Shown in pieces: positions 1 through 44,358 of a stretch of DNA of 44,358 nucleotides (position 1 is the first letter of the stretch; the number at the start of each line of letters is the position of its first letter). Below the pieces are notes generated by a model. That model was not told where the DNA came from. It worked only from the letters and a program-made list of their open reading frames with translations, and ran no database searches. The stretch is from an uncultured Chloroflexota bacterium. Its GTDB lineage: Bacteria; Chloroflexota; Chloroflexia; Chloroflexales; Roseiflexaceae. The position numbers and the translations under genes are program-made. The DNA is taken from positions 1-44,358 of the forward strand of contig CALLZL010000290.1 of the NCBI GenBank assembly GCA_937859575.1, read 5' to 3'.

Positions 1-1
1 T

Positions 2-1432
2 GAACGTGTCGAAAGCCTGGGCGGTGCCACATTTGCGGTGCATGAGCCGGCGACAGAGGAGGAGATCGGGCGGGCGCCGCAGGGTACCGCTGAAGATGCA
101 CGGCGGGCGATCGCAGCAGCAACCGCCGCCTGGCGCGGCTGGCGCAGCACTACGGCGCACGACAAGGCACACATGCTGCATGAGGTGGCGCACAAGATCC
201 GCGAGCGCACCGAAGAGCTGGCAACATTGATGACACGCGAAGGCGGTAAGCCGCTTGTCGAGAACCGCGATGAACTCGGCTGGTGCGCCGCCTGCTTCGA
301 TTATTATGCCGAACTGCAGCGCAACTCGCGCGGTCGCGTCATCCCTTCGGTTGAGCCGTCGCAGCTGGCAATGGTACTCAAAGAGCCGTATGGTGTTGTG
401 GCATGTATTGTGCCCTGGAACTACCCCATCCTGTTGATGTCGTGGAAAGTTGCCCCGGCATTGGCCGCCGGCAATACCGTGATCGTCAAGCCAAGCGAGA
501 TGACCCCGCTCACCACGCTGCTCTTCGCCGAGATCTTCGATCATCTGCCGCCCGGCGTGGTTAATATCGTCACCGGGTACGGCCCTGAAGTTGGCCGTGA
601 GCTGGTGGTGAATCCCGGCACACAGCTGATCGCCTTCACCGGCTCGTTTGCCACCGGCCGCAACATTGCACGCCTGGCAGCCGAACGGGTCAAGAAGACC
701 CATCTGGAGCTGGGCGGTAAGGATGCTTTTATTGTTGCCGAAGATGCCGACCTCGATGTGGCGGTACCCGGCGTGGCATGGGCCGCGCTCCTCAACAGCG
801 GCCAGGTCTGCACCAGTACCGAGCGGGTGTATGTTCACGAAAGTATTCTCAAGCCCTTTACCGAGCGCATGGTCGAGTTTGTGCGAACCCTGCGCCTCGG
901 GCCGGGGATCGAGCCGACCACCGATGTCGGCCCGTTGATCGGCGATCGCTACCGCGCCAAAGTCGAGGCGCATGTTGCCGAAGCGCGGGCACATGGCGCA
1001 CAGATTCTCACCGGTGGCCGCCGCCCACCACATATCGAACGTGGTTTCTTCTACGAACCGACGGTGCTCACCGGGGTCGATAACTCCTTTACGATTATGC
1101 GCGAAGAGACTTTTGGGCCGACGATACCGATCATGGCGTATCGTGATTTTGATCATGCGATCGACCTGGTGAACGATTGCGACTATGGCCTGGGTGCCAA
1201 TCTGTACACCAACGATCCGCGTAAGGTGAAACAGTACTACGAAGAGGTAAAAGCCGGTACATGCTGGGTCAACGACCCGCTGACCGACAATGATGCAGGG
1301 CCGTTTGGCGGTATGAAGTTCTCGGGCGGCGCACGCGAGCTTGGCGAAGAAGGACTCGAAGCCTTCCTCGAAACCAAACATGTCCATTGGGATCTCGCGA
1401 TGGAACGGAAGAGTTGGTGGTTCCCATACTAA
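2..1432 (+). CDS. NAD(P)+-dependent aldehyde dehydrogenase (5' end cut by window edge)
   Basis: The frame is open from base 2 (ERVESLGGATFAVHEP...) upstream of the listed GTG at 38. ALDH hallmarks: VPWNYP, LELGGKD, GQVCTSTERVYV (catalytic Cys region), EETFGP. Stop TAA at 1430-1432. Confidence 0.9.
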   Translation, partial: ERVESLGGATFAVHEPATEEEIGRAPQGTAEDARRAIAAATAAWRGWRSTTAHDKAHMLHEVAHKIRERTEELATLMTREGGKPLVENRDELGWCAACFDYYAELQRNSRGRVIPSVEPSQLAMVLKEPYGVVACIVPWNYPILLMSWKVAPALAAGNTVIVKPSEMTPLTTLLFAEIFDHLPPGVVNIVTGYGPEVGRELVVNPGTQLIAFTGSFATGRNIARLAAERVKKTHLELGGKDAFIVAEDADLDVAVPGVAWAALLNSGQVCTSTERVYVHESILKPFTERMVEFVRTLRLGPGIEPTTDVGPLIGDRYRAKVEAHVAEARAHGAQILTGGRRPPHIERGFFYEPTVLTGVDNSFTIMREETFGPTIPIMAYRDFDHAIDLVNDCDYGLGANLYTNDPRKVKQYYEEVKAGTCWVNDPLTDNDAGPFGGMKFSGGARELGEEGLEAFLETKHVHWDLAMERKSWWFPY

Positions 1433-1533
1433 CAGCGGCCCGGTATTAAACCCATGGCGTGTGCAGTCGCCGCGATGCAGCATCCCCCTTTGCCTCGCTG
1501 AATGCGGCACAATATAGCAGGGCACGAGCTTCT

Positions 1534-3051
1534 TTAATCCGCCAGGAAGCTGATCAATCGCCCAAGCGCATCATACAACGCGGCCGGATCCGACGATGAG
1601 TTATTCCAGATCGGGCCGCCGTTGTTGGTGAAGACACGGCTTTCCCCCGGAGCCAGGCTGCCGCTGATCCCCGGGTGGCGCTGGCCGCCCGTGATGCTGC
1701 ATACCACCCAGCCATTCAGATCCACCGGTATCGCCCCTGCATTACGCAGCGTGACGGTTTCGGCGACTTTGTCGACCGCCATAATTTGCACTGGCCAGTT
1801 CGGCACAACCGTAACATCCGGCATCGTGCTGCAGCTGCTGAACGAAGGCGGCGGTGGTGTCGGTGTCGGTGTCGCACCAACCACAGCGGTTGGTGTTGCG
1901 GCAGGGCTCTGATTGTTCTGAGGTGAACGCAGCCATGGCAGAAAGAGTTGCGTATCAGCGGCAGACGCATCTTCCAGATTACACCCAAAGGCCGCCGCAG
2001 AGATCGGTGCCTTCAGGCGCTCGAAATCGGCAGCATAGGCAGCGGCAATCGCAGGATCGTGCACAATGATCGTGTTTTCATCGTTGCTTGCCACACCACT
2101 GGCGCTCCAGTTGGTCGAACCGGTGATCACCAGCGGATCGCTGGTTGTGGCAGCATCGACAATCGCGTATTTATTGTGCAGCGTACCGGTCCAATCTTCA
2201 ACCCGCAGCCGTATCCCGGCGGCACATAACCGGTCGCGTTCGCCGGCGGCGGCCCCGGCCGCCACCGCATTCAACAACACCTCCACCGCGACACCGCGCT
2301 GGTGGGCAGCGATCAGCGCATCGGCAAGCGGATCGCTGGTGAACGCAAACATGGCAACCTGGATCGACACATCAGCAGTCTGCAGCGCATTCGCAATACG
2401 CGCCTCGACACCATCCGATGGGCTGAAGGCGATCTGAACGCGCCGGCCGGCAACCATTGCTTCATCGGCCGTATTGTTAACCTTGGCAGTCGAGAAGGTA
2501 CCGCCGAACATCTCTTCGAATTCGCTAGTATAGATATCGGCCACCGTCGTCGAGGTGATCACCAGCACATTTTCACCATTCCGCGAGAAGGCAGTATTGG
2601 TAAAATTCGCGCTGCCGGTCCATGTTACGGTGCGATCAAAGATGGCGAACTTATTGTGCTGCAGGCTACTACGCGGATCATCGGTCACAATCGGGATGCC
2701 GACAGCGGCAAGCGCGGCGAAGAAAGGGCCGTTGCCGATACTGGCGACCTGCTGATTATCGCCGACAACCCGTACCGCGACACCGCGCTGATGGGCGGCG
2801 ATCAACGCATCACGGACACTCTCGCGGTTGAGCTCGTAGAGTGCGATATCGATACTACTACTGGCGGCATTGGTAAACGAAGTAAAGAGCGCATCCGCAG
2901 CGGTCGGCACCGTCGAGGTGCTGCCAGTGAGCGAGCCGAAAAAGTGGGCGCTCACTGCCTCGGCGGGGGTCGCCGGCGCTCGGCTCGGCCAGATCAACCA
3001 GATCCCGATGAACACAGCCACAGCACAGAAGAGGATGGCACGTTGTTGCAT
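1534..3051 (-). CDS. Secreted or membrane-anchored phospholipase D/nuclease-family protein with two HKD motifs and a C-terminal lamin-tail-like domain
   Basis: Two HxKxxxxD...GSxN motifs (HNKFAIFD..TGSANFT and HNKYAIVD..TGSTNWS). Hydrophobic N-terminal segment (AILFCAVAVFIGIWLIW). C-terminal VTLRNAGAIPVDLNGWVV...DPAALYDALGRLISF resembles an LTD. Start placed at the second ATG (3051) because a GGAG lies about 8 nt upstream; the ORF-track start at 3093 is also possible. Confidence 0.8.
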   Translation of the reverse strand: MQQRAILFCAVAVFIGIWLIWPSRAPATPAEAVSAHFFGSLTGSTSTVPTAADALFTSFTNAASSSIDIALYELNRESVRDALIAAHQRGVAVRVVGDNQQVASIGNGPFFAALAAVGIPIVTDDPRSSLQHNKFAIFDRTVTWTGSANFTNTAFSRNGENVLVITSTTVADIYTSEFEEMFGGTFSTAKVNNTADEAMVAGRRVQIAFSPSDGVEARIANALQTADVSIQVAMFAFTSDPLADALIAAHQRGVAVEVLLNAVAAGAAAGERDRLCAAGIRLRVEDWTGTLHNKYAIVDAATTSDPLVITGSTNWSASGVASNDENTIIVHDPAIAAAYAADFERLKAPISAAAFGCNLEDASAADTQLFLPWLRSPQNNQSPAATPTAVVGATPTPTPPPPSFSSCSTMPDVTVVPNWPVQIMAVDKVAETVTLRNAGAIPVDLNGWVVCSITGGQRHPGISGSLAPGESRVFTNNGGPIWNNSSSDPAALYDALGRLISFLAD

Positions 3052-3186
3052 GATATTGCTCCGATGTCTGAGTATACCATGGCTTGACCGCATATTGACA
3101 CCGGCAGAACTATTCTTGACACTGCCGGCAACGGCGAGTAGTATGGCGCGCGCAAGGAGCCGCTAGGCAGGAGGCGTACCGCACGA

Positions 3187-4335
3187 ATGCATATCGCAAT
3201 CGACTATACCGCTGCCGTATGGCAGGGGGCCGGTATCGGCCGTTATACCCGTGAGTTGGTGGCGGCGATCGTGGCAAAGGCACCGGATCTGCGTTACACA
3301 TTGTTCTATGCATCTGGTGGGCTCAGCAGCAACAGCCCTTTTGTTGCCGAGTTGCAGCGATTATGCGGCAGCTACCCAACGGTGAAGGCGGTTGGTATTC
3401 CATTGCCGCCCCGGCGGCTGGTTCAACTCTGGCACCGGTTGCGTCTGCCGCTCCCGCTCGAACTCTTTACCGGCCGTATCGATCTGCTGCACCAGCCGGA
3501 TTTCGCACTACCGCCGGCGCGGGCGCGATCCCTTGTGACGGTGCACGATCTTTCGTATATGGTGCATCCCGAATGTGCTGTTCCGGGGGTAGCACGATAC
3601 CTCAACAGTGCCGTGCCACGGAGTATTCGGCGTGCCGAACACATACTGTCCGATTCCCATGCCACCCGCAACGACATGCTGCGTCTGCTGGGCGTGCCCG
3701 GCGAGAAAGTCAGTGTCGTCTACCCTGGTGTATCGCCACGTTTCCGGCCGCTTGCGCCCGAAGCCACTGCTGATGCGCGGCGGCGGCTCGGCCTGCCCGA
3801 GCGCTTATTGCTCTTCGTCGGCACACTCGAACCGCGCAAGAATCTGCCGGGGCTGATCGAAGCCCTGGCAATGCTGCGCGATCGAGGCCGGTTGCCGGAG
3901 GAGATGCCGTTGATCATCGGCGGCAAGCGTGGCTGGATGTACCAGCCGATCTTCGATGCCATCAGCCGCCACCGCATGGAACCGCATGTGCGCCTGATCG
4001 ACTATATCGATGACGCTGACCTGCCGATCGTGTATAATCTGGCCTGGGCGTTCGTCTACCCTTCCATCTACGAGGGTTTCGGCCTGCCGGCACTTGAAGC
4101 GCTGGCCTGCGGCACACCAGTCGTCACCGCCGATAACTCCAGCCTGCCGGAGGTTGTCGGCGATATTGCCCTGCGGGTACCCGCCGATGATGTTGCCGCA
4201 CTTGCCGCCGCACTCGAGCAGGTGATTGGCGACGAAGCATTACGTGCGCGGCTACGGGCCGAGGGGCCGCAACGGGCGGCGCTGTTCACCTGGGAACAGG
4301 CGGCCGAACATGTTCTTGCCCATTACCGGCACTGA
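3187..4335 (+). CDS. GT4-family (GT-B) glycosyltransferase
   Basis: C-terminal GT-B signature region YPSIYEGFGLPALEALACGTPVVTADNSSLPEVVGD. AGGAGG lies about 12 nt upstream of the ATG. Confidence 0.85.
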   Translation: MHIAIDYTAAVWQGAGIGRYTRELVAAIVAKAPDLRYTLFYASGGLSSNSPFVAELQRLCGSYPTVKAVGIPLPPRRLVQLWHRLRLPLPLELFTGRIDLLHQPDFALPPARARSLVTVHDLSYMVHPECAVPGVARYLNSAVPRSIRRAEHILSDSHATRNDMLRLLGVPGEKVSVVYPGVSPRFRPLAPEATADARRRLGLPERLLLFVGTLEPRKNLPGLIEALAMLRDRGRLPEEMPLIIGGKRGWMYQPIFDAISRHRMEPHVRLIDYIDDADLPIVYNLAWAFVYPSIYEGFGLPALEALACGTPVVTADNSSLPEVVGDIALRVPADDVAALAAALEQVIGDEALRARLRAEGPQRAALFTWEQAAEHVLAHYRH

Positions 4336-4377
4336 TGCCACCGCAGAGCGATCTGTACAACCACAGGAGTTCGATCA

Positions 4378-5010
4378 ATGGCGCAGCCGCCGGATCTTTC
4401 GCGTGAGGCGCTCCAAACCGATACCCGTAGCCTGGCGCTGGCGCGCTGGCTTTCGCAGGCCCTCAACCCATTTGTGAGCGGGGTGGCCTGCTATCTTATC
4501 ATTTCGTTGTTTGCCCCGATCGATCTGTTCGCCGGCCTGGGATGGGCGGCGCTTGCGCTTGCCATTCAACTTACCCCATCTATTGCACTCTACACGATCA
4601 GGCGGCGTCAGGGGATCTACAGCGATGCGGATGTGTCGGTGCGCGAAGAACGCAACGAGATCTATGTTGTCGGCAGTATTTCGGTGTTGATCGCAATCGC
4701 AGTGCTGATCGCCGCCGGGGCTCCGGCCCCCTACCTGGCCATGACGATCGGTATCTTTGGGCTCGGCATCATCTGCGGCATTATCAACCTGATCTGGAAG
4801 ATCAGCATGCACTCATCGGCGATCGCCTCGCTGGCGACCGTTGCGCTGATCTATTCGGCGATACTCGGCATCGTGTTCTGGATCTGCGCTCTGGCGGTTG
4901 GTTGGGCACGGATACGAACACGTAACCATACACCGCTCCAGGTTCTCGGCGGCCTTACCGTTGCCGCAGTTGTCATGACGATCTCGTTCAGCCTGGTTGG
5001 CACGGCATAA
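4378..5010 (+). CDS. Multi-pass membrane protein, PAP2-like phosphatase motifs
   Basis: Several hydrophobic helices. KISMHSS and ARIRTRNHTPLQVLGG resemble PAP2 motifs C2/C3 (SxH ; SRxxxxxHxxxD-like). Family assignment by eye only. Confidence 0.55.
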   Translation: MAQPPDLSREALQTDTRSLALARWLSQALNPFVSGVACYLIISLFAPIDLFAGLGWAALALAIQLTPSIALYTIRRRQGIYSDADVSVREERNEIYVVGSISVLIAIAVLIAAGAPAPYLAMTIGIFGLGIICGIINLIWKISMHSSAIASLATVALIYSAILGIVFWICALAVGWARIRTRNHTPLQVLGGLTVAAVVMTISFSLVGTA

Positions 5011-5098
5011 GCAGAACCCCGGCCGAACCACAGAACCGGCAGCAGTTGTTCAGAACAAACGCGCAACACGGAATACACAATACAGAAGGAGCAACCCG

Positions 5099-6145
5099 AT
5101 GGCAAAAGTTCAGATCACACGCGGCAAGTTCGAGCGGCTATCGAACTGTGCCGATGCAGGCGGTATCATCGCCGCGGCAGCGATGGATCAGCGCGGCTCG
5201 CTGCAGAAGACGATCGCCAAAGAGCGAGGGGCGGGCGGTACAGCCGACGCGCAGGATCTGGCGGTCTTCAAGGGCCTGGTGACACGCGTGCTGACGCGGC
5301 ATTCGAGCGCAATCCTGATGGATCCGGAGTACGGCCTTGATGCGATCAAGGAGCGAGCCTCGGGTACCGGTGTGCTGCTGGCGTACGAGAAGACCGGCTA
5401 CGACGTGACGATTAAGGGCCGCCTGCCTGATCTTTTGTCGGAATGGAGTGTGCGCCGCCTGGTGGAAGCAGGTGCCGATGGGATCAAGATCCTGCTCTAC
5501 TATAACCCGGTCGATGACGAAAGCATCAATAGTGTGAAGCATGCCTTCATCGAGCGGATCGGCGCCGAATGTATGGCGGTCGATGTACCGTTCTTCCTTG
5601 AGCCGATCACCTACGACGATGCAATCGGCGATGAGAAAGGGCTGGCATTTGCCAAGAAGAAGCCGGAATATGTGCGTATGGCGATGGAAGAGTTCAGCAA
5701 GCCGCGCTATGGTGTCGACATCCTCAAAGTCGAGATCCCGGTGAATGTCAAATTTGTTGCAGGGATGCAGGCCTTCAGCGGCGGCGAGGCGGCCTATACC
5801 CGTGCCGAGGCAATGCAGGCCTTCCGCGATGCCGCCAGTGTAGCACGTAAGCCGTTCATCTACCTGAGCGCCGGCGTCAGCGACGATGTCTTCCGCGAGA
5901 GCCTCGAACTGGCCGCCGAAGCCGGTACCGCCTTCTCGGGTGTGCTGTGCGGCCGCGCCACCTGGCAGGATGGTATTCCCGTCTATGCTAAAGAAGGGCC
6001 GGAAGCCTTCGAATCGTGGCTGCTCGACCGTGGCGTGCGCAATATCACCCTGCTGAATGAAGTACTTGCCAAGGGGGCAAAGCCGTGGTGGACGATCTAC
6101 GGTGGCCGTGAGAATATCGAGGTTGTCGATCAGGTTATCAGCTAA
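5099..6145 (+). CDS. Class I aldolase of the LacD family (tagatose-1,6-bisphosphate aldolase-like)
   Basis: MAKVQITRGKFERLSNCADAGGIIAAAAMDQRGSL... and DILKVEIP are typical of LacD/GatY-independent class I aldolases. GAAGGAG at 5085-5091 lies 7 nt before ATG 5099. The ORF-track start at 4997 would overlap the preceding gene and adds an Arg/Asn-rich non-homologous leader. Confidence 0.8.
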   Translation: MAKVQITRGKFERLSNCADAGGIIAAAAMDQRGSLQKTIAKERGAGGTADAQDLAVFKGLVTRVLTRHSSAILMDPEYGLDAIKERASGTGVLLAYEKTGYDVTIKGRLPDLLSEWSVRRLVEAGADGIKILLYYNPVDDESINSVKHAFIERIGAECMAVDVPFFLEPITYDDAIGDEKGLAFAKKKPEYVRMAMEEFSKPRYGVDILKVEIPVNVKFVAGMQAFSGGEAAYTRAEAMQAFRDAASVARKPFIYLSAGVSDDVFRESLELAAEAGTAFSGVLCGRATWQDGIPVYAKEGPEAFESWLLDRGVRNITLLNEVLAKGAKPWWTIYGGRENIEVVDQVIS

Positions 6146-6194
6146 ACAGCGTTACTGTAAGCCTACAGCGAAGTGCAATATCGTTGATCGCCGG

Positions 6195-6242
6195 GATCGC
6201 GCGCATCTTGCGCGCATGCGGGCGGGACGCCCGCGCTCCTAG
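6195..6242. repeat. Dispersed REP-like double-hairpin element, copy A
   Basis: GCGCGCA-TCT-TGCGCGC AT GCGGGCG-GGA-CGCCCGC (6199-6234). A reverse-complement copy lies at 16897-16946. Confidence 0.75.
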
Positions 6243-6388
6243 CACACACATACTCAATGGTTCGGCACTTCGCTATAGTACGACAACAAAAGAACGATCA
6301 ACAGCAGCACGCCGGCATCATGCCGGCGTGTCTGCTAAGAAAAGTATTAATATACCATAAGAGAACATCGATCTGTGATCAGACTACA

Positions 6389-6417
6389 TTGCCCGGGGGG
6401 TATCCCTCTGGTATAAT
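6389..6417 (+). promoter_or_regulatory. Sigma70-like promoter candidate upstream of ftsH
   Basis: TTGCCC (6389-6394), 17-nt spacer, TATAAT (6412-6417); about 90 nt before the ftsH ATG. Confidence 0.5.
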
Positions 6418-6506
6418 TCCCAGCAAACGCCAGCTCCTCGTGTCTTCGTTCACCCCGAATGTAACATGACACCGAGGGGCATCGCTCCCGAAAAGAGAAC
6501 TACACT

Positions 6507-8435
6507 ATGGGTGACAATCGCTGGCTCAAGAATAGTTTCGTCTACCTGATCATTCTGGTAGCGGCACTTGCGCTGTTTTTCAACTACTTCAACAATGCGC
6601 AGGGCCAATCCGAAGATCGTGGTATTGCACAGGTCATTGCTGATGCAAAATCGGGGCGTGTCGAGCTGATCGAAGCGCAATCCGGCAGCAATGATGTGAT
6701 TGTGACATACCGCGACTCAAACCAGAAGTATCGATCGCGGCTCGAATCGAACGACACGATCACCTCGTTGCTGGTGAATTCTGGTGTCGATCTGAGTACT
6801 GTGAATGTGAGAGTACAGGCGGCACCCGCGTGGGGCGGCCTGCTGAACGTCTTCACCATCCTGCTGCCGGTGCTGCTGATGATCGGTTTCTTCATCTTCT
6901 TCATGCGGCAGGCCCAGGGCTCGAATAACCAGGCGCTCTCGTTCGGCAAGAGCCGGGCGCGCATGTTCTCGGGCGACAAGCCGACCGTTACATTTGCCGA
7001 TGTGGCGGGTCAGGAAGAGGCCAAGCAGGATCTTACCGAGGTCGTTGAGTTTCTGAAGTTTCCCGACAAGTTTGCCGCCCTCGGTGCCCGCATCCCCCGC
7101 GGCGTGCTGATGGTGGGCCCACCCGGAACCGGTAAGACACTGCTCTCGCGTGCTGTGGCAGGCGAGGCCGGTGTGCCGTTCTTCTCGATCTCTGGTTCGG
7201 AATTCGTCGAGATGTTCGTCGGCGTTGGTGCCAGCCGGGTGCGTGATCTGTTCGACCAGGCCAAGCGCAATGCGCCGTGTATCGTCTTCATCGACGAGAT
7301 CGACGCCGTCGGGCGGCAGCGTGGTGCCGGCCTCGGTGGCTCGCACGACGAGCGCGAGCAGACGTTAAACCAGATCCTGGTTGAGATGGACGGGTTCGAT
7401 ACCAACACCAATGTGATTGTGATTGCCGCCACCAACCGCCCCGATGTGCTCGACCCGGCGTTGATCCGGCCCGGCCGCTTCGATCGCCAGGTGGTGCTTG
7501 ATGCCCCCGACATCAAGGGGCGCATCGAGGTGCTCAAGGTGCACACCAAGGGCAAGCCGGTGGCCGAGGATGTGCAGTACGAAGTGCTGGCGAAACTGAC
7601 ACCCGGTTTTTCGGGTGCGGATCTCGCCAATGCTGTCAATGAAGCGGCTATTCTGGCAGCACGCCGCTCGAAGAAGAAGATCGGTATGTCGGAACTGCAG
7701 GATGCCATCGAACGGGTGGCACTCGGCGGGCCCGAACGCCGCAGTCGTGTCATGACCGAGCGCGAGAAGTTGCTGGTGGCATACCACGAGGCCGGCCATG
7801 CGATTGCCGCTGCCGGTATGCCGAAGGCCTTCCCGGTGCAGAAGGTCACGATCGTGCCGCGTGGCCAGGCTGGTGGGTATACGCTCTACCTGCCCGAAGA
7901 AGAAAACCTGCGCTTTACATCGCGCTCACAGTACGAAGCGCGCCTTGTGTCGGCGCTCGGCGGGCGCGTCGCCGAAGAGATCGTCTTTGGTTACAACGAG
8001 ATCTCAAACGGTGCTTCTTCCGACATCCAGCACGTCACACGGATCGCACGGGCGATGGTCACACGTTATGGCATGAGTTCGAAACTTGGGCCAATCGCCT
8101 TTGGCGAACGCGAGGAGTTGATCTTCCTCGGGCGTGAGATCACCGAACAGCGCAACTATGGCGATGAAGTCGCGCGCGAGATCGACCGCGAAGTCTACCG
8201 GATCGTCGATATCGCCTATGAGCGCACCCGGAAGATCTTGAACGACAATCGCACCGTACTCAACGACATGGCAAGCGCGCTGATCGAGTACGAAAGCCTC
8301 GACGGCGAGCGGTTGCGCGAGTTGCTGCAGCGTGTCGATCTGATTGCGATCGTGCCCGAAGTTCCGGTCAACGGCGTTGCCGCCGAGCCGCCGGCTCCGG
8401 CAACACCGCCGGTGAACCTGCCGAATCCGGCCTGA
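6507..8435 (+). CDS. ftsH: ATP-dependent zinc metalloprotease FtsH
   Basis: N-terminal TM segments, Walker A GPPGTGKT, Walker [12 protein letters not shown] region, zinc motif HEAGHA. Full length 642 aa. Confidence 0.97.
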
Positions 8436-8453
8436 TACTTATTGGCTGGCAAG

Positions 8454-8490
8454 AACGCGTGGCGGGTATTCCGCGCCACGCGTTTTTTTA
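8454..8490 (+). terminator. Rho-independent terminator after ftsH
   Basis: Perfect 11-bp stem AACGCGTGGCG (8454-8464) / CGCCACGCGTT (8474-8484) followed by a T7 run. Confidence 0.85.
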
Positions 8491-8566
8491 TTGCCGAGCT
8501 CTGCCTTGCGCGATCACGGCTCGTAGTGCGCCGGCAGGGTTGGCGACGGAAGCAGAAAAATCATTA

Positions 8567-8575
8567 TGCTATAAT
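8567..8575 (+). promoter_or_regulatory. Extended -10 promoter candidate upstream of yebC-family gene
   Basis: TGcTATAAT; no good -35 seen; about 33 nt before ATG 8608. Confidence 0.4.
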
Positions 8576-8607
8576 AGTGCAAAGTAAACCAGTTCCAGGA
8601 GGCTTCT

Positions 8608-9369
8608 ATGTCCGGCCATTCCAAATGGCATTCGATTCGCCGCAGTAAAGGGGTGCTCGACCAGCGTCGCGGCCAACTCTTTACCAAGCTGGCACGCGAT
8701 ATTACGATCGCCACGCGCGCCGGCGGCAGCGGCGATCCGGATGCGAATTTTCGCCTGCGGCTTGCGATCGATAAAGCCAAAGCCAACAACATGCCGGCCG
8801 ACAACATTCAGCGGGCAATCGATCGAGGTGTCGGTAAAGGCAACGAGGCTGATCTTGAAGAGATCTACTACGAGGGGTATGCATCAGGTGGTATTGCGCT
8901 CTTGATCGAAGCGGCCACCGATAACCGCAACCGTACCAATGCCGATGTGCGGGCGGCGATGTCGAAGGGTGGCGGTAGCCCGGGTGAACCCGGATCGGTC
9001 AGCTGGATGTTTGATCTGATGGGTCTGATCACGATTGATCTGGTTGGCCAGGCGCTCGACCCCGATGAACTGATGCTGCAGGCGATCGATGCCGGTGCCG
9101 TCGATGTTGAAATCGGTGAAGATCTGCTCGAAGTCTATACCGATTTCAAGCAACTGGCCGCGATCCGCGAATCCCTGATCAACGCCGGCTTGCCGGTCTC
9201 GGGTGCCGAGAAGATCATGCGCGCCAAGACACAGGTGCAGGCCGAGAGTGCCGAAGCCCTCAGGGCGCTGCGGCTCATGGAACGGCTTGAGGAGCTCGAT
9301 GATGTGCAGAAGGTGTATAGCAATCTCGAATTGACCGATGAGCTTGCCGAGCAGTTTGCCAACGCCTGA
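8608..9369 (+). CDS. yebC: YebC/PmpR-family transcriptional regulator
   Basis: [32 protein letters not shown]... is the canonical family N-terminus. AGGAGG RBS. Followed by ruvC as in many bacteria. Confidence 0.95.
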
Positions 9370-9380
9370 GCCGGAGCGCT

Positions 9381-9881
9381 ATGCGTACACTTGGGATCGA
9401 TCCGGGAACCGCAATTATGGGTTGGGGTGTGGTTGATGAACAGGGCGGCAACCTCAGCCTTGGTGGCTTTGGTGCCCTGCGTACCCCTGCAGGCATGGCG
9501 GCCTCCGAGCGCCTGCTCTTGCTCTACGACGAACTGCGCACACTGCTCGCCACCTACCTACCGGCGGCTGTCGCCGTCGAAGAGCTCTTCTTCGGCAAGA
9601 ATGTCACGACGGCGATACATGTCGGCCAGGCACGTGGTGTTGCACTCCTCGCAATAGCCCAGGCCGGCGTGCCGGTGTTCGAATACAAACCGGTCGTCGT
9701 CAAACAGGCGGTTGCCGGATACGGCGGTGCCGACAAAAAGCAGATGCAAGAGATGGTTCGCATGACGTTGGGCCTGGATCACGCCCCACGCCCCGATGAT
9801 GCTGCCGACGCAGTGGCGGTTGCGATCTGCCATGCGTATAGTGCGCCGATGCTGCGCCGGATCGCCGGTAGCCAACAATAA
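9381..9881 (+). CDS. ruvC: Crossover junction endodeoxyribonuclease RuvC
   Basis: MRTLGIDPGTAIMGWGVV (catalytic Asp), AVEELFF, RPDDAADAVAVAICH. Size 166 aa. Confidence 0.95.
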   Translation: MRTLGIDPGTAIMGWGVVDEQGGNLSLGGFGALRTPAGMAASERLLLLYDELRTLLATYLPAAVAVEELFFGKNVTTAIHVGQARGVALLAIAQAGVPVFEYKPVVVKQAVAGYGGADKKQMQEMVRMTLGLDHAPRPDDAADAVAVAICHAYSAPMLRRIAGSQQ

Positions 9882-9992
9882 GCGGAGAGTTCATGCAGAG
9901 TCGTTGGGGTTGGCGAAGCGCTGTCGTGCCGGGGAGTCGGCTTTGCACAAGCATTGCAATATTCCGGGCATGCAGCAACACTGTCGGTTCTC

Positions 9993-10001
9993 TGCTATAA
10001 T
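9993..10001 (+). promoter_or_regulatory. Extended -10 promoter candidate upstream of the short DarA-like gene
   Basis: TGcTATAAT; the 11-mer TGCTATAATAG is identical to the one at 8567-8577. Confidence 0.4.
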
Positions 10002-10034
10002 AGACGCCATGAACCGAGTTGTGAAGGAACGCCC

Positions 10035-10277
10035 ATGAAGCTGCTAGTTTTCGTGATGGAAGACGGTGTCGCCGAAGGGACGGTCAATTCGCTTGTGGAG
10101 CGTGGTTTTCGCGTGACGCAACTCGCATCGACCGGCGGATTCTTGCGCAAAGGCAACACAACGTTGCTGGTTGGCGTTGAGGATGCCGATGTCGATCGCG
10201 CGACCGAGATTGTACGCAAAGCGGCGCCGGGTGCACTGGCGATCACGCTCGATCTGGAGCGGTACGAGCGCGTGTGA
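10035..10277 (+). CDS. Short PII-like protein of the DarA/PstA (YaaQ, DUF970) family lacking the long internal loop
   Basis: MKLLVFVMEDGVAEGTVNSLVERGFRVTQLASTGGFLRKGNTTLLVGVED aligns residue-for-residue with the full-length paralog at 26096-26437 and with my recollection of B. subtilis YaaQ. GAAGGAA RBS. Stop TGA overlaps the GTG of the next gene (GTGA). The ORF-track start at 9954 adds a non-homologous leader. Confidence 0.75.
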   Translation: MKLLVFVMEDGVAEGTVNSLVERGFRVTQLASTGGFLRKGNTTLLVGVEDADVDRATEIVRKAAPGALAITLDLERYERV

Positions 10278-11449
10278 AGATCTTGTATGTCGCCTGTGGT
10301 ATTCCGGTTCCTGGAACCCTTGGCGGCTCAACCCATACCCTCGAAGTTGCTCGTGGCCTGGCCTCCCGTGGCCACATTCTGCACGTTGTTGCCGCCTCAG
10401 GCTCCGGCCGGGGCGGCATTTCTGCACTCTTTCGCCCCGAGACCGTACCATTTGAACAGTTTACGCTACACTGGATCGATCTGCCAAAGGCTCTTTCGTT
10501 TGCTGCTGATCGGGTGATTGCCCGGCTTGCTGCCGCTATACGCCCCGATCTGATCATGGAGCGGTACTACAACTTTGCCGGGGGTGGGTTGCGTGCCGCC
10601 CGCCGGCTTGGTGTACCAACGGTGCTTGAAGTCAATGCTCTGGTGATCGACCCGCCCACAGTGCCAAAACGCCGCATCGATGATGCACTTGGTGGGCCGA
10701 TGCGCCGCCTGGCGCTGGCCCAATGCCAGGCGGCCGATCGGATCGTTACCCCACTACATACCACGATCCCGGCCGAGATTGATCGTGCCAGGATCATCGA
10801 ACTGCCATGGGGTGCGGCAGTTGAACGCTTCTCGCCGCGGGCAGATCGCCCGGCAAACCTCATCCCACAACTTGTCTTTCTTGGCTCGTTTCGCGCATGG
10901 CATGGGGTGCTCGATGTCGTGCGCGCCTGTGGCATCCTGCTCGATGCCGGGCGTTCGCTGCACTGCCGACTGATCGGCGATGGGCCGGAACGAGCAGCAG
11001 CCGAGCAACTGGCAGCCCGCTGGCCGCAACACTTCACCTTTACCGGGGCGGTAGCCTACGAGCATGTGCCGGCACTTCTGGCGAGTGCCGATATCGGAGT
11101 AGCACCCTTCAATACGGCACCGCACCCGGCCTTGCGTGCCGCCGGCTTCTTCTGGTCGCCACTCAAAGTGTATGAATATATGGCAGCCGGCTTGCCGGTT
11201 GTCACTGCCGATCTTGCGCCGCTCAACCGGGTGATCCGCGATGGCCACGAGGGAGTACTCTTTCGCGAGGGGGATGTCGCAAGCCTGGCTCATGCGATCA
11301 ACCGCTTGCTTGATGATCCGACAGGTGCTGCGGCAATGGGGCGCAACGGCCGGGCACGGGTTGCCGAGCACTTTTCGTGGGCACGCCACTGCGAAGAACT
11401 GGAACGAATCATGCACGGCCTGTGTGCTGCAATACCGGAGGCGACATGA
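10274..11449 (+). CDS. GT4-family glycosyltransferase
   Basis: MKILYVACGIPVPGTLGGSTHTLEVARGLASRGH (GT4 N-terminal domain) and SPLKVYEYMAAGLPVVTAD (C-terminal nucleotide-sugar domain). GTG start overlaps the preceding stop. Confidence 0.85.
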   Translation: MKILYVACGIPVPGTLGGSTHTLEVARGLASRGHILHVVAASGSGRGGISALFRPETVPFEQFTLHWIDLPKALSFAADRVIARLAAAIRPDLIMERYYNFAGGGLRAARRLGVPTVLEVNALVIDPPTVPKRRIDDALGGPMRRLALAQCQAADRIVTPLHTTIPAEIDRARIIELPWGAAVERFSPRADRPANLIPQLVFLGSFRAWHGVLDVVRACGILLDAGRSLHCRLIGDGPERAAAEQLAARWPQHFTFTGAVAYEHVPALLASADIGVAPFNTAPHPALRAAGFFWSPLKVYEYMAAGLPVVTADLAPLNRVIRDGHEGVLFREGDVASLAHAINRLLDDPTGAAAMGRNGRARVAEHFSWARHCEELERIMHGLCAAIPEAT

Positions 11450-12726
11450 CCCGGCCGCTGACGGTACTGTTGCCGACGGATGCGTTTCCGCCGCGCTGTG
11501 GTGGTGCCGGCTGGAGTGCCCATGCACTTGCGGCTGCCCTGATCGCCAGTGGTCGGCAGGCGCTTGCGCTTGTGCCGCAACGCGGCCGTGGGATCCGGGG
11601 TGAGCCGACACTGGGGGTGCCTGCGATACGCATCGGCTATCGTGAATGGCCGCTGCCGTTCCTGCGAAACTATTCGCGTCACGAACGGTTCTGGCCGCAG
11701 TTCGCCGCAGTGATCGAGCAGGCTGCCCATGAATATAGCGGCCCGCTTGTCATCCATGCCCAGCATGTGCAGGCGGCACCGGCTGCAGTTATCGCCGGCC
11801 GCCGCCTGGGTGTACCGGTAGTTATTACCGTACGCGATCACTGGCCGTGGGATTACTTCGCCACCGGCTTGCATGGCGACCGAGTGCCGTACCCGCGCCA
11901 GACATGGGCTTCGCTGGCGGTGGATCTTACCGCCCGGCTCGGGCCGCTGCGCGGTGCGGCGGCACTGCCGGCCATCGGCTATCTGCGGGCGCACCCGGCC
12001 CGGCGGCAGGGATACCTGCGAGCCGCCGATGCGGTTGTGGCCGTCAGTGGCTATATTGCCGAGCGTCTGGCCACAATTGTGTCGCCGGCGAAGATCCATC
12101 GCATTCCCAACCTGGTCGATCTTGCCATGGTTGATGAAACGATCGCCAGGGCACCACAAGCTATCGACCAACAACCATTTCTGTTGTTTGTCGGCAAACT
12201 GGAACGCAACAAAGGGGCACATCTGCTGGTCGATATCTTCGGCGAACTGCGTCGTTTGGTTGGCGAGGCAGTTCGCCTGCCGCCGTTACTGATCGCCGGC
12301 GATGGTGTGCTGCGCAACGAGATCGCCCATGGCATGGCGCGGGTTGGCGTATCGGTGCGCTTCCTCGACTGGGTGGCGCACGATGAGATTTTGCGCCTGA
12401 GTGCGCGCTGTATGCTCTTCCTTTATCCATCGGCATGGGGCGAACCGCTCAGCCGCACACTGATCGAAGCAAGTGCCTGTGGTGCGCCGGTGATAGCCAT
12501 GCCGACCGGCGGCACTGGTGATATTCTCAGCAATGGAGTGAATGGGGTGCTGGCACCAACAACCGCACACTTTGCCCGCCAGATAGTACATCTGCTGGCA
12601 CATCCGGACGAACGGCATGCGCTTGGCCGTGCCGCACGCCGTAATGCCGAACAGCAGTTTGCCGCCGGTGTGGTGGTGCCGCAGTTTATACAACTCTATC
12701 GTTCGCTGCTCGGTATGCCGGGGTGA
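11446..12726 (+). CDS. GT4-family glycosyltransferase
   Basis: ATG 11446 overlaps stop 11447-11449 of the preceding gene (ATGA). PPRCGGAGWSAHALAAAL and GEPLSRTLIEASACGAPVIAMPTGGTGDIL are typical of GT4. Confidence 0.85.
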   Translation: MTRPLTVLLPTDAFPPRCGGAGWSAHALAAALIASGRQALALVPQRGRGIRGEPTLGVPAIRIGYREWPLPFLRNYSRHERFWPQFAAVIEQAAHEYSGPLVIHAQHVQAAPAAVIAGRRLGVPVVITVRDHWPWDYFATGLHGDRVPYPRQTWASLAVDLTARLGPLRGAAALPAIGYLRAHPARRQGYLRAADAVVAVSGYIAERLATIVSPAKIHRIPNLVDLAMVDETIARAPQAIDQQPFLLFVGKLERNKGAHLLVDIFGELRRLVGEAVRLPPLLIAGDGVLRNEIAHGMARVGVSVRFLDWVAHDEILRLSARCMLFLYPSAWGEPLSRTLIEASACGAPVIAMPTGGTGDILSNGVNGVLAPTTAHFARQIVHLLAHPDERHALGRAARRNAEQQFAAGVVVPQFIQLYRSLLGMPG

Positions 12727-12754
12727 AGTAAGTATAATGAAGCCAATATAGAAT

Positions 12755-12906
12755 TTGTTCTCTTGTTCTCTCGTTCTCTTGTTCTCTTGTTCTCTTGTTC
12801 TCTTGTTCTCTTGTTCTCTTGTTCTCTTGTTCTTTTGTTCTTTTGTTCTCTTGTTCTTTTGTTCTTTTGTTCTTTTGTTCTCTTGTTCTCTTGTTCTCTT
12901 GTTCTC
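12755..12906 (+). repeat. Tandem 8-bp repeat array, 19 units (TTGTTCTC x13, TTGTTCTT x5, TCGTTCTC x1)
   Basis: Counted unit by unit from the sequence. It sits between the GT4 stop (12726) and the rlmN ATG (12934). A TATAAT lies at 12733-12738 just upstream. Confidence 0.95.
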
Positions 12907-12933
12907 CCCACACCTACAGGCAGGCAGATTCTC

Positions 12934-14088
12934 ATGAACACCGACAGACCTGATCTCTACAACATGACCCTGGCCGAGCTTGAGGCACTGATGCAGCGGT
13001 GGGGCGAGCCGGCCTACCGGGCACGGCAGATCTACCGCCAGTTGTATGCCAATCTAGCAGGCGATCCAGCAGCCATGACCGACCTGCCGAAACGGCTGCG
13101 TGAGCGGCTAGCCGGCGAGGCGCGGATCGGTACGCTGACATTGACACGCGATCTGAGCGCCGACAGCGGGCTGACGCGTAAGGCGCTGTTTGCGCTTCCT
13201 GGCGGCGAAGTACTCGAAAGTGTCCTCATGATCTACCCCGACCGGGCGACGGTCTGTGTCTCGACGCAATCAGGCTGTGCGATGGGGTGTGTCTTCTGTG
13301 CCACCGGGCGGCTAGGGCTGTTGCGCAACCTGACGAGCGGCACAATCATCGAGCAGGTGATCTGGGCGGCGCGTGAAGTGCAGGCACTCGGCACCAATGA
13401 GCCGGTGGCGGATGTGCGTGATGATCGCTGGTGGGCAACCGAAGAGGAAGCGTCGCCAACCGGAAAGCTGCCAGGCCGATTGACGAATGTGGTCTTCATG
13501 GGCATGGGTGAGCCATTTGCCAACTATGATCGCTGGTGGCGGGCGGTCGAGCAGTTGCACGATCCGGCCGGGCTGAATATGGGAGCACGCAACCTGACGG
13601 TTTCGACGGTCGGGTTGGTACCGGGGATCGAGCGACTAGCCGGAGAAGCATTACCGATCAACCTGGCGATCTCGTTGCATGCCCCCGACGACGAACTGCG
13701 CAGCGAGATGATGCCGGTGAACCGGCGATACCCGATCGCCGTGCTGCTTGATGCGACGCGCCGTTATACCGAACAGAGCGGTCGGCGCGTATCGTTCGAG
13801 TATGTCTTGTTGCAGGGGAGGAACGACACCCCCGCGCATGCCGAAGCGCTGGCGACACTCTTACGCGGCATGCTCTGCCATGTCAACCTTATTCCATGGA
13901 ATCCGGTGCCTGGAATGCCGCTTGGTCGTTCGGAGCGGCGGCGGGTGCTGGAATTCCAAGCGATCCTGCGCGAGCGATCGGTGCCGTGTACGGTACGCGT
14001 CGAGCGTGGGGTCGCGATCGCAGCGGCATGCGGCCAATTAGCCGGTACCCCGCAACCTTTACCACTGGTCGAACGTTCTATAGAGTGA
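12934..14088 (+). CDS. rlmN: 23S rRNA/tRNA (adenine-C2)-methyltransferase RlmN (radical SAM)
   Basis: [38 protein letters not shown] is the canonical RlmN N-terminus. Radical-SAM [11 protein letters not shown]. Later conserved Cys in AACGQL. Confidence 0.93.
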
Positions 14089-14098
14089 GAGAGAGATT

Positions 14099-14128
14099 CC
14101 TATTACTTCTAACTATAGAAGGCATAGG
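14099..14128 (+). other. AT-rich imperfect hairpin just after rlmN
   Basis: CCTAT-ta-CTTCTA acta TAGAAG-gc-ATAGG (5 bp + 2x2 internal loop + 6 bp). No following T-tract, so terminator function is uncertain. Confidence 0.3.
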
Positions 14129-14206
14129 GGTTATGAGAGCGTTGCTACACCGTGGCTGTCGATCTGCCATAAGGATGTGCGGCCACCACACACTAAGGGA
14201 AGAGAT

Positions 14207-14545
14207 ATGCAGCGTAACGGGGTTGTTTCGCTTGTGATCGGTATTGTGCGGCGGGTGATCGGAGTGATCCTCCTGATCATCGGCCTGCTTGGATTGTTGC
14301 TACCCATCCTGCCGGGCTGGTTTTTTATTATCCCCGCGATTGTGCTGCTTGGGCGGCGCGACCCAATGTTACGGCGTCTCCACCTGGTGGTGCGCTGGTT
14401 TCTACGCCAGATGCGGCGTGTGCGACATCCTCAACTGCGCAACTTCGGTATTCGCCTCTGCAGCGAGTATGTGCGAGCGCGGCGCGTGATTGTGCCGGCG
14501 CTTGCCGCAACCGAACGTGCCCTGGCGCGTGTTCTGATCTGGTAG
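14207..14545 (+). CDS. Small two-helix membrane protein (PGPGW-like motif)
   Basis: MQRNGVVSLVIGIVRRVIGVILLIIGLLGLLLPILPGWFFIIPAIVLLG followed by an Arg-rich tail. AAGGGAAGAG precedes ATG 14207. Confidence 0.6.
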   Translation: MQRNGVVSLVIGIVRRVIGVILLIIGLLGLLLPILPGWFFIIPAIVLLGRRDPMLRRLHLVVRWFLRQMRRVRHPQLRNFGIRLCSEYVRARRVIVPALAATERALARVLIW

Positions 14546-14551
14546 GTTCTT

Positions 14552-14596
14552 CGCACGACAAGGGTGCCGGCCTCAGGCCGGCGTCTTTGTTGTGCG
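14552..14596 (+). terminator. Long hairpin (21 bp including 4 G-U pairs), probable terminator of the preceding gene
   Basis: CGCACGACAAGGGTGCCGGCC tca GGCCGGCGTCTTTGTTGTGCG. GC-rich core GCCGGCC/GGCCGGC followed by the T-rich GTCTTTGTTGTG. G-U pairs exist only on the plus-strand RNA. Confidence 0.45.
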
Positions 14597-14635
14597 AAAG
14601 GGCATGTATCGGGCGCAGTGGTGTATGCCTGAGCA

Positions 14636-14644
14636 TGGTATGAT
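14636..14644 (+). promoter_or_regulatory. Extended -10 promoter candidate upstream of hisS
   Basis: TGgTATGAT, about 34 nt before ATG 14678. Confidence 0.35.
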
Positions 14645-14677
14645 GATGCAGCAGGAGCAACGCTGACGGGAATCACT

Positions 14678-15991
14678 ATGAACAATAAACCACAAAATGT
14701 CAAAGGAATGCGCGATCATCTACCGGCGGCGATGATTGTGCGGCAGCATATTATCGAGACGATGCGGCGGGTGTTTGAACGCTATGGTTTTGAACCACTC
14801 CAGACGTCGATCGTCGAGCATTCTGAAACTCTCGACGGCAAGATCGGCGACGACGAAAAGCTGATCTATCGTTTCGAAACCGAGGGTGGCCGGTGGCTGG
14901 CGCTGCGGTATGATCAGACGGTACCGCTGGCACGGGTTGTGGCGCAGTATCAGGGGCAGTTGATCTTCCCCTGGCGGCGCTATGCGATCGGCCCGTCGTA
15001 TCGTGGCGAACGCCCGGCGCGTGGCCGTTATCGCGAACTCTGGCAGGCGGATGTCGATATTGTCGGCTCACGCTCACCGGTGGCCGATGCCGAGATCATT
15101 GCACTCCTGACGGATGTACTCAGCGAACTAGGTTTTACCGGTTTCACGACGCTGATCAACCACCGTCAGATCATTGGCGGGATCGCGCGGGTGGCCGGGC
15201 TTGACGATGCAAGTGCCGGCGGGGTCTATCGGGCGATCGATAAATACGACAAGATCGGTGCCGATGGCGTACGCGAAGAGTTGTTGCGCGGTGGGGTTGC
15301 GGCCGAGGCGGCCGAGCGTATTCTGGCATTAGTGACACTCAAAGGGCCACCCGAAGCGGTGCTGGGCGAACTGAGCGAACGACTCATGGGGGATGACCGC
15401 GCCCAGGCAGCGCTGGTGAATCTGCGTGAAATCATCGGTTCGGTGCAGGCAATGGGCGTTGATCCGGCACGGTATACAATCGCCCCGCAACTCGCCCGTG
15501 GGCTTTCGTACTATACCGGTGCCGTCTTCGAAGCAGTGGTTGAAACACCGCCGATGGGGTCGCTGCTTGGCGGTGGCCGCTACGATGAGCTTATCGGCCT
15601 GTTTGCCGGCAGATCGATCCCGACTGTCGGGCTTGCCTTTGGCATCGAACGGCTGCACGACATCATCACGGAGCTTGGTATCGGCCCGGCACAGCGTGCC
15701 ATCGCCGATCTATTTATGACACTCTTCAACCCCGATCTCGCCGATGCAAGCCTGGGTTTGGCCAACGAGCTTCGTGCGGCCGGGCTGCGGGTCGAGATAG
15801 CCCTTGACGCACGCGAAAAGCTGGCAAAGCAGTTCCAGTATGCCGATCGCCGTGCGATTCCATTTGCGGCCGTACTCGGGCCGGATGAGCTTGAACAGGG
15901 CTATGTGGTGTTGAAGGATCTCCGTTCCGGCGAACAGCAACGCCTGCCGCGCGCTGCACTTGCCGATACTGTGCGCGCTACGCTTGCGTAA
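14678..15991 (+). CDS. hisS: Histidine--tRNA ligase
   Basis: GMRDHLP, class II motifs (YDQTVPLARV, RYRELWQADVDIVG, GGGRYDEL) and a C-terminal anticodon-binding domain (FQYADRRAIPFAAVLGPDE). Confidence 0.93.
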   Translation: MNNKPQNVKGMRDHLPAAMIVRQHIIETMRRVFERYGFEPLQTSIVEHSETLDGKIGDDEKLIYRFETEGGRWLALRYDQTVPLARVVAQYQGQLIFPWRRYAIGPSYRGERPARGRYRELWQADVDIVGSRSPVADAEIIALLTDVLSELGFTGFTTLINHRQIIGGIARVAGLDDASAGGVYRAIDKYDKIGADGVREELLRGGVAAEAAERILALVTLKGPPEAVLGELSERLMGDDRAQAALVNLREIIGSVQAMGVDPARYTIAPQLARGLSYYTGAVFEAVVETPPMGSLLGGGRYDELIGLFAGRSIPTVGLAFGIERLHDIITELGIGPAQRAIADLFMTLFNPDLADASLGLANELRAAGLRVEIALDAREKLAKQFQYADRRAIPFAAVLGPDELEQGYVVLKDLRSGEQQRLPRAALADTVRATLA

Positions 15992-16013
15992 TGTGCCGCT
16001 CAGGAGCAACTCA

Positions 16014-16652
16014 ATGAGTGAACCACTGCTTGAACAGCGGATCGATACCTTCCTGGAGCAACTGGCAAGTAGTGCACCGACCCCGGGTGGCGGTAGTGTG
16101 GCCGCCATCACCGGGGCCATGGCTGCCGGCCTGCTCACGATGGTATGTGATCTGACGATCGGCAAGAAACAGTATGCCGAGTTCGAGGAAGAAGCTATCC
16201 GCCTGCGCGAACGCGCCGAAGCACTGCGTGGCGAGTTGCAGCTCCTTGCCCAGGCTGATGTTGATGCTTTTGGCCGGCTTTCGGCAGCTTACAGGCTACC
16301 GCGTGCCACCGATGCCGATGCGGCGGCACGCCGGGCAGCAATTCAGGCCGCGCTGCGCCATGCGACCGACATACCGTTTCGCACAGCGCGCGCCGCTGCA
16401 GGGCTCTTGCCGCTCTGTGATCCGCTTGCCCGGGCCGGCAACCGCCTCGCGGTAAGTGATGTCGGCGCGGCGGTCTTGTTGATTGAAGCAACAGTACCAG
16501 CGGCCCTGCTGAATGTCGAGATCAATCTGCCAATGCTTGAAGACCAACTGTTTGTGCGCGAGATGCGTATCGCCAGTGACGTTCTCACCGGCGGGCTTAC
16601 CGAAGCGGCGCAGCGCGCCATGGCACTGGTGCGTAGCCGTATGGCAAGCTAG
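16014..16652 (+). CDS. Cyclodeaminase/cyclohydrolase family protein (FTCD C-terminal-like)
   Basis: FLEQLASSAPTPGGGSVAAITGAMAAGLLTMV is the family signature. CAGGAGC RBS before ATG 16014. The ORF-track start at 15960 lies inside hisS. Confidence 0.8.
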   Translation: MSEPLLEQRIDTFLEQLASSAPTPGGGSVAAITGAMAAGLLTMVCDLTIGKKQYAEFEEEAIRLRERAEALRGELQLLAQADVDAFGRLSAAYRLPRATDADAAARRAAIQAALRHATDIPFRTARAAAGLLPLCDPLARAGNRLAVSDVGAAVLLIEATVPAALLNVEINLPMLEDQLFVREMRIASDVLTGGLTEAAQRAMALVRSRMAS

Positions 16653-16896
16653 CTACCGCAGCGTGGCCTGGTGCGGGCCGATGCCAGCCATGGAACGGCA
16701 GCATCTACAGCCATGGCCACGAGCCGGATCGATCCGTTCGCTACCCCCCGCCACAACACCCAGAACTCGTATGTCGCCCTGAGCGCAGGCGTCAGCCGCA
16801 GCGCAGGGTCGCTGTACGGCACGAGATGAACCCCACCTGCTCCGCCAAAGCCATGCTGCGCACCACACCTACAGCTAAGTGTAAATCATCCACATC

Positions 16897-16946
16897 CTGG
16901 GAGCGCGGGTGTCTCGCCTGCATGTGCGCAAGATGTGCGCGCTCGC
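16897..16946. repeat. Dispersed REP-like double-hairpin element, copy B (inverted relative to copy A)
   Basis: Plus strand GCGGGTG-TCT-CGCCTGC AT GTGCGCA-AGA-TGTGCGC (16905-16940). This equals the reverse complement of 6199-6234 with five C-to-T differences. Confidence 0.75.
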
Positions 16947-17021
16947 AATGATTAATCGTTTTGCACCTGGCTATAAACCACCACGAGAACACATACGCCC
17001 CGGTAGCGCAGCGAAAGTGAT

Positions 17022-17050
17022 TTGACGCGATAGAACGGCATGCGTACAAT
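17022..17050 (+). promoter_or_regulatory. Sigma70-like promoter candidate upstream of alaS
   Basis: TTGACG (17022-17027), 17-nt spacer, TACAAT (17045-17050); 47 nt before ATG 17098. Confidence 0.55.
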
Positions 17051-17097
17051 GAGTGCGTATTCTGCATTATTTTGCGCTGTTTATAAGGTTTACCTGC

Positions 17098-19818
17098 ATG
17101 AAAAAGCTCTCGAGCGCGGCCATCCGCGAAGCATATCTTTCCTTCTTTGAGCAACGCGGCCATACACGCGTTCCGAGTTCATCGCTCATCCCCGGCAATG
17201 ATCCGACGCTCCTGTTCGCCAATTCGGGGATGGTGCAATTCAAAGATACCTTCCTCGGGCTTGAGCAGCGCCCGTATACCCGGGCGACCACCTCGCAGAA
17301 GTGTTTGCGCGTCTCGGGCAAGCACAACGACCTCGAAGAAGTCGGGCCATCGCCGCGCCATCATACCTTCTTCGAGATGTTGGGGAATTTCTCTTTCGGC
17401 GATTACTTCAAACCTCAGGCGATCCCCATGGCCTGGGATCTGCTTACGAAGGTGTTCGAACTGCCGCAGGAACGCCTCTGGTTTACGGTTTTCGAGGGCA
17501 ACGATCGTGTGTCGGCCGACCAGGAGGCTGCCGATCTGTGGGTGGCGGCCGGTGCCGACCCGGATCGTGTGCTGCGCTTCGGCGAGAAAGATAACTTCTG
17601 GGTAATGGCCGACACCGGCCCATGCGGCCCTTGCAGTGAAATCACGATGTATATCGGCGACGACCTGGGCAAGATGTCGGCGGCAGGGGTCAATTCCGAC
17701 GATCCGGATTATGTCGAGATCTGGAATAATGTGTTCATGCAGTTTGAACGCAGCACCATGCAACCCCTGCCGCGCCCGTCGGTCGATACCGGTATGGGGC
17801 TCGAACGGATCGCAATGGTCTTGCAAGGGGTTCATTCCACTTACGAGACCGATCTGTTCACGCCGATCATCGGCCGCACGATCGCACTGCTCGGCAGTGA
17901 CGAACCCCATTACCAGGCTCACTTCGCCGCATACCGTGCCGTTGCCGATCACAGCCGGGCGGTGGCATTCCTGATCGCCGATGGTGTTTTGCCGGGCAAC
18001 ACTGGCCGCTCGTATGTGTTGCGCCGCATTCTGCGCCGGGCGGTATATCAGGGTCGCAGTATTGGTTTCGAGCGCCCATTTCTTGCTGATGTCGTAGCGA
18101 CGGTGATCGACGAGATGGGGCCGGTGTATCGTGATCTTGAAAACCGCCGCCAGTTCATTCTCGAAGCGGTCGATGCCGAAGAGCAGCAGTTTCGCAGCAC
18201 CCTTTCAGGTGGCATTGTGCGCCTCGGAGTGGTGATCGATCAGGTGAAATCGGCCGGCGGCAGCACACTGCCGGGCGGTGATGCCTTCACCCTGAAAGAC
18301 ACATACGGCTTCCCGCTCGACCTGACGCAGCGCATTGCCGCCGAGAACGGCCTGAGTGTTGACGAGGCCGGTTACGACGAAGCGATGGATGCCCAGCGCC
18401 GCCGCAGCCGTGCCGCGGCACAGTTTCGCCGGGGCGGCGATAGCGATATCTGGAGCGACCAGGCCCTCCCACCGACACGGTTCGTCGGCTATCAGCACGA
18501 GGTACATGCCGGCCAGGTACTGGCTATTGTCGCCGATGGCGATGTCGTTGCCGAGGCGCATCCTGGCCGCCAGGTGCAACTGGTGCTCGATACCACGCCC
18601 TTCTATGCCGAAAGTGGCGGGCAGGTAGGCGATAGTGGCATGATCGAGACGCCACGCGGCCGGATGCGCGTCAGCGACACGCAGCGCCCGCTGCCGGGGG
18701 TGATCATTCACTATGGTGAGTTGCTCGATGGGGTGATTGCGCGTGGCGACCAGGCCGAGGCGCGGGTAGATACGGCTCGTCGCCGCCATATCACACGCAA
18801 CCATACTGCGACACATCTGTTGCACCGCGCCTTGCGGGATGTGCTTGGCGAGCATGCGGCACAGGCCGGATCGCTGGTTGCACCCGATCGATTGCGCTTC
18901 GACTTTACCCACCACCGGGCGGTAAGTACCGAACAGCTACGCGAGATCGAGCAACGTGTCAATAGCTGGATCCGAGCCGATACGGCGGTAGCCTGGGAAG
19001 AGATGGCCTATCAGCAGGCGATCGATCTGGGAGCGATGGCACTATTTGGCGAGAAATACGGCGATTCGGTGCGGGTTGTAACCGTCGGTTGTCGTGATGG
19101 TATACCGGCAGCACCCGAGGGCGACATTGATGGTGTACCGGCCGAGCCGCAGTTTGCCATGTGCTCGCGCGAGCTGTGTGGCGGCATTCATGTGGCGCGT
19201 ACCGGGGCGATCGGCTACTTCCGTATCATTGGCGAAACGAGTGTAGCCGCCGGTGTGCGGCGGATCGAGGCGCTGACCGGCGCTGGTGCCGAGGCGTGGG
19301 CCGATGCCCAGGCAGCACTGGTGCGAGAAACCGCAGCACGCCTGGGGGTACCGCCGGCACAACTCGCCGAACGTGTCGAGGCGCTGCTTGGCGAACTGCG
19401 CCAGCGCCAGCGCGAGCTTGATGCGTTGCGCTCACAGGCGGCACACGATACCCTCGGCGATCTGCTGGCCGGAGTGCGCGAGATCGGTGGGGTGAAATAT
19501 ATCGCGGCACAGGTCGCCGCCGATGATGCCGGCCGGCTGCGTGAAATGGGCGACTGGCTGCGCGACAAGCTCGGCTCGGGAGTCGTAGCACTGGCAGCTG
19601 TCAGTGGTGAGAAAGTACAGCTGTTGACCATGGTCACCCGTGATCTGACCGAACACGGGTATCATGCCGGCAACCTGGTGAAATCACTGGCAACGATGGT
19701 TGGCGGCAGCGGTGGCGGCCGGCCCGAAATGGCGCAGGCCGGCGGGCGCGACCCACAGAAGATACCGGCGGCGTTGGCACAGGTGGCCGAGCTTCTGGAT
19801 GCGCAGCGCCGTAACTAA
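17098..19818 (+). CDS. alaS: Alanine--tRNA ligase
   Basis: MKKLSSAAIREAYLSFFEQRGHTRVPSSSLIP, FANSGMVQFK, HHTFFEMLGNFSFGDYFK, editing-domain HTATHLLH, C-terminal GGSGGGRPEMAQAGG. Confidence 0.96.
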   Translation: MKKLSSAAIREAYLSFFEQRGHTRVPSSSLIPGNDPTLLFANSGMVQFKDTFLGLEQRPYTRATTSQKCLRVSGKHNDLEEVGPSPRHHTFFEMLGNFSFGDYFKPQAIPMAWDLLTKVFELPQERLWFTVFEGNDRVSADQEAADLWVAAGADPDRVLRFGEKDNFWVMADTGPCGPCSEITMYIGDDLGKMSAAGVNSDDPDYVEIWNNVFMQFERSTMQPLPRPSVDTGMGLERIAMVLQGVHSTYETDLFTPIIGRTIALLGSDEPHYQAHFAAYRAVADHSRAVAFLIADGVLPGNTGRSYVLRRILRRAVYQGRSIGFERPFLADVVATVIDEMGPVYRDLENRRQFILEAVDAEEQQFRSTLSGGIVRLGVVIDQVKSAGGSTLPGGDAFTLKDTYGFPLDLTQRIAAENGLSVDEAGYDEAMDAQRRRSRAAAQFRRGGDSDIWSDQALPPTRFVGYQHEVHAGQVLAIVADGDVVAEAHPGRQVQLVLDTTPFYAESGGQVGDSGMIETPRGRMRVSDTQRPLPGVIIHYGELLDGVIARGDQAEARVDTARRRHITRNHTATHLLHRALRDVLGEHAAQAGSLVAPDRLRFDFTHHRAVSTEQLREIEQRVNSWIRADTAVAWEEMAYQQAIDLGAMALFGEKYGDSVRVVTVGCRDGIPAAPEGDIDGVPAEPQFAMCSRELCGGIHVARTGAIGYFRIIGETSVAAGVRRIEALTGAGAEAWADAQAALVRETAARLGVPPAQLAERVEALLGELRQRQRELDALRSQAAHDTLGDLLAGVREIGGVKYIAAQVAADDAGRLREMGDWLRDKLGSGVVALAAVSGEKVQLLTMVTRDLTEHGYHAGNLVKSLATMVGGSGGGRPEMAQAGGRDPQKIPAALAQVAELLDAQRRN

Positions 19819-19924
19819 TAAGCCATGGATCGTATATGCAGAAACCGCAGATCGGCAGACGCGCTAGCGTTCGCGGCAGATCTCGGGGTGTATCGAATCT
19901 TGGAAGAAAGTATCAGGGTGGAAT

Positions 19925-20437
19925 ATGGCTGATGAGCGCCCACGATCACGGGGCGGCGACACCGACGCCCGTTCGATGCTTCATTCGTTACTGGCTACCT
20001 CGCCGGCGGCTGTCGTTGTGCCGATCCAGGCCGGCGATGGTGTCGATAGTGTGGTGGCCCGCGTGTATGCGGCCGGTGCTACCCATGTGCAGTTGATCAT
20101 TCCGGCCGGTACCGCAGAATTTCAATCACCAAACAGCTTTTCGGCACTGCGGGTATTGCTCGAAGCTGCCGGAATCACCATCACTGCCGTCAGCCCTGAT
20201 CCACTCGTAATTGCGGCCGCCCGGCGCGGCCGTGTCGATGTGATTGGTGTCGAAGCGACGGCCCGGCCGCCAGTGACCAGGCCGATTGAAGAAGCACCGG
20301 CCGACAACCGCTCGCGTTATACCGATCTTGATGATGCCGATGCCGATCTCTACGCATCATTTGATGATCTCTCGGATGCCATCCAGACAGCACCACCAAC
20401 ACGCCGCCCGGTTTCCAGCGCCGACGCGGGCCGATGA
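19925..20437 (+). CDS. Hypothetical protein (acidic C-terminal tail)
   Basis: 170-aa ORF with protein-like composition and ATG preceded by AGGGTGGA. No family recognised. Confidence 0.5.
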   Translation: MADERPRSRGGDTDARSMLHSLLATSPAAVVVPIQAGDGVDSVVARVYAAGATHVQLIIPAGTAEFQSPNSFSALRVLLEAAGITITAVSPDPLVIAAARRGRVDVIGVEATARPPVTRPIEEAPADNRSRYTDLDDADADLYASFDDLSDAIQTAPPTRRPVSSADAGR

Positions 20438-20441
20438 GTCG

Positions 20442-21818
20442 GTGCGGCCCCCCCAGCCGGGGCGGCAGCGGCCAACCGCCCCGGTTGGGCGGGTGCGGTC
20501 GCTACGTGATGATGCAGCGACCCTTGCCGGTGATCGAGGGCGAGCGGTGCGGCAACCACGCACAGCCGGCATTCCATTGCCGTTGGTGCTGCTGATTGTG
20601 GTGGCGCTGATCGCCCTGGTACTGGCTGTCTGGTATGCTGCGGCACGCGTAACGGTGTCGGTTGCCCTGCCGCCGGCCGCCACCAGTGAGCAGACCTTCA
20701 GCAACGAGGTGATTCCGTATTCAGCTGCCGGATCAACCGACAATGCGGCGGCGCTCCAGGCGGCAGCAGTGGCTGCTGAAGCCGATTTCAGCGCCGACGG
20801 CACAGTTGCCGGCGAGACGCTGACACCGATCGGCCGGGCGCAGGGCATTATCACAATCATCAATACGGTAGCGCAGGCGATCGAGCTTCCCGAGGGAACC
20901 GACCTGATTGCAACCAACAGCGAGGGGCGTGAAGTACGATTTGCGCTTGATGTCCCGGCGGTTGTTCCGGCAGCGACGACCGTCAGTGATCTGAGCGGCA
21001 CACGTACCAACTATGGATCAATCGATGTAGCCGTTACTGCACGTTCACCGGGGAGCCAGTCGAATGTCGGGCAGGATGCGATCAAGCAGATCCTGATACC
21101 CGGCCAGCAGCCGATCATCAGTGATCGGAGCAACTTCATCATTCGCCACCAGCCGATTGCTGGTGGGAGCGAAGAGATGCTGCGGATTGTGACCGAGGAG
21201 GATGTGCGCCAGGTGCTTGGCGAAGCCCTGACCGGGCTGTACAACATTGGGGTACAGCGGCTCCGGGCACAGATCGACGAGCGGCAGTTTGCCATTGATC
21301 CGAATACGATCTACCCCGGCCCAGCCGATCTGGCGACACCCAGCGGCTATGATGCACCGATTATTACGCCGGGTGTCGGCGAACCGGCCGATGCCGATGG
21401 GCGGTTTCGTGTGACCGTGCAGGCACGGTTTAGTGCGCTGGCAACACCTGCCGATCGGTTGATCGGCGAGCAGTTGCAGGAAGTGGTACCGCAGTATTTC
21501 ACACAACGGCCGGTGCCGCCATGCCCGGCGGTTAGCCGGCCCGGGTTCAGTGTCTCGAACTGGCGTTGGGATGGTGAACGGCTGACGATCGATGGCACTG
21601 TTGCGTGTACAACTGAACGTAGCCTGCCGCCCGAAGTGCTCGACGATGTGCGCAGCACCCTGGTTGGGCAGACACGTGAGGCTGCCGAGTTGCGTATGCA
21701 GGATCTGCAGCGGCGCGGCATGATTGGTGAATTCGCATTGCCGGAAGGGGATCGGCTGCCGGGCTTCGACTGGCTGATCAGGGTTGAGGTCGTAGAGAGC
21801 ATGGCTGTCGGGCAATAG
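20442..21818 (+). CDS. Hypothetical single-pass membrane protein; extracytoplasmic part is reminiscent of baseplate-J-like domains
   Basis: TM helix IPLPLVLLIVVALIALVLAVWYAA followed by about 400 aa (GIITIINTVAQAIELPEGTDLIA...IDVAVTARSPGSQSNVG). Start is uncertain: GTG 20442 is the first start codon after the upstream stop. The ORF-track start at 20286 overlaps the preceding ORF by 150 nt with implausible sequence. Confidence 0.5.
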   Translation: MRPPQPGRQRPTAPVGRVRSLRDDAATLAGDRGRAVRQPRTAGIPLPLVLLIVVALIALVLAVWYAAARVTVSVALPPAATSEQTFSNEVIPYSAAGSTDNAAALQAAAVAAEADFSADGTVAGETLTPIGRAQGIITIINTVAQAIELPEGTDLIATNSEGREVRFALDVPAVVPAATTVSDLSGTRTNYGSIDVAVTARSPGSQSNVGQDAIKQILIPGQQPIISDRSNFIIRHQPIAGGSEEMLRIVTEEDVRQVLGEALTGLYNIGVQRLRAQIDERQFAIDPNTIYPGPADLATPSGYDAPIITPGVGEPADADGRFRVTVQARFSALATPADRLIGEQLQEVVPQYFTQRPVPPCPAVSRPGFSVSNWRWDGERLTIDGTVACTTERSLPPEVLDDVRSTLVGQTREAAELRMQDLQRRGMIGEFALPEGDRLPGFDWLIRVEVVESMAVGQ

Positions 21819-21851
21819 GTGCGTACACCGTAACGGAGAAGCGAGCAGGAG

Positions 21852-22286
21852 ATGGAGCTGGGGCGGATTGTGGCGCTCGATATAGGCGGGCGACGGATCG
21901 GGGTGGCGGTGAGCGATCCGACCCGCACGCTGGCATCGCCATTGACGACGCTGCATGCACAGCCGCGTAGCACCGTGTTCAGCCGCATTCGCCGGCTGCT
22001 TGAAGAACAGGAAGCAACCGCGCTGGTTGTCGGGTTGCCGGTTTCGCTCAATGGTGCAATCGGGCCACAGGCCAGGGAAGTGCAGCAGTTTGTCGAAGAG
22101 CTCCGGCCATTGATCGAGATCCCGATCCATTTTGTCGATGAGCGCCTGACCAGTGTGGCTGCCGACCGGATGATGAGCGAGCTCGGTATTCGGCCTGAGA
22201 AGCGCAAGGAGCGGATCGACCAGGTCGCGGCATCGCTGATCTTACAGGATTTTCTGGATGCCGATGGACGCAACCGGCGAGAGTGA
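21852..22286 (+). CDS. ruvX: Holliday-junction-resolvase-like putative pre-16S rRNA nuclease RuvX/YqgF
   Basis: IVALDIGGRRIGVAVSDP, VVGLPVSLNG, VDERLTS. Size 144 aa. Confidence 0.92.
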   Translation: MELGRIVALDIGGRRIGVAVSDPTRTLASPLTTLHAQPRSTVFSRIRRLLEEQEATALVVGLPVSLNGAIGPQAREVQQFVEELRPLIEIPIHFVDERLTSVAADRMMSELGIRPEKRKERIDQVAASLILQDFLDADGRNRRE

Positions 22287-22294
22287 GGCACTGC

Positions 22295-22933
22295 CTATGG
22301 CTCGCGCCGCCCCCCACCGTTGGTTGTACTGGAGTTTGTGCGGCGATTGCGCCGCCCCGGCGGCGTTGGCGCTACCGATACAGCCGGCAATTTGTTCAGC
22401 CAGCCGGCGATCTGGGCGATAATATCATCAAGCGGGATGATGGTATCAACTACCAGGTGCGGTTCGCCGATCGCATAGGCCGACGACGCAGCCCGACGCC
22501 GCATATGGGCTTCGAGGTCGGCCCACGATGTGACATGGTGTGCCGGCAGGCGCAGCGCACGGCGTTGATTGATTCGTCGTCGCCACTCCTCTTCCGACGA
22601 GCAGACACACTCGATGACGACCAGCCGTGCTGCCGTATCATAGGCAACGGCACACCCCATGGTATACCCGCCCACCTCGCTCAGCGGGCTGTCGCAGATC
22701 ACACTCAGCCCTTGCAGCAACTGACGCCGTGCGACATTGAACATGGCAATATATGCCAGGCCGCCCGGATCATCGGCATGTTCATCAAGCACATCTTTGA
22801 TATCGTCTTTGTCGATCACCGGAACGCCGAGATAGCGCCCGAGGGCGCGGGCAACAGCGCTCTTCCCCGACCCGGGATGCCCTTTGAAGGCTATCAGGAT
22901 GGGGCGTTCATCAGGTAGTGTGAGCATCTCCAT
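22295..22933 (-). CDS. P-loop kinase/ATPase (AAA_33-like)
   Basis: PILIAFKGHPGSGKSAVARALGRYLGVPVIDKDDIKDVL (Walker A). The ORF-track start at 22936 is a TTG; ATGs at 22933 and 22927 are alternatives. Overlaps the 3' end of the upstream gene. Confidence 0.7.
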   Translation of the reverse strand: MEMLTLPDERPILIAFKGHPGSGKSAVARALGRYLGVPVIDKDDIKDVLDEHADDPGGLAYIAMFNVARRQLLQGLSVICDSPLSEVGGYTMGCAVAYDTAARLVVIECVCSSEEEWRRRINQRRALRLPAHHVTSWADLEAHMRRRAASSAYAIGEPHLVVDTIIPLDDIIAQIAGWLNKLPAVSVAPTPPGRRNRRTNSSTTNGGGRREP

Positions 22934-23816
22934 CAATTAGTCGCCTGATTCTCATGGCGGCGTCTGGTGGCAGGCCCTGGGCCAGTGCAAGTGGCAGCGT
23001 TGCTGCTGCCAACTGGCCGTAGAGCATGCGCCATTCGGGGGCCGTATGCTCAAGGGCTGCCAGATGGGCCGCGATCGTTGCTTCGTCACCACGGGCCACC
23101 GGCCCGGTGAGGATGGTGGCCGCATCGCCATGTTCGAGATTTGCCACAGCGCCGCGCAGCAGCGCAAGTAAGCCGGCAGCGCTGGTGGCGTGGTCGATTC
23201 CGATCCGCTGCAGAAGCTCGACAGCAATCGCATACAGCGCGATACTGTAGTTGGCGGTGAGAGCCGCCGCCGCGTGATAGGCGGCGCGGTCGATTCCACT
23301 GAGATCGAACGGCTGCCCACCCAGCCGCTGCACTATCTGCCGCAACACATGGTTCAGCGGCTCGTCGGCCTCGACACCGAAGAATGAGCCGGCCAGGCGA
23401 TCCGCCCCGGTGGCACCGGGCAAGGTTTGAAGTGGATGCAGCACACCGGTATGAGCGCCCTGCGCTGCCGCTGCCGCCAGTAGTTCGCGGCCGCCAATGC
23501 CGCTACAGTGTACCACGGCCTGCCCGGATCGCCAGCCGACCTCAGCTGCGATGTGCGCACATACGATGCCAATAGCGCGATCGGATGTCGTGATGAAGAC
23601 AACATCGGTGCGCGTGGCGACCTCGGCCTGGCTTAGTGCCATTGCACCGACCTGTTGTGCCAGGGTTGCGGCATGATCCGGATCGCGACTGGCAATCGCT
23701 ATGGGCGGCAGGCCGGCATGCGCCAGGGCGATCGCAAGGGCGCTGCCGGCGCGCCCGGCACCAATCAGGCCTATACGGGAAACCTGAGGATCAAACGAGG
23801 TATCTGCGGCACCCAT
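22911..23816 (-). CDS. Rossmann-fold NAD(P) oxidoreductase-like protein with DUF2520-type C-terminal domain
   Basis: RIGLIGAGRAGSALAIALAHAG dinucleotide-binding motif followed by a helical C-terminal domain. Family call by eye. Confidence 0.65.
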   Translation of the reverse strand: MGAADTSFDPQVSRIGLIGAGRAGSALAIALAHAGLPPIAIASRDPDHAATLAQQVGAMALSQAEVATRTDVVFITTSDRAIGIVCAHIAAEVGWRSGQAVVHCSGIGGRELLAAAAAQGAHTGVLHPLQTLPGATGADRLAGSFFGVEADEPLNHVLRQIVQRLGGQPFDLSGIDRAAYHAAAALTANYSIALYAIAVELLQRIGIDHATSAAGLLALLRGAVANLEHGDAATILTGPVARGDEATIAAHLAALEHTAPEWRMLYGQLAAATLPLALAQGLPPDAAMRIRRLIDGDAHTT

Positions 23817-23818
23817 GG

Positions 23819-24790
23819 CTAGCCCCCGGCATCGTCTGCTGCCGGAATACCGCCGGCAGATGTCGCCTGGGTGGCACAGCGCTCGATGGCACAGGCCAGC
23901 ACTTCGGCGGCAATCGCACCAAGTACGGCTACATGCTGGCTGCGCTGCCGGCCGGTTGCAAGGGCAAACACCATATCGCCATCGAAGGGGGTATGCGCCG
24001 GCCGGATAGTGCGCGGCAGTGCATCCTGTGCCATCTGCGCCATTTTGGTTGCCTCGGCTTTGGTCAGATGCGCACTGGTGGCAACGACGGCAAGGGTTGT
24101 GTTTTCGCCGCCGAGCATGCCGGCCATACGCTGCTGGACATCCGGCCGGCGCAAGAGATGCATCGTATCGGCAAAGCCACCCTCGGTCGCCCGCACCCCG
24201 GCCAGGATCCGCCCATCCGCGGCGGCGCGGATGTCGCCGAGTGCATTACAGACAGCCAGCGCTCCGATAACTGTGCCATCGGCGAGGGTTTCGCTCCAGG
24301 TGCCGACACCCGCCTTCATGGCGTGTTGCATTCCCAGCAATTTACCGACGCTTGCCCCAGTGCCGACGCCGACACTTCCTTCGGCCACATGGCGATCGGC
24401 AGCGACACATGCGGCGTAGCCGAGTGCCGCATCAGCCCAACGATCGGCACTACCGAGTGCAAGATCGAAGATGACGGCCGCCGGGACGATAGGTACCCGC
24501 CGTACCCGGGTCTCATAGCCGATGTTTCGTTCACGGAGCCACTCGACAACCCCACCGGCGGCGGCCAGACCAAATGCACTGCCGCCACACAGCGCGACCG
24601 CATGCACGACCGATACCGTTGCTACCGGGTCGAGCAGATCGGTTTCGCGGCTGCCGGGCGCACCGCCCCGCACATCTACCGCGCCAACGGCGCCGGCCGG
24701 CGTAAGAATTACCGTGCATCCGGTGAGCGCGGCGGTATCGTGGGCATGGCCGACCAGCAGGCCGGGAACATCAGTAATGGCAGGGCTCAT
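23819..24790 (-). CDS. Peptidase family S58/P1 (DmpA-like aminopeptidase)
   Basis: ITDVPGLLVGHAHDTAALTGCTVIL...VDVRGGAPGSRETDLL and GENTTLAVVATSAHLTKAE are typical of DmpA/BapA-type Ntn hydrolases. Confidence 0.85.
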   Translation of the reverse strand: MSPAITDVPGLLVGHAHDTAALTGCTVILTPAGAVGAVDVRGGAPGSRETDLLDPVATVSVVHAVALCGGSAFGLAAAGGVVEWLRERNIGYETRVRRVPIVPAAVIFDLALGSADRWADAALGYAACVAADRHVAEGSVGVGTGASVGKLLGMQHAMKAGVGTWSETLADGTVIGALAVCNALGDIRAAADGRILAGVRATEGGFADTMHLLRRPDVQQRMAGMLGGENTTLAVVATSAHLTKAEATKMAQMAQDALPRTIRPAHTPFDGDMVFALATGRQRSQHVAVLGAIAAEVLACAIERCATQATSAGGIPAADDAGG

Positions 24791-24800
24791 ACGACACTAC

Positions 24801-25520
24801 TTACTGGCGCAGCAATGAATCGAAAATCTGCTGCCAGACGCCGAAAGGTTGAGCACCAACGACAAGCTGGCCATTGACGAGGAACGACGGCGTACTGCGA
24901 ATTCCTTTGCTGAGCGCTTCACGCATATCGTCCTCGATGGTTGGCGCATGGCGATTGCTCTCGACACAGGCTCGCAGCGCATCGGTGTCGAGGCTAAGCT
25001 CGCGGGCATAGCCGAGGAAGACCTCATAATCGGCGGCACTACCGCTGCGCCATTCGCGGATCGGCATGCCACGGAAGATGCGCTCGTGCATAGGCCAGAA
25101 CGCCCCCTGGTCGGCGGCACAATTGGCGACGTGCGCCGCCAGCAGCGCCCCGGGGTGAATATCGGTGAGCGGGAAATCGCGATAAATGAACAAGACCTTG
25201 CCAGTCGCGACATACTGCTCGATAATTTGCGGTTTCGTCTCACGGACGAACGATTCACAGAATGGTCACTGGTAATCGCTAAACTCGACCACCACAATCG
25301 GTGCGGCAGGATCGCCGAGTGTTCGGGCTCCACCGGGGCTTTCGGCTGCAACCGCGCTGGTCGGTACACTCGCCGGCTGCGCCACCAGTGGCGTAGTAGT
25401 CGTGCGGGGTGGCGTGCCTGATGCGGTGGTGGCACGTGGCGGGGCTTCGGGGCCGCATGCAACCGCCAGCAACCCCAGGAAGAGCAGCGTCAGTAAGCGT
25501 ATCGGTGTAGATGCGTGCAT
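24801..25520 (-). CDS. DsbA-family thiol:disulfide oxidoreductase lipoprotein with in-frame TGA at the first CxxC cysteine (candidate selenocysteine; alternatively a pseudogene)
   Basis: ORFs 25266..25520 and 24801..25193 are in the same frame. Reading through TGA (25266-25268) gives ...IVVVEFSDYQ-U-PFCESFVRETKPQIIEQYVATGKVLFIYRDFPL...FWPMHERIF...TPSFLVNGQ, a contiguous DsbA-like thioredoxin fold. N-terminal signal peptide with lipobox-like LLAVAC. Confidence 0.65.
25230..25252 (-). promoter_or_regulatory. SECIS-like stem-loop downstream of the in-frame UGA
   Basis: mRNA: UGA + 13 nt, then CG-UUCGUC-[CGUGA]-GACGAA-(AC bulge)-CG. Perfect 6-bp core stem at 25245-25250/25234-25239. Apical loop G-U begins at +23 after the UGA. 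Confidence 0.45.
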
Positions 25521-25580
25521 GGTGCCCCTGATCTGCTGAGTTTCTCGATAGTTGTACCGGCTGATGCTCTGTGTGGAGTG

Positions 25581-26090
25581 TCAACGCTCATAGAGTTGGA
25601 TCTGATCGGTTTCACGGCGGGTAAAGGTTCGCACCAGGGTATTACTACCGTCGTCGCCGCAGTACGGGCATACCGACCACGAAAGGTCGATTGCGCGATT
25701 ACATCCGCCGCAGCGGCGGCGTAGTGCGGTATGGCAATGTGGGCAAAGGATGAAATCCGGCTCAACACCACGCTGACATCCCGGGCAGACGAATTTTTCT
25801 TCGAGATCGCGGCGCATATACTCTTCTTCGAGGGTGCGTTCGTATTTTTCGGCCAGGGTTTCGCGTGGGCGCAGGATCAGATGGAGCACAACCCCGGCGA
25901 ACGGCAGCAGGAGCGCCAGCGACACCGCCAGCACCTGAACCGTAATATTATCACTGCGATTATTGATGTCGCGGTATGTCCAGAGCACTGAGGCTGCCCA
26001 GAGCAAAACCAGATATGCCGCGATCATCCAGCCGATGGCAGTAACGATCGGCACGAGATTGGTAATAATAGCCCGAAAATCCAAACCCAA
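25581..26090 (-). CDS. Membrane protein with PLD-nuclease-N-like TM pair and C-terminal double zinc ribbon
   Basis: Two TM helices (IVTAIGWMIAAYLVLLWAASVLW; VLAVSLALLLPFAGVVLHLIL), then CPGC...CPHC...CGGC...CPYC. Confidence 0.7.
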   Translation of the reverse strand: MGLDFRAIITNLVPIVTAIGWMIAAYLVLLWAASVLWTYRDINNRSDNITVQVLAVSLALLLPFAGVVLHLILRPRETLAEKYERTLEEEYMRRDLEEKFVCPGCQRGVEPDFILCPHCHTALRRRCGGCNRAIDLSWSVCPYCGDDGSNTLVRTFTRRETDQIQLYER

Positions 26091-26095
26091 ACTCC

Positions 26096-26437
26096 TTACT
26101 GAGCCCCGAGCAGGCGTTCGACATTGGCAGCCTTCAGCACAAAGACCGTCGCACCGCCGACCTGCACTTCGACCGGTGCCGGTGGGTAAAACTCACCCGA
26201 TTCGGCAACCGGCGGGAGGGGCGAAACATAGCGTGTACGAGTATAGCAATGCTCGCGCACGACTTTAATAACCGGATCGACCTCGTGGTCACGGACAGCG
26301 GTGAGGAGCGTAACATTCCCCTCGCGCAGAAAGCCACCCTGACTACTGATGCGTGTCACCCGATGCCCCTGTGCGGTCATAGCCTCAAGCAGATCACCGG
26401 CATCGGCTCGTTGGACGACTGCGATCACCAGTTTCAT
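26096..26437 (-). CDS. darA: Cyclic-di-AMP receptor DarA/PstA family PII-like protein (full length)
   Basis: MKLVIAVVQRADAGDLLEAMTAQGHRVTRISSQGGFLREGNVTLL...PVEVQVGGATVFVL matches the YaaQ/DUF970 family over its whole length. Lies directly downstream of tmk, as I recall for Bacillus. Confidence 0.85.
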   Translation of the reverse strand: MKLVIAVVQRADAGDLLEAMTAQGHRVTRISSQGGFLREGNVTLLTAVRDHEVDPVIKVVREHCYTRTRYVSPLPPVAESGEFYPPAPVEVQVGGATVFVLKAANVERLLGAQ

Positions 26438-26507
26438 GGCGTTCCCTTTCAGATCAGGTGTCTCTCGGCTCTACTAGTGTTGTGCTGCAGTATAGCCGAG
26501 AAATGAA

Positions 26508-27224
26508 CTATCGGCTATCTGTCAGTGACTCAAGAGTTGTGATGCGACGGAGCTTGGCGGTAATCGCATGGAGTATCTGCTCGGCCAGGGTATCGATTGG
26601 TTGACGTGCATCAAACACTTGCCACCGTTCGGTATCCTGGGCAATCAGATCGCGATAGCCGGCTTCGACGCGCTGATGATAGGCAAGTTCGCGGGCATCG
26701 AGCCGGTTCCATTCAACAACCGGCTGGCGCGAATCGAGAATCTGGCTGAGTGATGAGCTGCGCTGGCGCATTTCGTGCTGTTTGCGCTGCTTGCGTTCGA
26801 GCCCTTCTTCGGCACTGAGATCAAGATAGATCGTCACATCCGGTCGCAGGCCCCCCGTCGCAGCAGCCGTAATCGCCCGCAGTTCGTCGATATCGCGGCC
26901 AAGGCCGTACCCCTGGTAGGCGTAGGTCGAATCGGCATAGCGATCGCAAAGCACGATCCCCCCCTGATCGAGATACGGCCGGATGACTTCGCTTACGAGT
27001 TGGGCGCGTGCCGCCGAGAAGAGCAGTGTCTCGGTGGTGGGCGCCATCTCGGTATGTTGCAGGTCGAGCACAATCCGCCGAATCAGATCGCCGATCCGGG
27101 TGCCGCCCGGCTCACGCACCAGGATGACGGGGTAGCGCATGGCATGAAGCTGTTCGTAGAGCAGGCGCGCCTGCGTGCTCTTCCCACTGCCCTCGGGGCC
27201 TTCGAATGTCAAAAACAGGCTCAT
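26508..27224 (-). CDS. tmk: Thymidylate kinase
   Basis: [37 protein letters not shown] overlaps the upstream stop (ATGA). Confidence 0.93.
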
Positions 27225-28864
27225 CGTGATATTTTCACCCGCCGATGCGGCTCACGGCCGCGACTTTCTGATTGTATATTATAACGCTCGGCCATCTGAT
27301 GTTGTAGCCGGCGCACATACCCACTGCGCGGCATCAGTTCGACGGTACGCCGTTCGCCGTTGAGGATCTGGTTGATCGCCGTTTCGGTTTCGAGCATGGC
27401 ATCGGCAAGCAGATCTTCATCGTCGCTCCGCCGCCGCACGACATCACGCTCAAGATTCTCTTCGGCAAGCTGGAAGACATCGATAAGCTGGCGCTCCATC
27501 TGCATGGTCGTGTTGTTGCGCAGCACATACACCGGCACGCCACGGTCTTCGGCCTGGCGCACCCGCTGAGCCCCCTGGCGATAATAGTTCTTCAATGTCA
27601 TTACCATGGTGGCTTCTTGCATGTCGCGCACAATGGTTGCCGGAACATGCAGATTACCAATGGCTCGTTCGAGCCGATCACGGCTGACGCCGAATGGATA
27701 GATGCGCTGGGGAGTCATACCGGATCCGGCCGGCTGGGCCGCAGCCGTGGTATTGCGCGGCGGTGTTGCATTACGATGGCTGCCGTTACTGCCCCGCTCG
27801 CGCTGGCCACTGCGGCGCGGTATACCCTCGATTCCTGCCTCGGGCGGTGCCCACCCGCCGCTGACGATCGCAATCTGGCCGTCTTCATCGCGCTTACGTG
27901 CTTCCTGGGGCGCTATTTCGCCGCGCAGGAGCGCATCGACAGCAGTGGCAACTTCCTGGTAGACGGTCACTTCATCCCAGCTCTGGATCTCGACCAGAAT
28001 ATCGAAGGTTGGTGGTGCTTTGCGTTCGAGGACGGTCTTCTGGGTGCCGCGTCGGCGTGCTTCTTCATCCCCCAGGGTAACGGCCTGGATGCCACCAATC
28101 AGATCCGAGAGGGTCGGATTCGACAGCAGGTTATCGAGCGTCTGCCCGTGGGCGGTGCCGATCAGTTGCACGCCGCGTTCGGCGATGGTGCGGGCTGCGA
28201 GCGCTTCGAGCTCGGTTCCGATCTCATCGATGACGATCACTTCCGGCATATGATTTTCGACGGCCTCGATCATCACGGCGTGCTGTTCGGAAGGGCGTGG
28301 CACCTGCATGCGGCGGGCGCGCCCGATTCCGGGATGCGGGATATCGCCGTCGCCGGCGATTTCGTTTGAAGTATCGACAATCACCACCCGTTTGCGCAAC
28401 TCTTCGGCCAGGACACGCGCCGTTTCGCGCAGGAGGGTCGTCTTGCCGACACCCGGTTTGCCGAGCAACAGCACGCTACGCCCCGACTCGACGAGGTCGC
28501 GCAGGATGCTGATGGTACCGAAGACGGCCCGCCCGACGCGGCATGTGAGGCCGATCACACGCCCGGCGCGGTTACGCATTGCCGAGATGCGGTGCAATGT
28601 TCGTGGGATGCCGGCACGGTTATCTTCGCCGAAGGCACCGATACGGCTCACCAGGTAATCAATATCTTCCTGGGTGATCTCACGATCACTGAGGAACAGT
28701 TCGCGATCGCGGTAGCGTGCTTCGGGCAGGCGACCAAGATCCATGATGACTTCAAGCAGATCTTCTTTGCGATCGGGCACGGCATCGAGCGCATCGCGGA
28801 TATGCGGCGGCAGAGCCGGCAAGAGAAGATCGATATTACTTGTGATATCGTGCTGGTCTAGCAT
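27221..28864 (-). CDS. SpoIIIAA/Ycf45-like AAA ATPase with C-terminal R3H nucleic-acid-binding domain
   Basis: Walker [16 protein letters not shown], Walker B VIVIDEIG, and C-terminal [35 protein letters not shown] (R3H-like). Confidence 0.8.
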
Positions 28865-29861
28865 ACGTAAACCTCACATCCTCGGGTGGCGAGGAGATGG
28901 TTGCGATCGGGGTGTTCGGTTCAGGTTGGGCATCGAGTGCCGGATTCAGAATCGAACGTCGAACGGTAACGGTGCTCTGGCGGGTCAGCAGGATCTGCTC
29001 ACCGATCGGCTGAAAACCGAGATCACTGGCAGGCAGAACGAGTTCCTGCTGATATTCGCGCAGCAACAAATAGACGGGCAGCGTGTCCGGCAGTTGGCCG
29101 AGGCCGAACCGCAACAGGTCGGTCGTCAGTTCACGCTGTTCGGGTCTGAGCAAGAGCGTCAAGACATGCGCCGTCGGGCCGCTGGTCAGGTGCAGATACG
29201 CATTGAAATCGTCGTCGCGACCGACGACCCATGCCCGGCGATGGGGGCGGTTCCAGCCACGGGTGAGCGGCAGCATCCAATCGCGGGCGGCGCGTGTTTC
29301 GGCGATCTGCACGGTGCGCGGCGTAACCGCGCCATACAGCTTCTGGATGGCCCAGACATCGCGGCGCGATTGGGGCCGCATGGGTGCCAGAGTAGTGCCC
29401 TGATCGAGATCAGGGCCTTCGAGGCGCAGTACCATCTGCTGCGAATAGGCGCTAAAGCCAAGCTGGCGAAAGACCTCGCGCAGTTCGTCGTGGCGATGGG
29501 AGAGGGCGGCATAGAAGCGTTGCACGCCATTGCGGCCGGTGGCGCTGCAGAGCACTTCGAGCACACGAAACCAGGCATCCGGGTCGGTCGGGTAACCCTG
29601 GCCGCCGCCATAGGCTGCGAGCATAACGATATCGTGTTCAGGGCGGCCGTTGCGCCCTTCAGATTGCGCAATCGCCTGCATGCCGCGTTCACGGAAGACG
29701 AACGTCGCACCATCGCGCCCGCTTGCTTCAAGCATCGAACGTAATGTAAACCAAGCAGGGCGATGCGGCAATGCCAGCATAGCCTCGTGATACAGCATCA
29801 CAAGGCTGCGCGGTTTGCGCCTAATGGTCCAGATATCGGCAAGTGTTGCTGGTCGTATCAT
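28836..29861 (-). CDS. Hypothetical protein with two GNAT-like halves
   Basis: [12 protein letters not shown]..., ...[20 protein letters not shown] and ...[15 protein letters not shown] resemble two degenerate acetyltransferase folds. No clear acetyl-CoA Q/RxxGxG/A motif seen. Confidence 0.55.
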
Positions 29862-29892
29862 ACAATCGGCAGGAGCGCCTGCACCAAGCTAG

Positions 29893-30462
29893 TCAGAGTT
29901 CCAGAAAATAGCGATGAACCCGTTCGTCGCGAGTCAGCTCGGGATGGAAGCAGGTTGCCAGCAGATGCGCCTGTTGTGCGGCAACGATGGCACCATCGGC
30001 GAGCCGGGCGAGCACCTGCACCTTCGGGCCGGGTTGTTCGAGGATCGGTGCACGGATGAAGACCGCGTGATGGGGCGCTTCACCAATGGCATCGATCATC
30101 AGATCGGCCTCGAAGCTATCAAGCTGGCTGCCGAAGGCATTACGGCGGGCGGTCAGATCCATCAACCCGAGGGTTGGCTGTTCGTCGCGCCCGTCGGTGA
30201 TCCGGCGCGAGAGCAGGATCGCACCGGCGCAGGTACCCCAGAGCGGCATCCCCTGAGCGACGCGTTCGCGGATCGGTTCGATCAGGCGATAGATCGCCAG
30301 CAGTTTACCGATCGTTGTGCTTTCGCCGCCCGGGATGATCAGACGCTCGACCTGTGCAAGATGGCGTGGCAGGCGCACTTCGCATACTTCCGCACCGATA
30401 CGGTGCAGCATGACCGCATGTTCGCGAAAATCACCCTGTAGTGCGAGCACTCCAACTGTCAT
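29893..30462 (-). CDS. pdxT: Pyridoxal 5'-phosphate synthase glutaminase subunit PdxT
   Basis: [18 protein letters not shown] (catalytic Cys), FHPEL. Confidence 0.95.
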
Positions 30463-30474
30463 GGTTGCCTTTGC

Positions 30475-31356
30475 CTACCAGCCGCGCCCGGCCATCAACT
30501 GCTCGTGCGGGATATCGCCGATGTTGATGCCGACCATCGCTTCACCAAGCCCTTTGCTCACCTCGGCAATGATCTCGGGATCGTTATAGTGGGTTGTCGC
30601 CTCGACGATTGCCCGTGCGCGCCGCGCCGGATCGCCCGATTTGAAGATACCGGAACCAACAAAGACCCCATCGACGCCGAGTTGCATCATGAGTGCCGCA
30701 TCAGCCGGGGTAGCGATCCCGCCGGCCGCGAAGTTGACAACCGGCAGCCGGCCGAGTTCGGCAACCTGGCGCACCAGTTCGTAGGGTGCCTGCAGGTTTT
30801 TTGCGGCGCTGAAGAGCTCATCGGCGTTCATGTTCTGGAGCCGGCGGATCTCGCCATTGACGGTGCGTGCGTGGCGTACCGCCTCGACGACATTGCCGGT
30901 GCCGGCTTCGCCCTTGGTGCGCAGCATGGCGGCACCTTCGGCAATGCGGCGTAGCGCTTCGCCCAGGTTGCGGCATCCGCACACAAACGGGATCTTGAAG
31001 TTATGCTTGTTAATATGGTGTTCTTCATCGGCCGGCGTCAGCACCTCGCTCTCGTCGATATAGTCGATCCCGAGCGATTCGATGATCTGTGCTTCGACGA
31101 AGTGGCCGATACGCGCTTTGGCCATCACCGGGATGGTTACCGATTCTTTGATGCGCACAATCAGTTCCGGATCGCTCATACGCGCCACGCCACCCTGAGC
31201 ACGAATATCGGCCGGGACACGTTCGAGTGCCATGACGGCGACGGCACCGGCTTCTTCAGCAATTTTTGCCTGTTCGGCAGTTACAACATCCATAATGACA
31301 CCGCCCTTGAGCATTTGCGCCAGGCCGGCTTTGGTTGTCCAAGTTGATTTTTCCAT
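30475..31356 (-). CDS. pdxS: Pyridoxal 5'-phosphate synthase lyase subunit PdxS
   Basis: [41 protein letters not shown]. Start at the second ATG (31356), 8 nt after AAGGAG. The ORF-track start at 31452 adds a non-homologous leader. Confidence 0.95.
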
Positions 31357-31396
31357 GGACATTTCTCCTTCAATGCAATGCGATTTTGTTGGCTCT

Positions 31397-31405
31397 ATTG
31401 TACCA
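31397..31405 (-). promoter_or_regulatory. Extended -10 promoter candidate upstream of pdxS
   Basis: Minus strand reads TGgTACAAT about 40 nt before ATG 31356. Confidence 0.4.
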
Positions 31406-31512
31406 TACCAGGCTATTTCCGGTAGGGGAAGGGACAATCCGCGGGGCAACACCAGGCCATCAGGGCGCGGTGCTGCCTGCGATAGTATGTCGGGCCGGGC
31501 GGCTCGGTATGA

Positions 31513-32190
31513 TCAGCTTTGCCCTTTATGCGGAATGGGTGCTGATGTACCGGCAGAGGAATAGGGCATGAGGGATGGCGGGTGGTGATCACCGGCCTGG
31601 GCACGCAGGCGTTCGAAGAGATGGGAACGCAACTGGCGCAGGCGTTCCTGGTAGGCCGGCTCGCGGATCGAATCCGTCCACATCATCAGAGCATCTTCGT
31701 TATTGTCGGTATAGTAGCGCTGACGTGTACCGGCAGGGCGGAAGCCATACTTCAGGTAGAGTTGCTGTGCGATATTGTTGCTCACCCGCACTTCGAGCGT
31801 CAGCACCGTAGCGCCGAGACCAAGAGCTTCATCGATCAACCCGGCGAGAATGAGCTCGCCAAGGCCATGGCCGCGCCATTCGGGGGCAACGGCGATGGTT
31901 GTGATATGCCCTTCCGTCAAACTCAGCCAGACGCCGCCATAGCCGACGATCGGAAACGGGCTGGGTGGCGTCTGGTTGCGGAGAAACAGGGCGAAGAGGC
32001 GGGTAAGCCAGTGATGCTGCGGCGCGGCCTGTACCGGATTGGGTGGTGGCGGGGTCGGTGACGCACGCACAACAATATAACGGCTCCCGTGGGGATTGCG
32101 CAGTTCGCGGCGGTAGGTAGCCGCCGACCAGAGCGTTGTGAAACTGCGCTGTTCGATCTCGCGAACACGCTCGATATCACGTTCGGTCAT
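31513..32190 (-). CDS. rimI: GNAT N-acetyltransferase, RimI-like, with internal insertion and C-terminal extension
   Basis: MTERDIERVREIEQRSFTTLWS, ITTIAVAPEWRGHGLGELIL (acetyl-CoA motif), LEVRVSNNIAQQLYLKYGF. Start chosen at ATG 32190; the ORF-track TTG at 32277 is less likely. Confidence 0.7.
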   Translation of the reverse strand: MTERDIERVREIEQRSFTTLWSAATYRRELRNPHGSRYIVVRASPTPPPPNPVQAAPQHHWLTRLFALFLRNQTPPSPFPIVGYGGVWLSLTEGHITTIAVAPEWRGHGLGELILAGLIDEALGLGATVLTLEVRVSNNIAQQLYLKYGFRPAGTRQRYYTDNNEDALMMWTDSIREPAYQERLRQLRSHLFERLRAQAGDHHPPSLMPYSSAGTSAPIPHKGQS

Positions 32191-32292
32191 TGGCTCGATG
32201 AAGAAGTACACGCATACACCGTTGATCGGTATGTTTAGCTGGTCGGAGTGACGATCCGCGTGACCGGAAGCAGCCAACGGCAGCAGTGCATG

Positions 32293-33111
32293 CTACGGTT
32301 GCGGCTCCAATGCACGTGCCGGGCCGGTTACGATAAGCTGTGCCGGGTAGGCACCATCGCGACCGAAGGCACCACCGCCACTGAACTCACCAGTCACTTC
32401 AACCAGGCCCCAGACATAGCTGTTATTTGGGCCGATCGTCAGATCTGCGGAAACATCGGGCGGGAAGCCTTCCATCCAGATGACGGCTCCGACCGGTTGT
32501 GGGCTGCTCCCGTCTTCCTCGGTCGAGATCCCCTCGGCCAGCACATAGATCACCGAATTCCAGAAGTAATACCCGCGGGTGGTAACCACCTGGCCGGAAT
32601 GGGCCGCCGGATTGCGCACCAGATCGAAGAGCGATACCTGGCCGGCGGCAGCCGGTGCATCCGGGATGCGCACCTCGGTGCGGCGGATCTGGTCGATTGC
32701 TTCGGCGCTCACCACACTGATACGATGCTGGAATGCAGCATCCGGCCCGTAGCCCCCGCCGGTCTCGAAGCGACCACTGACCCGCACAAAGCCGTAGACA
32801 GCATCGCCGGGGCGGTGGAGATTGGCAGTGATCGCTTCGGGGAAGCCTTCGAGGAAGATCTGTTCGCCGAGCGGCTGGGCATCGAGCCCGTTATCGAGCG
32901 TGCTGACACCGAGCGCAAGCACCGGCCCGGGGGTGTTCGGCCGGCTGATATAGGCTCCGGAGACAACCACTTCGCGACCGTTGAATTCCTGCGGGCGCTC
33001 GATCAGATCCGGAACATAGAGCGAACCGTCATCGCCGCCACAGGCGGCCAACAGCGACACAAACGCCAGCATGACGGCTGCAGCGAGGATTGTACGAAAC
33101 CACAAACGCAT
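32293..33111 (-). CDS. Lipoprotein of unknown function with internal duplication
   Basis: MRLWFRTILAAAVMLAFVSLLAACGG (signal peptide plus lipobox). Two similar halves (...EGFPEAITANLHRPGDAVYGFVRVSGRFETGGGYGPD... / ...EGFPPDVSADLTIGPNNSYVWGLVEVTGEFSGGGAFGRD...). Confidence 0.7.
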   Translation of the reverse strand: MRLWFRTILAAAVMLAFVSLLAACGGDDGSLYVPDLIERPQEFNGREVVVSGAYISRPNTPGPVLALGVSTLDNGLDAQPLGEQIFLEGFPEAITANLHRPGDAVYGFVRVSGRFETGGGYGPDAAFQHRISVVSAEAIDQIRRTEVRIPDAPAAAGQVSLFDLVRNPAAHSGQVVTTRGYYFWNSVIYVLAEGISTEEDGSSPQPVGAVIWMEGFPPDVSADLTIGPNNSYVWGLVEVTGEFSGGGAFGRDGAYPAQLIVTGPARALEPQP

Positions 33112-33273
33112 AGGTGCGCATCTCAACGCCTGGCGACGCCGAAACGCCACCGGCTACGACGCTCGCGCCACGTGTTAAGATGGCGGAGCAACGAATTCAG
33201 GTAGGATGAATCCCGCTCGCATTATAGAAGTGGCGGCGATGCTTGTCAAAGCAAGGTACGAGAGGAGCCTGGT

Positions 33274-33843
33274 GTGTACGATGAGGATCGCGGTCGTTTC
33301 CCACCCTGGGTGATTGGGTTGCTGATTGCAGGGGTGTTGATTGTGCTTGGCGGCCGGCTGCAGCTTGGCAACCCGACACTGATGCATGAGTTTTCGGTAC
33401 GGGCGACACCGCCGGGCGCCCCGTTGGAGCTGCCGGCGCTTGCCGAATTATCACCTGAAACCGAGCGCATGGTGCGAGAGTTGCGTGAGCGCTTCGAAGG
33501 AGGTGCGGCAATACCGCCACTGACACCAACGGCCAACGATTCTCGATTGGTGGTCATAGTGCAGGAACTCCGCCGGAATGGCGACCGTGTACAGATCCGT
33601 GGCGTACTCCGCAATACCGCCGCCGCCCCGATGATCATCCAACCGGGTGCCTTTGCCTTCCGCGACAGCAGCGGTGTGACATACGGCACCGATAGCCTCG
33701 GCGGCGCAACTATTGACCCCGCTGGTGAGATACCCTTCGATCTTGCCGTTCCGCTGCCGGCCGAGCGTGGCCTGACGTTGATCCTCTCGATCCCCCCCGA
33801 ACCGCCGCTTGAGTTGATCCTCTTGTTGCCTCAGGCGATGTAA
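33274..33843 (+). CDS. Hypothetical membrane-anchored protein
   Basis: GTG start 6 nt after AGAGGAG. N-terminal TM helix PPWVIGLLIAGVLIVLGG. No family recognised. Confidence 0.55.
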   Translation: MYDEDRGRFPPWVIGLLIAGVLIVLGGRLQLGNPTLMHEFSVRATPPGAPLELPALAELSPETERMVRELRERFEGGAAIPPLTPTANDSRLVVIVQELRRNGDRVQIRGVLRNTAAAPMIIQPGAFAFRDSSGVTYGTDSLGGATIDPAGEIPFDLAVPLPAERGLTLILSIPPEPPLELILLLPQAM

Positions 33844-33918
33844 CTGCTCGGCCCGCACAGCGCGGTTGAGTAACGAGCGCATGCCGCCTCGACGTATGGG
33901 GCGGTTTTGTGGTTGCCG

Positions 33919-33951
33919 GCACAACATGTGCGCAACATGTACGCAACATGG
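33919..33951 (+). repeat. Three tandem 11-bp direct repeats (GCACAACATGT GCGCAACATGT ACGCAACATGG)
   Basis: Read directly from the sequence. One-helical-turn periodicity, each unit containing CAACATG. Immediately upstream of a TGcTAGAGT extended -10-like motif (33955-33963) and the SCP2/beta-oxidation operon. Confidence 0.7.
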
Positions 33952-34007
33952 CCATGCTAGAGTTTACGAATATACCGAGTTCGTTAGCCATACCGAGGAA
34001 GGACATC

Positions 34008-34556
34008 ATGAGCGAGATCCCGACGCCGCAGACGTATCTGACTGACACCCTGCCGACCCGGTTCGCGGCGGCAACCGCCGCCGCCACCGCTGAGATCCAC
34101 AACCAGCCGGAGCTCCTGGTGGCCTATTCGATCGAGGCCGATCCACCCGTTACATGCTGGTATCGCATTGCCGAGGGGACGCTGACGGTCTCGCAGGAGC
34201 CGATCGCTCCCTGCGATATGCGCATCAGTATCGGCGAACCGAGCTGGCGGGCAGCGGTGGCGCATGGGTCGAATGAATGGTTTATCGATTATTACCTGCG
34301 TGGGAAGATAGATACCGTCAAGAGCCTGCAGGGAAAGGTTGGCCTGGAGCTCGATCGCGATGACGGCTCGACCTACGAAACGACCATCACTTTCGCCGAT
34401 CAGGAAGAACCAGCCGTGGTGATCTCGATGACAACCGACGATTATGCGGCGATGATGAGTGGTGAACTGAACGGCAATATGGCCTTCATGACGGGTAAAT
34501 TGCGGTTTGAAGGGAGCCTGCCGCTGTTGTTGAAACTTGGTGCCTTGAGTGGGTAA
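34008..34556 (+). CDS. SCP2 sterol/lipid-carrier domain protein
   Basis: C-terminal DYAAMMSGELNGNMAFMTGKLRFEGSLPLLLKLGAL is a typical SCP2 motif. GAGGAAGGA RBS before ATG 34008. Confidence 0.75.
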   Translation: MSEIPTPQTYLTDTLPTRFAAATAAATAEIHNQPELLVAYSIEADPPVTCWYRIAEGTLTVSQEPIAPCDMRISIGEPSWRAAVAHGSNEWFIDYYLRGKIDTVKSLQGKVGLELDRDDGSTYETTITFADQEEPAVVISMTTDDYAAMMSGELNGNMAFMTGKLRFEGSLPLLLKLGALSG

Positions 34557-34625
34557 GGGGGCAGCGAGACCGCGCCTGGCTGGTTCTTGCCCGGTGCCCG
34601 CACCATAACCAGGAGGAGGTTTTTG

Positions 34626-35720
34626 ATGATCTCGTTTACTCCTACCGAAGAGCAGCAGCTTATCAGTGATACGGTGCGGCGTTATGCCGCCGAGCGGCTG
34701 CGCCCGGCCGCCCACGATGCCGACGAAACGCGCAGTACACCGCTGGAGGTGATTGCACGCTGCTGGGATCTTGGCCTGTTGCCGAGCGCCATCCCCGAAG
34801 TTGATGGCGGTTTTGGCGATGCACATGCGACGATAAGCGGGGTGCTGGCGGCCGAGGAACTGGCCTATGGTGATCTGCCGATCAGCCTGTATCTGCTGAC
34901 ACCCGGCCTGTTTGGGTTGCCGATTGCCCATGCCGGCACGGCTGAGCAGAAAGAGCGCTGGTTGCCGCATCTGCTCGGTGATACCTTTGCGCCGTATACA
35001 GCGGCATGTATTGAGCCGATCTGGAACTTCGATCCGACCGCCATGCAGACGACGGCAACTCGTGATGGGGATTCGTACCTGCTGAGCGGCCAGAAGGCGT
35101 ATGTACCACTGGCTGCCGATGCGGCGGCCATGCTGATCTATGCCCGCGAAGGGCAGGCAACCCAGATCTTTATTGTTGAGCGCGGCAGTGAAGGGCTTGA
35201 GATCCTCGATCGCGAGCAGCACATGGGGTTGCGTGCTCTGCCGACTTACGGCGTGCGGCTGGAGGATGTGCGCGAGGCGGCGGCCGCCCGACTCGGCGGT
35301 GAGCAGGGGATCGACAGCCGGCGATTACTGGATCGCTCGCGGGTGGCGCTCGGGGCACTCGCGGTTGGCGTTGCACGCGCCGCCTATGAGTATGCCCGTG
35401 AGTATGCATTGCAGCGTGAAGCGTTTGGTAAGCCGATTGCGCAAAACCAGGCACTTGCCTTCATGCTTGCCGAAATGGCGATCGAGATCGATGCCGCACG
35501 CCTGATGACCTGGGAGGCAGCCTGGCAGCTTGATCAGCAGCTTGATGCAACCCGCCAGGCTGTGCTGGCCCGCCAGTATGCCGACGAAGCCGTGTTGATG
35601 GTGGCCGACCGCGCCGTGCAGATCCTGGGTGGTCATGGCTACATCCGCGAGCATCCAGTTGAACGCTGGTTGCGTGAAGCCCGTGGGTTTACGACGATCC
35701 TCGGCATGGCAATGGTGTAA
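34626..35720 (+). CDS. Acyl-CoA dehydrogenase family protein lacking the usual C-terminal catalytic Glu
   Basis: ACAD fold throughout (FTPTEEQQLISDTVRRYA..., REAFGKPIAQNQALAFMLAEM). The C-terminus reads WLREARGFTTILG where the neighbour has DARINDIYEGTGQI. AGGAGGAGG RBS. Confidence 0.85.
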   Translation: MISFTPTEEQQLISDTVRRYAAERLRPAAHDADETRSTPLEVIARCWDLGLLPSAIPEVDGGFGDAHATISGVLAAEELAYGDLPISLYLLTPGLFGLPIAHAGTAEQKERWLPHLLGDTFAPYTAACIEPIWNFDPTAMQTTATRDGDSYLLSGQKAYVPLAADAAAMLIYAREGQATQIFIVERGSEGLEILDREQHMGLRALPTYGVRLEDVREAAAARLGGEQGIDSRRLLDRSRVALGALAVGVARAAYEYAREYALQREAFGKPIAQNQALAFMLAEMAIEIDAARLMTWEAAWQLDQQLDATRQAVLARQYADEAVLMVADRAVQILGGHGYIREHPVERWLREARGFTTILGMAMV

Positions 35721-35734
35721 GAAGGAGCAGTAGC

Positions 35735-36991
35735 ATGATCGATTTCGATCTTCCCACGCCGGTCAAACGCCAGGTGCAGTTTATCGGAATGCTTGGCGAG
35801 CAGGTCATGCGGCCGGTGGCACGCTATTACGATGAGCACGAAGGCGAACGGCCCTGGGAATATATCAACCTGATCTGGCAGACAGTGCGTGATCAGGGTG
35901 GGCGTAACTTTTCGGCCGATACTACCCCGAAGCTCGATAAAGAAGGCAAGCCGCGGCCACGGATCGGCTACCTGATGCTGGCGCATATGGTCGAGGCGCT
36001 TTCGTGGGGCGATGCCGGCTTGTACCTCTCGACACCGGGATCGGGCCTGGGGGGTGCGGCGGTCGATGCAACTGGTACACCCGCACAGAAGGAGCGTTTT
36101 CTGAAGCGCTTTGCCGAAGGTGAACCGAAGTGGTCGGCCATGGCGATGACCGAGCCGCATGCCGGATCGGATACGGCTGCGATCCGTACGACCGCTCGAC
36201 TTTCGGATGATGGCAGTGCCTGGATTCTCAATGGCGAGAAGATCTTTGTGACGAGTGGTGCCATGGCCGCCCGTGACTCGCAGGGTTTTGTGGTGATCTG
36301 GGCGACGCTCGATGCGAAAGCAGGTCGGGCGGCAATCAAGCCGTTTGTTGTCGAAGCCGGCACGCCGGGGATGACGGTTGCCAAGCTCGAACACAAGCAT
36401 GGGATTCGTGCATCCGACACTGCTTCGATTGTGCTGCAGGATTGCCGCATCCCGCGCGACAATCTGCTCGGGAGCGAAGAGATCGCCGATGTGCGGGCGG
36501 CAGGCAACAAAGGGTTTGCCGGTGCCATGCGCACCTTTGATGCGACCCGGCCGCTGGTGGCGGCATCGGCGCTTGGTATCACCCGCGCAGCGCTCGATTT
36601 CACGGTTCAGTATCTGAAGGAACGTGGTGTGACGATCCATTACGGCCTGCCGCTGCATCAGCAGAGTGCGGTTGAACGTGATCTGATGCAGATGGAAGCT
36701 CAGCACCGCGCCGCCTGGTTGCTGGTATTGCGGGCGGTGACGAAAATGGATGCCGGTGAGGATAATGCCCTCGAAGCTTCGATGTCGAAGGTGAAGGCCG
36801 GCCAGGTTGCGAACTTCGTCGCACAAAAGGCTGTCGAGCTTCTCGGCCCCGAAGGGTATTCGTGCACGCTGCTGGTTGAGAAGTGGATGCGCGATGCGCG
36901 GATTAATGATATCTACGAGGGAACCGGCCAGATCAACCGGTTGATTGTGGCGCGCCGCTTGCTGGGGTATAGTAGCCGTGAGTTGCGCTAG
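35735..36991 (+). CDS. Acyl-CoA dehydrogenase
   Basis: MTEPHAGSD, GEKIFVTSG, DARINDIYEGTGQINRL (catalytic Glu context). Confidence 0.9.
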   Translation: MIDFDLPTPVKRQVQFIGMLGEQVMRPVARYYDEHEGERPWEYINLIWQTVRDQGGRNFSADTTPKLDKEGKPRPRIGYLMLAHMVEALSWGDAGLYLSTPGSGLGGAAVDATGTPAQKERFLKRFAEGEPKWSAMAMTEPHAGSDTAAIRTTARLSDDGSAWILNGEKIFVTSGAMAARDSQGFVVIWATLDAKAGRAAIKPFVVEAGTPGMTVAKLEHKHGIRASDTASIVLQDCRIPRDNLLGSEEIADVRAAGNKGFAGAMRTFDATRPLVAASALGITRAALDFTVQYLKERGVTIHYGLPLHQQSAVERDLMQMEAQHRAAWLLVLRAVTKMDAGEDNALEASMSKVKAGQVANFVAQKAVELLGPEGYSCTLLVEKWMRDARINDIYEGTGQINRLIVARRLLGYSSRELR

Positions 36992-37004
36992 GTGGAGGAG
37001 TAGG

Positions 37005-37188
37005 GGAGCAGGGGAGCAAAGGAACAAAGGAACAAAGGAACAAAGGAACAGAGGAACAAAGGAGCAGGGGAGCAAAGGAACAGAGGAACAAAGGAACAGA
37101 GGAACAAAGGAGCAGAGGGACAGAGGAGCAGGGGAACAAAGGAGCAGAGGGACAGAGGAGCAGGGGAGCAAAGGAGCAAAGGAACAGA
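37005..37188 (+). repeat. Tandem 8-bp purine-rich repeat array, 23 units (GGAACAAA/GGAACAGA/GGAGCAGG/GGAGCAAA/GGAGCAGA/GGGACAGA)
   Basis: Counted unit by unit: 11 GGAA-, 10 GGAG-, 2 GGGA-type units. Contains a 32-bp higher-order duplicate (37109-37140 vs 37141-37172, 1 mismatch). The reverse complement is related to the array at 12755-12906. Confidence 0.95.
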
Positions 37189-37224
37189 GGAACCTGTTCT
37201 TTGTTTTCCGGAAGGGCTATAATA

Positions 37225-38106
37225 ATGCTCACACCTCTCACGATTACCGCACATGCCCGCCTGGCGCCGGAGCATGTTGAGGCAGTTGTTGCGCTGGCGG
37301 GCGAGATTCGCGCATCCGGGATCGATCCGCGTCTGAATGAAGCATGGATCGCTACTCGTGATGGTACACGCGAGGCCGACTGGTTGGCATGGGAAGGAGA
37401 GCGCCTGGTTGGGGTGGCTGCAACTGAGCGGTTTGGCACAACGGCCGAGGCGACGATCGGGCTGCTGCCGGATGCTCCGGCCACGACGGCGGCGGCGCTC
37501 TATGGCGCATTGTGCCGGGCATTACCGCAACAGGGCATTGGGCGGCTTTTACTGCTGCATGATCGGAGGGCGACGACGCTACGGGCGATGGCCGAAGCCA
37601 ATCAACTGACCTTTGATCATGCCGAGTGTGTGATGTGTCGCCCTGGCGATCTTGGTGTGCCGGTGGTGCTGCACGGTTCGCTGGCGATCGTCGAGGCAGT
37701 GGGGGATCTTCTGCCGGCAGCGGCCCATGTGCTGGCCGAGGGTTGGGGCGGTGCCGTGGCTGAGATTCTGGCGCGTATGCAGCAGGATTACGAGCGCGGA
37801 ACGATCCGTTACTTTCTGGCACTGCTTGGCGATGAACCAGTGGCAACGCTCAATATCCAGATGCTTGCAGGGCACCCATGGCTGTATGGCCTGGTTGTAC
37901 GTGAAGCGTACCGTGGGCGTGGCTATGGCCGGCAGATAGTCGCCGCCGCGCTGGCCGAAGTAGCCAGCCAGGAACACGGCGATGTGTTTCTGGAGGTTGA
38001 GCCGGAGAACACGCCTGCTGTGAACCTATACCGTTCGTTGGGCTTCGCAGTGGTGCGAACCTTTGACTACTGGGCGAAGGAGCTGCATGATGGCACATAT
38101 TCGTAA
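37225..38106 (+). CDS. Two-domain GNAT N-acetyltransferase
   Basis: C-terminal half has the canonical LYGLVVREAYRGRGYGRQIVAAAL ...LEVEPENTPAVNLYRSLGF. The N-terminal half is a degenerate GNAT. Stop overlaps the start of the fadN-like gene. Confidence 0.75.
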   Translation: MLTPLTITAHARLAPEHVEAVVALAGEIRASGIDPRLNEAWIATRDGTREADWLAWEGERLVGVAATERFGTTAEATIGLLPDAPATTAAALYGALCRALPQQGIGRLLLLHDRRATTLRAMAEANQLTFDHAECVMCRPGDLGVPVVLHGSLAIVEAVGDLLPAAAHVLAEGWGGAVAEILARMQQDYERGTIRYFLALLGDEPVATLNIQMLAGHPWLYGLVVREAYRGRGYGRQIVAAALAEVASQEHGDVFLEVEPENTPAVNLYRSLGFAVVRTFDYWAKELHDGTYS

Positions 38107-40513
38107 GGTTGCCGTGATCGGTGCCGGTACGATGGGTGGCGGGATCGCTGCCCATTGCGCTAATGCCGGCCTGCCGGTGGTGCTGCTTGATATGGCACCT
38201 GCGGCATTGACGCCTGATGAAGAGGCACGTGGGCTGACGCTCGACGCGCCGCAGGTGCGGAACCGCATCGTTGCTGCCGGCCTGGAGCGGATCACATCGG
38301 CGCGCCCGGCAGCACTCTTCAGCCCCGAGCGAGCGGCACAGATCACGATCGGCAACCTCGAAGACGACCTGCAACTGATTGCCGATGCGGATTGGATCGT
38401 CGAGGCGATTGTCGAACAGCTCGAACCGAAGCGGCAGTTGATGGAACGCATCGAAGCAGTGCGCAAACCGGGGAGCATCGTCTCTTCCAATACCAGCGGT
38501 ATTCCGATTGCCGCGATCGCCGCCGGGCGTTCAGACGACTTCCGTGCCCATTTTCTCGGCACTCATTTCTTCAATCCGCCACGCTATCTCTACCTGCTGG
38601 AGGTGATCCCTACGGCCGACACGCTGCCCGAGGTGGTTGAGCAAATGCGGCACTTTGCCGATACGCAGCTCGGCAAGGGGGTGGTGATCGCCAGAGATCG
38701 GCCGAACTTCATCGGCAATCGAATCTTTACCTATACCGGCCAGGTGGTGGTGAACTATGCACTCGAACACGGCTATAGTGTCGAAGAGATCGATGCGCTG
38801 ACCGGCGAACTGATCGGTAATCCGCGCACGGCCACCTTCCGCCTGATCGATCTGGTAGGGCTGGATATCATGCTGCATGTCACACGCAACCTGTACGAAG
38901 CGGTACCGGAAGACGAAGAGCGTGAGATGTTCCGGATTCCCGCCGCGATCGAAGGGCTGGCGCAGCGTGGCTGGCTGGGTAACAAGGCGGGGATCGGCTT
39001 CTACAAAGAGGTGCGTGGTGGTGCCGGGCGCGAGTTCTGGCCACTGAATCTGCAGACGATGGCGCATGAAGCGCCGAAGAAGCCGCGCTTCGACCTGGTA
39101 GGCAAGGCGCGCAAGATCGACGATTTGCGGCGCCGGTTGCGCATGATCATCGAACAGGGCCAGGGTGATCGGGCCGGCGAGTTCCTGAGCGAGGTGCTGT
39201 TGCGCACCCTGGCGTATGCCGCACGCCGCATCCCCGAAATCGCCGAGAGCATCGTCGATGTCGATCGCGCAATGCGCTGGGGGTTCAACCAGCAACTCGG
39301 CCCATTCGAGATCTGGGATGCACTCGGGGTGGCCAATGGGGTCGCGCGCATGCAGGCGCGTGGCATCGCGATTGCACCGTGGGTCGAGGCGATGCTGGCA
39401 GCCGGGATCGAAAGCTTCTACCGGCGCGACGGCGAGCGTGTCACGGGGGTGTTCAGCCCGCGTGCCGATCGGATCGTCGCCCTTGAGCCGCCGGAAGGCA
39501 CGATCGATCTCGACGATCTGCGGGCGCAGGGGCGCGAACTGAAGCGCAATGCAAGCGCCAGTATCCTCGATCTTGGCGATGGTGTGTTGTGCCTTGAGTT
39601 TCATGCCAAGGTGAATGCGATCGACCCGCTGATCGACGCGATGGGGCGTGAGGCGCTCGAATTGCTTAACAGTGATGATCGCTGGGTGGCACTCGTGATC
39701 GGTAATCAGGCGCAGGATTTCTCGGCCGGCGTGAATCTGGCGGTTGCGGCGATGAGTGTTGCGGCCGGCAAGATCGACGAAGTGCGCCAATCGGGCCGCG
39801 CAACCCAGCAGTTGTTCCAGGCCATACGCCTCAGCCGCAAGCCGATCATCGCCGCACCGTATGGCCGCGTACTTGGCGGTGGGGTTGAGATCTGCCTGGC
39901 GGCGGCGCGCCGTGTGGCGGCGGCCGAAACCTATATGGGCCTGGTTGAACTGGGGGTTGGTTTGATTCCTGGTTGGGGCGGGGGTAAAGAGTTTGTGCGG
40001 CGCTATGTGTCGCCACAGGCCCGTATTCCCGGTACCGATCCAATGCCGGCGCTGCAGCGCGCCTTCGAAACGATCGCATTGGCGAAGGTGAGTGAGAGCG
40101 CCGAACAGGCGCTGCGGCTCGGCTACCTCGATCAGGGTGATCGGATCGTGATGAACCGAGCCCGCCTGATCGCCGAGGCCAAGAAAGAGGCGCTTGCCAT
40201 GGTTGCGGCCGGTTATACCGCCCCGCCGGCCGCCGGCGAGCCGGTGTATGCCGTTGGCCGGCGGGGCATTGCCGTGCTCCAGGCTGCACTGCATGGCATG
40301 CGCGTCGCCGGTTATATCAGCGATTACGACCGGCGGCTGGCGACAGAACTGGCGACGACACTATGCGGCGGGGATCTGACCAGCCCGCAGTGGGTGAGCG
40401 AGCAGTACCTGCTTGATCTCGAATATGAAGCCACCAGCCGGCTGATTATCGAACCAAAAACCCAGGAGCGGATCATGGCGATTTTGCAGAGCGGAAAGCC
40501 ATTGCGGAATTAG
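38090..40513 (+). CDS. fadN: Bifunctional 3-hydroxyacyl-CoA dehydrogenase (N-terminal) / enoyl-CoA hydratase (C-terminal), FadN type
   Basis: [34 protein letters not shown] (Rossmann), then a crotonase-like C-terminal region (SAGVNL...[10 protein letters not shown]). AAGGAG lies 7 nt before ATG 38090 (ATG 38087 also possible). Confidence 0.88.
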
Positions 40514-40605
40514 CGCATACGGATCTACCGCCGATACAAGCTATTGATGGGTCGTGTCGTGGCAAACACCCGCCATACGACCCACTACGCAACAAGGAAC
40601 ACACC

Positions 40606-41781
40606 ATGCAAGAAGCTGTTATCGTCTCTGCAGTACGGACGGCCGTCGGCAAGGCACCGCGCGGCGCGTTGCGCACCGTACATCCGACCGACCTGGCGGC
40701 CGGTGCGATCCGGGCGGCGGTCGAGCGGTCGGTAGGGCTGGATCCGGCCATGATCGATGATGTCATTATCGGTTGTGCCATGCCCGAAGCCGAGCAAGGG
40801 CTCAACATGGCGCGGGTGGCGGCAGTACGGGCCGGTATACCGGTTTCGGTGCCAGCACAGACGGTCAATCGTTTCTGTTCGTCGGGGTTGCAGACGATCG
40901 CTCTGGCGGCGCAGCAGATCATGAGTGGTATGGGTGAGGTTGTGGTGGCCGGTGGTGCCGAGAGCATGAGTGCGGTGCCAATGACCGGGCATCACTTTGC
41001 GCCGAATCCGGCACTGGCCGAACTCAACCCGGATCTCTACCTCGGCATGGGCCTGACGGCCGAGAATGTCGCCCGGATGTACGAGGTGAGCCGCGACGAG
41101 CAGGATGCCTTTGCGCTGCGTTCGCATCAGCGGGCGCTGGCGGCGATCGAGGCCGGGCTGTTCCGCGATCAGATCGTGCCGATTGAGGTCGAACAGGTAT
41201 GGGTGGAGGATGGTGAACGCCGGCATCTGAGCTACACCTTCGACAGCGACGAAGGCCCGCGACGTGATACATCAGCGGCGGCACTGGCCAAACTGAAGCC
41301 GGTCTTTGCCGCCAATGGCAGTGTGACGGCCGGAAACTCCTCACAGACCAGTGATGGTGCGGCTGCGGTGGTGGTAATGAGCCGTGCGCGTGCCGAGGCG
41401 CTCGGATTACAGCCGCTGGCGCGCTTTGTTTCGTTTGCGGTGGCCGGTGTGCCGCCCGAAATCATGGGTATCGGGCCGGTCGAAGCCGTGCCGAAGGCGC
41501 TACGCCAGGCCGGCCTGACGATTGGCGATATTGATCTGGTTGAGTTGAACGAGGCATTTGCGGCACAGGCCCTGGCGGTGATCCGCCGGCTCGAAATCGA
41601 TGAAGCGATCGTGAATGTCAATGGTGGTGCGATCGCGCTCGGCCACCCGCTTGGCTGTACCGGTGCCAAGCTGACGGTGCAACTCATCCACGAGTTGGCC
41701 CGGCGTGGTGGGCGTTACGGCCTGGTAACGATGTGCATCGGCGGGGGTATGGGGGCAGCCGGGGTGTTTGAGCGCCTGTAG
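40606..41781 (+). CDS. fadA: Acetyl-CoA C-acyltransferase (thiolase)
   Basis: NRFCSSGLQ (active-site Cys), [34 protein letters not shown]. Confidence 0.93.
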
Positions 41782-41861
41782 TGCAGCTGTGCCAATACGG
41801 TACATCCCGATTGTGTCGCGGCGGCCGGGCCGCCCTGGATCAGCATGATATTGAGGAAGAC

Positions 41862-42770
41862 ATGCACTCAATTCGCCTTGCAGCGGCCCCGGTGTCATGG
41901 GGTGTGACCGAAGTCGCGGAGGGTGCGCCACGCGTGCCATGGCAGCAGGTGATGGACGAGATCGCGGCGGCGGGGTACCTGGCCACCGAACTCGGGCCAT
42001 ATGGTTACTATCCGACCGATGCGGCAACCCTGCGCACTGCGCTTGATGCACGTGGGCTGATACTCACCTCGGCATTTGTGCCGTTGCCGTTGGCGGATCC
42101 GGCCGCGTTCGGGCCGGCAACCGAAGAGGCATGGCAGGTGGCACGGCTGCTGGCTGATCTCGGCGCGGCGTATATCGTCCTCTCGGATGCCGGTGATGCG
42201 CTTCGTCGTGCGCATGCCGGGCAGATCGCCCCCGATCAAGTCTTCGGCATGGACGCCGCCGCGTGGAATAGAGCGGCACGGCGGGTCGAGGAGTTTGCGC
42301 GGCGGTTGAATGATCTTGGTTTGCAGACGGTATTTCACCATCATGCCGGCACGTATGTCGAAACCCCGGCCGAGCTACGGGCGCTCTGTGAGCGCACCTC
42401 GGCCGAACTGGTCGGCATCTGCCTCGATACCGGCCATTACCTGTATGGCGGTGGCGAGCCGCGTGCGGCACTGGCAACCTATCGTGATCGGGTGCGTTAT
42501 ATGCACCTGAAGGATGTTGATGCCGGGCGGCTCGAACAGGCGCGTACCGAAGGGTGGGATTTCGTCACCGGTGTCGAACGGGGGGTATTTACGGCGCTTG
42601 GTGCCGGCGCTGCCGATATCGAAGGGTGCCTGGCCGATCTCCGGGCGCTCGGCTACAATGGTTGGGCGGTTGTCGAGCAGGATATCATTGGTGACCATGA
42701 TGCCGCCGGGCGCACACCCTTCGAAGGGGTGAGCGCGGCACGCAGCTTTTTGCGGAGCCTGGGGCTGTAG
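41862..42770 (+). CDS. Sugar phosphate isomerase/epimerase (xylose-isomerase-like TIM barrel)
   Basis: HSIRLAAAPVSWGV..., FHHHAGTYVETP, ICLDTGHY, HLKD, VVEQD are spaced as in AP-endonuclease-2/IolE-like TIM barrels. GAGGAAGA RBS. Confidence 0.75.
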   Translation: MHSIRLAAAPVSWGVTEVAEGAPRVPWQQVMDEIAAAGYLATELGPYGYYPTDAATLRTALDARGLILTSAFVPLPLADPAAFGPATEEAWQVARLLADLGAAYIVLSDAGDALRRAHAGQIAPDQVFGMDAAAWNRAARRVEEFARRLNDLGLQTVFHHHAGTYVETPAELRALCERTSAELVGICLDTGHYLYGGGEPRAALATYRDRVRYMHLKDVDAGRLEQARTEGWDFVTGVERGVFTALGAGAADIEGCLADLRALGYNGWAVVEQDIIGDHDAAGRTPFEGVSAARSFLRSLGL

Positions 42771-42838
42771 CGGTATACCCGGCAGTGCAGCCCGATGGCA
42801 TGCCCACCCGCGCCGATCGGCAAAACCCTTGCCCCGGA

Positions 42839-42868
42839 TTGGACTTTCTCGCAAGAACCGATCATAAT
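42839..42868 (+). promoter_or_regulatory. Sigma70-like promoter candidate upstream of map
   Basis: TTGGAC (42839-42844), 18-nt spacer, CATAAT (42863-42868). Confidence 0.45.
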
Positions 42869-42899
42869 AGTGATTCTGCAATCGCTATAAGGGAAATCA

Positions 42900-43655
42900 A
42901 TGGCTATTGTTCTGCGCAATCAAAAACAGCTGACACAACTGCGTGAAGCCGGCAAGCTGGTGGCCGAGACCTTCACCATGCTGCGCCCGTATGTCCGCCC
43001 GGGGGTCGAGGCGCTCGAACTCGATCGACTGGCGGAAGAGTTTGTTCGCAGCCGGGGTGCGGTTCCAGCCTATAAGGGGTATCGCGGCTTTCCTTCAACA
43101 CTCTGCATATCGCCCAACAATGTGATCTGCCATGGGTTCCCGCGTGATTACCGCCTGAATGAAGGGGATATCGTCGGGATCGACATGGGAGTTGTGCTCG
43201 ACGGCTGGTATGGCGATGCGTGTGTTACCCTGCCGGTCGGCGCGATTTCGGCAGCCGCACAGCGCCTGCTCGATGTGGCCGAGGAAGGAATGTGGTGTGG
43301 CATTCGCGCAGCCCGCGGCGGCAAGCAGCTTGGCGATATTGGGGCCGCCATCCAGCAGTATGTCGAGGCCAATGGGTTTTCGGTGGTGCGGGAATGGACC
43401 GGCCATGGTGTCGGGCAGCGGCTGCACGAAGAACCAACGGTGCTGCACTACGGCAAACCGGGTAGTGGGCTGCGCCTGCGCCCAGGGATGGTCTTTACCG
43501 TCGAGCCGATGATCAATGCCGGCGGTTATGCCACCATCCTCGATCAGGTCGATGGCTGGACGGTACGCACGGCCGATGGTTCGCTTTCGGCGCAGTTCGA
43601 GCATACGATTGCCGTTACCGACGGCGAACCGGAGATTCTGACACTGCCTGCATGA
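42900..43655 (+). CDS. map: Type I methionine aminopeptidase
   Basis: ICHGFP, DIVGIDMGVVLDGWYGDA, GHGVGQRLHEEP, FTVEPM, QFEHT metal-ligand motifs. Confidence 0.95.
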   Translation: MAIVLRNQKQLTQLREAGKLVAETFTMLRPYVRPGVEALELDRLAEEFVRSRGAVPAYKGYRGFPSTLCISPNNVICHGFPRDYRLNEGDIVGIDMGVVLDGWYGDACVTLPVGAISAAAQRLLDVAEEGMWCGIRAARGGKQLGDIGAAIQQYVEANGFSVVREWTGHGVGQRLHEEPTVLHYGKPGSGLRLRPGMVFTVEPMINAGGYATILDQVDGWTVRTADGSLSAQFEHTIAVTDGEPEILTLPA

Positions 43656-44358
43656 CTATTCATTTCCTCATCCAACAGTTGCGCGATCGTGATATCACCA
43701 TCTGGCTCGAGGGTGATCGGCTGCGTTATAGTGCCTCGCCGGGGGCGCTTACGGCCGAACTGCGTGCCGAGATCGTCGAGCGCCGCGATGAGGTGATCGC
43801 CTTTCTGCGCAGTGCGGCGGCTGCCACCGACCAGCCGGCGATCACGCCGGTGCCGCGTAGTGCCGATATGCCGCTCTCGTTTGCGCAGCAACGGCTCTGG
43901 TTTCTCGATCAGTTCACCCCCGGCAACCCGGTGTACAATGTGCCGCTGGCACTCGAACTGCATGGGGCACTTGACATTGCCGCACTCGAACGCAGCCTTG
44001 CCGATCTGCTGATACGCCACGAAGCTCTGCGCACGGTCTTCCCCGAGAGCGACGGAACACCACACCAGCTGATATTGCCGCCGCTACCGCCACAGTTTCA
44101 GTATATCGACCTGCGTGGGTTTGCCGGTGATCGGGCGGCAGAGCTCTGGCGCTTGTTGTACGAAGAGGCACGCCGCCCATTTGATCTTGCGCGTGGCCCA
44201 CTGCTGCGTGCCCTGCTGATCCGATCTGACGAAACAACCTACCGGCTGCTGCTGACGATGCATCATATTGTGTGTGATGGCAGGTCGCTGGGGGTGCTGG
44301 CCAACGATCTGAGTCTGCTGTATGCCGGCCATACGGGCGGTGGTGCTGCATTGCCGCC
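43652..44358 (+). CDS. Non-ribosomal peptide synthetase, N-terminal part: apparent TubC-like docking region plus start of condensation domain (3' end beyond window)
   Basis: Not in the ORF track because there is no stop in the window. My own translation from ATG 43652 (ATGA overlap with the map stop): MTIHFLIQQLRDRDITIWLEGDRLRYSASPGALTAELRAEIVERRDEVIAFL..., then MPLSFAQQRLWFLDQ, and the C-domain core MHHIVCDGRS (HHxxxDG). Confidence 0.85.
   Translation, partial: MTIHFLIQQLRDRDITIWLEGDRLRYSASPGALTAELRAEIVERRDEVIAFLRSAAAATDQPAITPVPRSADMPLSFAQQRLWFLDQFTPGNPVYNVPLALELHGALDIAALERSLADLLIRHEALRTVFPESDGTPHQLILPPLPPQFQYIDLRGFAGDRAAELWRLLYEEARRPFDLARGPLLRALLIRSDETTYRLLLTMHHIVCDGRSLGVLANDLSLLYAGHTGGGAALP

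Follow-up and report, generated by a model that had tools for sequence, protein, structure and literature searches.

A Roseiflexaceae gene with an in-frame UGA and a conserved SECIS-type hairpin encodes a predicted selenocysteine-containing DsbA-like lipoprotein

An intact gene on the minus strand of a 44,358-nt stretch of DNA from a Roseiflexaceae bacterium (Chloroflexota), referred to here as the window, is predicted to encode a selenocysteine (Sec)-containing extracytoplasmic thiol-disulfide oxidoreductase of the DsbA/BdbD/MdbA (Thioredoxin_4, COG1651) type. From the comparative sequence evidence we put the probability of this reading at roughly 0.88. It is comparison, and not the single sequence, that supports the insertion of Sec: the hairpin just 3' of the in-frame UGA is specific to TGA forms of the gene, shows synonymous-site conservation and covariation, and agrees with the bacterial SECIS (bSECIS) model. 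An initial interpretation made from the letters of the window, hereafter the sequence-only reading, had proposed a selenoprotein rather than a pseudogene, and that proposal is supported by the TGA codon shared with other genomes, by the conservation of the flanking sequence and by the TGA-specific hairpin.

Results

An in-frame UGA at the active site of a DsbA-like putative lipoprotein

The complete coding sequence of 239 codons occupies 24801..25520 of the minus strand, from ATG (25520..25518) to TAA (24803..24801), and its sole internal stop is the TGA at codon 85 (25268..25266). The gene is therefore listed as two ORFs in one frame, 25266..25520 (84 aa plus the TGA) and 24801..25193, the second taken from a TTG at 25193, with a gap of 72 nt (24 sense codons) between them. 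The sequence-only reading had described two ORFs sharing a frame and split only by TGA, and the reading frame from 25520 to 24801 bears this out. Read-through of the TGA gives a product with the sequence ...VVVEFSDYQ-U-PFCESFVRETKPQ..., which matches the Pfam models Thioredoxin_4 (PF13462; 9.6e-31, residues 65-233) and DSBA (1.9e-13). The TGA lies inside both matches, and the U-P-F-C motif as a whole is located inside the PF13462 match, as expected of a COG1651/Thioredoxin_4 UxxC protein.

The predicted Sec (25266..25268, minus strand) takes the N-terminal nucleophilic position of U-P-F-C. In the alignment codon 85 corresponds to the leading Cys of CxxC in 59 Cys-containing homologs and to TGA in another 19 species; the homolog alignment thus upholds the earlier assignment of the TGA to the first Cys of a CxxC motif with retention of the resolving Cys. 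This resolving residue, Cys88 (UGU, 25257..25259), is encoded by an invariant TGY among the TGA forms, and its codon would also supply the 5' strand of a possible outer stem of the hairpin described below. A Thr-Pro pair (24888..24893) in the sequence RSTPSF corresponds to the conserved cis-proline loop typical of thioredoxin-fold oxidoreductases, with T140 and P141 unchanged throughout alignment A1. Two additional cysteines, C134 and C185, are invariant in the alignment, which suggests that they may form a structural disulfide.

At the N-terminus, a putative signal peptide and lipobox, MHASTPIRLLTLLFLGLLAVA-C22-G, can be read from the sequence at 25455..25520, with the codon of the predicted lipidated Cys22 at 25457..25455. 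The residues LLAVA-C22 match the PROSITE-style lipobox pattern, and L-[AVL]-[AS]-C-G is found at the matching position in Chloroflexota relatives. A low-complexity linker rich in Pro, Thr and Ala (residues 23-68, 25317..25454) separates the putative lipid anchor from the catalytic domain and differs in length and sequence between orthologs.

The closest solved structures are Corynebacterium MdbA (4pwp, 9e-19), Bacillus subtilis BdbD (3eu3, 7e-13) and Staphylococcus aureus DsbA (3bci, 8.5e-6), with matches over residues 61-238. Together with the Pfam matches, the xPxC sequence at the active site and the invariant Thr-Pro, these structural matches place the window protein with the DsbA/BdbD/MdbA type. 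MdbA contains C-P-F-C, with the same dipeptide as the window protein, and MdbA, BdbD and the S. aureus lipoprotein DsbA are all tethered to the membrane outside the cytoplasm, as predicted for the window protein, and share its cis-Pro loop. They differ from it in having Cys at the nucleophilic position, where the window protein has the predicted Sec. We also considered the selenoproteins known as 'DsbA-like form 1' (PF01323, COG2761/FrnE; Zhang et al. 2005, PMC1088965), which likewise have a UxxC motif, a DsbA-type fold and a SECIS element directly downstream. A FrnE-type identity was rejected: FrnE structures match at 1.1e-5 and over the C-terminal part only, and of the two Pfam models DSBA is much the poorer fit compared with Thioredoxin_4.

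A sister clade of the NF041057 (seleno)lipoproteins

By far the best NCBIfam match of the window protein is NF041057, the 'Rcas_1661 family thioredoxin-like (seleno)lipoprotein' (1.3e-49, residues 26-235). The two have in common the Thioredoxin_4 fold and U or C at the first xxC position, and the putative lipoprotein N-terminus of the window protein would be a further shared feature. With Cys substituted for Sec, the window protein scores 169.0 bits against a curated equivalog cut-off of 190, and because it falls under this cut-off we assign it to a sister clade rather than to NF041057 itself. Its syntenic orthologs and the Cys homolog of Roseiflexus castenholzii (P0005) also score under the cut-off, at 116-184 bits. 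The first domain of a metagenomic relative, L098, scores 192.4 bits and so passes it; this domain reads TGA-CCG-TAC-TGC...GTCCGTGAGACG, with a spacing and a 12-nt SECIS core identical to those of the window gene.

UxxC selenoproteins termed 'DsbG-like' (COG1651) and 'DsbA-like' (COG2761) have been in the literature since 2004-2006 (PMC1088965, PMC1794560, PMC13188914), and a 2026 review equates the 'DsbG-like' UxxC family with NF041057 (PMC13188914). The sequence-only reading had called an exported, lipid-anchored selenoprotein unusual. That was overstated, as NCBIfam curates a neighboring (seleno)lipoprotein family and the DsbG-like proteins have long been published.

The TGA codon is shared by diverged relatives

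The S58 peptidase gene that neighbors the split gene was located on three further contigs, from ERZ27240678, GCA_035324475.1 and ERZ794913 (L001-L003), which overall are 99.8-99.99% identical to the window. The 720-nt gene is 100% identical in all three, TGA included. This identity speaks against a sequencing or assembly error that replaced a true TGC or TGT, a difference of one base, and the gene carries in addition SECIS-specific codon choices that an erroneous TGA would not generate; an error is very unlikely, to the point of being negligible.

Gene callers break the gene into products of 84 and 130 aa in all of these assemblies. The protein-search matches listed include some 30 database 'proteins', 130-152 aa long, whose sequences begin immediately past the CxxC motif; these are TGA forms truncated by gene callers. 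The sister clade, missed by the NCBI rule, is nearly certainly split or truncated systematically in public annotation, because its scores fall just below the cut-off of the curated model.

Among GTDB species representatives, a scan identified 80 loci, 19 of which have TGA at the codon; TGY is present in the other loci resolved there (n = 59). With the three same-organism contigs there are 22 TGA loci representing 20 distinct sequences, and in every one of the 22 the TGA falls on the first Cys. They come from Chloroflexota, Acidobacteriota, a Rokubacteria MAG, Nitrospirota and a MAG labeled Cryosericum. A pattern scan of JGI metagenomes detected at least 116 distinct TGA sequences from at least 120 contigs, all with the same protein context. 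The gene order around the window gene, consisting of pdxS, pdxT, a SpoIIIAA/R3H ATPase gene, tmk, a cyclic-di-AMP receptor gene, a double-zinc-ribbon gene and the split gene, is shared with syntenic orthologs, one of them on an 11.3 Mb contig (ERZ25039485) and another in an AL-W-type Chloroflexi genome, and both have TGA at the matching codon together with the hairpin. An alignment of orthologs had been proposed in the sequence-only reading as a check, and its outcome is favorable: the TGA and the hairpin are present in diverged relatives, and the protein is conserved on both sides.

In a neighbor-joining tree the Sec forms make up three clades with Cys forms nested within them, a topology that fits repeated replacement of Sec by Cys. 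The nearest tree neighbors of the window gene are Roseiflexus Cys forms.

A SECIS-type hairpin 21 nt downstream of the UGA

The core hairpin (25234..25250, minus strand) consists of the stem strand UUCGUC (25250..25245), the apical loop CGUGA (25244..25240) and the stem strand GACGAA (25239..25234). It overlaps the codons for F-V-R-E-T-K, and its apical loop begins 21 nt past the UGA, with the loop G-U at +23/+24. Folding recovers the core hairpin proposed from the raw sequence, including the position of the G-U. In the minimum free energy structure the hairpin is extended (25228..25259) by a possible lower stem, UGUG (25259..25256) with CGCA (25231..25228); the CG/CG pairs put forward earlier are another possible outer pairing. 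The lower stem is paired in 64-94% of 138 sequences, a pairing that is not separable from codon constraint because the same bases are fixed by the Cys and Pro-Gln codons. RNAalifold, applied to 20 sequences, predicts the 5-bp core alone.

The E. coli fdhF-type SECIS and the bSECIS consensus (Zhang and Gladyshev, as given in PMC13188914) likewise form a stem-loop just 3' of the UGA within the coding sequence; the apical loop is small and has G then U near its 5' side. The bSECIS model (PMC13188914, Fig. 2 legend) specifies an apical loop of 3-9 nt, an upper stem of 4-16 bp, a G within the first two loop positions, a UGA-to-loop distance of 16-37 nt and an MFE no higher than -7.5 kcal/mol. The window hairpin lies within all of these limits, with a 5-nt loop, G second and then U, a 6-bp stem, a spacing of 21 nt and a dG of -8.3 kcal/mol, and the spacing, which the sequence-only reading had placed in the bacterial SECIS range, is thereby corroborated. 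It differs from the fdhF-type element in its shorter core (5-6 bp), in the loop CGUGA and in a family-specific sequence that is near-invariant across phyla. Its loop also starts presumably three nt farther from the UGA than the fdhF loop.

Taken by itself the hairpin is unexceptional, with a z-score of -0.75 for its dG and 39 of 200 shuffled sequences equally or more stable; its significance derives only from comparison. In the window the 13-mer CGTCCGTGAGACG is present a single time (0.06 occurrences expected). No Rfam family was matched by the whole window at gathering thresholds or by 25150-25320 in E-value mode, and we know of no Rfam model for a bacterial SECIS of this type, which makes the missing match uninformative.

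The hairpin is conserved in TGA forms and absent from Cys forms

All TGA forms contain (A/U)CGUC-CGUGA-GACG(U/A) at a constant distance from the UGA. Every one of the five core pairs is preserved in 17/20 TGA forms, compared with 0/59 Cys forms (Fisher p = 1.4e-14), and the 12-mer GTCCGTGAGACG was found in 22 fetched loci, every one a TGA form, and in 0 Cys loci. Conservation extends to synonymous sites: the V-R-E-T codons (+7 to +10) of the TGA forms are GTC in 20/20, CGT in 19/20, GAG in 18/20 and ACG in 20/20, as against two to four synonymous codons for each of the other invariant residues (Ala, Asp, Pro, Gly) in the same alignment. In Cys forms nested among the Sec forms (L018-L020) the residues V-R-E-T are retained and the synonymous sites have drifted (GUU CGG).

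The outermost pair of the core, 20:34, covaries among 138 distinct sequences, with A-U in 89, U-A in 14, U-G in 1, U-U in 5 and A-A in 2 (association chi-square p = 8e-17, uncorrected for phylogeny). Since most of the core is invariant, classical covariation comes from this one pair and from comparison with a second site. This second site is found in multidomain relatives (L098, L162, L163, L182 and L156), whose second domain also has an in-frame TGA, giving U-P-A-C, followed at unchanged spacing by (A/G)UCGCC-CGUGA-GGUGAU. The two sites share the loop and differ in the encoded residues and in the stem, where the changes are compensated (U-A to C-G, G-C to G-U). We regard the second-site hairpin as the best independent evidence for an RNA element.

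Use of UGA and genes of the window

TGA is the ordinary stop of 12 of the 34 confident genes in the window, and thus the recoding would be local, with UGA not reassigned genome-wide. Neither the 44 kb window nor any of the fetched flanks contained selA, selB, selD or tRNA-Sec; ARAGORN detected no tRNA-Sec in the window and 50 loci, and no SelA, SelB, SelD, VKOR or DsbB was detected by Pfam among essentially all large ORFs of the window. A GC3-based scan of the window for further TGA-split ORF pairs returned off-frame artifacts and ordinary gene boundaries, and did not flag the target gene itself. The Pfam matches of the large window ORFs are solely to housekeeping, fatty-acid and glycosyltransferase genes.

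Discussion

Alternative readings of the interrupted gene

The UGA could be recoded to a residue other than Sec, either through near-cognate insertion of Trp or Cys at a leaky UGA-C or because a Cys-charged tRNA(UCA) is delivered by a SelB-like factor. The inserted residue is not readable from the sequence, and the base after the UGA is C in all TGA forms (UGA-CCN). UGA followed by C is a weak termination context. A 'recoding with Cys' system that employs a SelB-like factor and Cys-charged tRNA(UCA) was reportedly described by Mukai et al. in 2017. Plain leaky read-through would not need the conserved SelB-type bSECIS hairpin at canonical spacing, and NCBI annotates the neighboring curated family as Sec-containing. 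Furthermore, the interchange of Sec and Cys lies exactly at the redox position, and interchange at such a position is a classical selenoprotein signature (PMC1088965). We consider insertion of a residue other than Sec very unlikely. The published work on RNA-dependent Cys biosynthesis in Chloroflexi (PMC5424206) does not deal with UGA recoding.

A related and equally long shot is that the module of UGA and CGUGA does not always specify Sec. Its decoding in these Chloroflexota might rely on a SelB-like factor and a Cys-charged tRNA(UCA), or selenium might decide, through this module, whether the 84-aa lipopeptide or the full enzyme is made.

A pseudogene would have arisen by a recent TGY-to-TGA nonsense mutation in an ordinary DsbA-like lipoprotein gene. 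A single base change turns Cys into TGA, and the closest GTDB relatives in the tree, Roseiflexus MAGs L004 and L005, have TGT or TGC at the codon. Set against this, at least 20 species-level genomes from several phyla share the TGA, as do the metagenome sequences, of which at least 116 are distinct. The two halves of the gene are intact and conserved with no further stops or frameshifts, and the hairpin, with its synonymous-site conservation, goes with each TGA and is seen in none of the Cys forms. Identical independent nonsense mutations, each with an accompanying RNA element, are not credible. The comparative data effectively refute decay of the gene, which we consider very unlikely.

The gene could instead yield two products, an 84-aa lipopeptide ending at the UGA and a C-terminal protein initiated at the TTG at 25193. 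Both pieces appear in public annotations, and at any Sec-UGA some ribosomes are terminated by RF2 (PMC4513850). The fold is, however, most conserved in the part specified by the 24 codons from the TGA to the TTG (PFC...VRETKPQIIEQYVATGKV), the called starts of the truncated homologs vary between genomes, and a thioredoxin fold that lacks the CxxC strand-helix would be non-functional. Two separate genes are thus still more unlikely.

Proposed synthesis and function of the selenoprotein

If the UGA is decoded as Sec, the established bacterial mechanism would have SelB, carrying Sec-tRNA(Sec), bind the apical loop, notably its G-U, and compete with RF2 for the UGA as it delivers Sec there. The signal peptide and lipobox, together with the closest solved relatives, suggest that the product would be exported and lipidated at Cys22, and the Pro/Thr-rich linker would then tether the catalytic domain at the outer face of the membrane. 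There a selenenylsulfide/selenol-thiol couple of Sec85 and Cys88 may exchange disulfides with secreted proteins, in the manner of the Cys-only MdbA, BdbD and S. aureus DsbA.

Significance for selenoprotein annotation and for Roseiflexaceae

The window gene is a new sister-clade member of a kind of selenoprotein that is already catalogued. Its novelty is modest, and the current understanding of Sec decoding is unchanged. What the clade exposes is an annotation gap, in which DsbA-like selenoproteins of Chloroflexota, Acidobacteriota and other bacteria are recorded as a fragment of 84-110 aa and a 'DsbA family protein' of 130-152 aa. The near-invariant GUC-CGUGA-GAC, 21 nt past the UGA, is a simple DNA signature for recovering such genes, and the second-site variant could serve as a natural mutagenesis series with which to study how SelB recognizes SECIS elements beyond Proteobacteria and Firmicutes. 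The case also indicates that a selenoprotein gene can be correctly recognized by a reader of raw sequence. For the Roseiflexaceae, which belong to the phylum Chloroflexota, the gene predicts the use of selenium in extracytoplasmic disulfide chemistry.

Gene neighborhood of the selenoprotein gene

The gene order of window positions 22295-31452 is common to distantly related Chloroflexota, as seen by comparison with the homologous loci L084 and L085. The conserved order begins with pdxS, pdxT, a gene of unknown function, a SpoIIIAA-like/R3H ATPase gene, tmk and a cyclic-di-AMP receptor gene (CdAMP_rec), and it continues with a double-zinc-ribbon gene, the gene for the DsbA-like lipoprotein with the in-frame TGA (Sec-DsbA), an S58 peptidase or AAA_33 kinase gene, ruvX and, further along, alaS.

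The double-zinc-ribbon gene (25581..26090, minus strand) lies directly upstream of the selenoprotein gene and differs between assemblies of the window organism. In assembly L003, an unrelated sequence of 79 nt (1299-1377) takes the place of the 159 nt encoding the zinc-ribbon cysteines (within window 25630-25790) and truncates the zinc-ribbon protein; in assembly L002 the corresponding place (about 6493-6502) consists of a run of N. The difference represents either strain variation or local misassembly.

The stretch separating alaS from the AAA_33 kinase gene (19925-22291) contains several long ORFs that overlap one another and occupy both strands, namely 19925..20437 (+), 20286..21818 (+) and 21045..22130 (-), for which there was no Pfam match. 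At the equivalent position, L085 encodes a minus-strand protein of 690 aa without a Pfam family. Elsewhere in the window, a 90% cluster look-up grouped the 391-aa thiolase (40606-41781) with Gammaproteobacteria rubredoxins of 41-54 aa, which is probably an artefact of database clustering or look-up rather than biology.

Duplicated and apparently converted forms among the homologs

Anaerolineae-type multidomain lipoproteins (L098, L162, L163, L182 and L156) contain two or three DsbA-like domains in tandem, and each protein has two in-frame TGAs, so that the motif reads U-P-Y-C in the first domain and U-P-A-C in the second. The domain-2 TGA (position 2512 of the gene strand in L098) is followed by a hairpin at the same spacing as at the first TGA, with the CGUGA loop unchanged and a different but compensated stem. 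Domain 2 of relatives L031, L106 and L173 has Cys.

Paralogous TGA-form genes adjoin in tandem in L058 (2086 and 3064), L094, L125, L130 and L164, on contigs of Acidobacteriota type and others, and every paralog carries a separate SECIS core.

Three Blastocatellia/Acidobacteriota Cys forms (L018, L019 and L020) are found inside a Sec clade. Compared with the Sec form L023, their V-R-E-T peptide is intact and most of the flanking nucleotides are unchanged; synonymous sites of the hairpin have drifted (GUC CGU to GUU CGG/CGC). They look like recent Sec-to-Cys conversions in which the SECIS element is decaying.

Follow-up and report, generated by a model that had tools for sequence, protein, structure and literature searches.

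The stretch of DNA analyzed here (the window) comprises 44,358 nucleotides of contig C290 of a Roseiflexaceae genome (G000), a fragmented short-read metagenome-assembled genome (MAG) of 735 contigs and 5.3 Mb with 60.4% GC and an estimated completeness of 93.6%. On the plus strand of the window, the gene of a second acyl-CoA dehydrogenase (ACAD; 35735 to 36991, assigned from the ORF listing and matches to NCBIfam models of the acyl-CoA dehydrogenase family) is followed by a tandem array of purine-rich octamers (37005 to 37188, plus strand) and by a gene for a GNAT acetyltransferase (37225 to 38106, plus strand; GNAT-family matches below curated cut-offs). The ACAD stop codon TAG occupies positions 36989 to 36991 and is separated from the array by 13 nt. 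Its start 14 nt past the stop and its end 37 nt ahead of the GNAT ATG (37225 to 37227) are as stated in an earlier sequence-only reading of the locus. A TATAAT sequence lies 1 nt 5′ of this ATG.

Cutting the array unit by unit yielded the 23 in-phase octamers that the sequence-only reading had counted: GGAACAAA seven times, GGAGCAGG, GGAGCAAA, and GGAACAGA four times each, and GGAGCAGA and GGGACAGA twice each. The units conform to GGARCARR; we refer to such purine-strand arrays as R type and to their pyrimidine-strand counterparts as Y type. There is no T in the array and one C per unit (23 in total), and 87.5% of the bases are purines. The reported 23 GGA and 10 GGAG motifs were recovered, along with 16 AGGA, at a motif spacing of 8 nt. 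Tandem Repeats Finder called the stretch from 37005 to 37193 as a period-8 array of 23.6 copies (score 189) and also as a period-16 array (score 239). A 32-bp higher-order duplication claimed within the array does exist, but its halves are identical at 31 of 32 positions and not throughout. The copy number of 23 is possibly unreliable, since the MAG was assembled from short reads and 24 of 43 such arrays in this genome end a contig. The pattern (GAACANNN)4GAACA occurs 149 times in G000 and not once in 38 of the 40 relatives searched, and the array is far beyond chance. When metagenome contigs were scanned for the exact junction and for the GNAT protein, neither another allele of the window junction nor a length variant was found.

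The array lies in a cluster of co-directional genes, which makes its co-transcription with the ACAD gene likely; read-through would be almost certain given that 13 nt are too short for a terminator and that none is predicted nearby. Consensus scans called no sigma-70 promoter and no intrinsic terminator at either of the two octamer arrays of the window, and Rfam models had no match in the window. The RNA of the array is predicted to be nearly structureless. The minimum free energy (MFE) of the 236-nt spacer is −23.4 kcal/mol, and nearly all of it comes from a distal stem, the only substantial one in the fold, in which the final array units (CAAAGGAACAG) pair across an AGGAAC loop with CTGTTCTTTG, followed by TTTTCC. 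This is the hairpin GAACAG-aggaac-CTGTTC that had been noticed by eye; it spans positions 37176 to 37209 (plus strand) and includes a vestigial Y arm of only about two units. Approximately two units of the array can therefore pair, and ~170 nt stay unpaired. Together with TTTTCC, the distal stem resembles a weak terminator but fails the consensus terminator scan, the stem running into the T-run.

The ACAD protein is 78 to 81% identical in amino acid sequence to its orthologs in Roseiflexus, Kouleothrix, and Ca. Ribeiella MAGs, which assigns the source organism to the Roseiflexaceae. In the Roseiflexus and other Roseiflexaceae loci examined (L007, L009, L010, and L014), the GNAT gene is missing from the ACAD-fadN junction and fadN follows ACAD directly, which places the array at the edge of a lineage-specific gene insertion. 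A window-type array is not conserved at the ACAD junction of the relatives: Roseiflexus has an ordinary GC-rich terminator-like hairpin there, and the hairpins of other relatives have tandem repeats of unrelated units as arms, namely, (GGGAGAT)n...(CCCCCAA)n, (GGGGCTT)3...(CCCCTAA)n, and (TTTTGAA)3...(TTCAAAA)4. We also considered an in situ origin of the array from a Roseiflexus-type terminator. The Roseiflexus junction hairpins read GAAGCAGGGGG...CCCCGCTTCTCTGTTTC, and no hairpin of the form GARCAGGGG-N(4-30)-CCCCTGYTC was found in G000 or in four relatives; we therefore rejected this origin.

Arrays of this kind contain no stop codon in any frame of either strand and create long spurious ORFs and false N-terminal extensions. 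The ORFs at 35639 to 37171 (minus strand), 36945 to 37280 (plus strand), and 12763 to 14088 (plus strand) are caused in this way; examples are a 510–amino acid antisense ORF over the ACAD gene and an rlmN ORF that starts inside an array.

The latter array is the sister Y-type array of the window (12755 to 12906, plus strand), which unit counts resolve into (TTGTTCTC)13, (TTGTTCTT)5, and (TCGTTCTC)1 and which Tandem Repeats Finder called with a period of 8, 19.0 copies, and 95% matches. It begins 29 nt past the stop codon of a glycosyltransferase gene and ends 27 nt before the rlmN ATG (12934). Its purine-strand unit GAACAAGA is restricted to Y-type arrays throughout G000 (27 versus 0). In most of 22 family genomes, a TATAAT box lies 7 to 15 nt before the rlmN start codon, a spacing that suggests a leaderless or near-leaderless mRNA in these relatives. 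G000 has kept the box (12733 to 12738, plus strand, identified by comparison of the rlmN upstream regions of the 22 genomes), with the 152-bp (TTGTTCTC)19 array lying between it and the ATG. The two-hexamer promoter scan did not call this box, and there is no obvious Shine-Dalgarno sequence before the G000 rlmN ATG.

The sequence-only reading had treated the two arrays as an inverted pair bracketing the intervening DNA. They are indeed related and oppositely oriented; nothing singles them out as a bracketing pair, as they are 2 of ~43 arrays of one dispersed family. These were collected by a core-and-period scan for at least five units with GAACA-type or TGTTC-type cores; together, they cover 4.7 kb of G000. 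As 24 of the 43 touch a contig end, the arrays evidently break the assembly. At eight loci, an R array is followed by a Y array within ~20 nt, one of them enclosing a gene, and in all eight adjacent pairs, the order is R then Y; the reverse was never seen. Since this order is unchanged by reverse complementation, it reflects a real handedness of the element. The plus-strand order of the two window arrays, Y then R, is opposite to it. One R-loop-Y locus was assembled twice, in opposite orientation, on contigs C137 and C249: their loops, AAATCGTCGTTATTC and GAATAACGACGATTT, are mutually reverse-complementary, so the contigs overlap and were left unjoined by the assembler.

To relate the arrays to genes, we used gene calls from our own codon log-odds caller and considered those arrays of G000 that lie no more than 40 nt from either end of a gene. 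Those that face a stop codon were purine-rich on the sense strand of the gene (15 versus 1), and those that face a start codon were pyrimidine-rich (11 versus 2; Fisher P = 2 × 10−5 for the rule as a whole, with copies that are not strictly independent). The layout of the family is thus stop - R ... Y - start. In the window, each half is seen once: 23 R units followed by 2 Y units lie between the ACAD stop and GNAT, and no R unit but 19 Y units lie between the glycosyltransferase stop and rlmN. Family arrays occur in both orientations relative to neighboring genes, and about half of them present the pyrimidine strand to the transcript of the neighboring gene.

The plus-strand RNAs of the two window arrays had been proposed to be largely complementary if G-U pairs are allowed. 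This was confirmed by cofolding (−180 kcal/mol versus −97 kcal/mol for the antisense pair). The complementarity follows from the two arrays being the two arm types of one family and applies family-wide.

Both arm types flank a protein-coding gene at one place in the genome. G000 has a single match to PF05635 (S23p; E = 1.3 × 10−26), at positions 97 to 414 of contig C479. The gene also matches TIGR02436, “four helix bundle protein,” with 92.5 bits, where the cut-off is 24, as well as the structures 2RLD and 2GSC in the Protein Data Bank. It is flanked by (GGAACAGA)7 (C479:2-54, cut by the contig start) and by (TTGTTCTY)10 (C479:573-649), and the leuA start lies 23 nt past the second array. The arm units are identical to the unit types of the two window arrays: GGAACAGA is both the unit of the 5′ arm and one of the main units of the window array, in each case after a co-oriented upstream gene, and GAACAAGA of the sister array is the unit of the 3′ arm. 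The ORF region has a GC content of 46% compared to 60% for the genome. The full cassette, arms flanking a PF05635 ORF, is present once in G000, and about 40 arrays built from its units but enclosing no gene are dispersed over the gene gaps. There is no ORF between the window array and its two-unit partner, and we class this copy by its architecture as a putative gene-less derivative and not as a cassette. Simple loss of the S23p ORF by deletion was considered as the source of the gene-less pairs and rejected: no sequence is common to their loops and the inner borders of the cassette. Descent from the cassette accordingly rests on unit identity and architecture and not on a traceable deletion. 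A dependence of the arrays on a resident cognate S23p gene fits G000, with its one gene and one array family, and fails in G013, which has many GACAAGRT arrays and no S23p gene of the matching clade.

Across the family, a search of 40 relatives found (GAACANNN)n arrays in only 2. In other genera, arrays number in the hundreds and are built of GACAAGRT, GACAAGGA, GACAAGGC, and similar units. In the genomes G007 and G013, we sampled 6-kb regions around 39 octamer arrays with Tandem Repeats Finder. At 16 of the 39 arrays, the TGA stop of the co-oriented upstream gene lies in or at the first array units. The samples also contain many heptamer arrays, which are often joined in series, as in (GGAGACAA)21 then (CCCAAGC)30 and (AGACACG)32 then (TTGTCTCC)39, or form small inverted pairs such as (GTCAGTT)n...(CAACTGA)n. 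In G013, the GACAAGRT array forms the end nearest the gene in a composite element of ~200 bp that recurs in both orientations at ~10 of the 19 sampled loci (L122 to L133, around positions 2800 to 3400 of each), in the order octamers, GAAGGGGTGA, (GAGGATR)n, the palindrome GGGCGTATTGCATACGCCC, (GAACCGA)n-like repeats, and GGGCAGGCCCTCCGTGGCCGCC.

PF05635 genes were detected in 20 of the 26 family genomes searched. We surveyed 43 S23p loci from 18 genomes, scoring arms as complementary when the downstream unit was at least 70% identical to the reverse complement of the upstream unit. Complementary tandem arms were found at 32 of the 43 loci (25 heptamer and 7 octamer). The upstream arm was richer in G than in C and the downstream arm richer in C than in G in 26 cases versus 1 (binomial P = 4 × 10−7). 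In a maximum-likelihood tree of the 43 proteins, sequences grouped by arm unit and by locus. The copies of G000, G005, G007, G009, and G013 located between ilvC and leuA form one clade (support 99/97) that spans five genera and shares a PFPF..EDY C-terminal tail and arms with a GAAC core. A second clade, from three genera, has TGACAAGA-type arms; CTTGGGG arms occur in two genera, and GTTGAAC arms in both genomes of genus g4, where one cassette (L191) has a (GTTGAAC)30 arm. Since the tree tracks both arm unit and locus, the cassettes are old, vertically inherited residents. The arm sequences are kept where ordinary spacers can no longer be aligned, which argues for constraint on the arms of full cassettes.

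In two genera (L136, G007:C7:17926-21243, at ~1440 to 1900, and L185 of G023), an S23p cassette lies inside a large DNA-methyltransferase-like ORF. The arms are of the (AGGGATC)/(CCTGAAC) type, and the downstream part of the host ORF reads ...YGVDKNPLAVEMAKLSLWL. The host frame is open for 1105 codons through the cassette, so this copy appears to be read through in frame.

Taken together, these observations lead us to consider that the window array is probably a gene-less, one-sided copy, the 5′ arm, of a hairpin element common in Roseiflexaceae, which is tolerated, enlarged by slippage, and co-transcribed with its neighbors. The full element consists of a G-rich 7- or 8-nt tandem array, a small S23p/four-helix-bundle gene (PF05635), and a complementary C-rich array; it is set between co-directional genes, and its first arm begins directly at the stop codon of the upstream gene or shortly past it. 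In G000, its one full copy is that upstream of leuA, with (GGAACAGA)n and (TTGTTCTY)n arms. On this reading, the window copy has retained 23 units from the 5′ arm but no more than ~2 from the 3′ arm. It would be transcribed with the ACAD-GNAT-fadN cluster, as nothing is predicted to stop RNA polymerase in the 13 nt past the stop, and most of it would be single-stranded purine-rich RNA. Only the distal 10 to 16 bp would fold, into a hairpin that might act as a weak pause, processing, or 3′ end–protecting structure. The length of the array most likely arose by replication slippage. Since the window copy lacks nearly all of its partner arm, a slippage-expanded, tolerated remnant is favored, and the copy is more probably near-neutral repeat DNA than a regulator. 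By analogy with the S23p-bearing intervening sequences of 23S ribosomal RNA, the paired copies of the family may serve as RNA processing or 3′-end structures.

The window copy could instead be a working cis-acting RNA element whose R/Y double-stranded RNA serves as an RNase III substrate or as a barrier to 3′ exonucleases. We regard this as unlikely, and the same reservation applies to its presumed effect, in which the ACAD and GNAT-fadN parts of the polycistronic RNA would be split or stabilized in the manner of excised 23S ribosomal RNA (rRNA) intervening sequences (IVSs). The full cassette is built like an IVS excised by RNase III, with complementary borders around an S23p ORF (PMC4990558); the strict orientation of the family relative to transcription suggests a constraint tied to transcription direction; arm units are conserved across genera within S23p clades; and in Xanthomonas, such repeats coincide with transcript starts or stops more often than control repeats do (PMC4692102). 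Against these points, only about two units of the window copy can pair, with ~170 nt left unpaired, and the array is not conserved at the junction in relatives. Sense-strand RNA pairing should also leave an excess of G-U pairs. We looked for this signature in 38 cassettes and found no asymmetry (14 versus 23, P = 0.87), and G-U pairs in the arms were not in excess over A-C. The lone G000 cassette does favor sense folding (−58.5 versus −38.6 kcal/mol), and the gene-less pairs go both ways. Last, RNase III (PF14622 and PF00636) had no match in the G000 assembly and one copy in each of four better-assembled relatives; its absence is probably an assembly gap in the incomplete MAG.

More speculatively, arm-bearing S23p/Avd-like genes may constitute an undescribed class of elements in which each S23p clade would recognize a 7- or 8-nt unit of its own, as RNA or single-stranded DNA, and the gene-less arrays at gene 3′ ends, the window array among them, would be its in-trans sites or its products. 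This is a long shot, on which the protein would conceivably affect the fate of RNA in trans or, like Avd with reverse transcriptase, take part in templated synthesis or copying of repeats. If true, the matching of S23p to arms would explain the STRRs of cyanobacteria, the heptamers of Xanthomonas, and the octamers of Chloroflexota by a single cause.

An independently arisen plain microsatellite, based on a slippage-prone GAACA octamer with a coincidental likeness to the cassette arms, is improbable and already disfavored. Long, heptamer-dominated simple sequence repeats are found widely among bacteria and have been attributed to slippage of the polymerase (Mrazek 2007, as summarized in PMC4679880), and the near-perfect 32-bp internal duplication is a slippage signature. 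Coincidence, however, leaves unexplained the distinct R and Y unit sets that match the two cassette arms, the R-then-Y order in eight of eight pairs together with the stop/start orientation rule, and the possession by each S23p clade of its own arm unit across genera.

The sequence-only reading had proposed a CsrA/RsmA-type sponge or an anti–Shine-Dalgarno decoy, in which the 23 GGA motifs would titrate a GGA-binding regulator or 30S subunits. The 23 GGA, 10 GGAG, and 16 AGGA at 8-nt spacing in a probably unstructured RNA are what made this attractive, and we now consider it very improbable. csrA (PF02599) had no match in the 93.6%-complete G000, while Escherichia coli, Bacillus subtilis, and Thermotoga controls were matched, so the CsrA part of the proposal fails; GGAGG is absent from the array; and the family lies in both orientations relative to neighboring genes. 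Related arrays and sister cassettes in the same positions in relatives use units without GGA (TTTTGAG, GTAGTCA, ACGTTGGC, and others), and the GGA content of the window array is for this reason best read as an accident of the unit of this lineage. Sponge RNAs are typically separate small RNAs, each transcribed from a promoter and ended by a terminator of its own, that display several GGA motifs in the loops of hairpins. The window array has its 23 GGA in a predicted unstructured RNA for which no promoter, terminator, or Rfam family was found. RecA needs roughly 20 to 25 bp of identity. A switch in which the related, oppositely oriented arrays at 12.8 and 37.0 kb invert the 24-kb segment between them, also proposed earlier, is hardly credible, since the longest exact match of one array to the reverse complement of the other is 7 nt (best ungapped window, 33/40), far below that requirement, recombination among the ~40 other arrays, present in both orientations, would scramble the chromosome, and the inversion would set co-directional operons against their neighbors.

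The reading of the window array as a one-sided remnant of an S23p hairpin element invites comparison with several known systems. PF05635 is the family of proteins encoded in 23S rRNA IVSs and of the retroelement protein Avd. S23p-bearing IVSs of Coxiella, Leptospira, and Xanthomonas are excised by RNase III through their complementary borders (Warrier et al. 2016, PMC4990558). The full G000 cassette resembles them in its long-stem complementary borders around a PF05635/TIGR02436 ORF, atypical GC content, and insertion in a transcribed region. It differs in lying between protein-coding genes (in some relatives, inside them) and not in rRNA, and in having borders made of tandem 7- or 8-mer arrays. 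The window copy, likewise between protein-coding genes, departs further in having no ORF and almost no 3′ arm.

Proteobacterial REP/BIME/REPIN sequences are, like the G000 arrays, dispersed gene-less palindromic elements in gene gaps with a rare protein-coding “master” copy, and termination and mRNA stabilization are among the roles proposed for them (PMC3733652 and PMC3116915). REPs are unique-sequence palindromes of 20 to 40 bp associated with a RAYT transposase, whereas the family arms are tandem arrays of variable length, and S23p is a four-helix bundle with no known transposition activity. The TAACTGA repeats of marine Beggiatoaceae are tandem repeats of 7 nt that abound in intergenic DNA and are strongly biased in orientation with respect to neighboring genes (MacGregor 2015, PMC4679880). 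Some of them overlap stop codons and supply stops in three frames, as do the TGACAAGR arrays of G007 and G013. Unlike the family arrays, they mostly face starts, come in sets of two to six copies, and have not been reported to form hairpin arms or to be linked to a gene.

The closest parallel is with short tandemly repeated repetitive (STRR)/heptamer sequences. Short stop-adjacent heptamer arrays have reportedly been known in cyanobacteria for more than 30 years, since work by Mazel in 1990. The GGGAATC and GGGGAYT heptamers of Xanthomonas and Nostoc have their G-rich strand on the sense strand where they overlap a stop codon or lie no more than 50 bp from one and on the antisense strand just upstream of ORFs, occur also as inverted pairs, are enriched between co-oriented genes, and are mostly transcribed; transcript stability or translational coupling has been proposed as their role (Rehm et al. 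2015, PMC4692102). STRR/heptamer repeats and G000 arrays are alike in being dispersed intergenic tandem arrays with a unit that is not a multiple of 3 and with hairpin-capable inverted pairs. The window array has the head-to-tail, noncoding 5- to 11-nt unit dispersed in many copies, and the positional features of the heptamers as well: G-rich sense strand near a stop codon, co-oriented ORFs, and inverted partners, the same rule as in PMC4692102. It is not an STRR in the strict sense, with a unit of 8 instead of 7 nt and a host in Roseiflexaceae instead of cyanobacteria, although heptamer relatives exist in sister genomes. Unlike the G-rich heptamers, the window-type unit GGAACARA has no G-runs, so no G-quadruplex is possible, and arrays reach 30 units in G000 compared to a preference for 4 in Xanthomonas. 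Neither PMC4692102 nor PMC4679880 mentions S23p, four-helix-bundle, or IVS genes, and our incomplete search of the literature returned neither a description of such arrays in Chloroflexota nor a paper that connects PF05635 with tandem-repeat arms.

For annotators, arrays that end 24 contigs of G000 and yield long false ORFs are best masked. The system also poses questions that can be put to experiment: whether S23p binds the arms (units such as (GGAACAGA)6 and (UUGUUCUC)6), whether RNase III cuts the stems, and whether the arrays set transcript ends. Stop-adjacent heptamer and octamer arrays have been described in Xanthomonas since 2015. In the Roseiflexaceae, they can be linked to a defined parent element: an S23p gene between complementary arrays, which stays at the same loci from genus to genus and whose arm units track the S23p phylogeny. 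What was a vague “microsatellite” thereby becomes a testable system.
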